NCBI GenBank assembly: GCA_045541055.1
Contig: JAZQIL010000183.1
Location: 4,878 to 68,877, forward strand
Length of the DNA: 64,000 bases
Direction: 5' to 3'
From: Oscillospiraceae bacterium
GTDB lineage: Bacteria > Bacillota > Clostridia > Oscillospirales > Ruminococcaceae
Positions 1 through 64,000 of this stretch are shown here, piece by piece. How positions within the stretch are numbered: the stretch's first letter is position 1; every line of letters begins with the position of its first letter. The translations under genes and the position numbers were made by a program. The notes below the pieces were generated by a model. That model saw only the letters and a list, made by a program, of their open reading frames with translations, was not told the origin of the DNA and did no database searches.

Positions 1-1251
1 GCGGCAACCTCCCCTGTTGAAACTGTAGAAAATCATGTTTCTGCTGAAAAGCAGGATAAAAATAAAAATGTTATCATTGGCAGAACTGTCAGAATTGATA
101 ATACTTCTTATGAAGAAGAAATTCCGGAAGTTCCGGAAGCTCCTGAAACTCCGGCGGAAATCTCCGCTGTTGCTCCTGTAGAAAATTACGTACAGGCACA
201 GGAAACCGCTCCTGCTGTTCAGGAACTGGAAACCATTCAGGAAACAACCCCAAATGCAGAAACTCCTGAACCTCAGCAGTCTACTGCTGTCACTGCAAGA
301 GTTTTTGTAAAATCTAATGTAAGTACAAAAACAACTCCAGAAACAACTGCTGTTCAGGAAACACAAGCTCCTACAGCTCCACAGACAGAAGCTCCTACTG
401 AACTTCCCGTCTCTGAAACAGAACAGCCTCAAACAACTCCCGAAACACAGCCCGCTGAAACTGTAAAGCCGGAAACAACAAATACAACTGCTCCTAAATC
501 ACTTACTGTAAAAGTAACTGTTCCAAGCATTTCTGCTCCTGCTGTTTCTAAAGTGGCTGAAACTACTGCTGAAACCACTACTTCCACCACTGATGAAACA
601 ACAACTACTACTTCAACAACTACTACTTCAACAACGACTACCACAACCACAACTTCCACTTCAACAACAACTACTACCACTACTGAACCTATCCTCACCA
701 CAACTGAAACAACCACTACTATCAGTGAAGCCGAAATTGTAGATGCTTCTGATTTCACTTTAGATGAGCTTTTAAGCGGAAACTTTGAAGAAATGGAAAC
801 TGCACAGGAATATGCTCCTGAAGTTCCTCAGGAAGCTCCTGTTGAAGTAGCTACTGAAAAAGTAGAAGAAACAGAAGCTGTTATAGAAGAAGTAGAGGAA
901 ATTTCTCCTGCTCTCTCTATCTCCAACAGAGAATACATTCTCCTCTGCAACTGTGTAGCACATGAAGCCGGTTCAGATGTCATCACAATCGAAAATAAAG
1001 CCAAAGTAGTAGAAGTAGTTATGAACCGTGTTGCTTCTTCTGAATTCCCGAATACTATTTACGGCGTTATTACACAAAAATATCAGTTCAGCGGTTCTTC
1101 TACCTATGCTGACTGCACTACCTATACAAGAAAAGTAACCGATAATGTAAAGGCTGCTGTAGATTTATACTTCGCTGACCCCTCTGCATTCAACCATGGT
1201 TATAAATATTTCTATGGTGACGGTTCTCAGAATCATTTCAGAGTTTCTTAA
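1..1251 (+). CDS. Cell-wall hydrolase with a C-terminal SleB/CwlJ-type domain; the 5' end lies outside the window
   Basis: Frame 1 is open from base 1 to the TAA at 1249-1251; the ORF track only begins at an internal GTG (553). The C-terminal ~110 aa (NREYILLCNCVAHEAGSD...VMNRVASSEFPNTIYGVITQKYQFS) fits the SleB/CwlJ Hydrolase_2 signature. A long Thr/Pro/Glu-rich low-complexity region precedes it. Confidence 0.75.
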   Translation, partial: AATSPVETVENHVSAEKQDKNKNVIIGRTVRIDNTSYEEEIPEVPEAPETPAEISAVAPVENYVQAQETAPAVQELETIQETTPNAETPEPQQSTAVTARVFVKSNVSTKTTPETTAVQETQAPTAPQTEAPTELPVSETEQPQTTPETQPAETVKPETTNTTAPKSLTVKVTVPSISAPAVSKVAETTAETTTSTTDETTTTTSTTTTSTTTTTTTTSTSTTTTTTTEPILTTTETTTTISEAEIVDASDFTLDELLSGNFEEMETAQEYAPEVPQEAPVEVATEKVEETEAVIEEVEEISPALSISNREYILLCNCVAHEAGSDVITIENKAKVVEVVMNRVASSEFPNTIYGVITQKYQFSGSSTYADCTTYTRKVTDNVKAAVDLYFADPSAFNHGYKYFYGDGSQNHFRVS

Positions 1252-1275
1252 TTTACTCTCTTTTGCAAATTTCTA

Positions 1276-1308
1276 ACAGAGTATTGCTGATGCAGTACTC
1301 TGTTTTTA
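1276..1308 (+). terminator. Intrinsic terminator after the SleB-like gene
   Basis: Hairpin ACAGAGTA(1276-1283)/TACTCTGT(1296-1303) followed by a T-run. Confidence 0.6.
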
Positions 1309-1378
1309 TTATTTCCGACAAAATTTATGTTTCTTTTTGTTTTTTTTAGAATTCTTTAAAATAATAACAAGATTTTAC

Positions 1379-1407
1379 TTGACGAATACTGAAAAATTCA
1401 GTATAAT
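1379..1407 (+). promoter_or_regulatory. Sigma-A-type promoter of the aroB-aroA-aroC unit
   Basis: TTGACG (1379-1384), 17-nt spacer, TATAAT (1402-1407), about 50 nt upstream of the aroB start. Confidence 0.55.
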
Positions 1408-1460
1408 ATAAGAGTAAGTTTTTTTTCATTTCCAGAAATTACAAAATGCAGGAGGTTCTT

Positions 1461-2510
1461 ATGCAAACAATTCATGTGCCTGTCAACGATGCTTATGATG
1501 TGCTTGTCGAACGTGGCATTCTCCAAAAATCCGGAGATATTATTCAAAAACTTGTTTCCGCTGAAACTTGTGTGATTATCACAGATGATAATGTAGATAA
1601 ATTCTATTCTCAAACTGTCGAACAGTCTCTCCAAAATTCCGGCTTTCGTACTGCTAAATTCGTTTTCCCTCACGGTGAAACTTCTAAAAATGCTGAAACG
1701 CTTCTTAAAATTTATACTTTCCTCTGTCAGCATGAAATTACCCGTTCCGATTGCTTAATTGCACTTGGCGGAGGTGTTGTCGGTGATATTACCGGATTCG
1801 CAGCAGCTACTTTCCTCAGAGGTCTCCCCTATATTCAAATTCCTACTTCTTTATTAGCGCAGGTAGACTCTTCTGTCGGCGGTAAAACAGCCATTGACCT
1901 CCCAGAAGGGAAAAATCTTGTCGGTGCATTCAAACAGCCTGTTGCTGTCCTCTGTGACCCCGATACCCTTAAAACACTCCCTGAACCTTTCCTGATTGAC
2001 GGTATGGGCGAAGTCATTAAATACGGCATGATTGCTGATGCAGAACTTTTCCAGAAATTATCTTCCTATGACCTGCATTCCGTTCATGAACATTTTGACG
2101 AAATTATACCTGCCTGCATTGCAATTAAACGTGATGTCGTTGCTGAAGATGAACTCGATACCGGTCTCAGAATGATTCTGAATTTTGGCCATACACTTGG
2201 CCATGCCATTGAAGCTTATTATCATTATGAAACTTACACACACGGCTGTGCAGTCGCTGCCGGTATGTGCTTAATTACGAAAATACTCGGCAATGAACAA
2301 GACTACCTCAAATTAAAAGCCTGTGCAGAACGCTATCACCTCCCTACAGATGTGCCTGCACCTCTCCCTGCACTTGCTGCACTCTGCGGAAATGACAAAA
2401 CACGCTCCGGTAAAAAACTCCGCTACATCATTTGTGACCCTATTGGAACTGCTGACATCAGAAGCGATTCTCTCTCTGACTTCCGAAATCATTTCGCTTC
2501 CCCGACCTGA
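1461..2510 (+). CDS. aroB: 3-dehydroquinate synthase
   Basis: Motifs GGGVVGDITGFAAATFLRGLPYIQIPTSLLAQVDSSVGGKTAIDLPEGKNLVGAFKQP and NFGHTLGHAIE. Start moved to the ATG at 1461, which follows GCAGGAGG; the ORF-track ATG at 1446 lies inside that RBS. Confidence 0.93.
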   Translation: MQTIHVPVNDAYDVLVERGILQKSGDIIQKLVSAETCVIITDDNVDKFYSQTVEQSLQNSGFRTAKFVFPHGETSKNAETLLKIYTFLCQHEITRSDCLIALGGGVVGDITGFAAATFLRGLPYIQIPTSLLAQVDSSVGGKTAIDLPEGKNLVGAFKQPVAVLCDPDTLKTLPEPFLIDGMGEVIKYGMIADAELFQKLSSYDLHSVHEHFDEIIPACIAIKRDVVAEDELDTGLRMILNFGHTLGHAIEAYYHYETYTHGCAVAAGMCLITKILGNEQDYLKLKACAERYHLPTDVPAPLPALAALCGNDKTRSGKKLRYIICDPIGTADIRSDSLSDFRNHFASPT

Positions 2511-2523
2511 AAGGATAATTTAC

Positions 2524-3759
2524 ATGAATATACAAATTCAACCTCATAAACTAAGGGGAAGAGTCAAAGTCCCCTCTTCTAAAAGCATTGCTCACAGAAT
2601 GTTAATCTGCGCTGCACTCAGCAAAGGTACTTCTGAAATTTCCGGCATCAGCTTTTCCAAAGATATTGAAGCCACTATTTCCGTCATGAAAGCCCTTGGA
2701 GCAGAAATTTCCATTCAGGAAGATACCGTTTTCGTCACTGGGCTGACGGAACGTCCAAAAAAGGCTCTTGCAGACTGCTGTGAAAGCGGTTCAACTTTAC
2801 GTTTCTTAATCCCTGTTGCTGCCGCTCTCGGTGCAGAAACCACCTTCACAGGACAGGGAAGACTCCCTCAGCGTCCCATTACCCCCTACTTGAGAGAACT
2901 CTCTCAAAAAGGCATTGCTTTCGACTACCAAAATACAATGCCTTTCACTATCAAAGGGCAGCTGCAAAGTGGTAAATTTCAGCTGGAAGGCGACATTTCT
3001 TCTCAATTTGTCACAGGTCTGCTGCTTGCACTCCCCCTCCTGAAAGAAGATTCTGAAATTTTTCTAACTTCCCCTTTAGAGTCACGCCCTTATGCGGATA
3101 TGACAGTACATTGTATGGAACAGTTCGGTGTATGTGTCAAAGAACTTCCGAACAGCTGGCATATTTTCGGCAATCAGCACTATCATGCAAAAACCCTCTC
3201 CGTAGAAGGCGATTTCTCTCAGGCTGCCTTTTTCTACGTTGCAAATGCAATCGGCAATCAAATTGTTCTTGAAAATATTCCTCCCAAATCCGTTCAGGGT
3301 GACAGAAAAATTGTGGAACTTATCGAAAAAATATGCTACCAGAAAAATGACAATCAGGATAAATTTCTAATTGATGCTAAAAATATTCCTGATTTAGTTC
3401 CCATTCTTGCTGTTCTTGCCACGTTCGGCCAAAAGCCTACTATTATCTGTAATGCACAAAGGCTCTGCATAAAAGAAAGTAATCGTCTTGAATCCACTGC
3501 TCACATGCTTAACGCACTCGGCGGAAAAGTTAAAATTCTCCCCGATGGTTTGGAAATTTACCCAGCTACTTTGCATGGCGGCACAGTCGACAGCGCAGGC
3601 GACCATAGAATCGCAATGTGTGCAGCAATTGCTGCTTCCCGTGCTTCTGAACCAGTAACCATTCAAGGCGCAGAATGCGTAGAAAAATCTTATCCAACAT
3701 TTTTTCAGGACTATCAGAATTTAGGAGGTATTATTCATGGCGTCCATTTGGAATCATAA
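2524..3759 (+). CDS. aroA: 3-phosphoshikimate 1-carboxyvinyltransferase (EPSP synthase)
   Basis: N-terminus MNIQIQPHKLRGRVKVPSSKSIAHRMLICAAL and later GDHRIAMCAAIAA are typical EPSPS motifs. The ORF-track start at 2323 lies inside aroB; the ATG at 2524 follows AAGGA. Confidence 0.93.
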   Translation: MNIQIQPHKLRGRVKVPSSKSIAHRMLICAALSKGTSEISGISFSKDIEATISVMKALGAEISIQEDTVFVTGLTERPKKALADCCESGSTLRFLIPVAAALGAETTFTGQGRLPQRPITPYLRELSQKGIAFDYQNTMPFTIKGQLQSGKFQLEGDISSQFVTGLLLALPLLKEDSEIFLTSPLESRPYADMTVHCMEQFGVCVKELPNSWHIFGNQHYHAKTLSVEGDFSQAAFFYVANAIGNQIVLENIPPKSVQGDRKIVELIEKICYQKNDNQDKFLIDAKNIPDLVPILAVLATFGQKPTIICNAQRLCIKESNRLESTAHMLNALGGKVKILPDGLEIYPATLHGGTVDSAGDHRIAMCAAIAASRASEPVTIQGAECVEKSYPTFFQDYQNLGGIIHGVHLES

Positions 3760-4813
3760 CATTTCTGTTTCTGTATTCGGCGAATCACAAGGACCTGCTA
3801 TCGGTGTGACAATTGACAATCTCCCCCCAGGTGAATATATTGATTCAAATCAACTTTCTCAGTTCATGGAACGGCATGGCACAGATGAAAATGGTCACCC
3901 TGCTTTAAGTCAGGTGATGTCCGGCATTCTGAATCACAGAACAACCGGTTCGCCCTTATGCGCTTTCATTCAAAATACTAGTCAACCCGTCCAAAACCTT
4001 TCACAAATTAACCGTCTCCCCCGCCCCGGCCATGCTGATTATACCGGCACGCTCCGTTATAAAGGCTTTAATGATATCCGTGACGGCGGTCATGTCTCTT
4101 ACTCTATGATGACCCCCTTATGCTTTGCCGGTGCAGTCTGCGCTCAAATCTTGGAACGAAGAGGCATTTACACAGGGGCGCATATTGAAGAAGTACACGG
4201 CATTCATGACAGAACATTCAATCATGTCTCCGTTACAAAAGAAGATATCCTTGCTGTACGCTATAAACAATTCCCCGTCATTCAAAACGCTCAGGGCGAG
4301 AAAATGCTTGCAGATATTCAGGCGGCTGCTAACGGCGGTGAAACCCTTGGTGGTGCAATTGAATGTGTTTCTGTCAATGTTCCGGCTGGTATCGGTTCTC
4401 CCGTCTTTAACGGTCTCGAAAATACCATTGCACAATTATTATTTGCTCTTCCTGATATTCGTGGCTTGGAATTCGGTGCTGGCTTCGATGTCACTGAAAT
4501 GACAGGCAGTCAATGCAACGATTCTTACTATGTAGACAAACACGGCCATATTAAAACCGCTTCCAATACACATGGCGGTATCCTTGGCGGTATCTCCTCC
4601 GGTATGCCCATTACGCTCAAAGTCGCTTTCCGTCCGCCTGCTTCCGTTGGAAAAGCACAGAAAACAATTAACCTTTCCAGCATGGAAACAGAAACACTTC
4701 CGCAACCTTCCGCTCCTGAATCCTGTATTCTTCCTAAACTAGTTCCCTGTGTGGAAGCTGCTGTCAATATCGCTTTACTTTCCCACATGCTGGAATATCC
4801 GCATTTCTGCTGA
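3737..4813 (+). CDS. aroC: Chorismate synthase
   Basis: FGESQGPAIGVTIDNLPPG, RPGHADYTG and GGISSGMPI motifs. AGGAGG lies 9 nt upstream. Overlaps the aroA stop by 23 nt. Confidence 0.93.
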   Translation: MASIWNHNISVSVFGESQGPAIGVTIDNLPPGEYIDSNQLSQFMERHGTDENGHPALSQVMSGILNHRTTGSPLCAFIQNTSQPVQNLSQINRLPRPGHADYTGTLRYKGFNDIRDGGHVSYSMMTPLCFAGAVCAQILERRGIYTGAHIEEVHGIHDRTFNHVSVTKEDILAVRYKQFPVIQNAQGEKMLADIQAAANGGETLGGAIECVSVNVPAGIGSPVFNGLENTIAQLLFALPDIRGLEFGAGFDVTEMTGSQCNDSYYVDKHGHIKTASNTHGGILGGISSGMPITLKVAFRPPASVGKAQKTINLSSMETETLPQPSAPESCILPKLVPCVEAAVNIALLSHMLEYPHFC

Positions 4814-4836
4814 TATCACTCAGAAAGGCCTACATC

Positions 4837-5406
4837 ATGCGTGATGAAAATTTACACAAAATTTCCGAACTTGCTGACCGTACTATTTCCGACCCCGTCA
4901 CTGCAAATATTCTGCTTTGTTATCTCATGCAGCAAATCGCAAAACCTCTTGATGCAGATATGCTTTACGATATTGCCGTTACCAATGGCATTATTAACTA
5001 TTTCGCATTTCAGGACGCTTTGCAGACAATGGAAGAAACAAATGCTATTTCCTGCGTGCAGAAAGATGACGGAAAATATTATTCCTTAACTGAAAAAGGT
5101 ATCGAACATGCTGAACACTTTCACCATCTTATCGGAAAATCTTACCGTGAACGTATTACTGAAATTGCTCAGTCTGCAGTAAAACGGCGTAAATTAGAAG
5201 AACAACTCAAAATTTCTTACGAACCGTTAGAACAAGGCTGTCATTTACACGTCCGCTTAGTTGACCATACACTTGTTCTTTTAGAATTAACCCTCTTTAC
5301 CCCCGATGAACATCAAGCTCACCTTCTGGGAGATAAAATTCTTTCCAATCCGACTGCGGTCTATCATAAAATTCTCCGTGCAGTCATACCAGAACAACAA
5401 GCTTAA
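4837..5406 (+). CDS. Small cytoplasmic protein, DUF4364-like (putative winged-helix)
   Basis: 189 aa with no signal peptide. The family call comes from overall resemblance recalled from memory only. Confidence 0.45.
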   Translation: MRDENLHKISELADRTISDPVTANILLCYLMQQIAKPLDADMLYDIAVTNGIINYFAFQDALQTMEETNAISCVQKDDGKYYSLTEKGIEHAEHFHHLIGKSYRERITEIAQSAVKRRKLEEQLKISYEPLEQGCHLHVRLVDHTLVLLELTLFTPDEHQAHLLGDKILSNPTAVYHKILRAVIPEQQA

Positions 5407-5408
5407 TC

Positions 5409-5446
5409 AAAAACTCTGCAATTTTTCATGCAGAGTTTTTCTTTTT
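5409..5446 (+). terminator. Intrinsic terminator of the aro/DUF4364 unit
   Basis: CTCTGCA(5414-5420)/TGCAGAG(5429-5435) hairpin followed by TTTTTCTTTTT. Confidence 0.6.
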
Positions 5447-5460
5447 GCATCATAAAAATA

Positions 5461-5492
5461 AGAAAAACCTCCTTTTTACGGGAGGTTTTTCA
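5461..5492 (-). terminator. Intrinsic terminator ending the scaffoldin locus
   Basis: On the minus strand, AAAACCTCC/GGAGGTTTT hairpin followed by a U-run, 23 nt after the stop of the 2249-aa gene. Confidence 0.65.
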
Positions 5493-5514
5493 GATATCAC
5501 TGTAAATTTACAGA

Positions 5515-8500
5515 TTATTCCTTACCAGTCATACCATTAAATTCGCCAATTTCCTTTGTATACTTCGGAAGCGGGCTTGTTAATGTGTCATACCAGTTCG
5601 GGTCGTTACCAGCACCCTGGTTAGCAGCGTATACGAGCATGAAGCCAGCATCGTTTGCACGCAGAGGTGAGTTCACGGTTTCGGAAATTGCATCAACTGC
5701 ACCATTGGAAGTAGCACCATGGTCTTCAGATTCGCCGTTGACATCGCTCAGGAAGTATACGAAATCTTCCAGAACAATCTTAGCATTTACTGCTTCTTCC
5801 AGTTCAGATAATTTCAGCTCTTCTTCTGTAATATCTTCAGCAAGAATCTTTGCTTCATTACCTGCACCGAAGTTCGCAGCATATACCAGAACGGATGCAG
5901 CATCCTTGGAGTTTACAACACCGTTCAGCGTTGTATCGCCCTTTACACCGATGTAAACAGTTCCTGTTACAGCTGCTGCATCATCTGCAAGCTCTTCTGT
6001 TACATTGCCGTTTTCATCTACATTGACAAACTTCCAGTCAGGTGCATTTTCCATGTTAGCATAATCTGCATTCACAGGAACAAATTTCAGTGTACTCTTG
6101 AAGTATGCATCATGTTTATTGCTGTTTGCATTGGCAACGATATAATCTCTGTACTTATCGGGTACCATTTCAGGGAATTCGTTTTCAAAGACAGCCTTCG
6201 GATTATTCAGGTCTTTATTCACCAGTTCAAAATCAACCAGTTCATTGACAGTAGACCAGTCGCTGACATGCGGATTTTCAGCAGTATTATCACTGTAGAT
6301 TTCACGTCTCTTCAGTGTACCTACTTCAATCAGGTCATTCTTCAGGTCAAACGGTCTGTTGTCATGTGAGAAGTAGAACTTCTTCTTGCCCTGAATATTG
6401 TACTGATACTGAACAACGGTAGGAACAACGTCTTCCGCCAGAACTTCAATATAGCCATCTACTTCAGTAACAGCAACTTTATTGTCGTTGACTTTGATTG
6501 CTTCTACTGTGTCGTTTACACCAGGTTCTTTGAAGGTGATTTTGTAGACATCAGCTGCTGTACCTTCTGGAACGTCAAAGTTCAGATATACAAGAATAGA
6601 GTTATTTGCAGCCTGTTCTTCATCTGCTGCACCAGCAAGTGTACCTGCAAACTGATTTTCAGTACCTTCTGTGATGTTCATCAACTTGTAAGAAGTACCA
6701 AGCGTAAAGCCAGTATACTTCGGACCTTCTTCGCCAAACTGGAAGTCAATATCAAACTTGAAGGAGTTCAGTTTCAAAGCTTCCAAATCTTCAGCAGTAA
6801 TTGTAATCGGAACGGAAACAGATGTGCCAGCATGTGTACTCTTGTTACCAATTTCCCATGTTGCTGTAAGGTCGCTGATTACTGGAGGCAATGTGTCAGA
6901 TTCAGTAGGAACTGTTTCAGAGCTGTCTTGTGTCGGCTCTACAGAAGGCTCAATGCTTTCATTTGTCTGGTCAGCAGTTTCGGAAGTATCTTCTGTAGAT
7001 TCAGAAGCCGGTTCACTGGAGGGTTCTGTAGATTCAGAAGCCGGTTCACTGGAAGGTTCTGTAGATTCAGAAACCGGTTCGCTGGAAGGTTCTGTAGATT
7101 CAGAAGCCGGTTCACTGGAAGGTTCTGTAGATTCAGAAGCCGGTTCACTGGAAGGTTCTGTAGATTCAGAAGCCGGTTCGCTGGAAGGTTCTGTAGATTC
7201 AGAAGCCGGTTCGCTGGAAGGTTCTGTAGATTCAGAAACCGGTTCGCTGGAAGGTTCTGTAGATTCAGAAACCGGTTCACTGGAAGGTTCTTCAGAAGAA
7301 GGAGCAATGACTTCAATCCAGCCAGGCTGCTTTTCAGGTGTCAGTTCAGCCATGTTAATGTCATAAACAGACAGGTCTGCAAAGGTCAGGTCATACTTGC
7401 CCGGTTCCATCGGAGCTGTGAAGGTTACATCAAATACAGTTGCGCCATCTTTGGAAAGTGCAATATTTTCTTTTACAGTTGTATTTGTCGCTGCAAAAGT
7501 CATGTTGTCAAGATTGGATACAAATTCCAGACCAGCATAAGCATCACCGTTTGCTGCTGCTGTACCATTGGTTAAGCCGGCAGCCAGACCCATCTTCATG
7601 ATGTAGCTGTTAATACCGTTCTTGTCACCCTTTACAGTAACAGGAATTGTAACGGTTGCACCAGGCTCTACAGTTGCTGTACCAATAATCCACATACCAG
7701 CATCGCCGATTTCAATTGATTCTTCTGTGCTTTCGGTAGGAGCTTCTGTACTTTCGGTGGGCTTTTCTGTGCTTTCAGCAGGAGCTTCTGTACTTTCAGT
7801 AGGAGCTTCTGTACTTTCAGTAGGAGCTTCTGTACTTTCTTCAGTAGCTTCACTGGTAGGAGCAATAACTTCAATCCAGCCAGGCTGCTTTTCAGGTGTC
7901 AGTTCAGACATGTTAATATCATAAACAGACAGGTCTGCAAAGGTCAGGTCATACTTGCCAGGTTCCATCGGAGCTGTGAAGGTTACATCAAATACAGTTG
8001 CACCGTCCTTGGAAAGTGCAATATTTTCTTTTACAGTTGTGTTTGTACCTGCAAAGGACATGTTGTCAAGATTGGATACAAATTCCAGACCAGCATAAGC
8101 ATCGCCGTTTGCTGCTGCTGTACCATTTGTTAAGCCATCAGCCAGACCCATCTTCATGATGTAGCTGTTAATACCGTTCTTATCACCAATTACAGTAACA
8201 GGAATAGTGACAGTTGCACCAGGTTCTACGGTTGCTGTGCCAATTACCCACAGACCAGCATCACTAACTTCACTAGGTAAAACTTGTTCACTGGTTTTTT
8301 CAGTAGTTTCAGTGGGCTTTTCTGTGGTTTCAGTAGGCTTTTCAGTAGGAACTTCTGTGCTGTCCGCAATCTTTTCAGTAGACCTTTCTGTAGTTTCAGT
8401 AGGAGCTTCTGTACTTTCTTCAGTAGCTTCACTGGTAGGAGCGATAACTTCAATCCAGCCGTTCTGCTTTTCAGGTGTCAACTCAGACATGTTAATGTCA

Positions 8501-11500
8501 TAAACAGACAAGTCTGCAAAGGTCAGGTCATACTTGCCAGGTTCCATCGGAGCTGTGAAGGTTACATCAAATACAGTTGCACCGTCTTTAGAAAGAGCAA
8601 CATTTTCTTTCACAGTTGTATTTGTACCGCCAAATGTCATGTTGTCAAGATTGGATACAAATTCCAGACCAGCATAAGCATCACCGTTTGCTGCTGCTGT
8701 ACCATTTGTCAGACCGGCAGCCAGACCCATCTTCATGATGTAGCTGTTAATACCGTTCTTGTCGCCCTTTACAGTAACAGGAATGGTGACAGTTGCACCA
8801 GGTTCTACGGTTGCTGTGCCAATAATCCACATACCAGCATCGCCGATTTCAATCGTTTCTGCTTCTGAAGTTTCTTCACTGGAAGGAGCGATAACTTCAA
8901 TCCAGCCGTTCTGCTTTTCAGGTGTCAGTGCAGACATGTTAATGTCATAAACAGACAGGTCATCAAATGTCAGGTCATACTTGCCCGGCTTTGTCGGTGC
9001 TGTGAAGGTTACATCAAATACAGTTGCGCCGTCTTTAGAAAGAGCAACATTTTCTTTCACAGTTGTGTTTGTACCGCCAAATGTCATGTTGTCAAGATTG
9101 GATACAAATTCCAGGCCAGCATAAGCATCGCCATTTGCTGCGGCTGTGCCGTTTGTCAAACCAGCTGCCAGACCCATCTTCATGATGTAGCTGTTAATAC
9201 CGTTCTTGTCGCCTTCTACAGTAACAGGAATGGTGACAGTTGCACCAGGTTCTACAGTTGCTGTACCGATAATCCACTTGCCAGCATCACCAACTTCAAC
9301 TGGAATTGACTCAGTTGTATCATCTACAACTTCAATCCAGCCGTTCTGCTGTTCAGGTGTCAGTGCAGACATGTTAATGTCATAAACAGACAAGTCATCA
9401 AATGTTAAGTCATACTTGCCCGGCTTTGTCGGTGCTGTAAATGTAACATCAAATACAGTTGCGCCGTCCTTGGAAAGGGCAACATTTTCTTTCACAGTTG
9501 TATTTGTACCGCCAAATGTCATGTTGTCAAGATTGGATACAAATTCCAGACCAGCATATGCATTGCCATTTGCTGCGGCTGTACCGTTTGTCAGACCAGC
9601 TGCCAGACCCATCTTCATGATGTAGCTGTTAATACCGTTCTTGTCGCCTTCTACAGTAACAGGAATGGTGACAGTTTCACCCGGTTTTACAGTTGCTGTA
9701 CCGATAATCCACTTGCCGGCACTTTCTGTAGTCGGAGTTTCATCTACAACTTCAATCCAACCATTTTCCTTTTCAGGAGTCAGTTCAGACATGTTAATGT
9801 CATAAACAGACAGGTCATCAAATGTTAAATCATACTTGCCAGGTGCTGTCGGTGCTGTAAATGTAACATCAAATACAGTTGCGCCGTCCTTGGAAAGTGC
9901 AATATTTTCCTTCACGCTGAAGTTTGTACCACCAAATGTCATGTTGTCAACATTGGAAGTAAAGTCAACAGAAGCATACGCATCTCCGCCGGAAGCAGCA
10001 GTTGCATTTGTCAGTCCTTCTGCTAAGCCCATCTTCATGATGTAGCTGTTAATACCGTTCTTATCCCCTTCTACAGTAACAGGAATGGTAACAGTTGCAC
10101 CGGGTTTCACGGTCTTTTTACCGATAATCCACTTACCAGCATCACCGACTTCAGGCTTATTTTTCACCTGAATCCAGCCATCTTCCTTGGAAGGAATCAG
10201 CTGATTCATATCAATGTCTTCGAGGTCAATATCTGCAAACTTCAGGTTATACTTTGTACCTGGTGCAGCATCGGACGGAACTTCAAATTCCATATAGAAT
10301 ACATCGCCGTCAGCAGCAACAATATTCTTCTTCTGGTCGGAATTTGTACCGCCAAATGTCAGATTATCTTTATTTGCCTGGAAGCTGAGTTCAGAATAAG
10401 CAGAGCCAGCAGTTGCACCAGTAGCTTTCGGACCAGCGTCCTGTGTAATCTTTACAAGGTAGCTGTTCAAACCGTCTTTATCGCCTTCAACAGATACCGG
10501 AACTTTTACAGTTTCGCCGGGTTCTGCTTCTACCTTGCCGATAACCCACTTTGCAGCAGTATCTTTCTGATTGTGAACGAATTCTTCGTCAACAACTTCA
10601 ATATAGCCATTTGTTGTCTTTGGAACAAGCTTGGTCATATCAATGTCATAAACAGAAAGGTCAGCAAATGTTAAATCATATTTGCCGGGAGCTGTCGGAG
10701 CTGTAAAGGTTACTTCAAATACAACTGCATCATCTGCTGCAACAATATTCTGTTTTTTGCTGTTATTTGTACCAGCAAAAGACATATTGTCAGTATTGGA
10801 TACAAAGGCTAAGTCAGCGTATGCACTGCCGGCAGCAGCAGCTGTGGCATTAGATAAGCCCTTTGCCAAGCCCATCTTCATGATATAGCTGTTAATGCCG
10901 TCTTTATCGCCCTTTACAGTAACAGGAATGGTAACAGTTTCGCCCGGTTTTACAGTCTTATTACCAATAATCCATTCAGCATCAATTTCTTTCTGCTGTT
11001 CTGTGAATTCAGTTGTTTTCTGAGTTTCGGTCTGCTTCTGAGTTTCGGTCTGCTTCTGGGTTTCAGTTGGCTTTTCTGTAGATTCGGTTGTCTGACCACC
11101 AGGAATTGTGATAGAACCAGCAGTTAAAGTAATGTCTTTATAAACATTCTTTTCATAGTCAGCGAACTTATAACCTGTAGAAGCAAATGTAATCTTATAA
11201 GTAGTGCCAGGGACAAATGTATCTATTGTTGTGCCTTCTTTTGGAATAAACTGAAGCTGAACAGCAGATGCACCATCAGCAGCTTTGTCATTGCCTTCGC
11301 CATTGAAAGAGATAGCAATGTCACCAGTTTCCAGATTCGGCTGAAGTGTACCAATCTTAGCATAACCGCCGCCGTCTACTACATCATAGAGTTCAAACGG
11401 ACAGCTTGGGTCAGAAATTTCCTTGCCATCAACTAAAATCTGGAACTGCGCACCATAGAGACCAGGGTCATTATTTACAAAAATATCAACATCAACTTCA

Positions 11501-12264
11501 TCTTTAGAAAGGTCTTTGGGAGTATATTCCACATCTGCAATATCCCATTCATAACCCTTGGAAGCGGCAGGTTCTGTTTTATCAGTTGTTTTCTGAGTTT
11601 CAGTTTGCTTCTGAGTTTCAGTCTGCTTCTGTGTTTCAGTCGGCTTTTCCGTAGATTCGGTTGTCTGACCACCAGGAATCGTGATAGAACCAGCTGTCAG
11701 AATAATATCTTTGTAAACATTCTTGTCATAGTCAGCGAACTTATAGCCTGTAGAAGCAAAGGTTACTTTATAAGTTGTACCCGGTACATAGTCTACACCT
11801 TCCTTAGGAATCAGCTGGAGCTGTACAGCAGCTGTACCATTTGCAGCCTTATCATTGCCTTCACCAGTGAAGGAGATAGCAACATCACCTGTGTCAAGGT
11901 TTGGCTGAAGTGTGCTAATTTTGGCATAACCGCCACCGTCTACTACATCATAGAGTTCAAACGGGCAGTCTGGGTCAGAAAAGTCCTTGCCGTCAATCAG
12001 AATTTTGAACTGTACGCCATAAGTACCAGGGTCGTTGTAAACGTTAATATCAAGGTCGACTTCGTCCTTAGCGATATCCACAGGTGTATATTCTACATCT
12101 GCGATGTCCCATTCGTAACCCTTGTCATGTGCAGAAGTGTCATTTGCAGCTGCAATCACTGTATCCACTGGTGTCAGGGCATTCAAAGCCGAAGCCGGAA
12201 GTACACCAGTCGCCATGGAAGCACACATGCACAACGCTGTCAATGCAGATAATATTTTCTTCAT
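5515..12264 (-). CDS. Giant cellulosomal scaffoldin (ScaB-like): signal peptide, 11 cohesin modules, X module, C-terminal dockerin
   Basis: 2249-aa ORF starting with signal peptide MKKILSALTALCMCASMATGVLPASA. Contains 2 modules starting GYEWDIADVEYTP, 8 modules starting W(I/V)IG...PG.TVT(I/V)PV and 1 divergent module starting TWEIGNKSTHAGTSVSVPI. The C-terminus has paired Ca-binding-like segments (NGVVNSKDAASVLVYAANFGAG ... ANDAGFMLVYAANQGAGN). Confidence 0.9.
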   Translation of the reverse strand: MKKILSALTALCMCASMATGVLPASALNALTPVDTVIAAANDTSAHDKGYEWDIADVEYTPVDIAKDEVDLDINVYNDPGTYGVQFKILIDGKDFSDPDCPFELYDVVDGGGYAKISTLQPNLDTGDVAISFTGEGNDKAANGTAAVQLQLIPKEGVDYVPGTTYKVTFASTGYKFADYDKNVYKDIILTAGSITIPGGQTTESTEKPTETQKQTETQKQTETQKTTDKTEPAASKGYEWDIADVEYTPKDLSKDEVDVDIFVNNDPGLYGAQFQILVDGKEISDPSCPFELYDVVDGGGYAKIGTLQPNLETGDIAISFNGEGNDKAADGASAVQLQFIPKEGTTIDTFVPGTTYKITFASTGYKFADYEKNVYKDITLTAGSITIPGGQTTESTEKPTETQKQTETQKQTETQKTTEFTEQQKEIDAEWIIGNKTVKPGETVTIPVTVKGDKDGINSYIMKMGLAKGLSNATAAAAGSAYADLAFVSNTDNMSFAGTNNSKKQNIVAADDAVVFEVTFTAPTAPGKYDLTFADLSVYDIDMTKLVPKTTNGYIEVVDEEFVHNQKDTAAKWVIGKVEAEPGETVKVPVSVEGDKDGLNSYLVKITQDAGPKATGATAGSAYSELSFQANKDNLTFGGTNSDQKKNIVAADGDVFYMEFEVPSDAAPGTKYNLKFADIDLEDIDMNQLIPSKEDGWIQVKNKPEVGDAGKWIIGKKTVKPGATVTIPVTVEGDKNGINSYIMKMGLAEGLTNATAASGGDAYASVDFTSNVDNMTFGGTNFSVKENIALSKDGATVFDVTFTAPTAPGKYDLTFDDLSVYDINMSELTPEKENGWIEVVDETPTTESAGKWIIGTATVKPGETVTIPVTVEGDKNGINSYIMKMGLAAGLTNGTAAANGNAYAGLEFVSNLDNMTFGGTNTTVKENVALSKDGATVFDVTFTAPTKPGKYDLTFDDLSVYDINMSALTPEQQNGWIEVVDDTTESIPVEVGDAGKWIIGTATVEPGATVTIPVTVEGDKNGINSYIMKMGLAAGLTNGTAAANGDAYAGLEFVSNLDNMTFGGTNTTVKENVALSKDGATVFDVTFTAPTKPGKYDLTFDDLSVYDINMSALTPEKQNGWIEVIAPSSEETSEAETIEIGDAGMWIIGTATVEPGATVTIPVTVKGDKNGINSYIMKMGLAAGLTNGTAAANGDAYAGLEFVSNLDNMTFGGTNTTVKENVALSKDGATVFDVTFTAPMEPGKYDLTFADLSVYDINMSELTPEKQNGWIEVIAPTSEATEESTEAPTETTERSTEKIADSTEVPTEKPTETTEKPTETTEKTSEQVLPSEVSDAGLWVIGTATVEPGATVTIPVTVIGDKNGINSYIMKMGLADGLTNGTAAANGDAYAGLEFVSNLDNMSFAGTNTTVKENIALSKDGATVFDVTFTAPMEPGKYDLTFADLSVYDINMSELTPEKQPGWIEVIAPTSEATEESTEAPTESTEAPTESTEAPAESTEKPTESTEAPTESTEESIEIGDAGMWIIGTATVEPGATVTIPVTVKGDKNGINSYIMKMGLAAGLTNGTAAANGDAYAGLEFVSNLDNMTFAATNTTVKENIALSKDGATVFDVTFTAPMEPGKYDLTFADLSVYDINMAELTPEKQPGWIEVIAPSSEEPSSEPVSESTEPSSEPVSESTEPSSEPASESTEPSSEPASESTEPSSEPASESTEPSSEPASESTEPSSEPVSESTEPSSEPASESTEPSSEPASESTEDTSETADQTNESIEPSVEPTQDSSETVPTESDTLPPVISDLTATWEIGNKSTHAGTSVSVPITITAEDLEALKLNSFKFDIDFQFGEEGPKYTGFTLGTSYKLMNITEGTENQFAGTLAGAADEEQAANNSILVYLNFDVPEGTAADVYKITFKEPGVNDTVEAIKVNDNKVAVTEVDGYIEVLAEDVVPTVVQYQYNIQGKKKFYFSHDNRPFDLKNDLIEVGTLKRREIYSDNTAENPHVSDWSTVNELVDFELVNKDLNNPKAVFENEFPEMVPDKYRDYIVANANSNKHDAYFKSTLKFVPVNADYANMENAPDWKFVNVDENGNVTEELADDAAAVTGTVYIGVKGDTTLNGVVNSKDAASVLVYAANFGAGNEAKILAEDITEEELKLSELEEAVNAKIVLEDFVYFLSDVNGESEDHGATSNGAVDAISETVNSPLRANDAGFMLVYAANQGAGNDPNWYDTLTSPLPKYTKEIGEFNGMTGKE
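5518..6420 (-). other. X module plus atypical dockerin with a long insert (approximate bounds)
   Basis: The region from VVQYQYNIQGKKKFYF to the C-terminus has two dockerin repeat segments separated by about 60 aa. This resembles the X-dockerin arrangement described for R. flavefaciens ScaB/CttA. Confidence 0.6.
6426..6875 (-). other. Eleventh, divergent cohesin-like module (approximate bounds)
   Basis: LTATWEIGNKSTHAGTSVSVPITI...NSFKFDIDFQF...FAGT...LVYLNFDVPEGTAADVYKITF...VDGYIEVL keeps the cohesin strand pattern. It is clearly unlike the other ten modules. Confidence 0.6.
7001..7290. repeat. 33-bp in-frame tandem repeat, about 9 copies, encoding the PSSEP(A/V)SESTE linker
   Basis: The unit ttctgtagattcagaagccggttcactggaagg recurs head to tail. 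The translation shows nine PSSEP[AV]SESTE units. Confidence 0.95.
7305..10985 (-). repeat. Array of eight B-type cohesin modules; the five nearest the C-terminus (about 7305-9715) are near-identical at the DNA level
   Basis: The landmark atgttaat(g/a)tcataaacagaca(g/a)gtc recurs near 7352, 7911, 8491, 8937, 9372 and 9792. Aligned by eye, the units differ by scattered substitutions only. Confidence 0.9.
11100..12130 (-). other. Two A-type cohesin modules separated by a TETQKQ-repeat linker (approximate bounds)
   Basis: Two copies of GYEWDIADVEYTP...DPG.YG.QF.IL(I/V)DGK...CPFELYDVVDGGGYAKI...GTTYK(V/I)TFASTGYKFADY.KNVYKDI.LTAGSITIPGG. The same module occurs once in the 641-aa protein. Confidence 0.7.
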
Positions 12265-12311
12265 TGCACGTATTTCCTTTCTGAAATATAAATTTTCAGG
12301 ACTTTAAAACC

Positions 12312-12338
12312 GTGTTCAGACGGAATCCGCCTGAACAC
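12312..12338 (-). terminator. Weak hairpin between the ScaA-like and ScaB-like genes (possible partial terminator or processing site)
   Basis: GTGTTCAG(12312-12319)/CTGAACAC(12331-12338). On the minus strand it is followed only by GGTTTTAAAG. Confidence 0.35.
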
Positions 12339-12372
12339 AGTTCGTAATTTTTGGAAAAATCCTGTAGGGTAA

Positions 12373-14298
12373 TTAAGCAGTCGGGAGGGAAGCAACCAGA
12401 CCAATCAGGTACTTCAGAATTTCAACGGAGTCAGCACCAGTCAGGTCAGCCTTCTTGGTATCAACAACGTCTTTGGTCTTATTACCAGCGCAGTTTGCAA
12501 CTTCCATCTGGTTTTCATTCAGAGTCTGGTTGTCATAACCTGTGAGATATCTGTTGAGCATAACGATATCAACGAGTTCAACCTTGCCGTTCTGGTTTAC
12601 GTCACCGTAGAGGAGGTCACCATCATCTCCTGATGCAGGAGCCTTGGTTTCTGTAGGTGTTTCCTTGGTTTCTGTAGGTGTTTCCTTAGTTTCAGTAGGT
12701 GTTTCCTTGGTTTCTGTAGGAGTTTCCTTAGTTTCTGTAGGTGTTTCCTTAGTTTCTGTAGGCTTGGTTTCTTCTGTAGCTTCTGTTGTATCTTCGCCGC
12801 CCGGAATCTTGATAGAACCAGCTGTCAGAACGATATCCTTGTAAACGTTCTTGTCATAGTCAGCGAACTTGTAGCCTTCTGTTGCAAATGTAACCTTGTA
12901 AGTAGTGCCAGGTACAAATGTTTCAGCTGTTACGCCTTCCTTCGGAATGAACTGTAACTGTACAGCAGCTGTACCATCAGCAGCCTTGTCATTGCCTTCA
13001 CCGTTGAAGGAAATAGCAATGTCACCAGTGTCGAGGTTCGGCTGAAGTGTACCAATCTTAGCATAACCGCCGCCGTCTACTACATCATAGAGTTCAAACG
13101 GGCAGCTCGGGTCAGAAATTTCCTTGCCATCAATCAGAACCTTGAACTGTACACCATAAGTACCAGGGTCATTGTAAACGTTGATATCAACGTCAACTTC
13201 GTCCTTGCTCATATCAACAGGTGTATATTCTACATCAGCGATATCCCATTCATAGCCCTTGTCATGGCTTGCTTCTGAAGGCTCTACCTTTTCAGTAGGA
13301 GTTTCCTTGGTTTCTGTAGGAGTTTCCTTGGTTTCTGTAGGTGTTTCCTTGGTTTCAGTAGGAGTTTCCTTGGTTTCTGTAGGTGTTTCCTTGGTTTCTG
13401 TAGGTGTTTCCTTGGTTTCTGTAGGAGTTTCTTTAGTTTCTGCCTGAGCATCGCCAACTACGATAGTGATACCAGACATGCTAGCAGGAACAACAACATC
13501 CTTTGTACCTACGTTTACGAAGGAAGAAGTAGTTTTGCCATACTGCTGATGGTCATAGGATTCAGCATAATCTACAGTGTAAACACCGTCTTTGATATCC
13601 TTGTCGAGTTCAATTGTAAATTCTGTTACAGGGAAATCATCGGACTTTGCACCGAGGAATGCAGCAGTATCCTTTGTTGCACCATCGCCCTTACCGGACA
13701 GATTGTACATCCAAATCCAGAGCAGTACTTCAGGACCTGTGTAAGTATCAGCCCATGCCCATTCAGAGCTGTGAACGTATGTGATAGAGCTTGTATTGTC
13801 AGCATATGTGCCTTTTCTTGAATCAACATAGCCAAATGCACTAACAAAGCGGTCTGCTGTAAAGTCACCGGATTTTGCAGTGTAAGTAGCTTCTGCATCA
13901 CCTGCTACAGCCTTGCTGAGGTTTGCACCACTCTGGCCGTCGCCACTGGGGTCATGCTGAATGTGAACGTTCTTGCCGTCAACTTCTACCAGACCGCCAA
14001 CGGACTGTACAGACGGGCTGGAAACATCTGCTACCATGTAAGCATCAATACCGATTTTTGCACCAGCTGCATCTGCTGCGCTTGCAAATGTGATGGTCTT
14101 GCCATCTTCGGAAACTGTGAACTTAGCATCCTGTGCCTTCTTTGTGATTGTGCCGGATACATCATAATAGGAATCCGGATTCACTCTCATAGTAAAAGCG
14201 ATATCGCTTGGACCATAAACAGCAAACGCAGACATTACGCTTGCAGACATACTTGCTACCATTGTGGCAGCTGTCAGTGCAGAAATTACCTTCTTCAT
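12373..14298 (-). CDS. Scaffoldin (ScaA-like): signal peptide, unassigned ~260-aa N-terminal domain, A-type cohesin, C-terminal dockerin
   Basis: Signal peptide MKKVISALTAATMVASMSASVMSAFA and two KETPTET-repeat linkers. The cohesin module is almost identical in sequence to the first two of the 2249-aa protein. Dockerin: GDVNQNGKVELVDIVMLNRYL...GADSVEILKYLIGLV. Confidence 0.88.
   Translation of the reverse strand: MKKVISALTAATMVASMSASVMSAFAVYGPSDIAFTMRVNPDSYYDVSGTITKKAQDAKFTVSEDGKTITFASAADAAGAKIGIDAYMVADVSSPSVQSVGGLVEVDGKNVHIQHDPSGDGQSGANLSKAVAGDAEATYTAKSGDFTADRFVSAFGYVDSRKGTYADNTSSITYVHSSEWAWADTYTGPEVLLWIWMYNLSGKGDGATKDTAAFLGAKSDDFPVTEFTIELDKDIKDGVYTVDYAESYDHQQYGKTTSSFVNVGTKDVVVPASMSGITIVVGDAQAETKETPTETKETPTETKETPTETKETPTETKETPTETKETPTETKETPTEKVEPSEASHDKGYEWDIADVEYTPVDMSKDEVDVDINVYNDPGTYGVQFKVLIDGKEISDPSCPFELYDVVDGGGYAKIGTLQPNLDTGDIAISFNGEGNDKAADGTAAVQLQFIPKEGVTAETFVPGTTYKVTFATEGYKFADYDKNVYKDIVLTAGSIKIPGGEDTTEATEETKPTETKETPTETKETPTETKETPTETKETPTETKETPTETKAPASGDDGDLLYGDVNQNGKVELVDIVMLNRYLTGYDNQTLNENQMEVANCAGNKTKDVVDTKKADLTGADSVEILKYLIGLVASLPTA
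12645..12775. repeat. 21-bp in-frame tandem repeat (about 6 copies) encoding the KETPTET linker
   Basis: The unit ggtttctgtaggtgtttcctt repeats head to tail. Confidence 0.9.
13294..13440. repeat. 21-bp in-frame tandem repeat (7-8 copies) encoding a second KETPTET linker
   Basis: The unit gtaggagtttccttggtttct repeats head to tail. It is the same repeat family as 12645-12775. Confidence 0.9.
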
Positions 14299-14417
14299 AA
14301 CTAATTAATTCCTTTCTGTTTTAGTGGTCAGACGTTTGTCGCCGTCTGCCAGATAAATAATTTTTTTCCTAAGATGTCTCAACAAAAGATGTCAGAATTG
14401 GCGGACATTTTTTAAAA

Positions 14418-15257
14418 TCAAAGGTCAGCTTCTGTAATCATGCCAACAATCAGTTTCAGAACAGACATAGATTCGCTGGAATCCGGCTTGCTGTTGCCAT
14501 TGAAGTCAATGTTCTTGAGACCTTGTTCAGTCAGATTTTCCTTACCCATGATTGCCTTATTGATACTGATAACGTCAAGAATATCTACTTCACCGTTGCA
14601 GTCAGCATCACCTTTCTTACCTGTAGCAGGAGCTACATCTGTAGGCTTCTGTTCGGTAGTATCTTCAGCCTTACCAACAACAACTGCGCCGTTTGTAGAC
14701 TTTACAGCATAACCTGTAATTGTGCCGTCAGCACTCATTGTACCGATGTTGATATCGCTGTTTGCTTTGCCTGAACCGTCATAGGTTTCACGGCTGATAG
14801 CCTGGAACTTAATGTCGTAAGTACCATCTTTTGTGCCGTCTTTTACTTTACCGTTCAGTGTCAGGAACACACCGTCTTTTGTTACCCAGTAAGTGCTGTC
14901 ATCTAATGCAACACCATAAGTAACAGTAACAGTACCGTCTACGGAATAGTCAGCATCAAAAACGGTAACACCTTCAAAGCCTTCTTTTGCAGAAGCACCA
15001 GTATTTACGATTGCACCAGCTTCTGCACCAGTAATTGCAATTGCAGCAGAATCATAGGTCAGTTCAAATTCAACAGCATTCACACCAGCAGCAGGAACAC
15101 CGCTCAAACTAATTGCCATTGTAAAATCAGAGCCCGCAGTTGCTTTCACCTTTTCTCCGCTTACGGTAACAGTGTCAGCAGCAAAAACATTTTGTGCTGC
15201 GATGGTGGTCAACATGGAAACGGCAGCCAAAGCGGCAGCGATTTTCCTTACTCTCAT
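14418..15257 (-). CDS. Adaptor scaffoldin (ScaC-like): signal peptide, one cohesin, one dockerin
   Basis: MRVRKIAAALAAVSMLTTIAAQNVFA, then the cohesin pattern (VKATAGSDFTMAISLSGVPAAGVNAVEFELTYDSAAIAI...GTYDIKFQ). Dockerin: GDADCNGEVDILDVISINKAIMGKENL...FNGNSKPDSSESMSVLKLIVGMI. Start set at the ATG at 15257, preceded by GAAGGAGG. The ORF-track start at 15410 lies inside the predicted promoter. Confidence 0.88.
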   Translation of the reverse strand: MRVRKIAAALAAVSMLTTIAAQNVFAADTVTVSGEKVKATAGSDFTMAISLSGVPAAGVNAVEFELTYDSAAIAITGAEAGAIVNTGASAKEGFEGVTVFDADYSVDGTVTVTYGVALDDSTYWVTKDGVFLTLNGKVKDGTKDGTYDIKFQAISRETYDGSGKANSDINIGTMSADGTITGYAVKSTNGAVVVGKAEDTTEQKPTDVAPATGKKGDADCNGEVDILDVISINKAIMGKENLTEQGLKNIDFNGNSKPDSSESMSVLKLIVGMITEADL

Positions 15258-15381
15258 AATTGTCTTTCCTCCTTCATTTGTTTGGAAACATAAAATTAAA
15301 TCATACGTGTATATAACGGGTGGAAGAACTTCCTTCCCTATTATATTCTGTGACAGGACTGCCCCACATCTACTTATTGTT

Positions 15382-15410
15382 ATTATAGGACAAAATATCA
15401 CATAAGTCAA
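15382..15410 (-). promoter_or_regulatory. Sigma-A-type promoter of the scaffoldin locus
   Basis: On the minus strand, TTGACT (15410-15405), 17-nt spacer, TATAAT (15387-15382). This implies a 5' UTR of about 120 nt. Confidence 0.6.
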
Positions 15411-15730
15411 GAGAATTTCCTACATTTTGTACAAACTTCCAAAAACTTAATACAGCCTTTGTGCATTATGCCGAAACTCATGAATGGCATTTCAGGAAAT
15501 GGAAAAATTTTACCCATCTCAAACATCATATAAAACGTTTTCTGACATTTTGCGGAACATTTTCTCCTGCAATTATTATTATACACTATAATTTTAAAAA
15601 AGTAAATAGTTTTTTCGTTATTTTTTTAAAATCATTGTTTTATACAAATTTCAAGTCAGTAATTCTAAATTTCTCACAAAGGCTGGGATTTTTTAAGGTT
15701 TTTTCAACCTTTTTTCAAGAAAAGAGCTGT

Positions 15731-17083
15731 TTAATCGTCATCATTCTCATCATCATAATCATCATCGTAATCATCATCGTCTTCGCTGACAGTACCGGCA
15801 TGTCTGGTATAATTTCTCCGGAATTCTTCGGGAACGTTTTCTTCTATAATTGTATCAATGACACCCCAGCTCCATTCTTTGTGCGTACCGCTGGGTGCAT
15901 AGGGAAGGTAATGGTTTTCCACAAGTTCGTCTGTATACATATCATAAGGGTATACACGGACATTTGTCATATCAGAATCATAATGTGTGATAATCGGTGT
16001 CACACCAGCATCTTTAATTGTAATATTGCCTTCGGTATCACGGCAAATATGAAATTCTCCCAGTCCGCCGACTGCATTGAAATTATCTGTCTGACCGGAA
16101 ATGAAATTTCCTAATGAATAAAATACAAAGCCTTGTGTGCCGTCTGCTCTGGTTAAATACTCCATAGACTGGAGTGTGTGAGGCCCTGTGCCAATAATCA
16201 CATCTGCGCCCCAGTCTACCAGCTTCTGAGAAATTTCCTTCACAGAATCTTCAATTTCATGAGTATCTTCTTCGCCCCAGTGCATGGATACCACAACACA
16301 ATCCGTTTGTTCTGCAAGTTCCTGCACCTGTGAACGCATCAGTTCTTCATCTGCCATATACGGAATAATCAGCTCTGTATCTTCCGGCAAAACATAACCG
16401 TTTGTATGGTCTGTATATCCAAGCCAGCCAATTTTTAAGCCTTCTTTTTCTGTAATGCGATAATTATTCATATCTTTCTCATTACGATACGTTCCTAAAA
16501 CAACTACATTTCTGTTAGCTTCCTGAATCTTGTCCCAATAGTCCAGCGTATATTCAATTCCTTCTGTGCCTTTGTCCAGTACATGATTATTCGCCATATT
16601 GAACACATCAAAGCCAATATCTACTAAATTATACCCCAGTTCCACCGGAGAATTGAAATTTAAATTCGAGCCGGATAATTCTAACTTTCCGTCACAAATT
16701 AAAGTTTCCTGATTCACAAATGCTAAATCTGCTGCGGCAATTCTGTTTGCAATGTTCTGATAGCAATAGTGAAAATCATAAACAATTCCGTCTGCTGCAT
16801 ATTTAGAAGCCGTTTTATAAACACAGGTATGAATTAAATTATCTCCCGCTGCAACAACGCTTACTTCTGCCGGCTGAAACAATGGTTCTGTAGGCGGTTC
16901 TGTTTCTGTTGGAATCCCCACTGACTCCATATCAATTACATTATAACTTTCCTTTGTCTTATCCAATGCCGGTGCAGCTGGTGCAGAATAATTCCCTGAC
17001 TGCATCGGAATACTGCTGGAACAGCCAGCAAGCGAAACCATCAAAACAGCTGCTGTCAATATCATTGTTTTACGAAATTTCAT
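15731..17083 (-). CDS. CapA-family (PGA_cap metallophosphatase-like) lipoprotein with a poly-acidic C-terminal tail
   Basis: Lipobox in MKFRKTMILTAAVLMVSLAGCSS. Motifs VVAAGDNLIH, FVNQE, FNMANNH and VSMHWGEE. C-terminus EDDDDYDDDYDDENDDD. An ATG two codons upstream (17089) is an alternative start. Confidence 0.8.
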   Translation of the reverse strand: MKFRKTMILTAAVLMVSLAGCSSSIPMQSGNYSAPAAPALDKTKESYNVIDMESVGIPTETEPPTEPLFQPAEVSVVAAGDNLIHTCVYKTASKYAADGIVYDFHYCYQNIANRIAAADLAFVNQETLICDGKLELSGSNLNFNSPVELGYNLVDIGFDVFNMANNHVLDKGTEGIEYTLDYWDKIQEANRNVVVLGTYRNEKDMNNYRITEKEGLKIGWLGYTDHTNGYVLPEDTELIIPYMADEELMRSQVQELAEQTDCVVVSMHWGEEDTHEIEDSVKEISQKLVDWGADVIIGTGPHTLQSMEYLTRADGTQGFVFYSLGNFISGQTDNFNAVGGLGEFHICRDTEGNITIKDAGVTPIITHYDSDMTNVRVYPYDMYTDELVENHYLPYAPSGTHKEWSWGVIDTIIEENVPEEFRRNYTRHAGTVSEDDDDYDDDYDDENDDD

Positions 17084-17231
17084 ATTCATTTCCCTTCTAA
17101 TTTTGAAAAATTTTAATTATTTATATTATACCACAAATTATGATAAAATGCAACTATTTTTTTCACATTCTTGGCGAAAGAACTGCATAATTTTTAAAAA
17201 GCCGGACATGCTAATTCAGGAGGTGAACCGC

Positions 17232-18680
17232 ATGACAAAAAATCTTTCCGGCACATTGGAAGAAATGCTTGCTGATGTCCGTACTATCTGTGCAAACAGT
17301 TCAGATATTTTAATCAACAGAATTACAATAGGAGGGATTTCCTGTGCTTTACTTGGCTGTGAGGGCATGTTGTCCACTGCCATTATGACAGATTTAATTA
17401 TCCGGCCATTAATAGAAACTCCTCCCCAAAAAGACAGCAATCATTTATTTCAACATATCCAGCAACATTTATTATTATCTCTTGACAGACCTGTTGTCAG
17501 AAACTACGATGATTTATTTTGTTTTTTATACTCTGGCTTTGCAGTACTTCTGGCGGAAGGTCAGAATATTGCCCTTGCCTACGGTGTACAAGGCTATGAT
17601 AAAAAAAGTATCAGCGAACCTTCCGGAGAAGCCAATTTATTCGGCGCACATGACGGCTTAACAGAAACCGTCCGTACAAATATGTCTCTTCTCCGCAGAA
17701 GAATGAAAACGCCCCTCTTGAAATTTGAACTTTCCAAAGCTGGAAAATTAAGTCAGACAGATATTTGTCTTTGCTGGCTGACAGACAGAGTTCCTCCGCA
17801 ATTACTGTTCCAAATTAAAAAAGAATTAACCTCTACTGAACTGGATACAATTCTTTCTACAGGCTATTTACAGCCGTTTCTTGAAAAGTGCAGAGGGAGT
17901 TTGTTTGACAGTGTCAGCTTAAGTCAGCGACCTGATGTCCTTTGTTCAAAACTTCTGGAAGGCAGAGTCATTCTGTTAATAGACGGCACACCATTTGCTT
18001 TGGTCATTCCCAAATTATTTATTGAAAATTTTCAGACTTTAGACGATTATAATCACAAGCCTTACTATGCTGCATTCAGCAGATGGGTGAAATACAGTGC
18101 ATTTTTTATTGCTGTCTTATTACCAGCTTTATATATTGCTGTCAGTATGCACCATCCGGAACTTTTAAACAGCACTTTACTTTTTATCTTAACAGATGCA
18201 GAACAGAAAGCACCTCTTTCACTGCCCACTGAAACAATTTTTGTTTTGCTTATGTATGAAATCATTCGGGAAGCAGGGCTTCGCCTTCCGAAATCTGTCG
18301 GCGGTGCAGTCAGCATTGTATCTGGTTTAATTATTGGTGATGCGGCTGTCAGTTCAGGTCTTATCAGCACACCAATGCTCACCGTCACGGCTATTTCAGT
18401 AATTGCCGGATTTGTGACACCTGATTTAAATGCACCTGTTACAATTATGAGATTATTATTTATTCTGACGGGCGGTTTATGGGGGCTATTTGGAATCGGA
18501 CTGCTTGGCATGGCAATGCTTTATAATCTTTGTGCAACGGAAACATTCGGCTTTCCGGTCACTGCACCATTAGCACCTTTTTACAGCCGTGCCATGCGTG
18601 ATGTCGCTACCAGAGTTAATTTTCACAGAATGCAGCTTGGTAATTTCACTGTGGAGGAATATCATGAGCAAAATTCATAA
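17232..18680 (+). CDS. Spore germination protein, GerA family (A subunit)
   Basis: LLEGRVILLIDGTPFALVIPKLFIENFQTLDDYN and the C-terminal TM block are typical of GerAA/GerKA. Start at the ATG at 17232 after AGGAGG. Confidence 0.85.
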   Translation: MTKNLSGTLEEMLADVRTICANSSDILINRITIGGISCALLGCEGMLSTAIMTDLIIRPLIETPPQKDSNHLFQHIQQHLLLSLDRPVVRNYDDLFCFLYSGFAVLLAEGQNIALAYGVQGYDKKSISEPSGEANLFGAHDGLTETVRTNMSLLRRRMKTPLLKFELSKAGKLSQTDICLCWLTDRVPPQLLFQIKKELTSTELDTILSTGYLQPFLEKCRGSLFDSVSLSQRPDVLCSKLLEGRVILLIDGTPFALVIPKLFIENFQTLDDYNHKPYYAAFSRWVKYSAFFIAVLLPALYIAVSMHHPELLNSTLLFILTDAEQKAPLSLPTETIFVLLMYEIIREAGLRLPKSVGGAVSIVSGLIIGDAAVSSGLISTPMLTVTAISVIAGFVTPDLNAPVTIMRLLFILTGGLWGLFGIGLLGMAMLYNLCATETFGFPVTAPLAPFYSRAMRDVATRVNFHRMQLGNFTVEEYHEQNS

Positions 18681-19683
18681 TCATCAGCTGACTGCAATTT
18701 TATTTCTTTCTGGTGCGTGGTCAGTGATTTGTATCCCCTCACTTTACGGAAACGGGCAAATGACCGGAACAGCTTTCGCCTGTCTGCTTCAAATTTTATT
18801 ATGTCTGCCCATGTTAGCACTTCATTCAGGCACTTTCACAAACCAGATTCAAAAGCATAAATTATTAGGCATTCTTTATATTTTATTTTTCCTGATTTGT
18901 GGTGCAAATGGTTTCGCTCAGTTATGGGAAGCTGCACCGCCTCAGCTTCTGCCCTCTTCCGGAAAATTAACAGCTGCTGTGTTAATCGCTCTGACCTGTT
19001 TTTATACAAGTTCTGCCGGATTAAGAGCCACTGCAAGAGCCGCCCCCATTGTCATGGGATTATTTATCATTTCACTGCTTGTTTTAATTCTAGGAGCTTG
19101 GAAAAGAGCTGATTTAAGCCGTATTTCCTTTCAAACAGAAAACTTTCTCCCCAGTATCAAAACTTATTTTTCTTTAAGCGGTGAACTTGCTGCTGTCTGG
19201 ATTTTAACAGACCATATCCGCAATCATCATAAATTCAGTGCTGTAAATTTCTATTTAATTGCAAAAGCTTTATTTTGCATTTTCATTTTATTTTTCAGTA
19301 TCAGCGCAGGCGGAAGGCTGATTCATTTAAATGGCTATCCATTTTTCACGCTGACAGCCCTTTCCCAGCCTTTACAAGGTCAGAGAGCAGATGCCTTATA
19401 TATTTTAGTATTTGTCATGCTTCACATTATGCATACAACTTTACAAACCGGCATCGTGGAGCATATCGCTGAACAAATGTATCCTATTGCTGAAAAATGG
19501 TCTGCTCCTGTTTCTTTAATCTTCATGTTAATTCCGGCTTACTTCTTTAAAAGTGACATGCTGGAAAATATCATTTTCTGGTCACTGCCAGTTTTTATAT
19601 TTTTCATTCCCCTATACCTCAGAATCCGGCAGTTTTTCCGGAGTATTCAGAAAAAGGAGCAAACGCACTATGAAATGTCTTAA
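18664..19683 (+). CDS. Spore germination protein, B subunit (spore permease family)
   Basis: About 10 predicted TM helices. The ATG at 18664 follows GGAGGA and overlaps the preceding stop. Position is between the A and C subunits. Confidence 0.75.
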   Translation: MSKIHNHQLTAILFLSGAWSVICIPSLYGNGQMTGTAFACLLQILLCLPMLALHSGTFTNQIQKHKLLGILYILFFLICGANGFAQLWEAAPPQLLPSSGKLTAAVLIALTCFYTSSAGLRATARAAPIVMGLFIISLLVLILGAWKRADLSRISFQTENFLPSIKTYFSLSGELAAVWILTDHIRNHHKFSAVNFYLIAKALFCIFILFFSISAGGRLIHLNGYPFFTLTALSQPLQGQRADALYILVFVMLHIMHTTLQTGIVEHIAEQMYPIAEKWSAPVSLIFMLIPAYFFKSDMLENIIFWSLPVFIFFIPLYLRIRQFFRSIQKKEQTHYEMS

Positions 19684-20572
19684 ATTTTTACTGCCTTGTA
19701 TTTGTATATTCTTCACTGGATGCAGTTCTGAAATGATTTCCGACAGACTTTACACACAGTCTGTCGGGTTCACCTGTGACGGGGAAAATTTAAGCTTTTA
19801 CACAGAAGACTTTCATCAAACAGTTTCTTTTCCTGTGGAAGGGGTCAGCATTTCAGAAGTTTTAAGACAGGAAGAAGCCTCTAATGGCGGAAAAGTGTTC
19901 ATTGGGCATACAGAATTATTATGCCTTGACGGTACTTGCACTTTAAATCCGGCAGAAGAATTGCTTTTTGATAACGGTCTTTCCCCTGCCTGCAAAGTCC
20001 TTTATGCGAAACCGGAAGAATTCTTTCAAAATCCGGATAATGCTTCTTTCATTCATGTCATTCGCATGTCAGAACAAAATGGTTTGCTCAGTACAACTGA
20101 ATTAGCTTCCGCTTTAAGCGAATGGCATGGCATCTGGGAAACTGCTTTGCTTCCCATGCAGAAAAAACAGCAAACTGTTCCGGCTTTGGTATTTCTTCAT
20201 AAAGACGGCAATTTTAAAGAATTATCCGATTCTGCTTCCAAAGGCATGTACTGGCTGAGAAGAAATTCCGGCAACTTTCATAAAACCCTTCAAACTCCTG
20301 ACGGCGAAAAAGATATTTTAATCAGAAGCTGCCGTATCGAAAAATCAATTCAGAATCAAGAATTATTTTATCACGTCATTGTCAGAACTGGTACTCCTGC
20401 ATTAAATACACTCCTTCAGGAAGAAATCGAAATGCAATGCCAAGCTGCTATCTTTGAAATGCTTTCCGCTAAAGCAGACGTTATCGGAATGCAGGATTTA
20501 TTTGAAAGTCACGGCATTCAGCCAGATAAAGAAATGAACCTGAAAATCAATTTAACAGTTACTGTAAATTAA
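19670..20572 (+). CDS. Spore germination lipoprotein, Ger(x)C family
   Basis: MKCLKFLLPCICIFFTGCSS lipobox. It is the third gene of the gerA-type operon and overlaps the B-subunit stop. RBS AAGGAG. Confidence 0.75.
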   Translation: MKCLKFLLPCICIFFTGCSSEMISDRLYTQSVGFTCDGENLSFYTEDFHQTVSFPVEGVSISEVLRQEEASNGGKVFIGHTELLCLDGTCTLNPAEELLFDNGLSPACKVLYAKPEEFFQNPDNASFIHVIRMSEQNGLLSTTELASALSEWHGIWETALLPMQKKQQTVPALVFLHKDGNFKELSDSASKGMYWLRRNSGNFHKTLQTPDGEKDILIRSCRIEKSIQNQELFYHVIVRTGTPALNTLLQEEIEMQCQAAIFEMLSAKADVIGMQDLFESHGIQPDKEMNLKINLTVTVN

Positions 20573-21186
20573 AATAATTCTTTTTTCAGATAAACAGAAT
20601 CCTGTTCAGTAATTTTCCGAATCACTTTACAAGGATTTCCAGCTGCAAGCACTCCAGCCGGAATGTCCCTCGTCACAACGCTTCCAGCCCCTATAATAGA
20701 ACCTGCTCCAATTGTCACCCCTCCGCAAATCGTCACATTACTTGCTATCCAGCAATTGTCCCCGATGGTAATCGGCTTCGCATATTCTAAATCATATAAA
20801 TCCCCGTTTTCACGGTATTTCATATTTCTTTCTTCAAAAAGAAATGGGTGCATCGGTGTTGCAAGCGTACAGTTTGGCGCAAAAAATACGTCATTTCCAA
20901 TTTTCACAGGCGCACAGTCCAGCACTGTTAAATTAAAATTCGCAAAACATCTGTCCCCAAACCATGTGAATTCCCCATAATCAAACTGTATCGGTGACTG
21001 TAAATACAATTCCTTCCCAGCATGTGGAATTAACTCTTTTAAAATTTGCGCTCTTTTCTCGAATTCGTCTTCATAAGTATCATTATAATCTTTTGAAAGT
21101 TTATGTGCCTTTCTTCTCATCAAAGTAAGTTCTTCCCCAGAAGCATCATAAAGCTTTCCAGCAATCATTTTTTCCTTTTCAGTCAT
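20569..21186 (-). CDS. maa: Maltose/galactoside O-acetyltransferase (hexapeptide-repeat family)
   Basis: N-terminus MTEKEKMIAGKLYDA and IGDNCWIASNVTICGGVTIGAGSIIGAGSVVTRDIPAGVLAAGNPCKVIR. Start at 21186 follows GGAAGGAG. The longer ORF-track start would overlap the upstream terminator. Confidence 0.85.
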   Translation of the reverse strand: MTEKEKMIAGKLYDASGEELTLMRRKAHKLSKDYNDTYEDEFEKRAQILKELIPHAGKELYLQSPIQFDYGEFTWFGDRCFANFNLTVLDCAPVKIGNDVFFAPNCTLATPMHPFLFEERNMKYRENGDLYDLEYAKPITIGDNCWIASNVTICGGVTIGAGSIIGAGSVVTRDIPAGVLAAGNPCKVIRKITEQDSVYLKKELF

Positions 21187-21202
21187 TTCAAAAACTCCTT
21201 CC

Positions 21203-21233
21203 AAAAAAGACACCCCAGAAAGTCCGGAGTGTC
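21203..21233 (-). terminator. Intrinsic terminator after the zinc-ribbon/Sel1-like gene
   Basis: On the minus strand, GACACUCC/GGGGUGUC hairpin (one G-U pair) followed by UUUUUU. Confidence 0.5.
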
Positions 21234-21242
21234 TGAAACTAT

Positions 21243-22292
21243 TTATTTCTGGTTCATGGTATACTTAATATGTTCAATAGCCGCCTGTGCATAATCATTC
21301 ACTTTTTCGGAGCTATTTGCATCAAGGGCTTTCTGATACCATTCTAAAGCCTTTTCCGGCTGCGCTCTCATACCGCCGCTGCCGTTCAGATAAATTTCAC
21401 CAATGGCAAGCTGTGACAATACCAAACCTCTGTTAGAAGCTTCTGTATGCCATGCAATCGCTCTGTCAGGATTCTGTGGGAATGGATATGTTCCATTCTT
21501 GTAGCTGTCTGCTACTTGGAACATAACATGCAGCAGCACTTCACGTTCTTTCTGTTCAAGTGTGTCAATCTGCCCTTTAATTTCACGGAGGAAACTCAGC
21601 ATACTAATCATGTAATTCTTTGTTCTGGGCTTGCCTAAGAATGTCCAGCTTCCCATTTCGTCCATTTCGGAAACGGTGAAAATTGCATAGTCTACTAAAT
21701 CGTCCAGATTATCACGAACTGGTGCAGGTGCAGGCTTGGGAGCTTCTGCCTGCTGTACCTTTTCCGGAGGCGGAAGTGTAGATGCTAAAGAAGATGTTTC
21801 AGCTGCCGGAGCTTCTTCGGGAGCTGGTGCAGGTGCAGGCTTTGGCGCATTTACTTTTTCAGTTGTATGTGCTTTTTCCATGCGTTCATAAACCAGATTG
21901 TCTTTTGCATTTGTAATCTGATTCATCAATTCTCTGTAACGAGCCTGTCTTCTTTCATCTCCTAAGAAACTTGCACGGCGTTCCTGCATGAGAATATAAT
22001 CCAGCATATGAATGCATCTTTCCATAGGTTCAATTGCTTCCATTTTCGGTGCCATGTAAGCAATTTTTTCAACGATGATAGAATATAAGAACATAGATTT
22101 TTCCATATGTCTGTTATGTTCTTCACTTGTGCCGAGTCTGCCCTGACGGTATTCTTCGTCAGCGAGTTCTTTGAGCTTATCCACGCTCATTTTATCTGTG
22201 CCTTTGCGCCACTGATGTGCGCCGCAGTTTTTGCAGCTAATCTGATTATTTGCCAGTCTTGCGCCGCAGCTGTAACAAACTTTCTGTGCCAT
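21243..22292 (-). CDS. Hypothetical protein: N-terminal zinc ribbon, Pro/Ala-rich spacer, C-terminal Sel1/TPR-like repeat
   Basis: CYSCGARLANNQISCKNCG (CxxC-N10-CxxC), KPAPAPAP stretches, and AIAWHTEASNRGLVLSQLAIGEIYLNGSGGMRAQPEKALEWYQKA, which resembles a Sel1 repeat. Confidence 0.6.
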   Translation of the reverse strand: MAQKVCYSCGARLANNQISCKNCGAHQWRKGTDKMSVDKLKELADEEYRQGRLGTSEEHNRHMEKSMFLYSIIVEKIAYMAPKMEAIEPMERCIHMLDYILMQERRASFLGDERRQARYRELMNQITNAKDNLVYERMEKAHTTEKVNAPKPAPAPAPEEAPAAETSSLASTLPPPEKVQQAEAPKPAPAPVRDNLDDLVDYAIFTVSEMDEMGSWTFLGKPRTKNYMISMLSFLREIKGQIDTLEQKEREVLLHVMFQVADSYKNGTYPFPQNPDRAIAWHTEASNRGLVLSQLAIGEIYLNGSGGMRAQPEKALEWYQKALDANSSEKVNDYAQAAIEHIKYTMNQK

Positions 22293-22355
22293 ATTTTGGA
22301 CTCCTTTACATAGGATACGTAAAAAACGTTGTACCCTGAAAATTTTATTATTTTA

Positions 22356-22384
22356 ATTATAACACAGCTACCGAAAAATTGCAA
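22356..22384 (-). promoter_or_regulatory. Sigma-A-type promoter of the zinc-ribbon/Sel1-like gene
   Basis: On the minus strand, TTGCAA (22384-22379), 17-nt spacer, TATAAT (22361-22356). Confidence 0.5.
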
Positions 22385-22445
22385 TCCCCTAAATAGATTT
22401 TGTAAATTTCACACAAAAGAAAATTCTGTTTTTCAGCATAATTTA

Positions 22446-22476
22446 CAAAAAAATCTGCTTCCCTGAGCAAAGCAGA
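22446..22476 (-). terminator. Intrinsic terminator after the 541-aa LRR-dockerin gene
   Basis: On the minus strand, CTGCTT/AAGCAG hairpin (22455-22475) followed by AUUUUUUU. Confidence 0.55.
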
Positions 22477-22491
22477 GGAGCAGAGGGGATT

Positions 22492-24117
22492 TTAAGCGTT
22501 AAAGTCCGTAATGATACCAACAATATATTTCAGGAGGGTGAGTGCTTCATCAGAATCGGGCTTGCCGTTGCCGTTAAAGTCGATTGCTTTCAAGCCGTTT
22601 TCTGAGAGGTTTTCTTTTCCGAGGATAGCCTTATTGATGGTGATAACGTCTAAGATGTCAATTTCTCCGTTTCCGTCAGCGTCACCTTGTTTGAGTTCTT
22701 CTGTTTTGGGTTCTGAGCCGATTAACTCAAATTTCCGGTTATATTTTTCAGCGTATGCCTGAGCGGTGGAATTTTCATAGCCGTAGATTGTACCGTCAAA
22801 TGTAAGTACAGTAAAACCATTTTCATATTTAAAGCTATTATAAATGCTATCATTCTGAGTACTTTCAATTTCACAGTCAGGATTTTCAAAAGTGACAGCC
22901 TTTAAATCAGGGCAGGAAACAAATGTTAATCCGCCAACTTTTGTCACTGATTTTGGAATGGTCACAGAGGTTAAGTTAGAACACTGAAAAGCATGTACAC
23001 CAATTCTTGTAACACTTTCCGGAATGGTGATTTCTTTTAAAAGACAACTGCTAAAAGAACCAGCCTGAATATTTGTCACAGAATCCGGAATAGTATAGGA
23101 ATCGCCTTCTTTTCCGCAGGGATAGCTAATCAATTCCGTCTTGTCCTTATTGAACAGTACACCATTTTCACTGGAAAGACCTGTATTATTTTCTGAAACA
23201 TGTATTTCCTTTAGATTAAGGCAATTCACGAAAGCATGTACGGCAATACCATATGAAGTCCCCCCTGTTATAGCTATAGTATAAGCTACATACACAGGGT
23301 ATCTGGTAGTCCAAAATATATCGCCTGAAACTTTTGTGATTGTATCTGGAATGGTAACAGAAGTTAAATTCTGGCAATTTTGAAAAGCTGAAGTTTGAAC
23401 TGATTGCACACTGTCAGGAATCCTATATTCTGTTCTCTCACTATTTGGCGGATAAAACAGCAATTCTGTTTTATCTTTGCTGAATAAGACACCATCTTCA
23501 CTTGCGTAAACAGGATTATTTTCAGAAACTTTCACAGAAGCCAGCACGGAATCAACAAATGTATCAGCAAATGCAGTATTACTGATAAATATCACACTGT
23601 CTGGAATTGTCACAGAAGTTAATTTAGAACTAGTAAGTGCTTTACTGCTGATTCTTTTTACAGTATCCGGAATAATGACATCTCCTGTACAGGCTGAACC
23701 ATCAATTAAAATTCCATTCACAATAACAAAAGGATTTTCTTCTTGTTTCGCTTTCAGCCACGGAGTACCAAAAAAAGCTCCTGCTTCAATGGTTGTGATA
23801 CTGTCTGGAAATGTAACAGAAATCAGGTTAGAACAGCGGGAAAAAGCATTCCAGCCAATTTTTGTAACAGGCAACCCATCAATTTCTGCTGGAATTATAA
23901 TTTCTGTCACAGAAGTATCTTTCACACCAGAAATCCAGATACTTTCTATCCGCTCATTTTCAATAGTGCGTTCCCATTGCTTAGAGTAATTGAAAAGTTC
24001 TGTACTATCTTCTGCACTTGCTTCAATGCAAGCACTTTCCTGAACAGGAAGCACAGGAAGAACTGACCCCACCATGCATAAAGCAGATACAAAAGCAAGT
24101 ATTTTTTTCATTTTCAC
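22492..24117 (-). CDS. Secreted BspA-type leucine-rich-repeat protein with a C-terminal dockerin
   Basis: Signal peptide MKMKKILAFVSALCMVGSVLPVLP. Repeated IP.SVT.I...AF..C..LTSVTIP units (LRR_5-like). Dockerin: GDADGNGEIDILDVITINKAILGKENL...FNGNGKPDSDEALTLLKYIVGII. GTG start 7 nt after AGGAGG; an ATG two codons downstream is the alternative. Confidence 0.85.
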   Translation of the reverse strand: MKMKKILAFVSALCMVGSVLPVLPVQESACIEASAEDSTELFNYSKQWERTIENERIESIWISGVKDTSVTEIIIPAEIDGLPVTKIGWNAFSRCSNLISVTFPDSITTIEAGAFFGTPWLKAKQEENPFVIVNGILIDGSACTGDVIIPDTVKRISSKALTSSKLTSVTIPDSVIFISNTAFADTFVDSVLASVKVSENNPVYASEDGVLFSKDKTELLFYPPNSERTEYRIPDSVQSVQTSAFQNCQNLTSVTIPDTITKVSGDIFWTTRYPVYVAYTIAITGGTSYGIAVHAFVNCLNLKEIHVSENNTGLSSENGVLFNKDKTELISYPCGKEGDSYTIPDSVTNIQAGSFSSCLLKEITIPESVTRIGVHAFQCSNLTSVTIPKSVTKVGGLTFVSCPDLKAVTFENPDCEIESTQNDSIYNSFKYENGFTVLTFDGTIYGYENSTAQAYAEKYNRKFELIGSEPKTEELKQGDADGNGEIDILDVITINKAILGKENLSENGLKAIDFNGNGKPDSDEALTLLKYIVGIITDFNA

Positions 24118-24130
24118 ACATTTTCCTCCT

Positions 24131-24159
24131 AAAAAATAAGCCCTGCCGAAACAGGGCTT
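24131..24159 (-). terminator. Intrinsic terminator after pck
   Basis: On the minus strand, AAGCCCUG/CAGGGCUU hairpin followed by AUUUUUU. Confidence 0.65.
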
Positions 24160-24170
24160 TTTATGAAAAA

Positions 24171-26018
24171 TTACTTATTCAGATTTGCTTCAATCTTGTC
24201 TAATACATCTCTGAGAGCCTGCGGAACACGACCGCCCTTTGCTGCAATGTCTTCATCATAATATCTGCGCATTTCAGCAATTTCTTTCTTCCAGAGGTCA
24301 GCATCTACATCAAGCAGCTTGTCCATGATTTCAGGTGTGACTTCATCTTCAATGCCTTCTGTGTTGATGTCGCCCTTCTTCGGCAGATAGCCAATAGCAG
24401 TTTCATCAGCGTCTACAGCATCTTCACATCTCTTGAGAATCCAGTCAAGTACTCTCATGTTGTCGCCAAAGCCCGGCCAGATAAAGTTGCCGTTTTCGTC
24501 CTGCTTAAACCAGTTTACATTGAAAATCTTCGGTGCTTTGTCGCCAAGCTTTTCGCCCATTTCCAGCCAGTGAGCCCAGTAATCGCCTACATTGTAGCCA
24601 ATGAACGGCTTCATAGCCATCGGGTCATGTCTTAAAACACCTACTGCACCTGTTGCTGCTGCTGTTGTTTCAGAAGATACAGCAGAACCCATGTAAGTAC
24701 CATGTGTCCAGTCAAAAGACTGATATACCAGTGGTGTGGTAGAAGCTCTTCTTCCGCCAAATACAATTGCAGAAATCGGCACACCATCAGGATTATTGAA
24801 TTCCGGTGACAGACAAGGACAATTTTCAGCCGGTGCTGTAAATCTGGAATTCGGATGTGCTAAAGTCTTTTTCTTACCGGTCTTTTCGTCAACTTCGTTT
24901 GTATATTCTACACCATTGACTTTTTTTCCAGTCCATTCAGTAGCGTTTACAGGCGGTTCTTTTGTCAGCTTTTCCCACCAAACTGTATTATCATCATTAT
25001 TTAATGCAACGTTTGTGAAAATAGCATTTTTCTTAGTTGCTGCTAAAGCGTTGAAATTAGACTTTTCATTTGTACCCGGTGCAACACCGAAGAAACCATT
25101 TTCAGGGTTAATCGCATACAGTCTGCCGTCTTTGCCCGGTTTCAGCCATGCAATGTCATCACCGACAGTAAATACTTTATAGCCCTTCTTTGTGTAAACT
25201 TCCGGCGGAATCAGCATAGCCAGATTGGTTTTACCGCAAGCAGACGGGAATGCTGCACAAACATACTTTGTATCGCCGTCAGGCTTCTGAACGCCTAAAA
25301 TTAACATATGTTCAGCCATCCAGCCTTCATTCTTGCCCTGGAAAGATGCAATTCTTAAAGCAAAGCACTTTTTGGAAAGAATAACATTTCCGCCGTACGC
25401 AGAATTGATAGACCAGATTGTATTATCTTCAGGGAACTGTACAATATAACGCTTTTCAGGGTCAACGTCAGCCTTGGAGTGCAGACCTCTTACGAAGTCA
25501 TTGGAATCGCCGAGCTTGTCAAAAGCAGCCTTGCCCATTCTGGTCATAATATTCATGTTCAGTACGACATAGATAGAATCTGTCAATTCAACACCGACTT
25601 TAGAAATCGGAGAAGTAACAGGACCCATGCTGTAAGGGATAACATACATTGTCTGACCCTTCATAGCACCATCATACATAGGTGTCAGCTTTGCATACAT
25701 TTCTTTGGGGTCCATCCAGTTATTTGTAGGACCAGCATCTTCTTTTGTTCTGGTGCAGATGAAAGTTCTGTCTTCTACACGAGCCACGTCATTGACAGCG
25801 GTTCTATGATACAGACAGCCGGGGAGTTTTTCCTCGTTTAAGTGCCACATTTTATTGGGGTCGCCGTCCGGAAGAGAAGTTACTTCCTTGATAAGTTCGT
25901 CAAGCTGTTCCTGAGAACCGTCAATCCAAACTACCTTGTCGGGTTTACACAGGTCAATGCATTCCTGTACCCAGTCGAGAACTTTCTGATTGGTGGTCAG
26001 TGCGCCTTCTAATGCCAT
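24171..26018 (-). CDS. pck: Phosphoenolpyruvate carboxykinase (GTP)
   Basis: FPSACGKTNLAML, GDDIAWLKPG and HPNSRFTAPA are typical of GTP-PEPCK. Start at the ATG at 26018 after AAGGAGG. Confidence 0.93.
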   Translation of the reverse strand: MALEGALTTNQKVLDWVQECIDLCKPDKVVWIDGSQEQLDELIKEVTSLPDGDPNKMWHLNEEKLPGCLYHRTAVNDVARVEDRTFICTRTKEDAGPTNNWMDPKEMYAKLTPMYDGAMKGQTMYVIPYSMGPVTSPISKVGVELTDSIYVVLNMNIMTRMGKAAFDKLGDSNDFVRGLHSKADVDPEKRYIVQFPEDNTIWSINSAYGGNVILSKKCFALRIASFQGKNEGWMAEHMLILGVQKPDGDTKYVCAAFPSACGKTNLAMLIPPEVYTKKGYKVFTVGDDIAWLKPGKDGRLYAINPENGFFGVAPGTNEKSNFNALAATKKNAIFTNVALNNDDNTVWWEKLTKEPPVNATEWTGKKVNGVEYTNEVDEKTGKKKTLAHPNSRFTAPAENCPCLSPEFNNPDGVPISAIVFGGRRASTTPLVYQSFDWTHGTYMGSAVSSETTAAATGAVGVLRHDPMAMKPFIGYNVGDYWAHWLEMGEKLGDKAPKIFNVNWFKQDENGNFIWPGFGDNMRVLDWILKRCEDAVDADETAIGYLPKKGDINTEGIEDEVTPEIMDKLLDVDADLWKKEIAEMRRYYDEDIAAKGGRVPQALRDVLDKIEANLNK

Positions 26019-26043
26019 AATAAAAAACCTCCTTAAAATATAT

Positions 26044-26060
26044 GTATTTCTGAGAAATAC
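26044..26060. promoter_or_regulatory. Perfect 8-1-8 inverted repeat in the pck leader (candidate operator)
   Basis: GTATTTCT-G-AGAAATAC lies between the predicted pck promoter and its RBS. Confidence 0.35.
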
Positions 26061-26084
26061 ACCTGTCAATTTTCTGACATATTT

Positions 26085-26113
26085 ATTTTAACATAAACCG
26101 AAAAATTTGTCAA
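26085..26113 (-). promoter_or_regulatory. Sigma-A-type promoter of pck
   Basis: On the minus strand, TTGACA (26113-26108), 17-nt spacer, TAAAAT (26090-26085). Confidence 0.55.
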
Positions 26114-26161
26114 TAGCCTGTTAGCCATTACACAAAAAATACACAAAAGTTTCCGGAACAC

Positions 26162-26190
26162 GAAAAAAAGAAAAGCCCTCCGGAGAGGAC
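26162..26190 (-). terminator. Intrinsic terminator after the 406-aa LRR-dockerin gene
   Basis: On the minus strand, GUCCUC-UCCG-GAGGGC hairpin followed by UUUUCUUUUUUU. Confidence 0.55.
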
Positions 26191-26199
26191 TTTTTTAGA

Positions 26200-27420
26200 T
26201 TAAGCATGAAAATCTGTAATTAGACCGACAATATATTTCAGGAGGGTGAGGGCTTCACTGGAATCGGGCTTGCCGTTGCCGTTAAAGTCGATAGCTTTCA
26301 AGCCGTTTTCTGAGAGGTTTTCTTTTCCCATGATGGCTTTATTGATGGTGATAACGTCCAAAATATCAATTTCTCCGTTGCCGTCAGCGTCACCCTGTTT
26401 GAGTTCTTCTGTTTTGGGTTCTGAGCCGATAAGGGCGAATTGATAGCCATATTTTTCGGCATAAGCCTGAGCAGTTGAGCCTTCATAGCCATAAAGTGTG
26501 CCAGTGAATTCACGTTTTTTTGTTTCATTATTCCATCTGTTTGAAAATGTATCTCCATCACCATGCTCATCAATATTACAATCTGGATTTTTTATTATAA
26601 TAGAATCCAAATTTTCACATGTTGAAAATGCACTATACCCAATTTTATTTACGCTTTCTGGAATAGTAATAGAGGTTAAACTAGAACAGTTATCGAATGC
26701 CATTGCTCCAATACTTGTCACATTATCTGGAATTATTATAGAAGTTAAATTAGAACACCCATTGAATGACTCATCTCCAATATTTATTACACTTTCAGGA
26801 ATTGTAATAGAAGTTAAGTTAGAACATCTGGCAAATGCACCAGCTTCAATGCTTATTACACTATTTGGAATAGTATATTCTTTTTCAGCTTTTTTGAGAG
26901 AATACCATACTAATGAAGTTTTATCTTTATTAAATAAAATGTCATCTTCAACAATATAAGCAGTATTATTTTCAGAAACTGTAATAGTTAAATTGGGACA
27001 GTTAGAAAACGCACATCTCCAAATACTTACCACACTATCTGGAATCGTTATAGAAGTCAATTCAGAACAAAATCTGAATGCACCACTTTTAATACCTATC
27101 ACACTATCTGGAATAACTACAGAAGTCAAATTTGAACAATACGCAAATGCATTATATCCGATATTTGTCACAGGAAAGCCATCAATTTCAGCTGGAATGA
27201 CTGCTTCTGTGATTTTCTTATCTGTCACACCAGAAATTTCTACATAATCTGCATATTTTTCATACTTCAGGTTTTCATATGTACCTTCTGTATATTCTAC
27301 ATCTTCTCCCTCTGCATTCGCTGAAATGACAGCACTTTCCTGCACCGGAAGCACCGGCACAACAGCCCCCATCATACATAAAGCCACTAACCCTGCACAA
27401 AATCTTTTGAGTTTCATCAT
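26200..27420 (-). CDS. Secreted BspA-type leucine-rich-repeat protein with a C-terminal dockerin (paralogue of 22492-24117)
   Basis: Signal peptide MMKLKRFCAGLVALCMMGAVVPVLP. Repeated IP.SV..I...AF..CS.LTSI.IP units. The dockerin GDADGNGEIDILDVITINKAIMGKENL...FNGNGKPDSSEALTLLKYIVGLI is almost identical to that of the 541-aa paralogue. Confidence 0.85.
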   Translation of the reverse strand: MMKLKRFCAGLVALCMMGAVVPVLPVQESAVISANAEGEDVEYTEGTYENLKYEKYADYVEISGVTDKKITEAVIPAEIDGFPVTNIGYNAFAYCSNLTSVVIPDSVIGIKSGAFRFCSELTSITIPDSVVSIWRCAFSNCPNLTITVSENNTAYIVEDDILFNKDKTSLVWYSLKKAEKEYTIPNSVISIEAGAFARCSNLTSITIPESVINIGDESFNGCSNLTSIIIPDNVTSIGAMAFDNCSSLTSITIPESVNKIGYSAFSTCENLDSIIIKNPDCNIDEHGDGDTFSNRWNNETKKREFTGTLYGYEGSTAQAYAEKYGYQFALIGSEPKTEELKQGDADGNGEIDILDVITINKAIMGKENLSENGLKAIDFNGNGKPDSSEALTLLKYIVGLITDFHA

Positions 27421-27543
27421 ACATTCTCCTTTTTCAACAAAGTTTCAACATTTCAAATGTTGAATGTTTAAAACCTATTATACTCAAAAAAAAAAAATAC
27501 AATACTTTCCGGAAAATTTCTCCTAAAAACCTATTTTTTCAAC

Positions 27544-27569
27544 AAAAAAGCCCTGCCGAAACAGAGCTT
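27544..27569 (-). terminator. Intrinsic terminator after the 255-aa-frame CAP-dockerin gene
   Basis: The sequence is nearly the same as the pck terminator (AAGCCCTGCCGAAACAGAGCTT), with a U-run on the minus strand. Confidence 0.5.
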
Positions 27570-27574
27570 TTTGT

Positions 27575-28294
27575 TTATTTTCTTAAATACGTTTCAATAT
27601 CTTCTTCTCCCCCTGCCCCTGCAAAAGCAGCATATCTTAAAATTCCTGCTGCATCAGAAGCATTCACAAAACTGTCATGATTCACATCTGCATAATATTT
27701 TTGCATTCGGTTCAGAATTTCTTCACTTCCTGCACCCTGACAGGCCGCATTCACCAGCACTAATGCCGCATCTTGTGCATTTGTGCTTATGTCCCTGTTG
27801 ATATTTCCGTAAGTATACAATGGCATTAAATCTTTCCCGTCTGTAAATATCTGCACCCAGTAAATACCATCTGTACCCTGTGCAACCCCTATTCCAATCG
27901 CTCCAAACGATTCGTGAAGAATGTTGTCACGATGATGTTCTGAATTCATCCAGCCATTTACAACTGCTTGCTCATTCTTAAAACCAGCAGCAATATTTTC
28001 GCCTACTTCCCAGTAAGTACCGCCTAAATCTGTCACTACTGTAAAACCTCTTCTGCCGTCCGGCCGTTCATGAGAAAAATTTTTTACAATTTCCTCCGCC
28101 CGAATCTGTGCAGCCTGATTCAGCAATTCCGATTCAGAAAGCGCATTCAAGCCGTATAAAGCCCTTTGTTCATTGACAAGCATCACAACTTCATCTTTTT
28201 GATTCTGATAAGAATCTTCTGCTTTTACAGGCATCACTGCCAAGCCTGAAAAAAGTACAGCAATCACTGCAATGGCAGCTTGCTTTTTTTTCAT
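27575..28294 (-). CDS. Secreted CAP/SCP-domain protein with a C-terminal dockerin-like module
   Basis: Signal peptide MKKKQAAIAVIAVLFSGLAVMPVKA. CAP-like motifs (VNEQRALYGLNAL, GENIAAGF, VNGWMNSEHHRDNIL, FGAIGIG). C-terminal paired segments: NAQDAALVLVNAACQGAG and DVNHDSFVNASDAAGILRYAAFAGAG. Start set at 28294 after AGGGGTGA. Confidence 0.75.
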   Translation of the reverse strand: MKKKQAAIAVIAVLFSGLAVMPVKAEDSYQNQKDEVVMLVNEQRALYGLNALSESELLNQAAQIRAEEIVKNFSHERPDGRRGFTVVTDLGGTYWEVGENIAAGFKNEQAVVNGWMNSEHHRDNILHESFGAIGIGVAQGTDGIYWVQIFTDGKDLMPLYTYGNINRDISTNAQDAALVLVNAACQGAGSEEILNRMQKYYADVNHDSFVNASDAAGILRYAAFAGAGGEEDIETYLRK

Positions 28295-28338
28295 AGTCAT
28301 CACCCCTGATAAATTACAAACCACAGCCAGCAAATATC

Positions 28339-29409
28339 TCAATATCCAAATGCATAATTTGGCGGATTTGTTTCTGTCTCTTTGGTTGTGTCGCCAGTGT
28401 CTGTTTCTTTTTCTTTCAAATATGCTTCTAATGTTCCGTTAAAAGCACCTGAACCATATTCAGCAGCATACTGTAAAACGATAGCTGCATCTTTGGAATT
28501 GACAACATTATCCTGATTCAAGTCAGCAAGATTTCTGATTTTATCCTGTTCTTCCCAGCTAATTTCATAAAGTGTTCCTGCACCGGCATGAGCGGCATAT
28601 ACAAGGATTCTAGCAGCATCTGAGGCATTTACATTACCGTTGCTGTCCACATCGCCCCAGTTTTTAGTTTGAACTGGTTCAGTTGTTTCTTCTGTCGTGG
28701 TTGTTGTTTCTTCTGTTGTGGAAGTCGTTGTAGTTGTAGTCGTTTCTGGTGTCGTGGAAGTCGTTGTAGTAGTTGTTGTTTCCGGTGTTGTGGAAGTCGT
28801 TGTAGTTGTGGTCGTTTCCTCTGTTGTAGTTGTTGTTTCTTCTGTTGTAGTTGTGGTTGTTTCCTCTGTAGTAGTTGTTGTTTCTTCCGGTGTAGTTTCT
28901 GTATATGTTGGTTCAACGTCCTCCCCTGTCGCATCTGCAAAAAGTAAAGCCGCATAATAAAGCCCATTTGAAGCCTTTGTCACACCAACCCCCATGAAAT
29001 TAAATCTCGCATTTATCATTTTGGATTTTTCGGTGGACTGCCCTGCTAAAAAATTATACATCTGGTCAATTGTAGAACACTGCCCCGCAATACTACAAGC
29101 TCCTGCTCCATAATTGATGCCATAATCTTTCATAATAGTCGCACCTATCTGACCATTCGGACGCTTGCTCGAAAATAATTGTAATGCTTCCTGCACTCTT
29201 GCATCTGCCGCTTCCTGCATCAGCGGTGTTGTCTGAAAAGGTGTTAAACCATTCTGTTGACGCAGCTCATTTATCAGTGAAAGCATCTGCTCTTCTTCTG
29301 ATTCATACGCTGCACTGACTGCTAACGGCTCATAAACTGGTGTCATGCTCATGCCAACACTGGAAAGCAATATCCCTGCTGAAAGTAATACAGCTAATTG
29401 TTTCTTCAT
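28339..29409 (-). CDS. Secreted CAP/SCP-domain protein with a Thr-rich linker and a C-terminal dockerin
   Basis: Signal peptide MKKQLAVLLSAGILLSSVG. CAP-like N-domain (LINELRQQNGLTPF..., FMGVGV), then an (E)TTTTT linker. Dockerin: GDVDSNGNVNASDAARILVYAAHAGAG ... DLNQDNVVNSKDAAIVLQYAAEYGSG. ATG at 29409 lies 10 nt after AGGAGG; a TTG two codons upstream is the ORF-track start. Confidence 0.78.
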   Translation of the reverse strand: MKKQLAVLLSAGILLSSVGMSMTPVYEPLAVSAAYESEEEQMLSLINELRQQNGLTPFQTTPLMQEAADARVQEALQLFSSKRPNGQIGATIMKDYGINYGAGACSIAGQCSTIDQMYNFLAGQSTEKSKMINARFNFMGVGVTKASNGLYYAALLFADATGEDVEPTYTETTPEETTTTTEETTTTTTEETTTTTEETTTTTTTSTTPETTTTTTTSTTPETTTTTTTSTTEETTTTTEETTEPVQTKNWGDVDSNGNVNASDAARILVYAAHAGAGTLYEISWEEQDKIRNLADLNQDNVVNSKDAAIVLQYAAEYGSGAFNGTLEAYLKEKETDTGDTTKETETNPPNYAFGY

Positions 29410-29550
29410 TTTCAAAAACCTCCTGTATATTTGAAATAATTACTAATTTTATCATAGCAGATATTTCCGGAAAACACAAGCATTTTTTCTGTTCAAAAAA
29501 AAAATCAGCTGTCTGCACAAATTGGCTTTTTAAAATTTTTGCATATCTTA

Positions 29551-29579
29551 CAAAAATCCCCTGCTGTTACACAGGGGAT
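29551..29579 (-). terminator. Intrinsic terminator after the 493-aa dockerin gene
   Basis: ATCCCCTG/CAGGGGAT hairpin with a U-run on the minus strand. Confidence 0.6.
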
Positions 29580-29600
29580 TTCAAGTTCAAATTATATATA

Positions 29601-31082
29601 TTATAATGTATCATTCACACCGACAATATATTTCAGTACTTCCAAAGAGTCTCCAGCATCCGGCGCACCGTTTTTATTCACATCCGCAGAACTGCATTGT
29701 GCTTCTGAAAGTGTTTCCTTGCCGAGGCAAGCTTTATTCAAAACGACTACATCTAAAATGTCTACATTTCCGTCTGTCATGACATCCCCAGGGGCAACTC
29801 CAAGACAGATAAAATAACCAATAGCACTGTGTACAGGGAAATCTTTCAGCTGTTCAGGCGTGACTTCTGCATAAATCTTTCCATTGATGATGTTTCTAAT
29901 TTCAATGCCGTTTTCTCTAAGGCGGTCAGGTTCTGCCTGTGTGAGTTCTTCTCTTAATACGTTGAAATATTTACTTTGTTCCTGCACAATCTGCTGAACC
30001 TGATTTCCAAGTTCTTTGCTGATAGGAGTTTGATTTCTGTCGGCTTCATAGAACATTTCCATAATTTGCGCATAAGTCTGACCGTCCATTTCATGTGAAT
30101 TCAAGAACTGTTCTCTTTCTTCCTGATAGGCTTCACTGTATTCTACATCAGGATACATCTGAATGACAACACCAATTTTCACTTCCGGAAATTCTTCCAT
30201 AATGCCGTTGACAAGTTCACTGCAATCAAATGTCCCAGCATTCGGCACATATTCAGCTGCAATGAAATCATCTATTAAACGTCCGTCATCTGTGATGTAA
30301 GTGCTGTAAGCTGTATTGTTAATAATGCCATATTTGCCCTCATAGTCTCTGAGGTCAGCTACACCCTGATTAAATGTATGTTTTGCTTCTTCCACAGGGT
30401 CATATATTAAAACTGGTGCAAGGGCAATTAAATAGCAAAAATGCGAATTCGCTGGGAAATTTTTAAGCTGTTCTGCTGTGATGTAAGCTTGCTTTTCATA
30501 TAGTCCGGGTTTGGATTCCAGCATTTCAAAGCCATTTTCTTTAAGGCGGTTTTCTTCCTCTGAAAGTTCTTCGCTGATAATATGATTGACATAATTTTTT
30601 GTTTCCTGAAGAACAAATCTTCTTTGAATGGACATTTCTTTATAATTGTCTTCAAATGCCTGTTCTCCTACAGAATTTCTGATTGCTTCTGCTTCCGCCA
30701 TAAATTCCGCATAAGTTTTCCCCTCAATGGTATGTTCCTGCTGGTAAGCGTCTGTTAATTTCTGACGTTCTTCATTGGAATAGTGATAACTTATCCGAAC
30801 AGAAAACTTTGCATCCGGATATAATTCCATAACCTTTTCCAGCAAAGGGGTGAGTTCATAAGTTCCGCCCTTTGCATCAGCGTTTGGAAATCCGCCGTCA
30901 CGACAAGTTTTCAAAGAAAAATATACTAAATTATCTTCCGTGACAGCATGAGATTCTTCCAGCGTGTAGCGATTGTTTACAAGATACTCTGTACTGCTTT
31001 CTGCATCTGCAAAAGTTTTCACATTTGGCATACTGCAAGTTATGAGTGCTAATGCACATAAAACAGAAATGATTTTTTTCAT
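29601..31082 (-). CDS. Secreted dockerin protein of unknown function with an internally duplicated ~190-aa module
   Basis: Signal peptide MKKIISVLCALALITCSMPNVKTFA; AAAGGAGG RBS before the ATG at 31082. Two related modules, for example ...EHTIEGKTYAEFM...RLKENGFEM...ITAEQLKNFP versus ...SHEMDGQTYAQIM...RLRENGIEI...VTPEQLKDFP. Dockerin: GDVMTDGNVDILDVVVLNKACLGKETL...VNKNGAPDAGDSLEVLKYIVGVNDTL. Confidence 0.8.
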   Translation of the reverse strand: MKKIISVLCALALITCSMPNVKTFADAESSTEYLVNNRYTLEESHAVTEDNLVYFSLKTCRDGGFPNADAKGGTYELTPLLEKVMELYPDAKFSVRISYHYSNEERQKLTDAYQQEHTIEGKTYAEFMAEAEAIRNSVGEQAFEDNYKEMSIQRRFVLQETKNYVNHIISEELSEEENRLKENGFEMLESKPGLYEKQAYITAEQLKNFPANSHFCYLIALAPVLIYDPVEEAKHTFNQGVADLRDYEGKYGIINNTAYSTYITDDGRLIDDFIAAEYVPNAGTFDCSELVNGIMEEFPEVKIGVVIQMYPDVEYSEAYQEEREQFLNSHEMDGQTYAQIMEMFYEADRNQTPISKELGNQVQQIVQEQSKYFNVLREELTQAEPDRLRENGIEIRNIINGKIYAEVTPEQLKDFPVHSAIGYFICLGVAPGDVMTDGNVDILDVVVLNKACLGKETLSEAQCSSADVNKNGAPDAGDSLEVLKYIVGVNDTL

Positions 31083-31167
31083 AATGATTCCTCCTTTAAA
31101 AGCGTTTAGAGTTGTTTTTCTGCTTCTACTCATAAAGACGGAATTTTATTGCATTTCTGACAGCTTT

Positions 31168-32142
31168 TTAAAAATTTTTTAAAAATTCTTCTGCCATTTT
31201 CTGTGCTTCTTCGTAAGAGTTTAACTGATAGCATTTTGAGCGGAAACTTGCAGCATTTTTCATTCCGGTCAAATACCATGAAGCATGTTTTCTTGCTTCT
31301 CGAATGGCTAACTGAGGGGGTTTCTGGCTATGGTCAATTATCATTTTAATATGTCTTAACATCAGATTCATACGTTCTTCTGGAGTTGGCGGTGTGTAAG
31401 GCTGATTTTCATAAAATGCTGTAATCTCTTTAAAAATCCAAGGATTTCCATAAGTTGCCCTGCCGATTGCTACTAAATCCACACCGGTTTGTTCGTACAT
31501 AGCCTGACAATCCTGTATATTTTTGACATCTCCGTTTCCAATGACTGGAATTTTCACAGCATGTTTCACTTGCTGAATCACGTTCCAATCTGCATGACCA
31601 GAATATAACTGCTGTCTTGTTCTGCCGTGAACTGTTAATAAAGATGCGCCTGCTGATTCGCATAACTGAGCGAATTCAACAGCGTTAATCTCTTCTTTAT
31701 CCCAGCCGATACGCATTTTGACTGTGACGGGAACACTGGATTCTTTCACAGCCGTCTGAATACAAATTTTCGCTAATTCCGGTGTTTTCATCAAAGCAGA
31801 CCCTGCGCCGGTATTGACGACTTTCGGGACGGGACAGCCCATATTTAAATCAATCCAGTCGGGCTGATATTCCTGCAACAAATTCACAGCCTTTGCAATA
31901 AATTCCGGTTCACTGCCGAATAATTGCAGTCCCATCGGTCTTTCTTCTGGTGTAATCCGGCAAAGTTCCGCACTGCCTTTGCTGTCGTAGCATAAGCCCT
32001 TAGCGGAAATCATTTCGCTGACGGTCATCACTGCGCCCATTTCAGCACAAAGCGTTCTGTAAGAAGTATCTGCTACTCCTGCCATTGGTGCAAGGCAAGC
32101 GGTCTGATTCAATTCAAAATTCAATAATTTTATTTTCTTCAT
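31168..32142 (-). CDS. dusB: tRNA-dihydrouridine synthase
   Basis: LAPMAGVADTSYR, IDLNMGCP, VTVKMRIGWD, LTVHGRTR and NGD motifs; 324 aa. Confidence 0.9.
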   Translation of the reverse strand: MKKIKLLNFELNQTACLAPMAGVADTSYRTLCAEMGAVMTVSEMISAKGLCYDSKGSAELCRITPEERPMGLQLFGSEPEFIAKAVNLLQEYQPDWIDLNMGCPVPKVVNTGAGSALMKTPELAKICIQTAVKESSVPVTVKMRIGWDKEEINAVEFAQLCESAGASLLTVHGRTRQQLYSGHADWNVIQQVKHAVKIPVIGNGDVKNIQDCQAMYEQTGVDLVAIGRATYGNPWIFKEITAFYENQPYTPPTPEERMNLMLRHIKMIIDHSQKPPQLAIREARKHASWYLTGMKNAASFRSKCYQLNSYEEAQKMAEEFLKNF

Positions 32143-32252
32143 GATGTAAATCTCCTGTTTTCAGTTATTTCTATTTTGACACAAAATTCAGGATTTGTCA
32201 AGCTTTTTGTAAAACTGGAATAAATTTGTTCACTTGTTCTAACAAAAAATCA

Positions 32253-32281
32253 TTGACAAATATTGTTCTTAGTGCTATAAT
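32253..32281 (+). promoter_or_regulatory. Consensus sigma-A promoter of the 256-aa dockerin gene
   Basis: TTGACA (32253-32258), 17-nt spacer, TATAAT (32276-32281). Confidence 0.6.
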
Positions 32282-32311
32282 ATAGAAAATATCAAAAAGG
32301 AGGGTATTGTT

Positions 32312-33082
32312 ATGAAAAAATTAACATTGGTAACTGCTCTTACAACAGCAGTAGTGTGCTTGTCTGCTTCTGTTACTGTTTTCGCAGTCGGATATGGTGT
32401 TTATCCTGATGACGGTTATACAGTAGAAACGGAAACTTTCAAGTATTGGACTGAAAATGACACAACATATGGAAATTATGGAATGAGATTGGAAACCCTT
32501 GACAACTCAATAGATTTCAAAACTTCTGATGTCGTGACAGAAGGGGTTTATTATATGGTAGCTGGTGTTTTCTATCAAAATGATATGCCGTATTCTTATG
32601 TGTTGTCTCCTATCAATACAACATGGACTGACAGAACAGATGTTTTACATGAATATATTGTACCTTTCCTGAAAGAAAATCAAATATTACAGCTTGGAGA
32701 TATTCTCCGTGCACCTCTCGCTGCTTTGGAAAGTGATGAGCTAATCTTGAGTACTGATGCTGATGTAGAATTTGCCGGAAATGGTGTAGATTTCTTTGGT
32801 GATGAATTTATAAAAGTGATTCGCCATGAGTTAATCACAAAATCTAATTTCGGAACACTAACTCCAAATATGACCGGAATAACTACGATAAAAGGCGATG
32901 CTACCGAAGACGAAGACGTTAATATCGTAGATGTCATTGCTGTCAACAAGAATGTCCTCGGCAAAGAAAAAATGTCCGCTTATGCACAGTATGTCTCTGA
33001 TGTCAACCAGAACGGCACAGTAGATTCTGGTGACTCTCTCGAAATTCTCAAATATGTTGTCGGTCTGAATGAAACCCTTTAA
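32312..33082 (+). CDS. Small secreted dockerin protein of unknown function
   Basis: Signal peptide MKKLTLVTALTTAVVCLSASVTVFA, then an N-domain of about 170 aa with no motif I recognise. Dockerin: GDATEDEDVNIVDVIAVNKNVLGKEKM...VNQNGTVDSGDSLEILKYVVGLNETL. Confidence 0.8.
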   Translation: MKKLTLVTALTTAVVCLSASVTVFAVGYGVYPDDGYTVETETFKYWTENDTTYGNYGMRLETLDNSIDFKTSDVVTEGVYYMVAGVFYQNDMPYSYVLSPINTTWTDRTDVLHEYIVPFLKENQILQLGDILRAPLAALESDELILSTDADVEFAGNGVDFFGDEFIKVIRHELITKSNFGTLTPNMTGITTIKGDATEDEDVNIVDVIAVNKNVLGKEKMSAYAQYVSDVNQNGTVDSGDSLEILKYVVGLNETL

Positions 33083-33098
33083 AATAATTCCATAACAT

Positions 33099-33126
33099 AT
33101 CCCCTGTTCCGGCAGGGGATTTTTTG
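33099..33126 (+). terminator. Intrinsic terminator
   Basis: ATCCCCTG/CAGGGGAT hairpin followed by TTTTT. Confidence 0.65.
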
Positions 33127-33178
33127 TATTTTTTCCTTTTTTCAGGAGATACTACTCAGGAAGAAAGGAGTGCTGTAC

Positions 33179-33859
33179 ATGACCATTGTGTTAATTCGTT
33201 CATTTATTTTGTATCTGGTTGTGATGTTTTCTATCCGGCTTATGGGAAAACGTCAGCTCGGTGAACTCCAGCCCGCTGAACTCGTTGTGACAATTTTAAT
33301 TTCTAATATTGCAACGCTCGCCCTTGAAGATATTGAAATCCCCCTGCTTCATGGCATTCTGCCGATTTTAGCCTTAGTCTGCTATGAAGTTATCGCTTCT
33401 TGGATTTCTTTAAAATCTGTCAAGTTCAGAAGATGGATTTCCGGCAGTCCGAAAATTATCATTCAAAACGGCATTATCGACCAGAATATGATGAAAATTT
33501 TAAGATTCTCTGTCGATGATTTAATGACCGCTTTAAGAATGAGCGGTGTATTTTTTATTGAAGATGTGCAATTTGCTGTTGTCGAAACAAATGGCAGTGT
33601 TTCCGTTTATCAGAAATCTGCTGTCCAGCCTGCCGAAAAACAGGATTTAAATGCTGTTCAGCCCTGCAATGACCCTCCTCAGACTGTCATTGCTGACGGT
33701 AAATTAAGAGAACCTGTGCTTTCTGCACTTGGTCTTGACAGACAATGGCTGGATACTGTTTTGCAACAGAAACAGTTAAATATTAAAGATATTTTTATCC
33801 TCACTGCGGATACTTCCCGTCAGTATCAGCTTATCCCAAAAGGGGTGAATGCTTCATGA
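33179..33859 (+). CDS. DUF421 (YetF-like) membrane protein
   Basis: The N-terminus IVLIRSFILYLVVMFSIRLMGKRQLGELQPAELVVTILI is characteristic of DUF421/YetF proteins. ATG at 33179 lies 9 nt after AGGAG. Confidence 0.75.
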   Translation: MTIVLIRSFILYLVVMFSIRLMGKRQLGELQPAELVVTILISNIATLALEDIEIPLLHGILPILALVCYEVIASWISLKSVKFRRWISGSPKIIIQNGIIDQNMMKILRFSVDDLMTALRMSGVFFIEDVQFAVVETNGSVSVYQKSAVQPAEKQDLNAVQPCNDPPQTVIADGKLREPVLSALGLDRQWLDTVLQQKQLNIKDIFILTADTSRQYQLIPKGVNAS

Positions 33860-34233
33860 ACCGCTGTAAAATCAGTATTTTTGTGCTGTTAAGCTTAATT
33901 TTCATCTGTATTTTTTCGCTGTTTGAACTGCATCAGCAGTGTGAAAATTATTTATCTCTGACAGAACAAGTTTCACAAGCCTTTGAAAGCGGTGATACGC
34001 TTCAAGCCTTATCCGCCTTTGACGAACTGGAACGGAATTGGAAACCCTATCACGATATTGCAGGAATTTTCGTCAATGGCAGTGAATTGGATTCCATTCG
34101 GGAAATCATGTCCGGTATGCGCCCCATGATAGAACAGCATCACCCTGAAACCATTTCCGAACTGCTGAAAATGAAAAATTTCATTCTTTCCGTCTATGAA
34201 GAAGAACTCCCTGAATTATGGCATATTCTGTAA
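33856..34233 (+). CDS. DUF4363-like small membrane protein
   Basis: 125 aa with an N-terminal TM helix and an ATGA start/stop overlap with the DUF421 gene. The DUF421-DUF4363 pairing is recalled from other Clostridia. Confidence 0.5.
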   Translation: MNRCKISIFVLLSLIFICIFSLFELHQQCENYLSLTEQVSQAFESGDTLQALSAFDELERNWKPYHDIAGIFVNGSELDSIREIMSGMRPMIEQHHPETISELLKMKNFILSVYEEELPELWHIL

Positions 34234-34259
34234 AAAAATCACCCCTTTTTCAGGGGTGA
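34232..34259 (-). terminator. Intrinsic terminator after the HD-domain gene
   Basis: TCACCCCT/AGGGGTGA hairpin with a U-run on the minus strand. Confidence 0.6.
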
Positions 34260-34266
34260 ACAAAAT

Positions 34267-34815
34267 TTAAGCATATACCGGTTCAAATTCCAGTTCCGGA
34301 ATTTCTCTGTGAATTCTGCCTTCCAGCATATGAATCACTTTCTCTAATGAGTAAAAATGCCAGATTTCGCTTGCTGCACAACATTTATCAGCAATTGTAA
34401 TAATATAACTTTCCCGATATTTCGGCAACGGAAAACATAATGGAAACATATGCTTCCGAATAATATCACGTTCAATTTGATTCAGTTCAAATTCTTGTTC
34501 AGCGTTTTTTAAAGCAACTATCGGGTGCATGAGCGTGTGAAATTTACAAGCCGTTTTCTTATCATGCCAGTCATACAGAAAAAAATCATGCAATAAGCAC
34601 CCACGCACCAAACTTTTTTTATCAATTTTTTTTATATGTAATACTTCTGCGACTTTTAACGCCATATAAGCCACACAAATAGAATGCGTGAAACAGTCTG
34701 TTGTACCGTGCTGCATAAAGTTCCGTTCTGCCTGCATATTAGAAGAACGAAGAATATCTGCACCGTATTTCAGTACCTGTTCTGCTAATGTTTTATCTGC
34801 CTTAATATACCACAT
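34267..34815 (-). CDS. HD-domain phosphohydrolase
   Basis: H...HSICVAYMA...LLHDFFLYDWHD motifs. Start set at the ATG at 34815; the ORF-track start at 34839 is a TTG with no RBS. Confidence 0.7.
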   Translation of the reverse strand: MWYIKADKTLAEQVLKYGADILRSSNMQAERNFMQHGTTDCFTHSICVAYMALKVAEVLHIKKIDKKSLVRGCLLHDFFLYDWHDKKTACKFHTLMHPIVALKNAEQEFELNQIERDIIRKHMFPLCFPLPKYRESYIITIADKCCAASEIWHFYSLEKVIHMLEGRIHREIPELEFEPVYA

Positions 34816-34881
34816 GCCCTTATATCCTTTCTTTTTCAAGGTTCATTTCTGACTATATTATACACCCATCTATTAAATTTG

Positions 34882-36087
34882 TCAAGTTTGTGTTTCAGGG
34901 GTTTCTGGCATTTCCTCCGGTTCTTCCGGAAGCGGTTCAGGAAGCTGTGCTAATTTCCGTTCCTGCTTTTTCTTCTGAAGCCATGGCAAAAGCCGTTCTC
35001 CGTAAAGCATATCCGCCACAGCCACAACCGGAATTGCTAACAAAATTCCTAATATGCCAAACATTTTACCGCCTAATATAATCGATACCAGCGTCAGCAC
35101 AGGTGACAACCCCAGCGAATTACTAAACAGTTTCGGCTTAATCACATAACCGTCCATCGCTTGCAGTATCACTGTGAAAATTAAAAAATACAATGCATGT
35201 ACCGGATTCGTTAAAAGCAGAAACACTGCTCCTAATGCACCACCGATTAAAGGGCCAAATGTCGGAATTAAATTCGTAATGCCTACTATTAAAGAAATTA
35301 AAGTAATATTCTGCATCCCCACAATTGCCATGAAAACTGCATTCGATACACCAATAATACATGCATCTAACAGACTGCACCCAATATATTGAATGAAAAT
35401 ACTATTACACCGACTCCAGAATTTATTCCCTGCTTCAATCCTTTCTTCATCTATTACGGCATTTCGCAAACGACAAAAAGCATTTTTTAAATTCTTCTTT
35501 GCCATCAGGAAATAAACCGCTAATACAAAACCAATTACAATATTAAAAAAAGATGACCCAATGTCTCCGATTTTCCCCATTAAAGAAGTTAATATATTTT
35601 TTAACCCAGTAAATACTGACCCGATTAACTGGTCAATATAGGCTGAAATCTGTGACTGTTCAATCTGTATTCCCTGCTTCATCAAGAATGCATTGACATT
35701 CTTGATTAAATTCAATACATTCTTATAATATACATCATAATTTGCTACAATTCCGGTAATACTTCCCGTAATTGCCGGTACAACCATCAAAATTAAAAGC
35801 GTCAGCAATAAAATTACACAGCCTACTGTCAATATCACAGAACATGCATGACTGCTTTCTGCTTTTTTAATTTTTTTAAAAATCGTCCGCTCAAAATAAT
35901 TCGCAACCGGATTCATCAGGTAGCAGACAATCAGTCCAATCATAATCGGTGAAAAAATTGTCCATAATCCTCCCACCCATTTGAAGAAAATCCCAATATT
36001 GGCTAATATCATATATAATACTACTGCTGAACAAGTTGCTATCGTATAAGCTGCCCATTTCTGCTTGAACAATTCTTTTAATTTCAT
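34882..36087 (-). CDS. AI-2E family transporter (UPF0118/PerM-like)
   Basis: Polytopic membrane protein containing NLIPTFGPLIGGALGAVFLL...ILQAMDGYVIKPKLFSNSLGLSPVLTLVSII. Confidence 0.8.
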   Translation of the reverse strand: MKLKELFKQKWAAYTIATCSAVVLYMILANIGIFFKWVGGLWTIFSPIMIGLIVCYLMNPVANYFERTIFKKIKKAESSHACSVILTVGCVILLLTLLILMVVPAITGSITGIVANYDVYYKNVLNLIKNVNAFLMKQGIQIEQSQISAYIDQLIGSVFTGLKNILTSLMGKIGDIGSSFFNIVIGFVLAVYFLMAKKNLKNAFCRLRNAVIDEERIEAGNKFWSRCNSIFIQYIGCSLLDACIIGVSNAVFMAIVGMQNITLISLIVGITNLIPTFGPLIGGALGAVFLLLTNPVHALYFLIFTVILQAMDGYVIKPKLFSNSLGLSPVLTLVSIILGGKMFGILGILLAIPVVAVADMLYGERLLPWLQKKKQERKLAQLPEPLPEEPEEMPETPETQT

Positions 36088-36159
36088 AAAATACCTTCTT
36101 TACAGAATTATTTCAAGTGTATTATATCATAGAATCTTTTCTCTGTCAAGTGCTGAAAT

Positions 36160-36192
36160 CAAAAACGTCCTGACAGAAATTCTATCAGGACG
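36160..36192 (-). terminator. Intrinsic terminator after groEL
   Basis: CGTCCTGA/TCAGGACG hairpin with a U-run on the minus strand. Confidence 0.65.
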
Positions 36193-36220
36193 CTGAATTC
36201 TTTTTCTAAACAGAGCAGAA

Positions 36221-37864
<1,644 letters not shown>

Positions 37865-37874
37865 TTAAACTCAA

Positions 37875-38165
<291 letters not shown>

Positions 38166-38185
38166 TCATTTCCTCCTTTAGGATT

Positions 38186-38212
38186 TTAGCACTCTCTGTC
38201 TTTGAGTGCTAA
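38186..38212 (-). promoter_or_regulatory. CIRCE operator (HrcA binding site)
   Basis: Exact match to the consensus TTAGCACTC-N9-GAGTGCTAA, 24 nt upstream of groES. Confidence 0.9.
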
Positions 38213-38216
38213 TTCT

Positions 38217-38244
38217 ATTTTATCAGCTTTCTGAAAAAAATCAA
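38217..38244 (-). promoter_or_regulatory. Sigma-A-type promoter of groES-groEL
   Basis: On the minus strand, TTGATT (38244-38239), 16-nt spacer, TAAAAT (38222-38217), directly upstream of CIRCE. Confidence 0.5.
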
Positions 38245-38495
38245 GTCTATTTTGAAAATTTCTCAAAAAATCAGCTTTCTGCACAATTTTGTTGATAATT
38301 TTAATACAATCATCACAAAATTTTACAAAGCGTTGCTTTTCTGTTTCGCCTGATTTTTACGATTTATTCACAATTTATTCACATTGTGTTCATATAATAA
38401 ATGCATAAATCATGTATAATTATTATGAGAGATTTTCTTATTTTTTAAATTTCTGAATTTTTACGTGAATCATCAAACAAAGGAGTGTGTGCTTT

Positions 38496-39194
38496 ATGGC
38501 TCTAGAAAAAGTATTAGTCGTAGATGACGACCAGAATATTTGTGACCTGTTAAGAATGTACCTCGAAAAAGAAGGGTATAGTGTTATTATCTCAAATGAC
38601 GGAAAAGAAGCTGTCGTGAAATTTAATGCACTTAATCCGGATATTGTGCTTTTAGATGTGATGCTTCCCTCTATGGACGGCCGTGGCGTTTGCCGTGAAA
38701 TCCGTAAAAGTTCCAATGTTCCGATTATTATGATTTCCGCCAAAAATGAAACGTTTGATAAAGTGCTTGGTCTGGAACTCGGCGCAGATGATTACATTTC
38801 CAAGCCGTTCGATGCAAAGGAAGTTATCGCCAGAATTAAAGCCGTTGCCAGACGTATGGGCGGTGGCACTGTTGAACCGGAAACCAAAGAAGTCCGCTAT
38901 GATAAACTGGTTGTCAATATGACACGCTATGAACTTCGGGTGAATGACAAAGTACTGGATACCCCTCCTAAAGAACTGGAATTATTATTCTATTTAGCAT
39001 CTAATCCCAATCATGTTTATACCCGTGACCAGCTTCTGGACGAAGTCTGGGGCTTTGAATACTACGGTGACTCCAGAACCATTGATGTGCATATTAAAAG
39101 ACTGCGTGAAAAACTTGCTGATGTCTCCCCGCACTGGGCTTTAAAAACTGTCTGGGGGGTCGGCTACAAATTTGAAGCAGATGAAGAATCTTAA
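38496..39194 (+). CDS. OmpR-family response regulator
   Basis: Receiver domain (VLVVDDD...DIVLLDVMLP...ISAK) plus a winged-helix output (RTIDVHIKRLREKL...VWGVGYKF). ATG at 38496 after AGGAG. Confidence 0.9.
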   Translation: MALEKVLVVDDDQNICDLLRMYLEKEGYSVIISNDGKEAVVKFNALNPDIVLLDVMLPSMDGRGVCREIRKSSNVPIIMISAKNETFDKVLGLELGADDYISKPFDAKEVIARIKAVARRMGGGTVEPETKEVRYDKLVVNMTRYELRVNDKVLDTPPKELELLFYLASNPNHVYTRDQLLDEVWGFEYYGDSRTIDVHIKRLREKLADVSPHWALKTVWGVGYKFEADEES

Positions 39195-39196
39195 TC

Positions 39197-40642
39197 ATGA
39201 AACTGTTTAAAAAACAAAAAAACAGTGCAATTTCTCAAAGTTATCTGAAATTATCCGGCGGATTGCTCCTGTTTGGAATTCTTCTGACAGGTGTGATTAT
39301 GATATGCAGTGCTGTCGCTTCTTATCGTGAAACGATTCAAACTGTAATCCGCCAGAATTGTGATGCACTTGTTTCTAATATCAAAGAAAATTATCATCTT
39401 CCAGATGATATTTCCAATACAGGAATCCGCCGTCTTGTCCGAAATGCAGAAATAGAATATGGTTATCATATCTTTATGTATGATGAATCCGGAAAAGAAC
39501 TTTACCCTGGAGAAAGTCACGAAAATAATATTTTAACCCCGACTGTGCGTTCCCACATTTCCAGAGATGATTTTATTCAAATCGGCTATTATACATCAGA
39601 TGCCACAGAAGCGCAAATCTGTTGTGCAATCCGTTTTTATCTCGAAGACAAAGACGGCAATGTTTCGCAGTATTATTTAGCTTCTGTCAGCAATGCCGGA
39701 ATGGTACAGGAATACAGCTTTATGCTGACAAGAAATTTAATTCTTTGTCTGCTGGCTGTGACAATTATTTTCATGGTTATCTTTCATCTGGGTGCAGGCC
39801 GTCTTGACAATCAGCTGGACGAAATTACAAAAGTTGCCAATCAGTACGCAGAGGGAGAATTTTCTGCCCGTGTCAATCTTCCTGAACAGGCGAATTTATA
39901 CCCCTTAGGCCATACCCTCAACCGCATGGCCGAATTTATTGAACAAAATGAAACCTCCAGACGAAATTTCGTTGCAAATGTTTCACATGAACTCCGTACT
40001 CCTATGACCACAATCGCTGGCTTTGCTGATGGTATCCTTGACGGCACGATTCCCCCTCAGCAACATAAAAAATATTTAAAAATTATCACAGAAGAAATTC
40101 ATCGTCTTAAAACGCTTGTACAGTCTATGCTGAATTTAACCAAATTTGAAGCCGGTGAAATGCAGATTCATCTCGCTGAAATTGATATTGCACAGCTGTT
40201 AATCCGGACTGTTCTCATGTTTGAAAAACGCATTACAGATAAAAAAGTAGATGTCGAAGGTCTGGAAGATATTTCTTTAACCGTCCGTGCAGATGAAGAT
40301 TTAATGTTTCAAGTGTTGTATAACTTAATTGAAAACGCTGTCAAATTCGTGAATCAGGGCGGTGTTATCAGTTTTCAGCTTTATACAGAAGACGATACCG
40401 CACATATTTGTATTAAAAATACTGGTGAAGGTCTGGCAAATGATGAACTTCCAAGAATTTTTGACCGCTTCTATAAAACAGATGCTTCCCGCAGTCAGGA
40501 TAAAACCGGTCTTGGCTTAGGCCTTTCCATTTCAAGAAAAATTGTGCATCTGCATCAGGGACATATTGTCGTGAAAAGCGTCAAAGGTGAATATACTTCT
40601 TTTGAAGTGCAGATTCCTGTTGCACTCAGCAATGAAACTTAA
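39197..40642 (+). CDS. Sensor histidine kinase (TM, HAMP, HisKA, HATPase_c)
   Basis: H-box FVANVSHELRTPMTTIAGF, N-box NLIENAVKF and G-boxes KNTGEG...GLGLGLSI. There are two TM segments flanking an extracytoplasmic region of about 130 aa. Confidence 0.9.
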   Translation: MKLFKKQKNSAISQSYLKLSGGLLLFGILLTGVIMICSAVASYRETIQTVIRQNCDALVSNIKENYHLPDDISNTGIRRLVRNAEIEYGYHIFMYDESGKELYPGESHENNILTPTVRSHISRDDFIQIGYYTSDATEAQICCAIRFYLEDKDGNVSQYYLASVSNAGMVQEYSFMLTRNLILCLLAVTIIFMVIFHLGAGRLDNQLDEITKVANQYAEGEFSARVNLPEQANLYPLGHTLNRMAEFIEQNETSRRNFVANVSHELRTPMTTIAGFADGILDGTIPPQQHKKYLKIITEEIHRLKTLVQSMLNLTKFEAGEMQIHLAEIDIAQLLIRTVLMFEKRITDKKVDVEGLEDISLTVRADEDLMFQVLYNLIENAVKFVNQGGVISFQLYTEDDTAHICIKNTGEGLANDELPRIFDRFYKTDASRSQDKTGLGLGLSISRKIVHLHQGHIVVKSVKGEYTSFEVQIPVALSNET

Positions 40643-40651
40643 GGTGATTTT

Positions 40652-42115
40652 ATGGAAGAAAATAACTTCAATCCGCATCCGCCCTCTGAACCGGAAATTC
40701 CAGAAACTTCTGAAATTCCGAAAATTCCGTCTTTTTCCAATCAGGAACAGCCTCATTATTCTGCTCCGCCTCCTCCGGTGTATCCGCAGAATTATCCTCC
40801 GCCTTACTACGGAAATCAAAATTATACAAGCTATCCTCCGAATTATCCTCAATATCAGAATCAATATCCGATGTATTACCAGATTTCTCCCTATCCGCCA
40901 AATTATATGCCCCCACCTCCGCAGAAAACAGCTCCGCCACCTCCACCGGCTGAACCAATCCCCATGAACCGGAAAATTTTTACCATGTGCGGTGTGATGG
41001 CTGCAATGATTTTTCTGCTTTGCATGTACTGTATTATTTCAGATGTCATGCACGGCGCACTTTCAGGCACTTCAGGTGATATTTCTCCTACAGTTGTTTT
41101 ACAGATGCAGGAAAAGCCTGACCTTGACCCCGATGATGAAAACGTCACCGCTGACGGAGAATATACCGTTCACGGCGTGGCAGAACTTGTAAAACCTTCT
41201 ATTGTAGAAGTTCTTGTATATGATGAAGCCCATTCCCTCAACGGCAAAGGCTCAGGCATTATTGCTTCAGAAGACGGCTATATCATTACAAATGCACACG
41301 TTGTACAGGGCAATGATTTTTCCGTTATGCTAGACGATGAAACAGAATATACTGCACAGCTCATTGGCAGTGACAACAAAACAGATTTAGCTATCTTAAA
41401 AATCAATGCTTCTGGTCTGACACCGGCTGTACTGGGCGATTCTGATAAAACTTATGTCGGTGAAACGGTTATTGCAATCGGCAATCCGGCAGGGCTTACC
41501 AATTCCGTGACACAAGGCATTGTTTCCGCTGTAAATCGTCAGATTCGTGCGCAAAGCAGCAGCTTTCGCATGGAGTGCATTCAGACAGATGCTGCTATCA
41601 GCCCCGGAAATTCCGGCGGAGCTTTAGTCAATATGTATGGTCAAGTCATTGGCATTACTTCTTCTAAATACGCTTCTCAGTATGAAGCTACTTATGAAGG
41701 CCTTGGCTTTGCCATTACCACCAAGCAGGCTCTCCCCATTATTCAGGACTTAATTAAAAACGGCTATGTTTCTGGCCGTTACAGAATCGGTATCGTCTTT
41801 ATGCCGTCTGCTTACGCTGGAGAACAATTCCAGAATACCTTCCATGAAGAAATTCCGGAAGAACTGAAAAATGCACTCTGGATTACAGAAATCAGCCCTG
41901 ACTGTGATATTTCCAATACTGACCTGAAAGCAAATGATTTCATTTTATCCATGAACGACCATTCCGTTTCTGATTATGACAGCGTACTGGATGCGCTTGA
42001 AGGTTGCCAAGGCGGTGACACTGTTACAGCTCACTGCGCACGCTATGAAAAAGGCAAAATCGTTTATTTTGATATTACCTTCAAACTGGAAGAAGACACT
42101 TCCGGAAATTATTGA
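40652..42115 (+). CDS. HtrA/DegP-family (S1C) serine protease with a Pro/Tyr-rich N-terminal region, a TM anchor and a PDZ-like C-terminus
   Basis: Catalytic motifs ITNAHVV, TDLAILKI and GNSGGALVN. The N-terminal ~95 aa are rich in PPxY/NYP repeats. Confidence 0.85.
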   Translation: MEENNFNPHPPSEPEIPETSEIPKIPSFSNQEQPHYSAPPPPVYPQNYPPPYYGNQNYTSYPPNYPQYQNQYPMYYQISPYPPNYMPPPPQKTAPPPPPAEPIPMNRKIFTMCGVMAAMIFLLCMYCIISDVMHGALSGTSGDISPTVVLQMQEKPDLDPDDENVTADGEYTVHGVAELVKPSIVEVLVYDEAHSLNGKGSGIIASEDGYIITNAHVVQGNDFSVMLDDETEYTAQLIGSDNKTDLAILKINASGLTPAVLGDSDKTYVGETVIAIGNPAGLTNSVTQGIVSAVNRQIRAQSSSFRMECIQTDAAISPGNSGGALVNMYGQVIGITSSKYASQYEATYEGLGFAITTKQALPIIQDLIKNGYVSGRYRIGIVFMPSAYAGEQFQNTFHEEIPEELKNALWITEISPDCDISNTDLKANDFILSMNDHSVSDYDSVLDALEGCQGGDTVTAHCARYEKGKIVYFDITFKLEEDTSGNY

Positions 42116-42201
42116 TTCGTTTTTATCCCTGTATTTCGGTACAGGGATTGTTGTTTTCTACAAAAAATGCAATATTTTTTATAAAAAAATTTCCGTTTTT
42201 A

Positions 42202-42230
42202 TTGACTTTTTTCAAAAAAAGAAGTATAAT
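42202..42230 (+). promoter_or_regulatory. Sigma-A-type promoter of the GGDEF-EAL gene
   Basis: TTGACT (42202-42207), 17-nt spacer, TATAAT (42225-42230). This leaves a leader of about 90 nt. Confidence 0.55.
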
Positions 42231-42325
42231 AAAACTATAAGCTCTGCGATTCAATGCGGCTGAATGCACTGCTGTGTTTAAGTTCAGATAATGGGAGGTA
42301 ATCACTGCGCCGCCGGTGTATTTTT

Positions 42326-44632
42326 ATGCAAAATAATAAAAACTTGATTTTATGGGTAGAATTACTTTTTGCGCTTCTTTCATTTTGGGTACTGCTGATT
42401 GTTCCCTCTTATCCGGAATATACAATGATGGTACTGCGCATTTATATTTTAAGCATGATTATTTTAACTGTCTCTCTGGTGTTAGTTGTCAGAAGATACC
42501 AAAGTCAGCACAGTTCCGTCGATATGAACCGGATTTTCGATATGGTTGACCGGATTGATGAGCCGGCTTTTATCTGGTCTTCTGATTTATCCATGATGTA
42601 CGGCAACCATGCTATGAATGAATTGCTTAATATTGCAGAAGAAGATAACAGCAGCCACGCACTTGAATTAAATAAATTTTTCCATAATATCGGACTTAGC
42701 CCTAAAAATGCCGCTGAAATTATGAGCAGCCGGACTTATCCTACAGGCTTGCAGGTCTCCGCTGATAAAAAACGTTATATTAACTGGTCAACTTCCCTGA
42801 TGATGAAAAATGATGTCACTTCACTTTATTTTTCTATCGGCTTTGAAACAACCAAGTTTGAAGAAGCAAAACAATCCCTCAGCGAAAAAACAGAAACTTT
42901 AGCCGTTTCTGAAAACCGCTATGCACTTTCCATGAAGCTTTCCGGTGTCGGCTTTTTACTCTGCGAAACAATTCACAACGGCTGTTATGATGAATACTAC
43001 GTTTCCAAAGAAGCACAGGAATTTCTGGGAATTGAAAAAGACCATATTTCTTTTCATGAATTCCGGAAAAAAATTTATTCAGATGACCGCTATAAATTTG
43101 ATAATTACATTCATGAACTGGAACACCCTGACCCGAATGCAGAAGCTGTCCCCCGTGTCATGGAACTCAGAATTCACCCTGAAATGAGTAAACCCTTTGT
43201 CTGGTATGCTTATCATTATCATGCAAATCTTTTCGATAAAAGCGGTATCCCCATTGTCGGCGGTGCGCTCGTCAATATCGCTCAGGAAAAAGAAAAAGAT
43301 GCTTTACTCGAAAAATACGCTTATCAGGACGAAATTACTGAAATTTCCAACCGTAAAAAACTGATTGAATACGGCAAGGAATGCTATGCTGCTTACGAAA
43401 AAGAACATAAGCCTTACTGGGTCATGGTACTGGATATTGACCGTTTTCATTTAATTAACGATTCCTGCGGTTATGCAAGCGGTAATAAAGTCCTCAGAGA
43501 ATTCGCTTCTATCTTATCCAAATACCAAGACCAAGGCAAACAGGACAAACCCGGACTTGCTGCCCGTCTGGGTGCAGACAATTTCGCACTCCTGATGCAT
43601 GATTATGAAGATGAAGCACTCCCGAAACATAAACTTGACCTTATCCGCAAAGATTTTGCAAAGCTCGAATCCGGTGAATTTGCTTCCCTTTCTTTAACCT
43701 GTTCTGCCGGTGTTGCACATCTTCCGAGAGACGGCAAAACGTTTGAAGAAGTTCTGGAACATGCAGAATTTGCACTCACAATCTGCAAGGGCGAACTTGC
43801 TTATATGATGGGCTATGATGCAGAAATGCATCAGGAAATCTTACATCAGGGCGAAATGGAAAAAGCTCTCTCCGATGCAATTGAAAATCATCATCTTCAG
43901 CTTTATTATCAGCCGAAATTTGACCTGCATACTGAAAAAATTATGGGTGCAGAAGCCCTTATCCGCTGGATTAAGCCTGACGGCACAATGATTTCTCCGA
44001 ATGTCTTTATTCCGATTGCTGAAAAATCAGGCATGATTTCAGATATCAGCAATTTTGTACTTCGTGAAGCGTGTCAGCAAACCGGCTTATGGCAGAAAGA
44101 AGGCCTTTCTCCGATTGTCATGTCTATCAATTTCGCTTCCGGCGACTTTTATCAGGCGAATGTTTGTGAAGTCGTACAGCATGAACTTGACGCTGCCGGA
44201 TTAGAACCAAAATATCTCGAACTTGAACTGACAGAACGTCTTGCACTTGGAGACATTAACTATACAATTGAGCAGATGAATGCGCTCCGTGCAATGGGTG
44301 TTTTACTGGCAATGGACGATTTCGGCACAGGCTATTCTTCTTTGAGCTATATTCAAAGACTGCCTCTGACGCTTTTAAAGCTTGACCGTTCATTTATCAT
44401 TGAAATTGAAACCGATTCTGTTGCACAAGTAATTGTTTCCGCTGTTATTCAAATTGCAAAATCTATGAATATGGAAACAATTGCAGAAGGCGTAGAATAT
44501 GAAAAACAGTCTCAAATCCTGAAAGATATGGGCTGTGATTATATTCAGGGCTATCTTTACGGAAAGCCTATGCCGGCGGAACAGTTCCATAAACGTCTTG
44601 AAATTAACACTTACGGGAAGGAAGTGTCTTAA
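42326..44632 (+). CDS. Membrane-anchored PAS / degenerate-GGDEF / EAL protein (probable c-di-GMP phosphodiesterase)
   Basis: Two N-terminal TM helices. The GGDEF position reads GADNF. EAL-domain motifs are intact (EALIRW, DDFGTGYSSL, KLDRSFI, AEGVE, QGY). There is no strong RBS at the ATG at 42326, so the start is uncertain. Confidence 0.8.
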   Translation: MQNNKNLILWVELLFALLSFWVLLIVPSYPEYTMMVLRIYILSMIILTVSLVLVVRRYQSQHSSVDMNRIFDMVDRIDEPAFIWSSDLSMMYGNHAMNELLNIAEEDNSSHALELNKFFHNIGLSPKNAAEIMSSRTYPTGLQVSADKKRYINWSTSLMMKNDVTSLYFSIGFETTKFEEAKQSLSEKTETLAVSENRYALSMKLSGVGFLLCETIHNGCYDEYYVSKEAQEFLGIEKDHISFHEFRKKIYSDDRYKFDNYIHELEHPDPNAEAVPRVMELRIHPEMSKPFVWYAYHYHANLFDKSGIPIVGGALVNIAQEKEKDALLEKYAYQDEITEISNRKKLIEYGKECYAAYEKEHKPYWVMVLDIDRFHLINDSCGYASGNKVLREFASILSKYQDQGKQDKPGLAARLGADNFALLMHDYEDEALPKHKLDLIRKDFAKLESGEFASLSLTCSAGVAHLPRDGKTFEEVLEHAEFALTICKGELAYMMGYDAEMHQEILHQGEMEKALSDAIENHHLQLYYQPKFDLHTEKIMGAEALIRWIKPDGTMISPNVFIPIAEKSGMISDISNFVLREACQQTGLWQKEGLSPIVMSINFASGDFYQANVCEVVQHELDAAGLEPKYLELELTERLALGDINYTIEQMNALRAMGVLLAMDDFGTGYSSLSYIQRLPLTLLKLDRSFIIEIETDSVAQVIVSAVIQIAKSMNMETIAEGVEYEKQSQILKDMGCDYIQGYLYGKPMPAEQFHKRLEINTYGKEVS

Positions 44633-44634
44633 TC

Positions 44635-45303
44635 ATGACAACGATTCAAGAGAAAAAATTCAAGCCTGCACCTGTTTACACGCTTGGAGAAGAAATTTTT
44701 AATTCCGTTTCTCATGGTGTGGGCGCACTGCTTGCCATTGCGGGCTGTGTGGTGTTAATTGTTTTCTGCGCTTTGAACAGAGGCGCAAAAGAAATTGTTT
44801 CTGCCTCTATTTTTGGTGCATCTATGATTATTCTCTATACCATGTCCACACTCTATCATGCTTTAACCAATCAAAAAGCAAAGCATATTTTCCGGATTTT
44901 CGACCATGCAACAATTTTTCTGCTGATTGCCGGAACATATACCCCTTATGCGCTTTGCTGTATTAAGCCGTTATGGTTAGGCATTACCATTTTAAGTTCC
45001 ATCTGGGCAGCGGCTGCCATTGGCATTATGTTCACTTCGGTCAATCTTGAAAAATTCAGTAAACTTTCGACAATATGTTATATTTTAATGGGCTGGGCGA
45101 TAGTTTTTGCGATTAAACCCTTATATGAACAGCTTCCCATGATTAGCTTTATTATGCTTTTTGCTGGTGGTCTGATGTATTCAGGCGGTGTTTACTTCTA
45201 CAAGAAAAAATCTGTGAAATATTTTCATTCTATCTGGCATTTATTCGTATTAGCCGGAACAGTAATGCATTTCTTTTCTATTTTCTATGCAATCGGATTT
45301 TAA
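44635..45303 (+). CDS. Hemolysin III / PAQR-family membrane protein
   Basis: Seven TM segments with HGVGALLA, YHA, DHATIFLLIAGTYTP and HSIWHLFVLAG motifs. Confidence 0.85.
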   Translation: MTTIQEKKFKPAPVYTLGEEIFNSVSHGVGALLAIAGCVVLIVFCALNRGAKEIVSASIFGASMIILYTMSTLYHALTNQKAKHIFRIFDHATIFLLIAGTYTPYALCCIKPLWLGITILSSIWAAAAIGIMFTSVNLEKFSKLSTICYILMGWAIVFAIKPLYEQLPMISFIMLFAGGLMYSGGVYFYKKKSVKYFHSIWHLFVLAGTVMHFFSIFYAIGF

Positions 45304-45346
45304 AAATATTATTTAAATTTATTAAATTCTAAGGAGGAATTTTATT

Positions 45347-46423
45347 ATGAAAAAACGTATTGGCATTTTAACCAGCGGTGGAGACTGCCCCGGACTGAAT
45401 GCAACCATCAGAGGTGTTGTAAAAGCTTGCTATGAACGCTTCGGAGAAGACAATATTCAAATAGTCGGTATTTCCAACGGCTATTATGGATTGATTCACG
45501 GACTTTGCAGAGATATGCAGCCTTCTGAATTTTCCGGCATTCTCACACAGGGCGGTACAATCTTAGGTACAAAGCGTCAGCCGTTCAAAATGATGACTGT
45601 CATTGGAGAAGATAACATTGACAAAGTCAAAAGTATGAAAGAAACTTACAAAAAACAAAAGCTTGACTGTCTGCTGACACTCGGCGGAAACGGCACACAT
45701 AAAACTTCTCATCTGCTTGCAAATGAAGGTTTAAATGTAATTGGACTTCCCAAAACGATTGATAATGACCTTTATGGTACAGATGTCACTTTCGGATTTC
45801 ATACTGCTGTAGATATTGCAACAGATGCCCTTGACAGACTGCACACCACTGCTGCAAGCCATTCCAGAATTATTGTCTGTGAAATTATGGGCAATAAAGC
45901 CGGCTGGCTGACACTTTACTCAGGAATTGCCGGCGGTGCAGATATTATCCTGCTCCCTGAAATCCCTTACGATATTGACAAAGTTTGTGATGCTGTCGTC
46001 AAAAGAGCGCAAAAAGGCAAGACTTTCTCTATTCTTGCTGTTGCAGAAGGTGTCTTTGACACAGAAACTGCTAAACTCAAAAAGAAAGAACGTGAAAAGT
46101 ATCGTGTTGAAAACGGAAATGATACTTCTCGCATTGCCGCTCAGATTCAGGCAAACACCGGCATTGAAGCCCGTGTTTGTGTTCCGGGTCATATGCTTCG
46201 TGGCGGTTCTCCAAGTGCTTACGACAGACTGCTTGCAACACAGTTTGGTGTACACGCTGCGGAACTCATTGCACAGGAAAAATTCGGCCGTACCGTTGCT
46301 TATGTCAATGGTCAGGTAACTTCCAACAAGCTGGAGGACATCGCCGGAAAGAAAAAACTGGTTGACCCCAAAGGACAGGAAGTACAAACTGCCCGTGATT
46401 TAGGCATTTCCTTCGGTGACTAA
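45347..46423 (+). CDS. pfk: 6-phosphofructokinase-family enzyme (atypical active-site motifs)
   Basis: GGDCPGLNA, GLPKTIDNDL and PGHMLRGG motifs. It has GGNGT where GGDGS is expected and MGNKAG where MGR is expected. Confidence 0.85.
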   Translation: MKKRIGILTSGGDCPGLNATIRGVVKACYERFGEDNIQIVGISNGYYGLIHGLCRDMQPSEFSGILTQGGTILGTKRQPFKMMTVIGEDNIDKVKSMKETYKKQKLDCLLTLGGNGTHKTSHLLANEGLNVIGLPKTIDNDLYGTDVTFGFHTAVDIATDALDRLHTTAASHSRIIVCEIMGNKAGWLTLYSGIAGGADIILLPEIPYDIDKVCDAVVKRAQKGKTFSILAVAEGVFDTETAKLKKKEREKYRVENGNDTSRIAAQIQANTGIEARVCVPGHMLRGGSPSAYDRLLATQFGVHAAELIAQEKFGRTVAYVNGQVTSNKLEDIAGKKKLVDPKGQEVQTARDLGISFGD

Positions 46424-46440
46424 TATTTCATTCTCATTTA

Positions 46441-46478
46441 ACAGGCTTTCTGTGTGAATACAGAAAGCCTGTTTTTTT
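46441..46478 (+). terminator. Intrinsic terminator after pfk
   Basis: 12-bp stem ACAGGCTTTCTG/CAGAAAGCCTGT followed by TTTTTT. Confidence 0.75.
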
Positions 46479-46566
46479 ACTTCAAATATTCCACAGATGT
46501 TTCTTTTCAGCCGATATGTACAAAAATTATATCAATTTTTAGTTTGTTCCCCCTATGCATAAATGG

Positions 46567-46595
46567 TTGACAATTCTAAAAAAGTATGCTATACT
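46567..46595 (+). promoter_or_regulatory. Sigma-A-type promoter of the DegV gene
   Basis: TTGACA (46567-46572), 17-nt spacer, TATACT (46590-46595). Confidence 0.55.
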
Positions 46596-46633
46596 GGTAA
46601 AAGAATGATTTGACGTGAGAGGAGTTTGTTCCC

Positions 46634-47485
46634 ATGGAAGAAAAAATTGTCATTACTTACGACAGCGGTCTTGATGTTGACCCTGAAATTGTAAAAAAAT
46701 ATGGTATCAAAAAATTACCTATTATCCTTAAATTAGGCGTAAATGAAAGCCTTGATGATGGCAGTGTGACTCCAGATGATATTATTGAATATTTCAAAAA
46801 AGAAAATGAACTGGCAATTACTGCGCCTCCAACTGTGCAGGATTTATTCCGTTTCTTTACAAAATTCGTACATATGGGCTATACTGTCATTCATATTGCA
46901 ACTTCTTCAAAATTATCCTCTGCATATGACTATGCAAAAGCCGCTGCGGAAAGTTTTAATCGAATTCATATTATTAACAGTAAAGCTTACTCCATCGGCG
47001 GTATGCCAATTGTTTTAAAAGCGGCTGAAATGCTGGAAGAAGGCAAATCTACTGAAGAAATCGTGAAATACTGCACAAATATGGCTGACAGAATCCGAAT
47101 GCATGTTCTAATCAGCAATCTGAACTATATTCACTCCGGCGGACATATTAACATCAGCCAGAAACTGCTGCTTTCTGTATTCGGCATGGTGCCTACTGTT
47201 GCGGTAGAAGATGGCTATTTCTATGTGAAAAAAAGCTATCGTGGTCATCTGGATAAATCTTCTATTAAGTTCATTGATGATATTATGAAAACTGCTAAAG
47301 GCGTGGACAGAAAAAATTTCTTCCTTGGTCATACTGGGCTTCCAAACTCTATTCTGGAAGATGCAAGAAAAGAAATCAATCAGGTTTCAGACTTTGACCA
47401 TATCATTACAACAAGATGCGGCTGTAGTGTCACAACGCATTATGGTGACGGCGGTCTGTTGCTTTGCTGGGTGTCACAAGAATAA
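46634..47485 (+). CDS. DegV-family fatty-acid-binding protein
   Basis: 283 aa. N-terminus IVITYDSGLDVDPEI, and the overall length and pattern are typical of DegV. RBS GAGAGGAG. Confidence 0.8.
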   Translation: MEEKIVITYDSGLDVDPEIVKKYGIKKLPIILKLGVNESLDDGSVTPDDIIEYFKKENELAITAPPTVQDLFRFFTKFVHMGYTVIHIATSSKLSSAYDYAKAAAESFNRIHIINSKAYSIGGMPIVLKAAEMLEEGKSTEEIVKYCTNMADRIRMHVLISNLNYIHSGGHINISQKLLLSVFGMVPTVAVEDGYFYVKKSYRGHLDKSSIKFIDDIMKTAKGVDRKNFFLGHTGLPNSILEDARKEINQVSDFDHIITTRCGCSVTTHYGDGGLLLCWVSQE

Positions 47486-47489
47486 TTAA

Positions 47490-47528
47490 AAATACTCCGG
47501 AGAGATTTCCCTCCGGAGTTTGCTTTTT
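47490..47528. terminator. Bidirectional intrinsic terminator between the DegV and DUF1846 genes
   Basis: CTCCGGAG...CTCCGGAG hairpin (47495-47518) flanked by an A-run and a T-run. Confidence 0.6.
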
Positions 47529-48996
47529 AAGAAAATTTCGGCTCACAAGTTAAATTCACACCTAACCGCTTGAAAATTCTTTCATCTACTGCGGATAAAA
47601 TAACCGTAGAATGCACTTCACACCCCCAAAGCTTAGAAATTTGCTCCATTGCTTTTTTTGCATTTTCATCTGTATTGGCACATATGGAAAGTGCAAGCAA
47701 AGTTTCATCTGTATGCAGGCGGGGATTCTGATTTCCTAAATGCTGAATCTTTAAATTTTGAATCGGTTCAATGACATGCGGAGACATCAGTAAAATTTCA
47801 TCTTTCAGACCGGCGAAATGTTTCAGTGCATTCAAAAGCAGTGCAGAACATGCGCCTAATAAATCGGAAGTTCTTCCGGTTAAAATTGTTCCGTCCGGTA
47901 ATTCCATTGCGGCAGCTGGTTCACCAGTTTGTTTTTCACGTTCTAATGCAGGTGCAACGACTTTTCTGTCCTCAGGTTTAACACCAGCCTGTTTCATTAA
48001 AAGCTCCAGCTTATAAATTTCTTCTTCTGTGGAAGTGCCTTTTTTTCTGCCGCATAACGCTGTATAATAACGGCGGATAATTTCATCACTTGCGGCTTCA
48101 CAAACGGCTGTATTGTCTACAATGCAGTTACCAGCCATATTGACTCCCATATCTGTGGGGGATTTATAAGGCGATTCTCCTAAAATCTTTTCAAACATTG
48201 CATTCAGTACCGGAAAGATTTCAATATCACGGTTATAATTCACAGTTGTTTTATTATACGCTTCCAAATGAAACGGGTCAATCATATTCACATCATTCAG
48301 GTCAGAAGTTGCTGCTTCATAAGCAATATTGACCGGATGTCTTAACGGCAGATTCCAGATTGGAAATGTTTCAAATTTCGCATAGCCGGCATTCACGCCT
48401 CTTTTATGCTCATGATAAATTTGTGAAAGGCAGGTAGCCATTTTACCGCTTCCCGGCCCTGGAGCGGTCACAACGACTAATTTTCTGGAAGTCTGGATAT
48501 AATCATTTCTTCCATAACCTTCTTCACTCATAATCAGTTCTAAATTAGATGGATATCCTTTAATAGAATAATGATGATATACTTTCACGCCCAATGCTTC
48601 CAGACGGCTCTGAAATGCATCTGCTGTCGGCTGATGTTCATATCTGGTCAAAACTACACTGCTGACATATAAGCCGATTTTCGTGAAAACGTGAAATAAA
48701 CGAATCACATCAACATCGTAAGTAATTCCCAAATCTCCACGGGTTTTATTTTTTTCAATATCTCCGGCATTGATGACAATGACAATTTCCGCTTCATCTT
48801 TCAGCTGTAACAGCATTTGCAGTTTGCTGTCCGGTTTAAATCCCGGCAACACTCTGGAAGCGTGATAATCATCAAACAGCTTTCCTCCGAATTCCAGATA
48901 AAGCTTATCCCCGAAATGGGTGATTCTTTCCCGAATATGTTCGGACTGCATCTGTAAATACTTTTGGTTATCAAAACCGATTTTTCCTGAACTCAT
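47527..48996 (-). CDS. DUF1846 (UPF0371) family protein
   Basis: MSSGKIGFDNQKYLQMQSEHIRERI...KLYLEFGGKLFDDYHASRVLPGF matches the conserved DUF1846 N-terminus. The ORF-track start at 49185 would overlap pyrG by more than 100 nt. Confidence 0.8.
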   Translation of the reverse strand: MSSGKIGFDNQKYLQMQSEHIRERITHFGDKLYLEFGGKLFDDYHASRVLPGFKPDSKLQMLLQLKDEAEIVIVINAGDIEKNKTRGDLGITYDVDVIRLFHVFTKIGLYVSSVVLTRYEHQPTADAFQSRLEALGVKVYHHYSIKGYPSNLELIMSEEGYGRNDYIQTSRKLVVVTAPGPGSGKMATCLSQIYHEHKRGVNAGYAKFETFPIWNLPLRHPVNIAYEAATSDLNDVNMIDPFHLEAYNKTTVNYNRDIEIFPVLNAMFEKILGESPYKSPTDMGVNMAGNCIVDNTAVCEAASDEIIRRYYTALCGRKKGTSTEEEIYKLELLMKQAGVKPEDRKVVAPALEREKQTGEPAAAMELPDGTILTGRTSDLLGACSALLLNALKHFAGLKDEILLMSPHVIEPIQNLKIQHLGNQNPRLHTDETLLALSICANTDENAKKAMEQISKLWGCEVHSTVILSAVDERIFKRLGVNLTCEPKFS

Positions 48997-49078
48997 GATA
49001 GCTAATTCCCTTCTTAAAAAATTCTCATCTTCTATCATAGCATAATTTTTATAAAATTGCAAGAGAAAATCGAAAAAA

Positions 49079-50719
<1,641 letters not shown>

Positions 50720-50747
50720 TTATAAATTTTAAATATATATAAAAAGC

Positions 50748-50789
50748 AAGCTTCACACAGCCTGAAATCATTCAGACTGCATGAAGCTT
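50748..50789 (-). terminator. Hairpin plus U-run between the ROK gene and pyrG (terminator and/or pyrG leader attenuator)
   Basis: On the minus strand, AAGCUUCA...UGAAGCUU with an inner CUGAA/UUCAG stem, followed by GCUUUUUA. It lies 20 nt after the ROK stop and 46 nt before the pyrG ATG. Confidence 0.55.
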
Positions 50790-50808
50790 CATTGCTTCTT
50801 TTATGAAA

Positions 50809-52056
50809 TTATAACTTCATCATATTCTGTTCAGGAATACCGCCGTTCATATAAAAGTTTTTCAGTAAAACTAATGAACACCCGCCTAAAAAATCCGTTT
50901 TGCCTTCCACACTGCTGCAAACTAAACGTTCTGCAATATCATCACCAGCAAACTGCTTGATATAACGCCTGAATACGCCAAAGCCCTTTTCTGTCAGTTC
51001 AAAATGATGCAATACAATCTGTTGTGCCTGAAAACAACATACTAAATTATGCAACAGCACACTCCAGTCCTGCATAATTTCATTCACAACAGATTCACAG
51101 CGCACATCTCCGGAAGAAACTGCCTGATACATCTGTTCCAATGTGACCCGTTCAATATAGCCGTCAGTGGCTGTATATAAAAATGGTGTGCGCTCTCTGC
51201 TGTAAACTTCTGCAATTCTTGCCTGCATTGCCTGTACAGATAACTGCGCCCTGACTGAACCAGCCGGATAACCGTCCTGTTGCCTTCCACCTGGGTGTAC
51301 AATACAACGTTCTGTTAAATAACTGTAAGTTAAATAATCCCGTTCAGATTTTTCAGCTTTCAAAAGGGCAATGTGAATATGACTGCCTAAATGCAGATAA
51401 ATCTGATTTGCAGTCGGAACACCGTTTCTCTGTAAATCTGCATTGGCAAGTGCCTGAAGCCAGACTGCATTTCCACAAAATACAGGGGGCATCTGCGGAA
51501 AGGCAGAAAGTGCTTTTTTCAGTTCTGTGAAATCTAAAATACCATCTTTATAAAATACTCTCATTCTGCCAATCATAATTGGCATAACGCCTACGCCTAA
51601 GCCAAGTACTTCCTGTTTTGTCAGACAGCTGTCAGCCATCATCTGTTCAGAAGATGCAATAATAAATTGAATAATTTCTTTTCTGCTGGTATGCTCATTA
51701 CAAGTCAGACAAGCTTTATCCAGAATATCCATATGCATGGTACAAAGACCAACAGTCACTTCCTGTTCGCTGATAACCGCACCAAGTACAAATTTATAAT
51801 TTGCATTGACATCTAGAAGAATTTTTCTTCTGCCTTTTGGAAGTCTGTTATCCTGATTCTGATAAGGTGCTTCTCCGATTTCCATGAGAATCCCTTCTTC
51901 AATCATTGCATTTGTAATTTGTGTTACAGAAGCACGGGTAATCTGCAACTGCTGTGACAAATCCACTCTGGAGACAGGACCAGCCTCCCAAACAGTACGG
52001 AGTACCTGCATTCTGTTAATTCTTTTCAGGTCTAATTTACTGATACCACTCTGCAT
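50809..52056 (-). CDS. ROK-family transcriptional regulator (N-terminal winged HTH)
   Basis: LKRINRMQVLRTVWEAGPVSRVDLSQQLQITRASVTQITNAMIEEGIL followed by a ROK-like sugar-kinase fold. Start set at the ATG at 52056 after GGAAAGGAAG. Confidence 0.8.
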   Translation of the reverse strand: MQSGISKLDLKRINRMQVLRTVWEAGPVSRVDLSQQLQITRASVTQITNAMIEEGILMEIGEAPYQNQDNRLPKGRRKILLDVNANYKFVLGAVISEQEVTVGLCTMHMDILDKACLTCNEHTSRKEIIQFIIASSEQMMADSCLTKQEVLGLGVGVMPIMIGRMRVFYKDGILDFTELKKALSAFPQMPPVFCGNAVWLQALANADLQRNGVPTANQIYLHLGSHIHIALLKAEKSERDYLTYSYLTERCIVHPGGRQQDGYPAGSVRAQLSVQAMQARIAEVYSRERTPFLYTATDGYIERVTLEQMYQAVSSGDVRCESVVNEIMQDWSVLLHNLVCCFQAQQIVLHHFELTEKGFGVFRRYIKQFAGDDIAERLVCSSVEGKTDFLGGCSLVLLKNFYMNGGIPEQNMMKL

Positions 52057-52136
52057 AAACACCTTCCTTTCCAGAGAGAAAATTTCTATTTTTATTATAA
52101 CACATTCCTGCTAAAAATGCAAGCATGATTTTCAAG

Positions 52137-53027
52137 TTATTTGGGGTTGACATGTATCATAATATGCTTGACATCTGGAATTTCCTGTTCTACTTTATCA
52201 TGCACCTGATGGGCGATTTGATGCGCTTCTGCAAGCGTCATCTGCCCATCAGCAGAAATTTCAAGGTCTACATAAATCCGATTAGCAAACGTTCTTGTTT
52301 TCAGCAGGTCAATACTTAATACACCATCTTGCTTTAAAATACATTCTTTGATACGGGATTCTGTTTCTTTGTCACATGCCTTGTCAACCATCTGATTGAC
52401 CGCATCTCTGAAAATTTCATAAGCTGCTTTGAAAATAAATACACAAATTATCAGACAGGCTATCGGGTCAAGAATCTGTAAACCGTGTCTTGCACCTAAA
52501 ATGCCCAGCAACGCCCCAACAGAAGAAAGTGAATCGCTTCGGTGATGCCATGCATCTGCCATCAATGCGCCGGAATGAATTCTTAATGCATAGTATCTTG
52601 TATACCAATACATGGCTTCTTTTGCCAGAATGGACAAAATAACCACTATCAGCGAGAAAATACCTGGTTGCACCAAATCCTGAGCATTCTGTGATGTAAT
52701 GTCCGAAAATGCCTGATATCCAATAAAAATTCCTGTTATCAGCAGTAAAACAGATAATATAATTGCTGCTGCACATTCTAAACGCTCATGTCCGTAAGGG
52801 TGGTCAGCATCTTCTTCCTTGGCAGAAAGTTTCACACCAATTACAACAACTGCTGAACTGATTAAATCAGAGGCGGAATGAATGCCATCACTCACCAGTG
52901 CAGAAGAATGTGAAAAAATTCCTGCAACAATTTTCAATACAGAAAGCATTAAATTTCCGATAATACTGACAGCAGCGGTTCTGACCGCAATTTTTGCATG
53001 ATATTCTTGATTCTGTTGGATATCCAT
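52137..53027 (-). CDS. Cation diffusion facilitator (CDF) transporter
   Basis: Six TM helices with SALVSDGIHSASD and DAWHHRSD motifs and a C-terminal cytoplasmic domain. Confidence 0.88.
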   Translation of the reverse strand: MDIQQNQEYHAKIAVRTAAVSIIGNLMLSVLKIVAGIFSHSSALVSDGIHSASDLISSAVVVIGVKLSAKEEDADHPYGHERLECAAAIILSVLLLITGIFIGYQAFSDITSQNAQDLVQPGIFSLIVVILSILAKEAMYWYTRYYALRIHSGALMADAWHHRSDSLSSVGALLGILGARHGLQILDPIACLIICVFIFKAAYEIFRDAVNQMVDKACDKETESRIKECILKQDGVLSIDLLKTRTFANRIYVDLEISADGQMTLAEAHQIAHQVHDKVEQEIPDVKHIMIHVNPK

Positions 53028-53061
53028 ACAATCACCTCGGTACAGGAATTAAATCAGATTT

Positions 53062-53094
53062 TTAAAAATTTCCCCCCGAATAAATCAGGGGGAA
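53062..53094 (-). terminator. Intrinsic terminator after the FN3 surface-protein gene
   Basis: On the minus strand, UUCCCCC/GGGGGAA hairpin followed by AUUUUU. Confidence 0.55.
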
Positions 53095-53129
53095 ACAGAT
53101 ATTTTTGTTTATGAGAAACGATTTAGAAA

Positions 53130-54029
53130 TTACTTTTTCTTTCTCTGTACAGCAACACCTGCAAGCAATGCAACGGCTGCTGCACCTGCTACAGCTGGGA
53201 TATTTGCAGAATCAGCAGTTTTCGGGGATTCTGTTTTACCAGTTTCTGTTTTCTTCGCTGTAGTTGTTTCCTGTTTTTTCGTAGTAGATTTCGTAGTTGC
53301 TGTAGTAGCTTTTGTTTCTTCGGGCTTCATGCCGTTCAGGTAAACTGTTCTTTCAGCCCATGCGCCCTTTTCGCCGTCTTTCAAGGCTCTGACTTTCACA
53401 GTTGCTTTGAGGGGGTCTTTGCCGAAATCAAACTGGAAAGCAGTTTTTGTAGTAGACGGGATAGAAGTAGAAGTTGCCTTTCCATTGGAAGGGGTCTGAA
53501 CTAACTGAATTTCGTAGCCAGTCGCACCTTCTACAGCAGTCCATGAAATCACGGCACTGGAAGAACTTTCACCGTTTGTGACGATAAAATCACCTAATTT
53601 CGGAACAGCAATGTTTTTGTTAATGGATTCGGCAGTAGTAGCAGCAGTTTCCTTTTCTGTTGTAGTAGTAGCAGTTTCTGACGCACTAGATGCACTTTCT
53701 GCTGTTGTCTGTGTACCTTCAGTAGAGACAATTGTTTCAGGAGCAACAGTAGCAGGAGCGGCTGTTTCTACAGGAGCGGCTGTTTCCACAGGAGCAGTTG
53801 TTTCCACAGGAGCGGCTGTTTCCACAGGAGCAGCTGTTTCCACAGGAGCAGGAGCTTCTGTTTCAACCGGTGCAGGAGCTTCTGTTTCAACTGGTGCAGG
53901 AGCTTCTGTTTCAACTACTACAGGTTCTTGTTCAGAATTTTCTGTATCTTCTGCATTTACAGAAATTGCTGTCATACTTGCAGCCATAGCCAATGCCATT
54001 AAAGCAGATGTAATCTTTTTATAAGTCAT
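53130..54029 (-). CDS. Cell-surface protein: signal peptide, Ala/Pro/Glu/Thr repeats, FN3-like domain, C-terminal sorting-signal-like tail
   Basis: MTYKKITSALMALAMAASMTAISVNA, then ETEAPAPV x3 and ETAAPV repeats. AVISWTAVEGATGYEIQL is FN3-like. The C-terminus reads SPKTAD-hydrophobic stretch-QRKKK. ATG at 54029 after GAAGGAGG. Confidence 0.75.
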   Translation of the reverse strand: MTYKKITSALMALAMAASMTAISVNAEDTENSEQEPVVVETEAPAPVETEAPAPVETEAPAPVETAAPVETAAPVETTAPVETAAPVETAAPATVAPETIVSTEGTQTTAESASSASETATTTTEKETAATTAESINKNIAVPKLGDFIVTNGESSSSAVISWTAVEGATGYEIQLVQTPSNGKATSTSIPSTTKTAFQFDFGKDPLKATVKVRALKDGEKGAWAERTVYLNGMKPEETKATTATTKSTTKKQETTTAKKTETGKTESPKTADSANIPAVAGAAAVALLAGVAVQRKKK

Positions 54030-54214
54030 AAGAAATCCTCCTTCTGTTATGCATACGACCAAAATAAAAAGCTTTCGTATGTTTACATAATATTATAGCA
54101 AACTCAAATCCAAATTACAAGACCTTTTTTATGAACATTCTTAAAATATTAAAAAAATTGTCGCTTATGCATAAAATTTCATTTGAAAATTCTACATATT
54201 TCATAAAAAAATTT

Positions 54215-55129
54215 TTATAACCGCTCGTATAAAATCATCATTAAGGGCATTGTTCCAATGGAAAAAAGCGTTGTCACTCCAAACAATTCCGATGCATAAG
54301 CCGCATTTCTGTGATAATTCAAGCACTGCATTGTACAAATTGCAGCACTTGGCGCAGCTGCTGCCGCTAACACTGTCATTTCCACTGTCTTTTCAAACGG
54401 GAATGCTTGAAACGCTAAAATTGTCAATACAGGAATTAACAGCAGTTTCAGAAAGCAAATATAAAATACTCTCGGCTTTTGAAATACTTTTAATAAATCT
54501 GTCTGTATAATAGTTGCGCCAGCTACAATCATTGCAAGCGGTGTGTTCAGACTGCCGATTTCTTTTAATGTTTCAGCCAGTACTTCCGGCAAGGTGATGC
54601 CTGCAAAAAATAATATCATTCCCAGAAAAATGGCAATAATCGCCGGTGAACGCAATACTTTTCCTAATGATTTCAAAGATTTCTCTCCTGACATCTGCAT
54701 AACACCGTGTGACCATACTAATGTATTGAATACTGTCAGAAATGCCGTTAAATAAAATACCCCTTCATAACCAAACATCGCCTGTACTAACGGAATTCCC
54801 ATAAATCCACAATTTGAATAAATACAGGAAAACCGTTCTATTACAGTTTCTCTGCCTTCTTTGTCCCGTATGCAAAGATATGCAATCAGCATGGCAATGA
54901 TGTATGCTGTAACAGATAAAATAAATGTGAATCCTAAATTTCTGACTAAATCCTCCCTGAATTCCCTCTGATAAGCCATTAAAATTACTATTGGATTTAC
55001 GACTTTCAAGACGAATCCTGAAATCTGACTGACTGTTTCTTTTGATAGCAATTTCAATTTGAAGCATAACGCCCCTACCAAAATCAGAATAAACATGATA
55101 ATTGCCTGATGTAATACAATTTCTGCCAT
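54215..55129 (-). CDS. AEC-family (auxin efflux carrier-like) transporter
   Basis: 304-aa polytopic membrane protein whose N- and C-terminal halves are typical of AEC permeases. Confidence 0.75.
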   Translation of the reverse strand: MAEIVLHQAIIMFILILVGALCFKLKLLSKETVSQISGFVLKVVNPIVILMAYQREFREDLVRNLGFTFILSVTAYIIAMLIAYLCIRDKEGRETVIERFSCIYSNCGFMGIPLVQAMFGYEGVFYLTAFLTVFNTLVWSHGVMQMSGEKSLKSLGKVLRSPAIIAIFLGMILFFAGITLPEVLAETLKEIGSLNTPLAMIVAGATIIQTDLLKVFQKPRVFYICFLKLLLIPVLTILAFQAFPFEKTVEMTVLAAAAAPSAAICTMQCLNYHRNAAYASELFGVTTLFSIGTMPLMMILYERL

Positions 55130-55491
55130 ATGAAAAACACCTCATGTTACATGATACCACACCTCTAAAAAAAACGCAATTGACAAATTTCACAAAAAAG
55201 AAACAGCAAAAACTATGCTGAACTTTTCCGAAATTTATTTCAGAAAAATGAATTTTTTATGAATGAGTGCAAAATTTTACTATTTTTATCAAAAAAATGA
55301 TATTATTTTATGCTTCTTTCTGGTATAATCATAACTGTAAACAGAGAATTTTCATAACATTCCCCTGAAAATTTCTTCATATAAGCCGCATTAGAAGCAA
55401 TGTCAGATAACTGCCCCTTTACATCTGGCAGGCTTCTTTTGCCATACATAGAAAAAACTGCATTTTGTCCACCAATTATGCATAATATGAG

Positions 55492-55520
55492 TTGATTTCC
55501 CTTACATAATAAAGTATAAT
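55492..55520 (+). promoter_or_regulatory. Sigma-A-type promoter of the xylanase gene
   Basis: TTGATT (55492-55497), 17-nt spacer, TATAAT (55515-55520). Confidence 0.5.
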
Positions 55521-55588
55521 ATGTATAATTTGTGAATAAGTAATGTACGAGTTTTTATATTTTATTTTTAACAATAGGAGGGTTCTCT

Positions 55589-58500
55589 ATGAAATTTAAG
55601 AAAATTTTAGCTGGAATGACTGCTTTACTGTGCTGTACCGGCGCATTGGCTTTCTTCCCTGAATTTACTGAAACCGCTCAGGCCAAAGAAGTTGTAAATA
55701 ATGATTTTGAAATCAGCTATGGCGGCTGGTATGCAAATGAAGATTATATGAATCTTGAAGCTGTCGAACATGCTGGTGTTGACGCTTCTCGTGGTATGCT
55801 CGTAACAGGCCGTCAGAAAGTTTCCGATGGTGCAAGCTCTTCCAAAGGTCTCTATTTATACGGCGGTGTGAATTATCACTACTCTGTGAAAGTGTTCAGC
55901 GAACAAGCTGAAAATTTTAAGCTTTCCCTGTTATGCATCGATGAAAATACCGGTGAAGAAACTGTTACAGAATTAGCTGCTGTTTCTTCCAATGCAGGCG
56001 AATGGACAGAACTTTCCGCTGATTTTAAAGCTCCTAAAAACAGCTATGAATTTAAATTAACCATTACTGCTGACAGTACAAATGATTTCATGTTCGATAA
56101 TGTACAGATTTCTTCTGAAGATTATGAAAGTTTAACTGCTGTTGCTGCTACAACTGAAGCAGGCTTGAAAGACAAGTTTGGAAACTATTTCAGAGTTGGT
56201 AATATTCTCAACGGCGGTACTGTCAAAAATAGTGCTATTATCGCTAATATTCTGAAAGACTGCAATTCCGTGGAATGCGAAAATGAAACAAAACCAGATG
56301 CTACTTTAAACCGCTCTCAGTGCAATGGAACAAATATTGCAGTTTCTTTAAACAGTGCAGCTGCGATTATGGACTTCTGCTCACAGAATGGCATTGGTAT
56401 GAGAGGACATACTTTTGTATGGCACAGCCAGACCCCCGGCTGGTTCTTTAAAGAAAATTTCAGCGATAACGGAAACTGGGTTGACAAAAATACAATGGAT
56501 GCCCGTATGGAAAGCTATATCAAAAACATGTTCGGCGCAATTAAAACACAGTATCCGAATCTGGATTTGTACGCTTATGACGTTTGTAACGAATGCGTTT
56601 CTGACAATGACCAGAGAACCGCCAACAACGGCGGCGCAAGAGAACCCGGCGACAATAACGTAGAAGGCGGTAAATCTGCTTGGGTACAAGTTTATGGTGA
56701 TAACAGCTTTGTGGAAAAAGCGTTTACTTATGCAAGAAAATATGCTCCTGCTGGCTGTGACTTGTATTATAATGACTACAACGAATACTGGGACCATAAA
56801 AGAGATTGCATTTATAATATGTGTAAATCTCTTTACCAGAAAGGCTTATTGGACGGCGTTGGTATGCAGTCCCATGTACCTGCAAATGCTACTGGTTTCG
56901 CCGGAACAGATTCCTATATTGAAGCAATGCATAAATATTTATCTATCGGCTGTGATGTCCAGATTACAGAGTTAGATATTTCCCTCGAAAACGGCAAATA
57001 CAGTCTGCAAGACCAGGCAAACAAGTATAAAGCCATTTTCCAAGCTGCTATGGACTGGAATGCAAATCCCAAATCTGACGGCCGTGTGACTGCTGTCTGC
57101 ATCTGGGGTCCTAATGATGCAAACTCTTGGCTGAAAGCTGGCTCTGATGCATTACTTTATGATAAAAATAATCAGCCTAAATTAGCATATACTACTTTAA
57201 TGAACATGGAAGTAGACGGAAGCACATCTGTAGAAGTAAAACCTGTTGAGCCTAATCAGTATGGCTGGTATTTTGCTGACGGATTTGAAGGCGATTTATG
57301 CGACTGGCAAGGTAGAGGCGCAGCAGATGTTTTAACAAGCGGAAGAACTGCTTTTGTGGGAAATGAATCTTTATTAGTAGAAAATCGTACTGCTGCTTGG
57401 AACGGTGCAGCTAAATCTTTAAGCCCGAGAGTTTTCGTTCCGGGTAATGAATACAGTTTCAGTGCAATTGTCAGCTATTTTGACGGCGACCCCACAGATA
57501 CATTCTATCTGAAATTACAGTATACTGATGCTAACGGCGATACACAATACGCTACTGTAGCAGAAGGCACTGGTGTACAGGGCAAATGGGTTCAGCTTGC
57601 AAATACAAATTATTTAATTCCTTCTGATGCTTCCAATATGCAGCTTTATGTTGAAACTGCTGAAACAACAAATAATTTCTATATTGATGAAGTCATTGGT
57701 GCAGTTGCCGGAACTGGAATTAAAGGTCCTGACCCTGTAGAAATTCCTTCTGCAACAGAAGCCGTTACACCTTCCGGAGACTCCCATAAAGGTGATGTCA
57801 ATCATGATGGTGTTATCAACGTTTATGATTTAATCCTTGCAAAACGTGCATTGCTTAAAGGCGAAAATAATGCTGCTGCTGATGTTGACGAAAGCGGTAA
57901 ACTTGAAGTCGCTGATATTGTTCAGATTCAGAAATTCCTGCTTGGTCAAATTAAAACTTTCACTGTTGTGGAAAAACCTGTGAATCAGGTAGATACTGCT
58001 AAAATGGCACAGTTATTCTCTTCTGTCAGCCCTGTGGCAAGCTACAAAAAAGACGGCGAAGGAAATCCGCTTTACACACAGCGTTTCGGTGCTGACCCTG
58101 GTGTTATGGAATATAACGGCCGTGTTTATGTTTACATGACAGATGACACTATTGAATATGATTCCAATGGTAAGGTAAAAGAAAATGGCTATGGCTTAAT
58201 TAACAGAATTAACTGCATTTCTTCTGATGATATGGTGAACTGGACTGACCATGGTGCAATTCCGGTCGCTGGTAAAAATGGCATTGCAAAATTTGCCAAT
58301 AATTCATGGGCTCCCTGTGCAGCTCACAAAACAATTAACGGAAAAGAAAAATTCTTCTTATACTTCTGCAACGGCGGAAATGGTGTATGCGTTCTGACAG
58401 CAGATTCTCCTACAGGTCCTTGGAGTGACCCGCTTGGAAAAGAATTAGTTACCAGAGCTGTTCCGAACTGCGGTAATATTCCGTGGCTGTTTGACCCAGC

Positions 58501-59395
58501 AGTATTTGTAGATAAAGACGGTACAGGCTATTTAACATTTGGCGGTGGTGTTCCGGACGGAAAACAGGCTATGCCTTCTACTACAAGAGTTGTAAAACTC
58601 AGCAGTGATATGATTCATTTAGACGGTACACCAGCTACAATTGATGCACCTTATGTATTTGAAGATTCCGGCATTAACAGAATCGGCAACAAATATTATT
58701 ATACTTACTGCTCCAACTGGAGTACAGGCGGTAATCAGTACGGCTTATCCAATGCAGGCATTCAATACATGGTATCTGATAATCCTCTTGGTCCGTACAC
58801 TTACGGCGGTGAATTCTTCAAGAATCAGGGTAATTTCTTCCCTGGCATGACTGGAAACAATCATCATTCTATCGTAGAATTAAATAATCAGCTGTATCTG
58901 TTCTATCATTCCCGCCCTGTAGAAAAAGCTATGGGCATTGACGGCAACTACAGAAGCCCTCAGGTTGATAAAATTACCATGAACGGCGATAAAATTGCTT
59001 CTGTCACAGGTACAATGGCTGGTATCGCTCAACTGAAAAAAGTAAATCCTTACGCTGTAAATCAGGCTGAAGCAATGTCTAATCAGTCCAAAGATATTTC
59101 TGTATTCGGTTTAGGTGATACTACTGTGAACTTCAAGAAGGGCAGCTGGATGAAAGTTTCCGGTGTAGACTTCTCCAAGGGCGCAAAAACTTTAACTATT
59201 AAAGCTTCTTCCACAAGCGGTGCAGCTGTGAAGGTTTGCACAAAGCTTACTGGTGATGCAGTCGCTTATGCTGAAATTCCTGCTGGTGGTATGACTGAAA
59301 TTTCCGTACCAGTAACAGGTTCTATCAGCGGAAGCAATGACTTATACTTCTTGTTCAGCGGAGACGCTGCATTTGATGCATGGTCTTTTTCATAA
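55589..59395 (+). CDS. Multidomain cellulosomal xylanase/arabinofuranosidase-type enzyme: CBM22-like, GH10, CBM22-like, dockerin, GH43, CBM6-like
   Basis: Signal peptide. GH10 motifs GHTFVWHSQTPGWF, YDVCNE and ITELDI. Internal dockerin GDVNHDGVINVYDLILAKRALL...VDESGKLEVADIVQIQKFLLG (about 57791-57950). GH43 motifs FGADPGVMEYNGRVYVY, WAPCA and FEDSGI. C-terminal CBM6-like module ending DAWSFS. Confidence 0.9.
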   Translation: MKFKKILAGMTALLCCTGALAFFPEFTETAQAKEVVNNDFEISYGGWYANEDYMNLEAVEHAGVDASRGMLVTGRQKVSDGASSSKGLYLYGGVNYHYSVKVFSEQAENFKLSLLCIDENTGEETVTELAAVSSNAGEWTELSADFKAPKNSYEFKLTITADSTNDFMFDNVQISSEDYESLTAVAATTEAGLKDKFGNYFRVGNILNGGTVKNSAIIANILKDCNSVECENETKPDATLNRSQCNGTNIAVSLNSAAAIMDFCSQNGIGMRGHTFVWHSQTPGWFFKENFSDNGNWVDKNTMDARMESYIKNMFGAIKTQYPNLDLYAYDVCNECVSDNDQRTANNGGAREPGDNNVEGGKSAWVQVYGDNSFVEKAFTYARKYAPAGCDLYYNDYNEYWDHKRDCIYNMCKSLYQKGLLDGVGMQSHVPANATGFAGTDSYIEAMHKYLSIGCDVQITELDISLENGKYSLQDQANKYKAIFQAAMDWNANPKSDGRVTAVCIWGPNDANSWLKAGSDALLYDKNNQPKLAYTTLMNMEVDGSTSVEVKPVEPNQYGWYFADGFEGDLCDWQGRGAADVLTSGRTAFVGNESLLVENRTAAWNGAAKSLSPRVFVPGNEYSFSAIVSYFDGDPTDTFYLKLQYTDANGDTQYATVAEGTGVQGKWVQLANTNYLIPSDASNMQLYVETAETTNNFYIDEVIGAVAGTGIKGPDPVEIPSATEAVTPSGDSHKGDVNHDGVINVYDLILAKRALLKGENNAAADVDESGKLEVADIVQIQKFLLGQIKTFTVVEKPVNQVDTAKMAQLFSSVSPVASYKKDGEGNPLYTQRFGADPGVMEYNGRVYVYMTDDTIEYDSNGKVKENGYGLINRINCISSDDMVNWTDHGAIPVAGKNGIAKFANNSWAPCAAHKTINGKEKFFLYFCNGGNGVCVLTADSPTGPWSDPLGKELVTRAVPNCGNIPWLFDPAVFVDKDGTGYLTFGGGVPDGKQAMPSTTRVVKLSSDMIHLDGTPATIDAPYVFEDSGINRIGNKYYYTYCSNWSTGGNQYGLSNAGIQYMVSDNPLGPYTYGGEFFKNQGNFFPGMTGNNHHSIVELNNQLYLFYHSRPVEKAMGIDGNYRSPQVDKITMNGDKIASVTGTMAGIAQLKKVNPYAVNQAEAMSNQSKDISVFGLGDTTVNFKKGSWMKVSGVDFSKGAKTLTIKASSTSGAAVKVCTKLTGDAVAYAEIPAGGMTEISVPVTGSISGSNDLYFLFSGDAAFDAWSFS

Positions 59396-59412
59396 GATAA
59401 CCTTTCTTAATT

Positions 59413-59447
59413 AAAAAATTCTCCTGAATCATTCAGGAGAATTTTTT
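59413..59447. terminator. Bidirectional intrinsic terminator between the xylanase and transglutaminase-like genes
   Basis: TTCTCCTGA/TCAGGAGAA hairpin flanked by an A-run and a T-run. Confidence 0.65.
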
Positions 59448-59448
59448 A

Positions 59449-60453
59449 TCATGTATTGACTTGAAATAAAATTCTTAAAATAAATAAATCTTCATCTGTC
59501 TGATACTGAAATGAACCGCCTTTTCTGCCGTTTTTGGCTTCAAAGATTTTGGCATTCCAGAACGCTTTCTTTTCAAAAAGGTCTTTCACAGCCGTCTGAA
59601 AAGATTTTTTATCATCAAACATCAGTTCTATTCTGCCGTCTTTCAAATGTGCTGTGAAAAGCTTGTCTATCTCAGAAAACTGATAATTTTTAAAATAAAG
59701 CTTATTTTTCACGAAATAATTTTCTTTCAGCGAGTGGCAGGCAGGTATGAACGCATCTGATTTAGAAAGTTTTCTGGTACGGAACAGAAGTTCATCATTG
59801 ATTAAAAAATAATTATGCTGTACCCACTTTTCAAAACCGTTGCTTCTGCCGTGATAAACAGGGTCGTCCCAAGTAACATCTATCCAGTAGTAAGACATAC
59901 CCAGTTTCACATAATTCCAAGCGTGAGACTCTTTTCGGGCGATTCCTGAACAGATGCCACATTCAATATGCAAATGCTTCATCAAAAGCTGAAAGGCTTT
60001 GGAGTAGCCTTCACAAACAGCTTTTCCCTCTGCAAGACAGCCATAAGCTGTATGCTGTAAAGTTTTATTTTTAGAAACCGGCTTCTGATAGTCCGTATGC
60101 AATACAAGATAATCATGCACTGCTAAAATTTTTTCATAAGCTGTAGGTTTATTGACTGTTTTCAGAACTGCCTGTACTTTTTGCTTTAATGTGTTCTGCA
60201 TTTTCCGGAGTGCGTCCTGACGGTAATGATTTAAAATTTTAAAAGTCACTTCTGCAAAAGTTTTGTTATAGCTGACAGAGTAGCCTTCCAGCCAGAAAAT
60301 TTCAGGATAATTTCTTTCCAGCATTTCAAAGGCACTGGAAATATTTTTAATATCTACTTTTTTCTGAAATGTAATCCCATTCTGAAACTGAGCAAGTGCC
60401 TGATAAAATTCTTCACATAATACTTGTACTTCCAAATTATTTTTAGAAATCAT
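59449..60453 (-). CDS. Transglutaminase-like (Cys-His-Asp core) protein without a signal peptide
   Basis: GKAVCEGYSKAFQLLM...ESHAWNYVKL...IDVTWDDP. AGGAGG RBS. Paralogue of the upstream gene. Confidence 0.75.
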   Translation of the reverse strand: MISKNNLEVQVLCEEFYQALAQFQNGITFQKKVDIKNISSAFEMLERNYPEIFWLEGYSVSYNKTFAEVTFKILNHYRQDALRKMQNTLKQKVQAVLKTVNKPTAYEKILAVHDYLVLHTDYQKPVSKNKTLQHTAYGCLAEGKAVCEGYSKAFQLLMKHLHIECGICSGIARKESHAWNYVKLGMSYYWIDVTWDDPVYHGRSNGFEKWVQHNYFLINDELLFRTRKLSKSDAFIPACHSLKENYFVKNKLYFKNYQFSEIDKLFTAHLKDGRIELMFDDKKSFQTAVKDLFEKKAFWNAKIFEAKNGRKGGSFQYQTDEDLFILRILFQVNT

Positions 60454-60464
60454 AAATCCTCCTG

Positions 60465-61631
60465 TTATGCATTGACGTTAAAATATAATCTCAAAATACA
60501 CATTTCGTCATCTGTCTGATAGTTAATTGTTCCGCCGGCTTCCTGAAAAACATCTGCTGTCCAGACGGTTTCACTTGTAAACAAGTCATTGATTGCCATT
60601 TCGTAAGCTTCTGGTGTGGAAAACATTACTTCAATTCTGCCTTCTTCCGCATGTTCAGACAGTCGGCTGTTAATTTCAGAAAAATAATACTGTGTCAGAT
60701 AATTCTGATTCTGAATGAAATAATTCTGTTCAAGTGAGTCGCAGATTGGCACAAAATCATTATTTTCATCAAATGTTCTGCTTCTGGAAAGCATTGCATC
60801 ATCTATTAAAAAATAATCATGATGAATCCAGTCATTATTATTTTCTGAAACAGGGTCGTCCCAAGTCACGTCCAGCCAATAATATTTCTGATTTAACTGA
60901 ATGTAATTCCATGCATGTGCTTCTCCTTTGGCATCGCCGGAACAAATGCCACATTCTATTCCCAGCCGGTTCATTAAAATCTGATAAGCCTGTGAATAGC
61001 CCTGACAGACAGCTGAACCGTTAATTAAACAGCCATAAGCAGTACTCCAGATACCTTTTCCCAGATTGACAGCAGACTGGTCATATTCTGTATTTGCTAC
61101 AAGATAATCATGAATGTATAATGCCTTTTCATAATCAGAACTGTTCTGGCTGATGGTACGGCAAATTTCTTCTGCTTTGGCAAACATTTCATCTGACATC
61201 TGCCGGAGTGTATCTGGATTATACTCGTTAATCACTTTAAACGTAATCTGTGCAGAAACGTCATTATATTGCAGGGAATAGCCGTTAATCCAGAAAATTT
61301 CAGGATGTGTCCGTTCAATTTTATTGACAGCAGCCGAAATTTCTTCTGTATCAATTTTCTTATGAAACTGGATAATATTATGAAACTGACTGAGTTCTGT
61401 ATAAATTTCATCATAAATGGAAAGTTCCGGAACAGTTTCTTTCACTTGAGGGAACGTTTCTTTATGTTTTGGAGCAGTATTTTTCATTTCTGAAACAGAA
61501 GCTTCCGTTTCAGAACCCATCGTTGCAGCAGGAACAGTATTTAAATCTGCTGTGTCATAGTTTTTATAGGAACATGCTGACAGCAGTATTGTCATACAAA
61601 ACGGAATTATCATAGCAGGCTTTTTTTTCAA
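60465..61631 (-). CDS. Transglutaminase-like lipoprotein
   Basis: GSAVCQGYSQAYQILM...EAHAWNYIQL...LDVTWDDP. A TTG at 61631 lies 9 nt after AGGAGG and gives (M)KKKPAMIIPFCMTILLSAC with a lipobox. The ORF-track ATG at 61724 has no RBS, and an ATG at 61613 is the alternative. Confidence 0.7.
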   Translation of the reverse strand: MKKKPAMIIPFCMTILLSACSYKNYDTADLNTVPAATMGSETEASVSEMKNTAPKHKETFPQVKETVPELSIYDEIYTELSQFHNIIQFHKKIDTEEISAAVNKIERTHPEIFWINGYSLQYNDVSAQITFKVINEYNPDTLRQMSDEMFAKAEEICRTISQNSSDYEKALYIHDYLVANTEYDQSAVNLGKGIWSTAYGCLINGSAVCQGYSQAYQILMNRLGIECGICSGDAKGEAHAWNYIQLNQKYYWLDVTWDDPVSENNNDWIHHDYFLIDDAMLSRSRTFDENNDFVPICDSLEQNYFIQNQNYLTQYYFSEINSRLSEHAEEGRIEVMFSTPEAYEMAINDLFTSETVWTADVFQEAGGTINYQTDDEMCILRLYFNVNA

Positions 61632-61780
61632 TTTGGTTTTCCTCCTGTCATAGATAAAAGCAATCACTACTGTTTTTAATATAACATATTTTTCAGCAAT
61701 TGTCAAGAGAATTTCAGACAGCATTTACAATGTGAAACATGTCTTTTTTTGTCGGATAAAGAAAACTTTTTCCGGAGTAC

Positions 61781-61809
61781 TTGCATTTTTTTTGAAGTCA
61801 TGCTATAAT
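61781..61809 (+). promoter_or_regulatory. Sigma-A-type promoter of pth-mfd
   Basis: TTGCAT (61781-61786), 17-nt spacer, TATAAT (61804-61809). Confidence 0.5.
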
Positions 61810-61881
61810 AATAGAAACAAAAGGCGGTGCTGAAACAAGTACCGTCTGAATCTGTTATGCCTGAAAGGAGTACTTGACAAT

Positions 61882-62505
61882 ATGGGAATCATGGAAATTT
61901 TTGCACAGCTGGAAAATCAAAAACACTCTGCCGGAAAGCCGGAATGGTTAATTGTCGGCTTAGGAAACCCCGGCATGGTCTACGAAACAACTCGTCATAA
62001 TGCCGGCTTTATGGCAATGGACTATTTAGCGAAACAGGAACAAATTGATATTAACCGTATGAAATTTAAATCTTACTGTACAGATGTGACTTTGGAAGGA
62101 AAACGCTGTCTGATTTTAAAGCCTCAGACTTACATGAATAACAGTGGTGAAGCGGTCGTACAGGCAATGCAGTTTTATAAGCTGGATATTCAGCATGTGA
62201 TTGTCGTATTTGATGATATTTCTCTTTCTGCCGGAAAGCTTAGAATCAGAAGAAAAGGCAGTGCCGGCGGTCATAACGGCATCAAAAGCATTATTGAATT
62301 AACCGGTTCAGAAGAATTCAGCAGAATTAAACTCGGTGTCGGTCAGAAACCTCATAAAAATATGAATCTCGCCGACTGGGTGTTAAGCAAATTCACAGAA
62401 CAGGAACTCCAAGAAATGCAAACAGCCTGCGCCCATGCTTATGAAGCTTTGAAACTTATGGTAAATGAGAAAACTGACCAAGCTATGAATTTATATAATG
62501 CCTGA
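61882..62505 (+). CDS. pth: Peptidyl-tRNA hydrolase
   Basis: WLIVGLGNPGMVYETTRHNAGF and GGHNGIKSI motifs. Confidence 0.93.
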   Translation: MGIMEIFAQLENQKHSAGKPEWLIVGLGNPGMVYETTRHNAGFMAMDYLAKQEQIDINRMKFKSYCTDVTLEGKRCLILKPQTYMNNSGEAVVQAMQFYKLDIQHVIVVFDDISLSAGKLRIRRKGSAGGHNGIKSIIELTGSEEFSRIKLGVGQKPHKNMNLADWVLSKFTEQELQEMQTACAHAYEALKLMVNEKTDQAMNLYNA

Positions 62506-62519
62506 CAGGAGCTGTAGCT

Positions 62520-64000
62520 ATGAATTTTTTTACAGATACATTTGAAGAATTACCCGATTGGAAACGCTTAACAGAAGCACTCAGGACAAGAGAAACCCCT
62601 GTATGTGTCACAGGTTTGTCTTTGATTCACAAGGCACAGCTTGCTTTAACAGCTTCTAAAAACAGTACAGAACCGATTTTACTGCTGACTGGCTCAGAAG
62701 CTGAAGCAATGAAATTATGTGCTGATATGAACGCAATGGCTGGCGAAACTGTTGCTTTGCACTACCCTGCTAAAGAAATGCTTTTCACTTCCGCTGAAAG
62801 CAAATCTAAAGAATATGAACATGAGCGTTTACATGTATTAAATGCCGTCATCCAAAATCAAATTAAAATTATTGTTTCCGGTACGGAAGCCGTATTACAG
62901 CCGACTATCCCTCCTGAAACACTTAAAAATGCATACCAGATACTGCATCATGAAGATACAATTATATTAAATGATTTTATTCAAAAGATGATTCATGCAG
63001 GCTATATACGCTGTGAAACGGTGGAGGGAAAAGGTCAGTTCTCTGTCAGAGGTGCTATTATAGACATTTACCCTGTGCAGATGCTCCAGCCGGTCAGAAT
63101 AGAACTCTGGGGTGATGAAATTGACAGCATTTCCTATTTCGATACCGAAACACAGAGAAGAACTGAAAAATTAGATTCTGTTATCATTTCTCCGGCTTCT
63201 GAATTATTATATAACCCTCAGGAACTCAAAGAAAAAATTCTCACCCTTTCTTCTAAAGTCCGTGGAAAATATAAAGACCTCATTCAAGCAAATTTTCAGC
63301 ACGATATTGACCGTCTTGAAGCCGGCTTGGAATTGATTAACACAGATAAATATTACAGCTTAATCTATGAGAAAAATTATTATTTAACCGATTATGTTTC
63401 AGGACTGGTAATTTTATGCGAATATGCAGACATTCACCGCCATGCACAGGCATTAAGCGCACAGCACAGGGAAGATTTGCAAATGCTTTATGAACAGGGC
63501 ATTTTATACAGAAACCTTCCTGACGGTATTCTTGCATTTTCAGAATTTCAAGCGCAGATTGCAGAAAGAAACTGCATTTATCTCAGTCAGTTCTTACAAG
63601 GCAGTGAAAGAATCGCTTTCAGAAAAATTATCAGTATGCAAACAATGCAAAATGCTCCTTGGGGCGGTGAAATCCGTCAGCTTCTGGAAGATTTGCAGGA
63701 ATATATTTCTCATAATTACAGAGTTGTCTTAGCAGTCGGCAGTGAAAAAACACTCCCCATTTTAGTCAACGACTTGCAGGAAAGCGGTATCCGGTGCAGT
63801 ATCGCTCAGGAACAGGATACTTGTCCGGAAGGCTTCGTTCTTGTCACAGCTAAAAGTATTTCAGGCGGTTTTTCTTATCCTGAAAATAAAACTGCTTTAA
63901 TCGTTCAGACAAAAATGCACAGCTCCAGAAAACGCCGTCATAAACATAAGGCCGGTATGGAAATTCAAACACTTTCCGACTTGCATACAGGAGATTTAGT
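62520..64000 (+). CDS. mfd: Transcription-repair coupling factor, N-terminal part; the 3' end lies outside the window
   Basis: This ORF is not in the ORF track. The frame is open from the ATG at 62520 (AGGAG 9 nt upstream) to the window end. FSVRGAIIDIYPVQMLQPVRIELWGDEIDSISYFDTETQRR is the UvrB-homology region of Mfd, and pth-mfd synteny is conserved in Firmicutes. Confidence 0.88.
   Translation, partial: MNFFTDTFEELPDWKRLTEALRTRETPVCVTGLSLIHKAQLALTASKNSTEPILLLTGSEAEAMKLCADMNAMAGETVALHYPAKEMLFTSAESKSKEYEHERLHVLNAVIQNQIKIIVSGTEAVLQPTIPPETLKNAYQILHHEDTIILNDFIQKMIHAGYIRCETVEGKGQFSVRGAIIDIYPVQMLQPVRIELWGDEIDSISYFDTETQRRTEKLDSVIISPASELLYNPQELKEKILTLSSKVRGKYKDLIQANFQHDIDRLEAGLELINTDKYYSLIYEKNYYLTDYVSGLVILCEYADIHRHAQALSAQHREDLQMLYEQGILYRNLPDGILAFSEFQAQIAERNCIYLSQFLQGSERIAFRKIISMQTMQNAPWGGEIRQLLEDLQEYISHNYRVVLAVGSEKTLPILVNDLQESGIRCSIAQEQDTCPEGFVLVTAKSISGGFSYPENKTALIVQTKMHSSRKRRHKHKAGMEIQTLSDLHTGDL

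Follow-up and report, generated by a model that had tools for sequence, protein, structure and literature searches.

Cohesin–dockerin systems are usually read as organizers of enzymes, and we know of no established function for the CAP domains of bacteria. The occurrence of two adjacent genes that join a CAP domain to a dockerin, within a 64,000-nucleotide stretch of an Oscillospiraceae genome (contig JAZQIL010000183.1; hereafter the window), raises the question of where such proteins are carried and on what they might act. The pair, here called CAP1 and CAP2, is uncharacterized, is typical of a rumen Ruminococcus lineage and forms part of a known kind of system. Our main reading, to which we give a probability of roughly 0.6, is that both proteins are encoded by one operon, exported by the Sec pathway and displayed on the cell wall by dockerins of the group-4 class, which would dock onto a ScaE-like anchor cohesin or onto a paralogous adaptor cohesin.

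Both genes lie on the minus strand. CAP2 (28339..29409, 356 aa) encodes a signal peptide, a degenerate CAP domain, a Thr-rich linker and a dockerin; CAP1 (27575..28300, 241 aa) encodes a signal peptide, a canonical YkwD-type CAP domain, a short spacer and a dockerin. The initial annotation's description of two neighboring secreted proteins with C-terminal dockerins is thus borne out by the reading frames, the signal peptides and the Pfam matches. As called from TTG starts, the frames span 27575-28342 (255 aa) and 28339-29415 (358 aa). The sequence AGGAGG at 29419-29424, nine bases upstream of the ATG at 29409, marks the start of CAP2 and shows that the end coordinate first proposed, 29409, was right. 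CAP1 starts at the ATG at 28300 or 28294, and a 241-aa protein (P0002) is 99% identical to it. The 38-nt spacer between the two genes (28301..28338) is free of any terminator: the segment 28301-28341, which includes the CAP2 stop codon, folds no better than its shuffles (z = 0.03). On the 3' side of CAP1 there is an intrinsic terminator (27541..27570, minus strand; hairpin and U-run, -16 kcal/mol, z = -4.6), and a second (29550..29582, minus strand; hairpin and U-run, -19.2 kcal/mol, z = -5.6) ends the upstream gene, which encodes a 510-aa dockerin protein, and so isolates the pair from it. Both terminators were missed by a consensus terminator scan and were seen on folding. CAP1 and CAP2 are a two-gene operon flanked by terminator hairpins.

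Pfam profiles place both domains above their gathering scores (21.1 bits for CAP, 22.9 bits for Dockerin_1) in both proteins. The CAP domain of CAP1 (27845..28180, minus strand) is unambiguous: PF00188 matches residues 55-166 in the numbering from the TTG start (E 2.6e-19, 70.6 bits), a sequence search of the PDB finds 4IFA (E 7e-8), and the ortholog alignment shows the motifs FSHERPDG, GENIAAG and SEHHRDNIL intact. That of CAP2 barely exceeds the cut-off (residues 45-154 from the TTG start, E 5e-5, 24.6 bits). Its AlphaFold2 model, numbered from the ATG at 29409, has a pLDDT above 90 across residues 33-160 (28930..29313, minus strand), and its best PDB matches by Foldseek are 4IFA, 4H0A and 4D53 (E 3e-6 to 1e-5, rmsd 1.6-2.4 Å); GAPR-1 and PR-1 are further top matches, and structures of Pry1 are also among the matches. 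CAP2, weak by its Pfam score, is thus predicted to have the alpha-beta-alpha CAP fold. The alignment with orthologs shows its cleft motifs to be altered (FSH to FSS, GENIA to GACSIA, GHRxNIL to EKSKMIN), so that the conserved His, Glu and His, all three of which are kept in CAP1, are replaced by S, C and K. The same substitutions are found in P0122, a protein 66% identical to CAP2. This loss of the conserved cleft residues is a new result. CAP2 also has a Thr/Glu/Pro-rich linker of about 82 residues (28669..28914, minus strand) that has no counterpart in the alignment of CAP1 and its orthologs.

The closest relatives by structure are the YkwD/SCP-type proteins of Bacillus anthracis (4IFA), Staphylococcus aureus (SAV1118, 4H0A) and Borrelia (BB0689, 4D53), for the last of which reportedly no ligand was found. 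The pair shares with them the alpha-beta-alpha fold, secretion and an association with the envelope, and CAP1 keeps the FSH, GENIA and GHRxNIL motifs; unlike them, CAP2 lacks the conserved cleft residues, and a dockerin serves as the anchoring module in place of an SH3b, SLH or ChW domain or a lipid. The closest CAP homologs in other Firmicutes likewise carry SH3_3, SLH, ChW, Big_2 or fn3 in the dockerin's place. The NCBIfam model of YkwD, TIGR02909, gives CAP1 101.5 bits and CAP2 49.8 bits, both under its curated cut-off of 171 bits; the two are related to the YkwD branch and are not members of it by NCBI's rule. The model of DalA (NF052539) also aligns over the CAP1 domain (E 4.7e-10). DalA is a divisome-associated, peptidoglycan-binding lipoprotein of Rhodobacter sphaeroides (PMC10470522), and it shares with CAP1 the domain type and a tether to the envelope, but it is lipid-anchored and comes from a Gram-negative bacterium. 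With 39.6 bits against a cut-off of 200, CAP1 is not a DalA ortholog, and a function common to the two is only a lead.

The destination of the two proteins should be sought in their dockerins. Dockerin_1 (PF00404) matches residues 179-234 of CAP1 (30.2 bits) and 254-316 of CAP2 (34.1 bits), both in the numbering from the TTG start, and two repeats, each of a calcium loop and a helix, can be read in each protein. In CAP1 (27596..27817, minus strand) these are NINRDISTNAQDAALVLVNAACQGAG and DVNHDSFVNASDAAGILRYAAFAGAG, and the assignment draws on Pfam, clustering and a weak sequence match to 8AJY_B; in CAP2 (28399..28662, minus strand) they are DVDSNGNVNASDAARILVYAAHAGAG and DLNQDNVVNSKDAAIVLQYAAEYGSG, accompanied by a predicted fourth helix, as indicated by Pfam, clustering and the structural model. 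All six repeat strings quoted in the initial annotation were found in the translations. The identity between the two repeats is 0.45 in both proteins. CAP1 has an unusual first calcium loop, with N at position 1 and I at position 6, a feature that is conserved in its orthologs. The model of CAP2 predicts four dockerin helices (262-277, 285-295, 305-320 and 327-337), and the only dockerin among its top PDB fold matches is the ScaH group-4 dockerin 8AJY_B (E 5.7e-5, TM 0.79, 30% identity).

Average-linkage clustering of the genome's 139 dockerins gave three large clusters, of 63, 41 and 23 members, the two larger ones being those of the cellulase and hemicellulase dockerins. The smallest contains CAP1, CAP2 and the C-terminal X-dockerin of the ScaB-like scaffoldin (5515..6414, minus strand), our reference member of the class, which matches the CttA X-dockerin 4IU2_B (E 1.7e-7). 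The mean identity of these three dockerins to the cluster is 0.39-0.42, as against 0.20-0.24 to the two enzyme clusters, and the mean identity between repeats is 0.50 within the cluster as against 0.32-0.34 in the enzyme clusters. Moreover, CAP2 is among the matches of a phmmer search with the ScaB X-dockerin, and the helix signature DAxxILVYAAxxGAG is common to the CAP dockerins, the ScaB X-dockerin and a CttA-like X-dockerin on contig C162. The dockerins of the window's LRR proteins and xylanase cluster elsewhere, as do those of the 510-aa protein and of ScaA, in agreement with the initial annotation, which had set the CAP dockerins apart from the LRR and xylanase ones. Beyond chance resemblance, then, the CAP1 and CAP2 dockerins belong, by their sequences, to the class of the ScaB X-dockerin. 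The label "ScaB-type" that they had been given nevertheless claims too much: class membership stands, but the translations and the alignment reveal neither an X module nor a ScaB-like insertion between the repeats of either dockerin. In comparison with the CttA and ScaB X-dockerins that bind ScaE (4IU2, 4IU3, 2ZF9), the CAP proteins have the helix signature of the local X-dockerins and, presumably, a ScaE-like cohesin as partner; they possess neither an X module nor any of the three insertions by which the X-dockerin stalk is stiffened, and they are not load-bearing anchors. The genome's third CAP-dockerin protein, on contig C266, clusters with the C95 dockerin, outside the 23-member cluster; we rejected a separate class for it and judged the split a linkage artefact, because all its nearest neighbors sit inside that cluster.

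In Ruminococcus flavefaciens FD-1, binding to the anchor cohesin ScaE has been demonstrated experimentally for group-4 dockerins, which are free of an X module (PMC5301203, PMC12270676). Its ScaE binders (group 4a) include the dockerins of ScaH, ScaF and ScaI and a peptidase-dockerin protein (PMC2930009, PMC5301203, PMC12270676; PDB 8AJY), and 8AJY is the structure of the ScaH dockerin in complex with the ScaE cohesin. Our 23-member class matches group 4: the CAP dockerins have two similar repeats, no X module and passengers that are not CAZymes, they fall in one class with the X-dockerins of ScaB and of the CttA-like protein, a fourth helix is predicted in CAP2, whose best PDB dockerin match is 8AJY_B, and some genes of the class lie in small tandem operons. 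There are also differences. The host is another species, and the nearest relative with a name is an uncultured rumen Ruminococcus MAG; a CAP domain serves as passenger, of which the FD-1 literature that we searched makes no mention; and ScaE is here a predicted partner. In FD-1 group 4, a Gly-Arg pair at dockerin positions 10/11 mediates recognition of ScaE, whereas these positions of the two repeats are A-Q and A-S in CAP1 and A-S and S-K in CAP2. The local X-dockerins likewise do without Gly-Arg (S-K and A-N in ScaB, A-R and A-R in the CttA-like protein), and the recognition pair in this genome is A/S followed by K/R/S/Q. The proposal that dockerin class predicts the anchor partner, which is in itself the published model for group-4 dockerin proteins and not new, therefore holds in part: the class assignment, the FD-1 precedent and the presence of a ScaE-like anchor in the genome speak for it, and the absence of the Gly-Arg pair speaks against it.

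The candidate anchor is a 368-aa protein encoded on contig C162 (10266-11369, minus strand), directly after the CttA-like X-dockerin gene at the end of that contig, the second and closer CttA-type X-dockerin of the genome. It consists of a signal peptide, the module in question, a linker rich in Thr and a sorting signal, in which SPKTG precedes a hydrophobic stretch and KKKKD. Searched by sequence against the PDB, this module gave no match at E up to 1, and a word-index homolog search and a single-sequence metagenome scan were equally empty; matches came from a profile scan and a fold search. Its AlphaFold2 model best matches, in the PDB, the ScaE cohesin of R. flavefaciens, 2ZF9 (E 3.5e-5, probability 1.00, TM 0.50), and next the ScaG cohesin 4N2O, the confidence of the model being modest (mean pLDDT 59, pTM 0.60, from a five-sequence alignment). 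The module is present in 47 of the 50 genomes of the genus; 11 of the homologs retrieved, this genome's included, have a C-terminal sorting-signal tail that contains an SPxTG-like motif; and in four metagenome loci a scaE-like gene again comes after an X-dockerin gene. The predicted type III cohesin fold, the sortase signal and the position after an X-dockerin gene together point to a ScaE-like protein.

Other candidates were considered. The only LPXTG cohesin protein that a regular expression found, on contig C95 (350 aa, LPQTG), was rejected as the anchor of ScaB: its cohesin matches not R. flavefaciens ScaE but the clostridial cohesins of Clostridium thermocellum CipA and Acetivibrio cellulolyticus ScaB and ScaC, which we take to be mostly type I, and its gene adjoins that of an LRR protein of 2620 aa whose dockerin is of canonical type I. 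We keep it as a second anchor. An XDoc fragment on contig C232 (6958-7647) led to no anchor and seems to be a gene remnant beside mobile-element genes. A profile built from nine ScaB cohesins matched ScaB alone. Two adaptor scaffoldins, on contigs C133 and C293, have paralogous cohesins, a putative one in the case of C293, that could be partners of the CAP proteins.

The immediate partner of the CAP dockerins might indeed be an adaptor or accessory cohesin rather than ScaE, namely that of C133, the module at the N-terminus of the X-dockerin protein on C293 or a divergent eleventh cohesin of ScaB, which adjoins its X-dockerin, and the proteins would then reach the surface indirectly or sit at the base of the cellulosome. 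We hold this to be a minority prospect, at something like one chance in five. The C133 protein (1039 aa) joins a module that has 69% identity with the ScaE-like cohesin to a dockerin of the CAP class, the group-4 dockerins of FD-1 bind the ScaG and ScaH cohesins as well, ScaH can insert between ScaB and ScaE, and the anchored cohesin of C95 is a further candidate; against this, the putative N-terminal cohesin of C293 has no Pfam match, and display near the cell surface would result all the same.

The class has other passengers as well. Pfam scans of 22 of the 23 members found no plant-cell-wall GH, CE, PL or CBM module; the passengers are BspA-type LRR, C1 peptidase, transglutaminase-like domains with choline-binding repeats, Amidase_3, GH25 and CAP, and the adaptor scaffoldins also belong here. 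Among 20 proteins sampled at random from the other two clusters, eight have plant-cell-wall modules (GH48, GH9-CBM3, GH30, GH5, GH11-CE4, PL, CBM2 and Cthe_2159), a difference with a Fisher's exact p of 0.0013 when computed as 0/21 versus 8/20. On a more speculative note, the shared class might be a general "cell-wall address" that directs to ScaE-type cohesins a set of proteins for wall maintenance (Amidase_3, GH25 muramidase, transglutaminase-like proteins, peptidases and CAP proteins), with CAP1 and CAP2 an active/pseudo pair that would bind or regulate peptidoglycan turnover around the cellulosome anchor. If true, this would be the first defined role of bacterial YkwD-type CAP domains in the Gram-positive envelope.

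It is improbable, in contrast, that the CAP proteins are ordinary cellulosome passengers, carried by the enzyme-integrating cohesins of ScaA or ScaB and directed at the plant substrate, where they might bind, for instance, lipids, sterols or phenolics that forage releases. Sterols and fatty acids are ligands of eukaryotic CAP proteins, Pry1 structures were among the fold matches, and the scaC-scaA-scaB operon is 13 kb away from the CAP genes, which stand amid other dockerin genes; yet the low identity to the clusters that bear GH48, GH9, GH5 and GH11, and the freedom of the scanned class members from plant-cell-wall enzymes, argue against it. The survey of Ruminococcus genomes that had been proposed showed at least 40 of the 49 sister genomes to encode CAP-dockerin fusions; the fusions are rare outside the genus, and their spread within it is a new result. 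It is still harder to believe that the dockerins have decayed, or are mere calcium-binding stabilizers of proteins free in the medium: the first CAP1 loop departs from the D-x-D/N-x-D/N-G consensus and most LRR-protein dockerins in the FD-1 screens bound none of the tested cohesins, but orthologs of only about 55% overall identity conserve the two repeats, the helix signature and the predicted fourth helix, and the retention of the fusion in the sister genomes argues for selection on the dockerin.

Since their dockerins are of the class that joins the cellulosome to the wall, CAP1 and CAP2 are probably displayed at the cell surface and not within the enzyme array. According to the display that we favor, the Sec-exported products of the operon would in all likelihood dock, in the presence of calcium, onto a type III cohesin, either that of the sortase-anchored ScaE-like protein or that of an adaptor paralog, and the CAP domains would be seated on the wall beside the cellulosome. 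CAP1, with its cleft residues intact, would be held close to the cohesin, because only some 10 residues separate its CAP domain from its dockerin; CAP2 would stand at the tip of its Thr-rich stalk. As it lacks all three cleft residues, CAP2 is probably a binding-only or regulatory paralog. We infer both the ScaE-like cohesin as partner of the CAP dockerins and what the CAP domains do biochemically: their target is probably the cell envelope rather than plant polymers.

A literature search on CAP/SCP and dockerin yielded a single find, the mention in a figure legend of a CAP domain in the scaffoldins of human ruminococci. The practical value of our results is modest, in that the dockerin classes provide a testable wiring diagram. 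The FD-1 model in which group 4 binds ScaE would be extended to a distant rumen Ruminococcus lineage, and the combination of an intact CAP1 with a residue-depleted CAP2 offers, in a conserved and easily expressed pair, a handle on what CAP domains do in bacteria. Of the dockerins of this genome, about one sixth (23 of 139) belong to a class that has no plant-cell-wall enzyme in its scanned members and that includes cell-wall hydrolases and three CAP proteins.

The two CAP genes lie head to tail on the minus strand, in open reading frames spanning 28339-29415 and 27575-28342. The initial annotation had described their products as adjacent secreted proteins with an N-terminal CAP domain and a C-terminal dockerin, and a Pfam run bears this out: both domains are found in each protein, all four matches being above the gathering scores. 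The CAP and Dockerin_1 matches score 70.6 and 30.2 bits, respectively, in the downstream product (CAP1, 27575-28300(-), 241 aa) and 24.6 and 34.1 bits in the upstream one (CAP2, 28339-29409(-), 356 aa). The start codon of CAP2 is the ATG at 29409, which comes nine bases after an AGGAGG; that of CAP1 is the ATG at 28300 or 28294, and P0002, a 241-aa database protein with 99% identity to it, agrees with the former. Read by eye, both proteins begin with a predicted export signal: lysine-rich first residues, then a hydrophobic core and a cleavage site of the AxA type. Strong hairpins, each followed by a U-run, closely flank the pair on its upstream (z = -5.6) and downstream (z = -4.6) sides, and folding finds no structure in the spacer between the genes (z = 0.03); CAP2 and CAP1 therefore constitute a bicistronic operon. 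Upstream of it, a 510-aa dockerin protein (29601-31133(-)) is an internal duplication of a ~200-aa domain, and Pfam and NCBIfam give this protein no family match except dockerin.

The genome assembly (4.42 Mb, 311 contigs) contains 138 Pfam dockerin matches, and an iterated custom HMM finds 145 in 142 ORFs. Average-linkage clustering of 139 dockerins, aligned on the match columns of this HMM, yields three large clusters of 63, 41 and 23 members. The proposed resemblance of the CAP dockerins to the C-terminal X-dockerin of the giant scaffoldin ScaB (5515-6414(-)) holds, all three falling in the 23-member cluster, with a mean identity of 0.39-0.42 to its members versus 0.20-0.24 to either enzyme cluster. 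Their supposed unlikeness to the dockerins of the LRR proteins and the xylanase is equally upheld: the window's two LRR proteins belong, with the 510-aa protein and the scaffoldin ScaC, to the 63-member cluster, and the xylanase dockerin is in a separate small cluster, as is, in another, that of ScaA. The 23-member class has the signature N-[AS]-[KRSQ]-D-A-x-x-[IV]-L-x-Y-[AS]-A-x-x-G-[AS]-G, and its two repeats are more alike (mean identity 0.50) than those of the enzyme clusters (0.32-0.34). Two further CAP-domain genes bring the genome's total to four; one, on contig C266, has a dockerin whose nearest neighbours all belong to the 23-member cluster, and the other, on contig C260, has a cysteine-rich tail without a dockerin.

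A Pfam scan of 22 of the 23 members of this class revealed no plant-cell-wall GH, CE, PL or CBM module. Along with ScaB itself and the window's CAP1 and CAP2, the class includes proteins with BspA-type LRR repeats, a C1 peptidase with a lectin-like domain, two transglutaminase-like proteins with choline-binding repeats, an N-acetylmuramoyl-L-alanine amidase and a GH25 muramidase; several others match the dockerin profile alone, or nothing. Ten proteins drawn at random from each of the two other clusters included, by contrast, GH48, GH9-CBM3 and GH30 (63-member cluster) and pectate lyase, GH5, GH11-CE4, CBM2 and Cthe_2159 (41-member cluster), so that plant-cell-wall modules number 0/21 in the class versus 8/20 in these samples (Fisher's exact p = 0.0013).

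This three-way division mirrors that of Ruminococcus flavefaciens FD-1, in which group 1 dockerins put cellulases on ScaA and ScaB, groups 3 and 6 put hemicellulases on ScaC, and group 4 dockerins, which have similar repeats and are found on ScaB, CttA, peptidases and transglutaminase-like proteins, bind ScaE (PMC2930009, PMC5301203). Solved structures point the same way. The C-terminal 300 residues of ScaB in the window match the X-dockerin of FD-1 CttA (4IU2_B, E 1.7e-7), and the CAP1 dockerin has a weak sequence match to 8AJY_B, the group-4 dockerin of ScaH, whose structure was solved in complex with the ScaE cohesin. The latter is also the only dockerin among the top fold matches of the CAP2 model (E 5.7e-5, TM 0.79, rmsd 2.3 A, 30% identity), in which the second repeat is followed by a fourth helix, a feature termed distinctive of group-4 dockerins (PMC12270676). 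The Gly-Arg pair at positions 10/11 that mediates ScaE recognition in FD-1 is, however, absent from the CAP1 and CAP2 dockerins. The local X-dockerins likewise lack it, which suggests a joint drift of the recognition code in this lineage.

Several other loci carry related sequences. A single repeat of its signature (e.g., DASWILVYAADLGAG) ends or starts LRR and other proteins (C50 45633-46922, C287 105923-107278 and C16 67205-68683, all (-)), and is similar in this to the group-2 dockerins of FD-1, which are naturally truncated and bind ScaE in pairs. On contig C53, a ScaB-class dockerin and a serine recombinase (Resolvase, Recombinase and Zn_ribbon_recom domains) share one stop-free frame (2450-4435(+), locus L066). 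The paralogs on C3, C5 and C269 run on into LRR repeats, and a mobile element has probably landed in an LRR-dockerin gene here. A 230-aa X-dockerin-like fragment without a start codon (C232 6958-7647(-)) has recombinase and restriction-modification genes next to it and is probably what is left of a scaffoldin in a mobile region.

The window's sca operon stops after scaB. With the ScaB X-dockerin as phmmer query, a closer X-dockerin came up at the end of contig C162 (E 7.5e-37). Directly downstream of it is the gene of our proposed surface anchor (10266-11369(-)), a 368-aa protein in which a signal peptide, a ~195-aa module and a Thr-rich linker precede the tail SSSPKTG-VEDVLPIAGVAAAVAVLGGVAVATKKKKD. 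Relatives of the module are present in 47/50 genomes of the genus, a sorting-signal tail with an SPxTG-like motif ends eleven of the fetched homologs (this genome's own included), and the gene order is retained in four metagenome loci. A PDB search by sequence finds no match for the module; its AF2 model, of modest quality (five-sequence alignment, pLDDT 59, pTM 0.60), has as its top PDB match the type III ScaE cohesin 2ZF9 (E 3.5e-5, probability 1.00), and the ScaG cohesin 4N2O comes next. A 1039-aa protein on contig C133 combines a paralog of this module (69% identity) with a dockerin of the CAP/ScaB class, and resembles the adaptors ScaH and ScaF. A second sortase-anchored cohesin (C95 12885-13934(-), signal LPQTG) matches clostridial cohesins, not R. 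flavefaciens ScaE, in a PDB sequence search; its gene is directly downstream of that for a 2620-aa LRR protein with a canonical type I dockerin (C95 14013-21872(-)), and the two may form a separate anchoring pair. This cohesin protein and two other LPQTG proteins (C15 29424-32060(+) and 32686-34782(+)) share a conserved ~60-aa domain just before the sorting signal (e.g., ...KKTGT.V......D....I.L.D..........D..TG.GT...).

Because its CAP profile score was marginal, CAP2 was modelled with AF2 (alignment of 22 sequences). The model, with pLDDT >90 across residues 33-160, confirms the CAP fold: the closest structures in the PDB are those of the bacterial SCP/CAP proteins 4IFA, 4H0A and BB0689 (4D53; TM 0.85 on target, rmsd 1.8 A), then GAPR-1 and plant PR-1. 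In the alignment, CAP1 and its orthologs keep the motifs FSHxRPDG, GENIA, WMNSxGHRxNIL and YWVQxF; the equivalent positions of CAP2 read FSSKRPNG, GACSIA, STEKSKMIN and YAALLF. CAP2 is thus a CAP fold without the conserved cleft residues. The same replacements occur in a homolog with 66% identity (P0122), and two more distant relatives of the upstream copy (P0124, P0125) have lost both histidines and retained the glutamate. The nearest NCBIfam family for both proteins is YkwD, with scores well under its cut-off. AF2 draws the Thr-rich linker of CAP2 (28669-28914(-)) as four beta-hairpin strands (pLDDT about 80-84), which may be an artefact of the repeat; Thr-rich linkers are usually viewed as glycosylated and extended.

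The fusion itself is widespread in the genus, as a survey for its co-occurrence showed: a single open frame from CAP through the second dockerin repeat exists in at least 40 of the 49 other genomes, among the matches listed. The gene upstream varies: it codes for a CAP2-like protein, complete with Thr-rich linker and dockerin, in two species (G010, G016), and for an LRR-dockerin protein in G033 and the MAG RUG14155. Across a family-wide sample (250 genomes, 166 genera) CAP-domain relatives are common (84/251 genomes, this one included), and matches reaching into a dockerin are confined to this genus and one genome of another (G071). The closest CAP homologs in the wider protein database have SH3_3, SLH, ChW, Big_2 or fn3 instead; the dockerin therefore fills the slot of cell-wall or surface-binding modules. 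In two sister genomes (G020:C91:16361-16984(+), G019:C1:11799-12440(-)) the dockerin match precedes the CAP match within a single open frame, so that the fusion also exists with its domains in shuffled order.

We propose that CAP1 and CAP2 are both exported, and that their dockerins, folded with the help of calcium, would attach to the ScaE-like cohesin or to its adaptor paralogs; as the two repeats are similar, they could probably do so either way round. The CAP domains would then be held at the wall, that of CAP1 near it and that of CAP2 on a long stalk. A published model for FD-1 already has non-cellulosomal proteins bind ScaE through group-4 dockerins. On CAP-dockerin proteins, our search of the literature found nothing beyond one figure legend, which mentions a CAP domain in scaffoldins of human ruminococci (PMC13463774). 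New, if minor, are the loss of cleft residues in CAP2, the restriction of the fusion to this genus and the absence of CAZymes from the class. Since the companions in the class are an amidase, a muramidase and transglutaminase-like proteins, and since the CAP domains have a domain-level likeness to the peptidoglycan-binding DalA, we favour for them a role directed at the envelope over an action on plant polymers.
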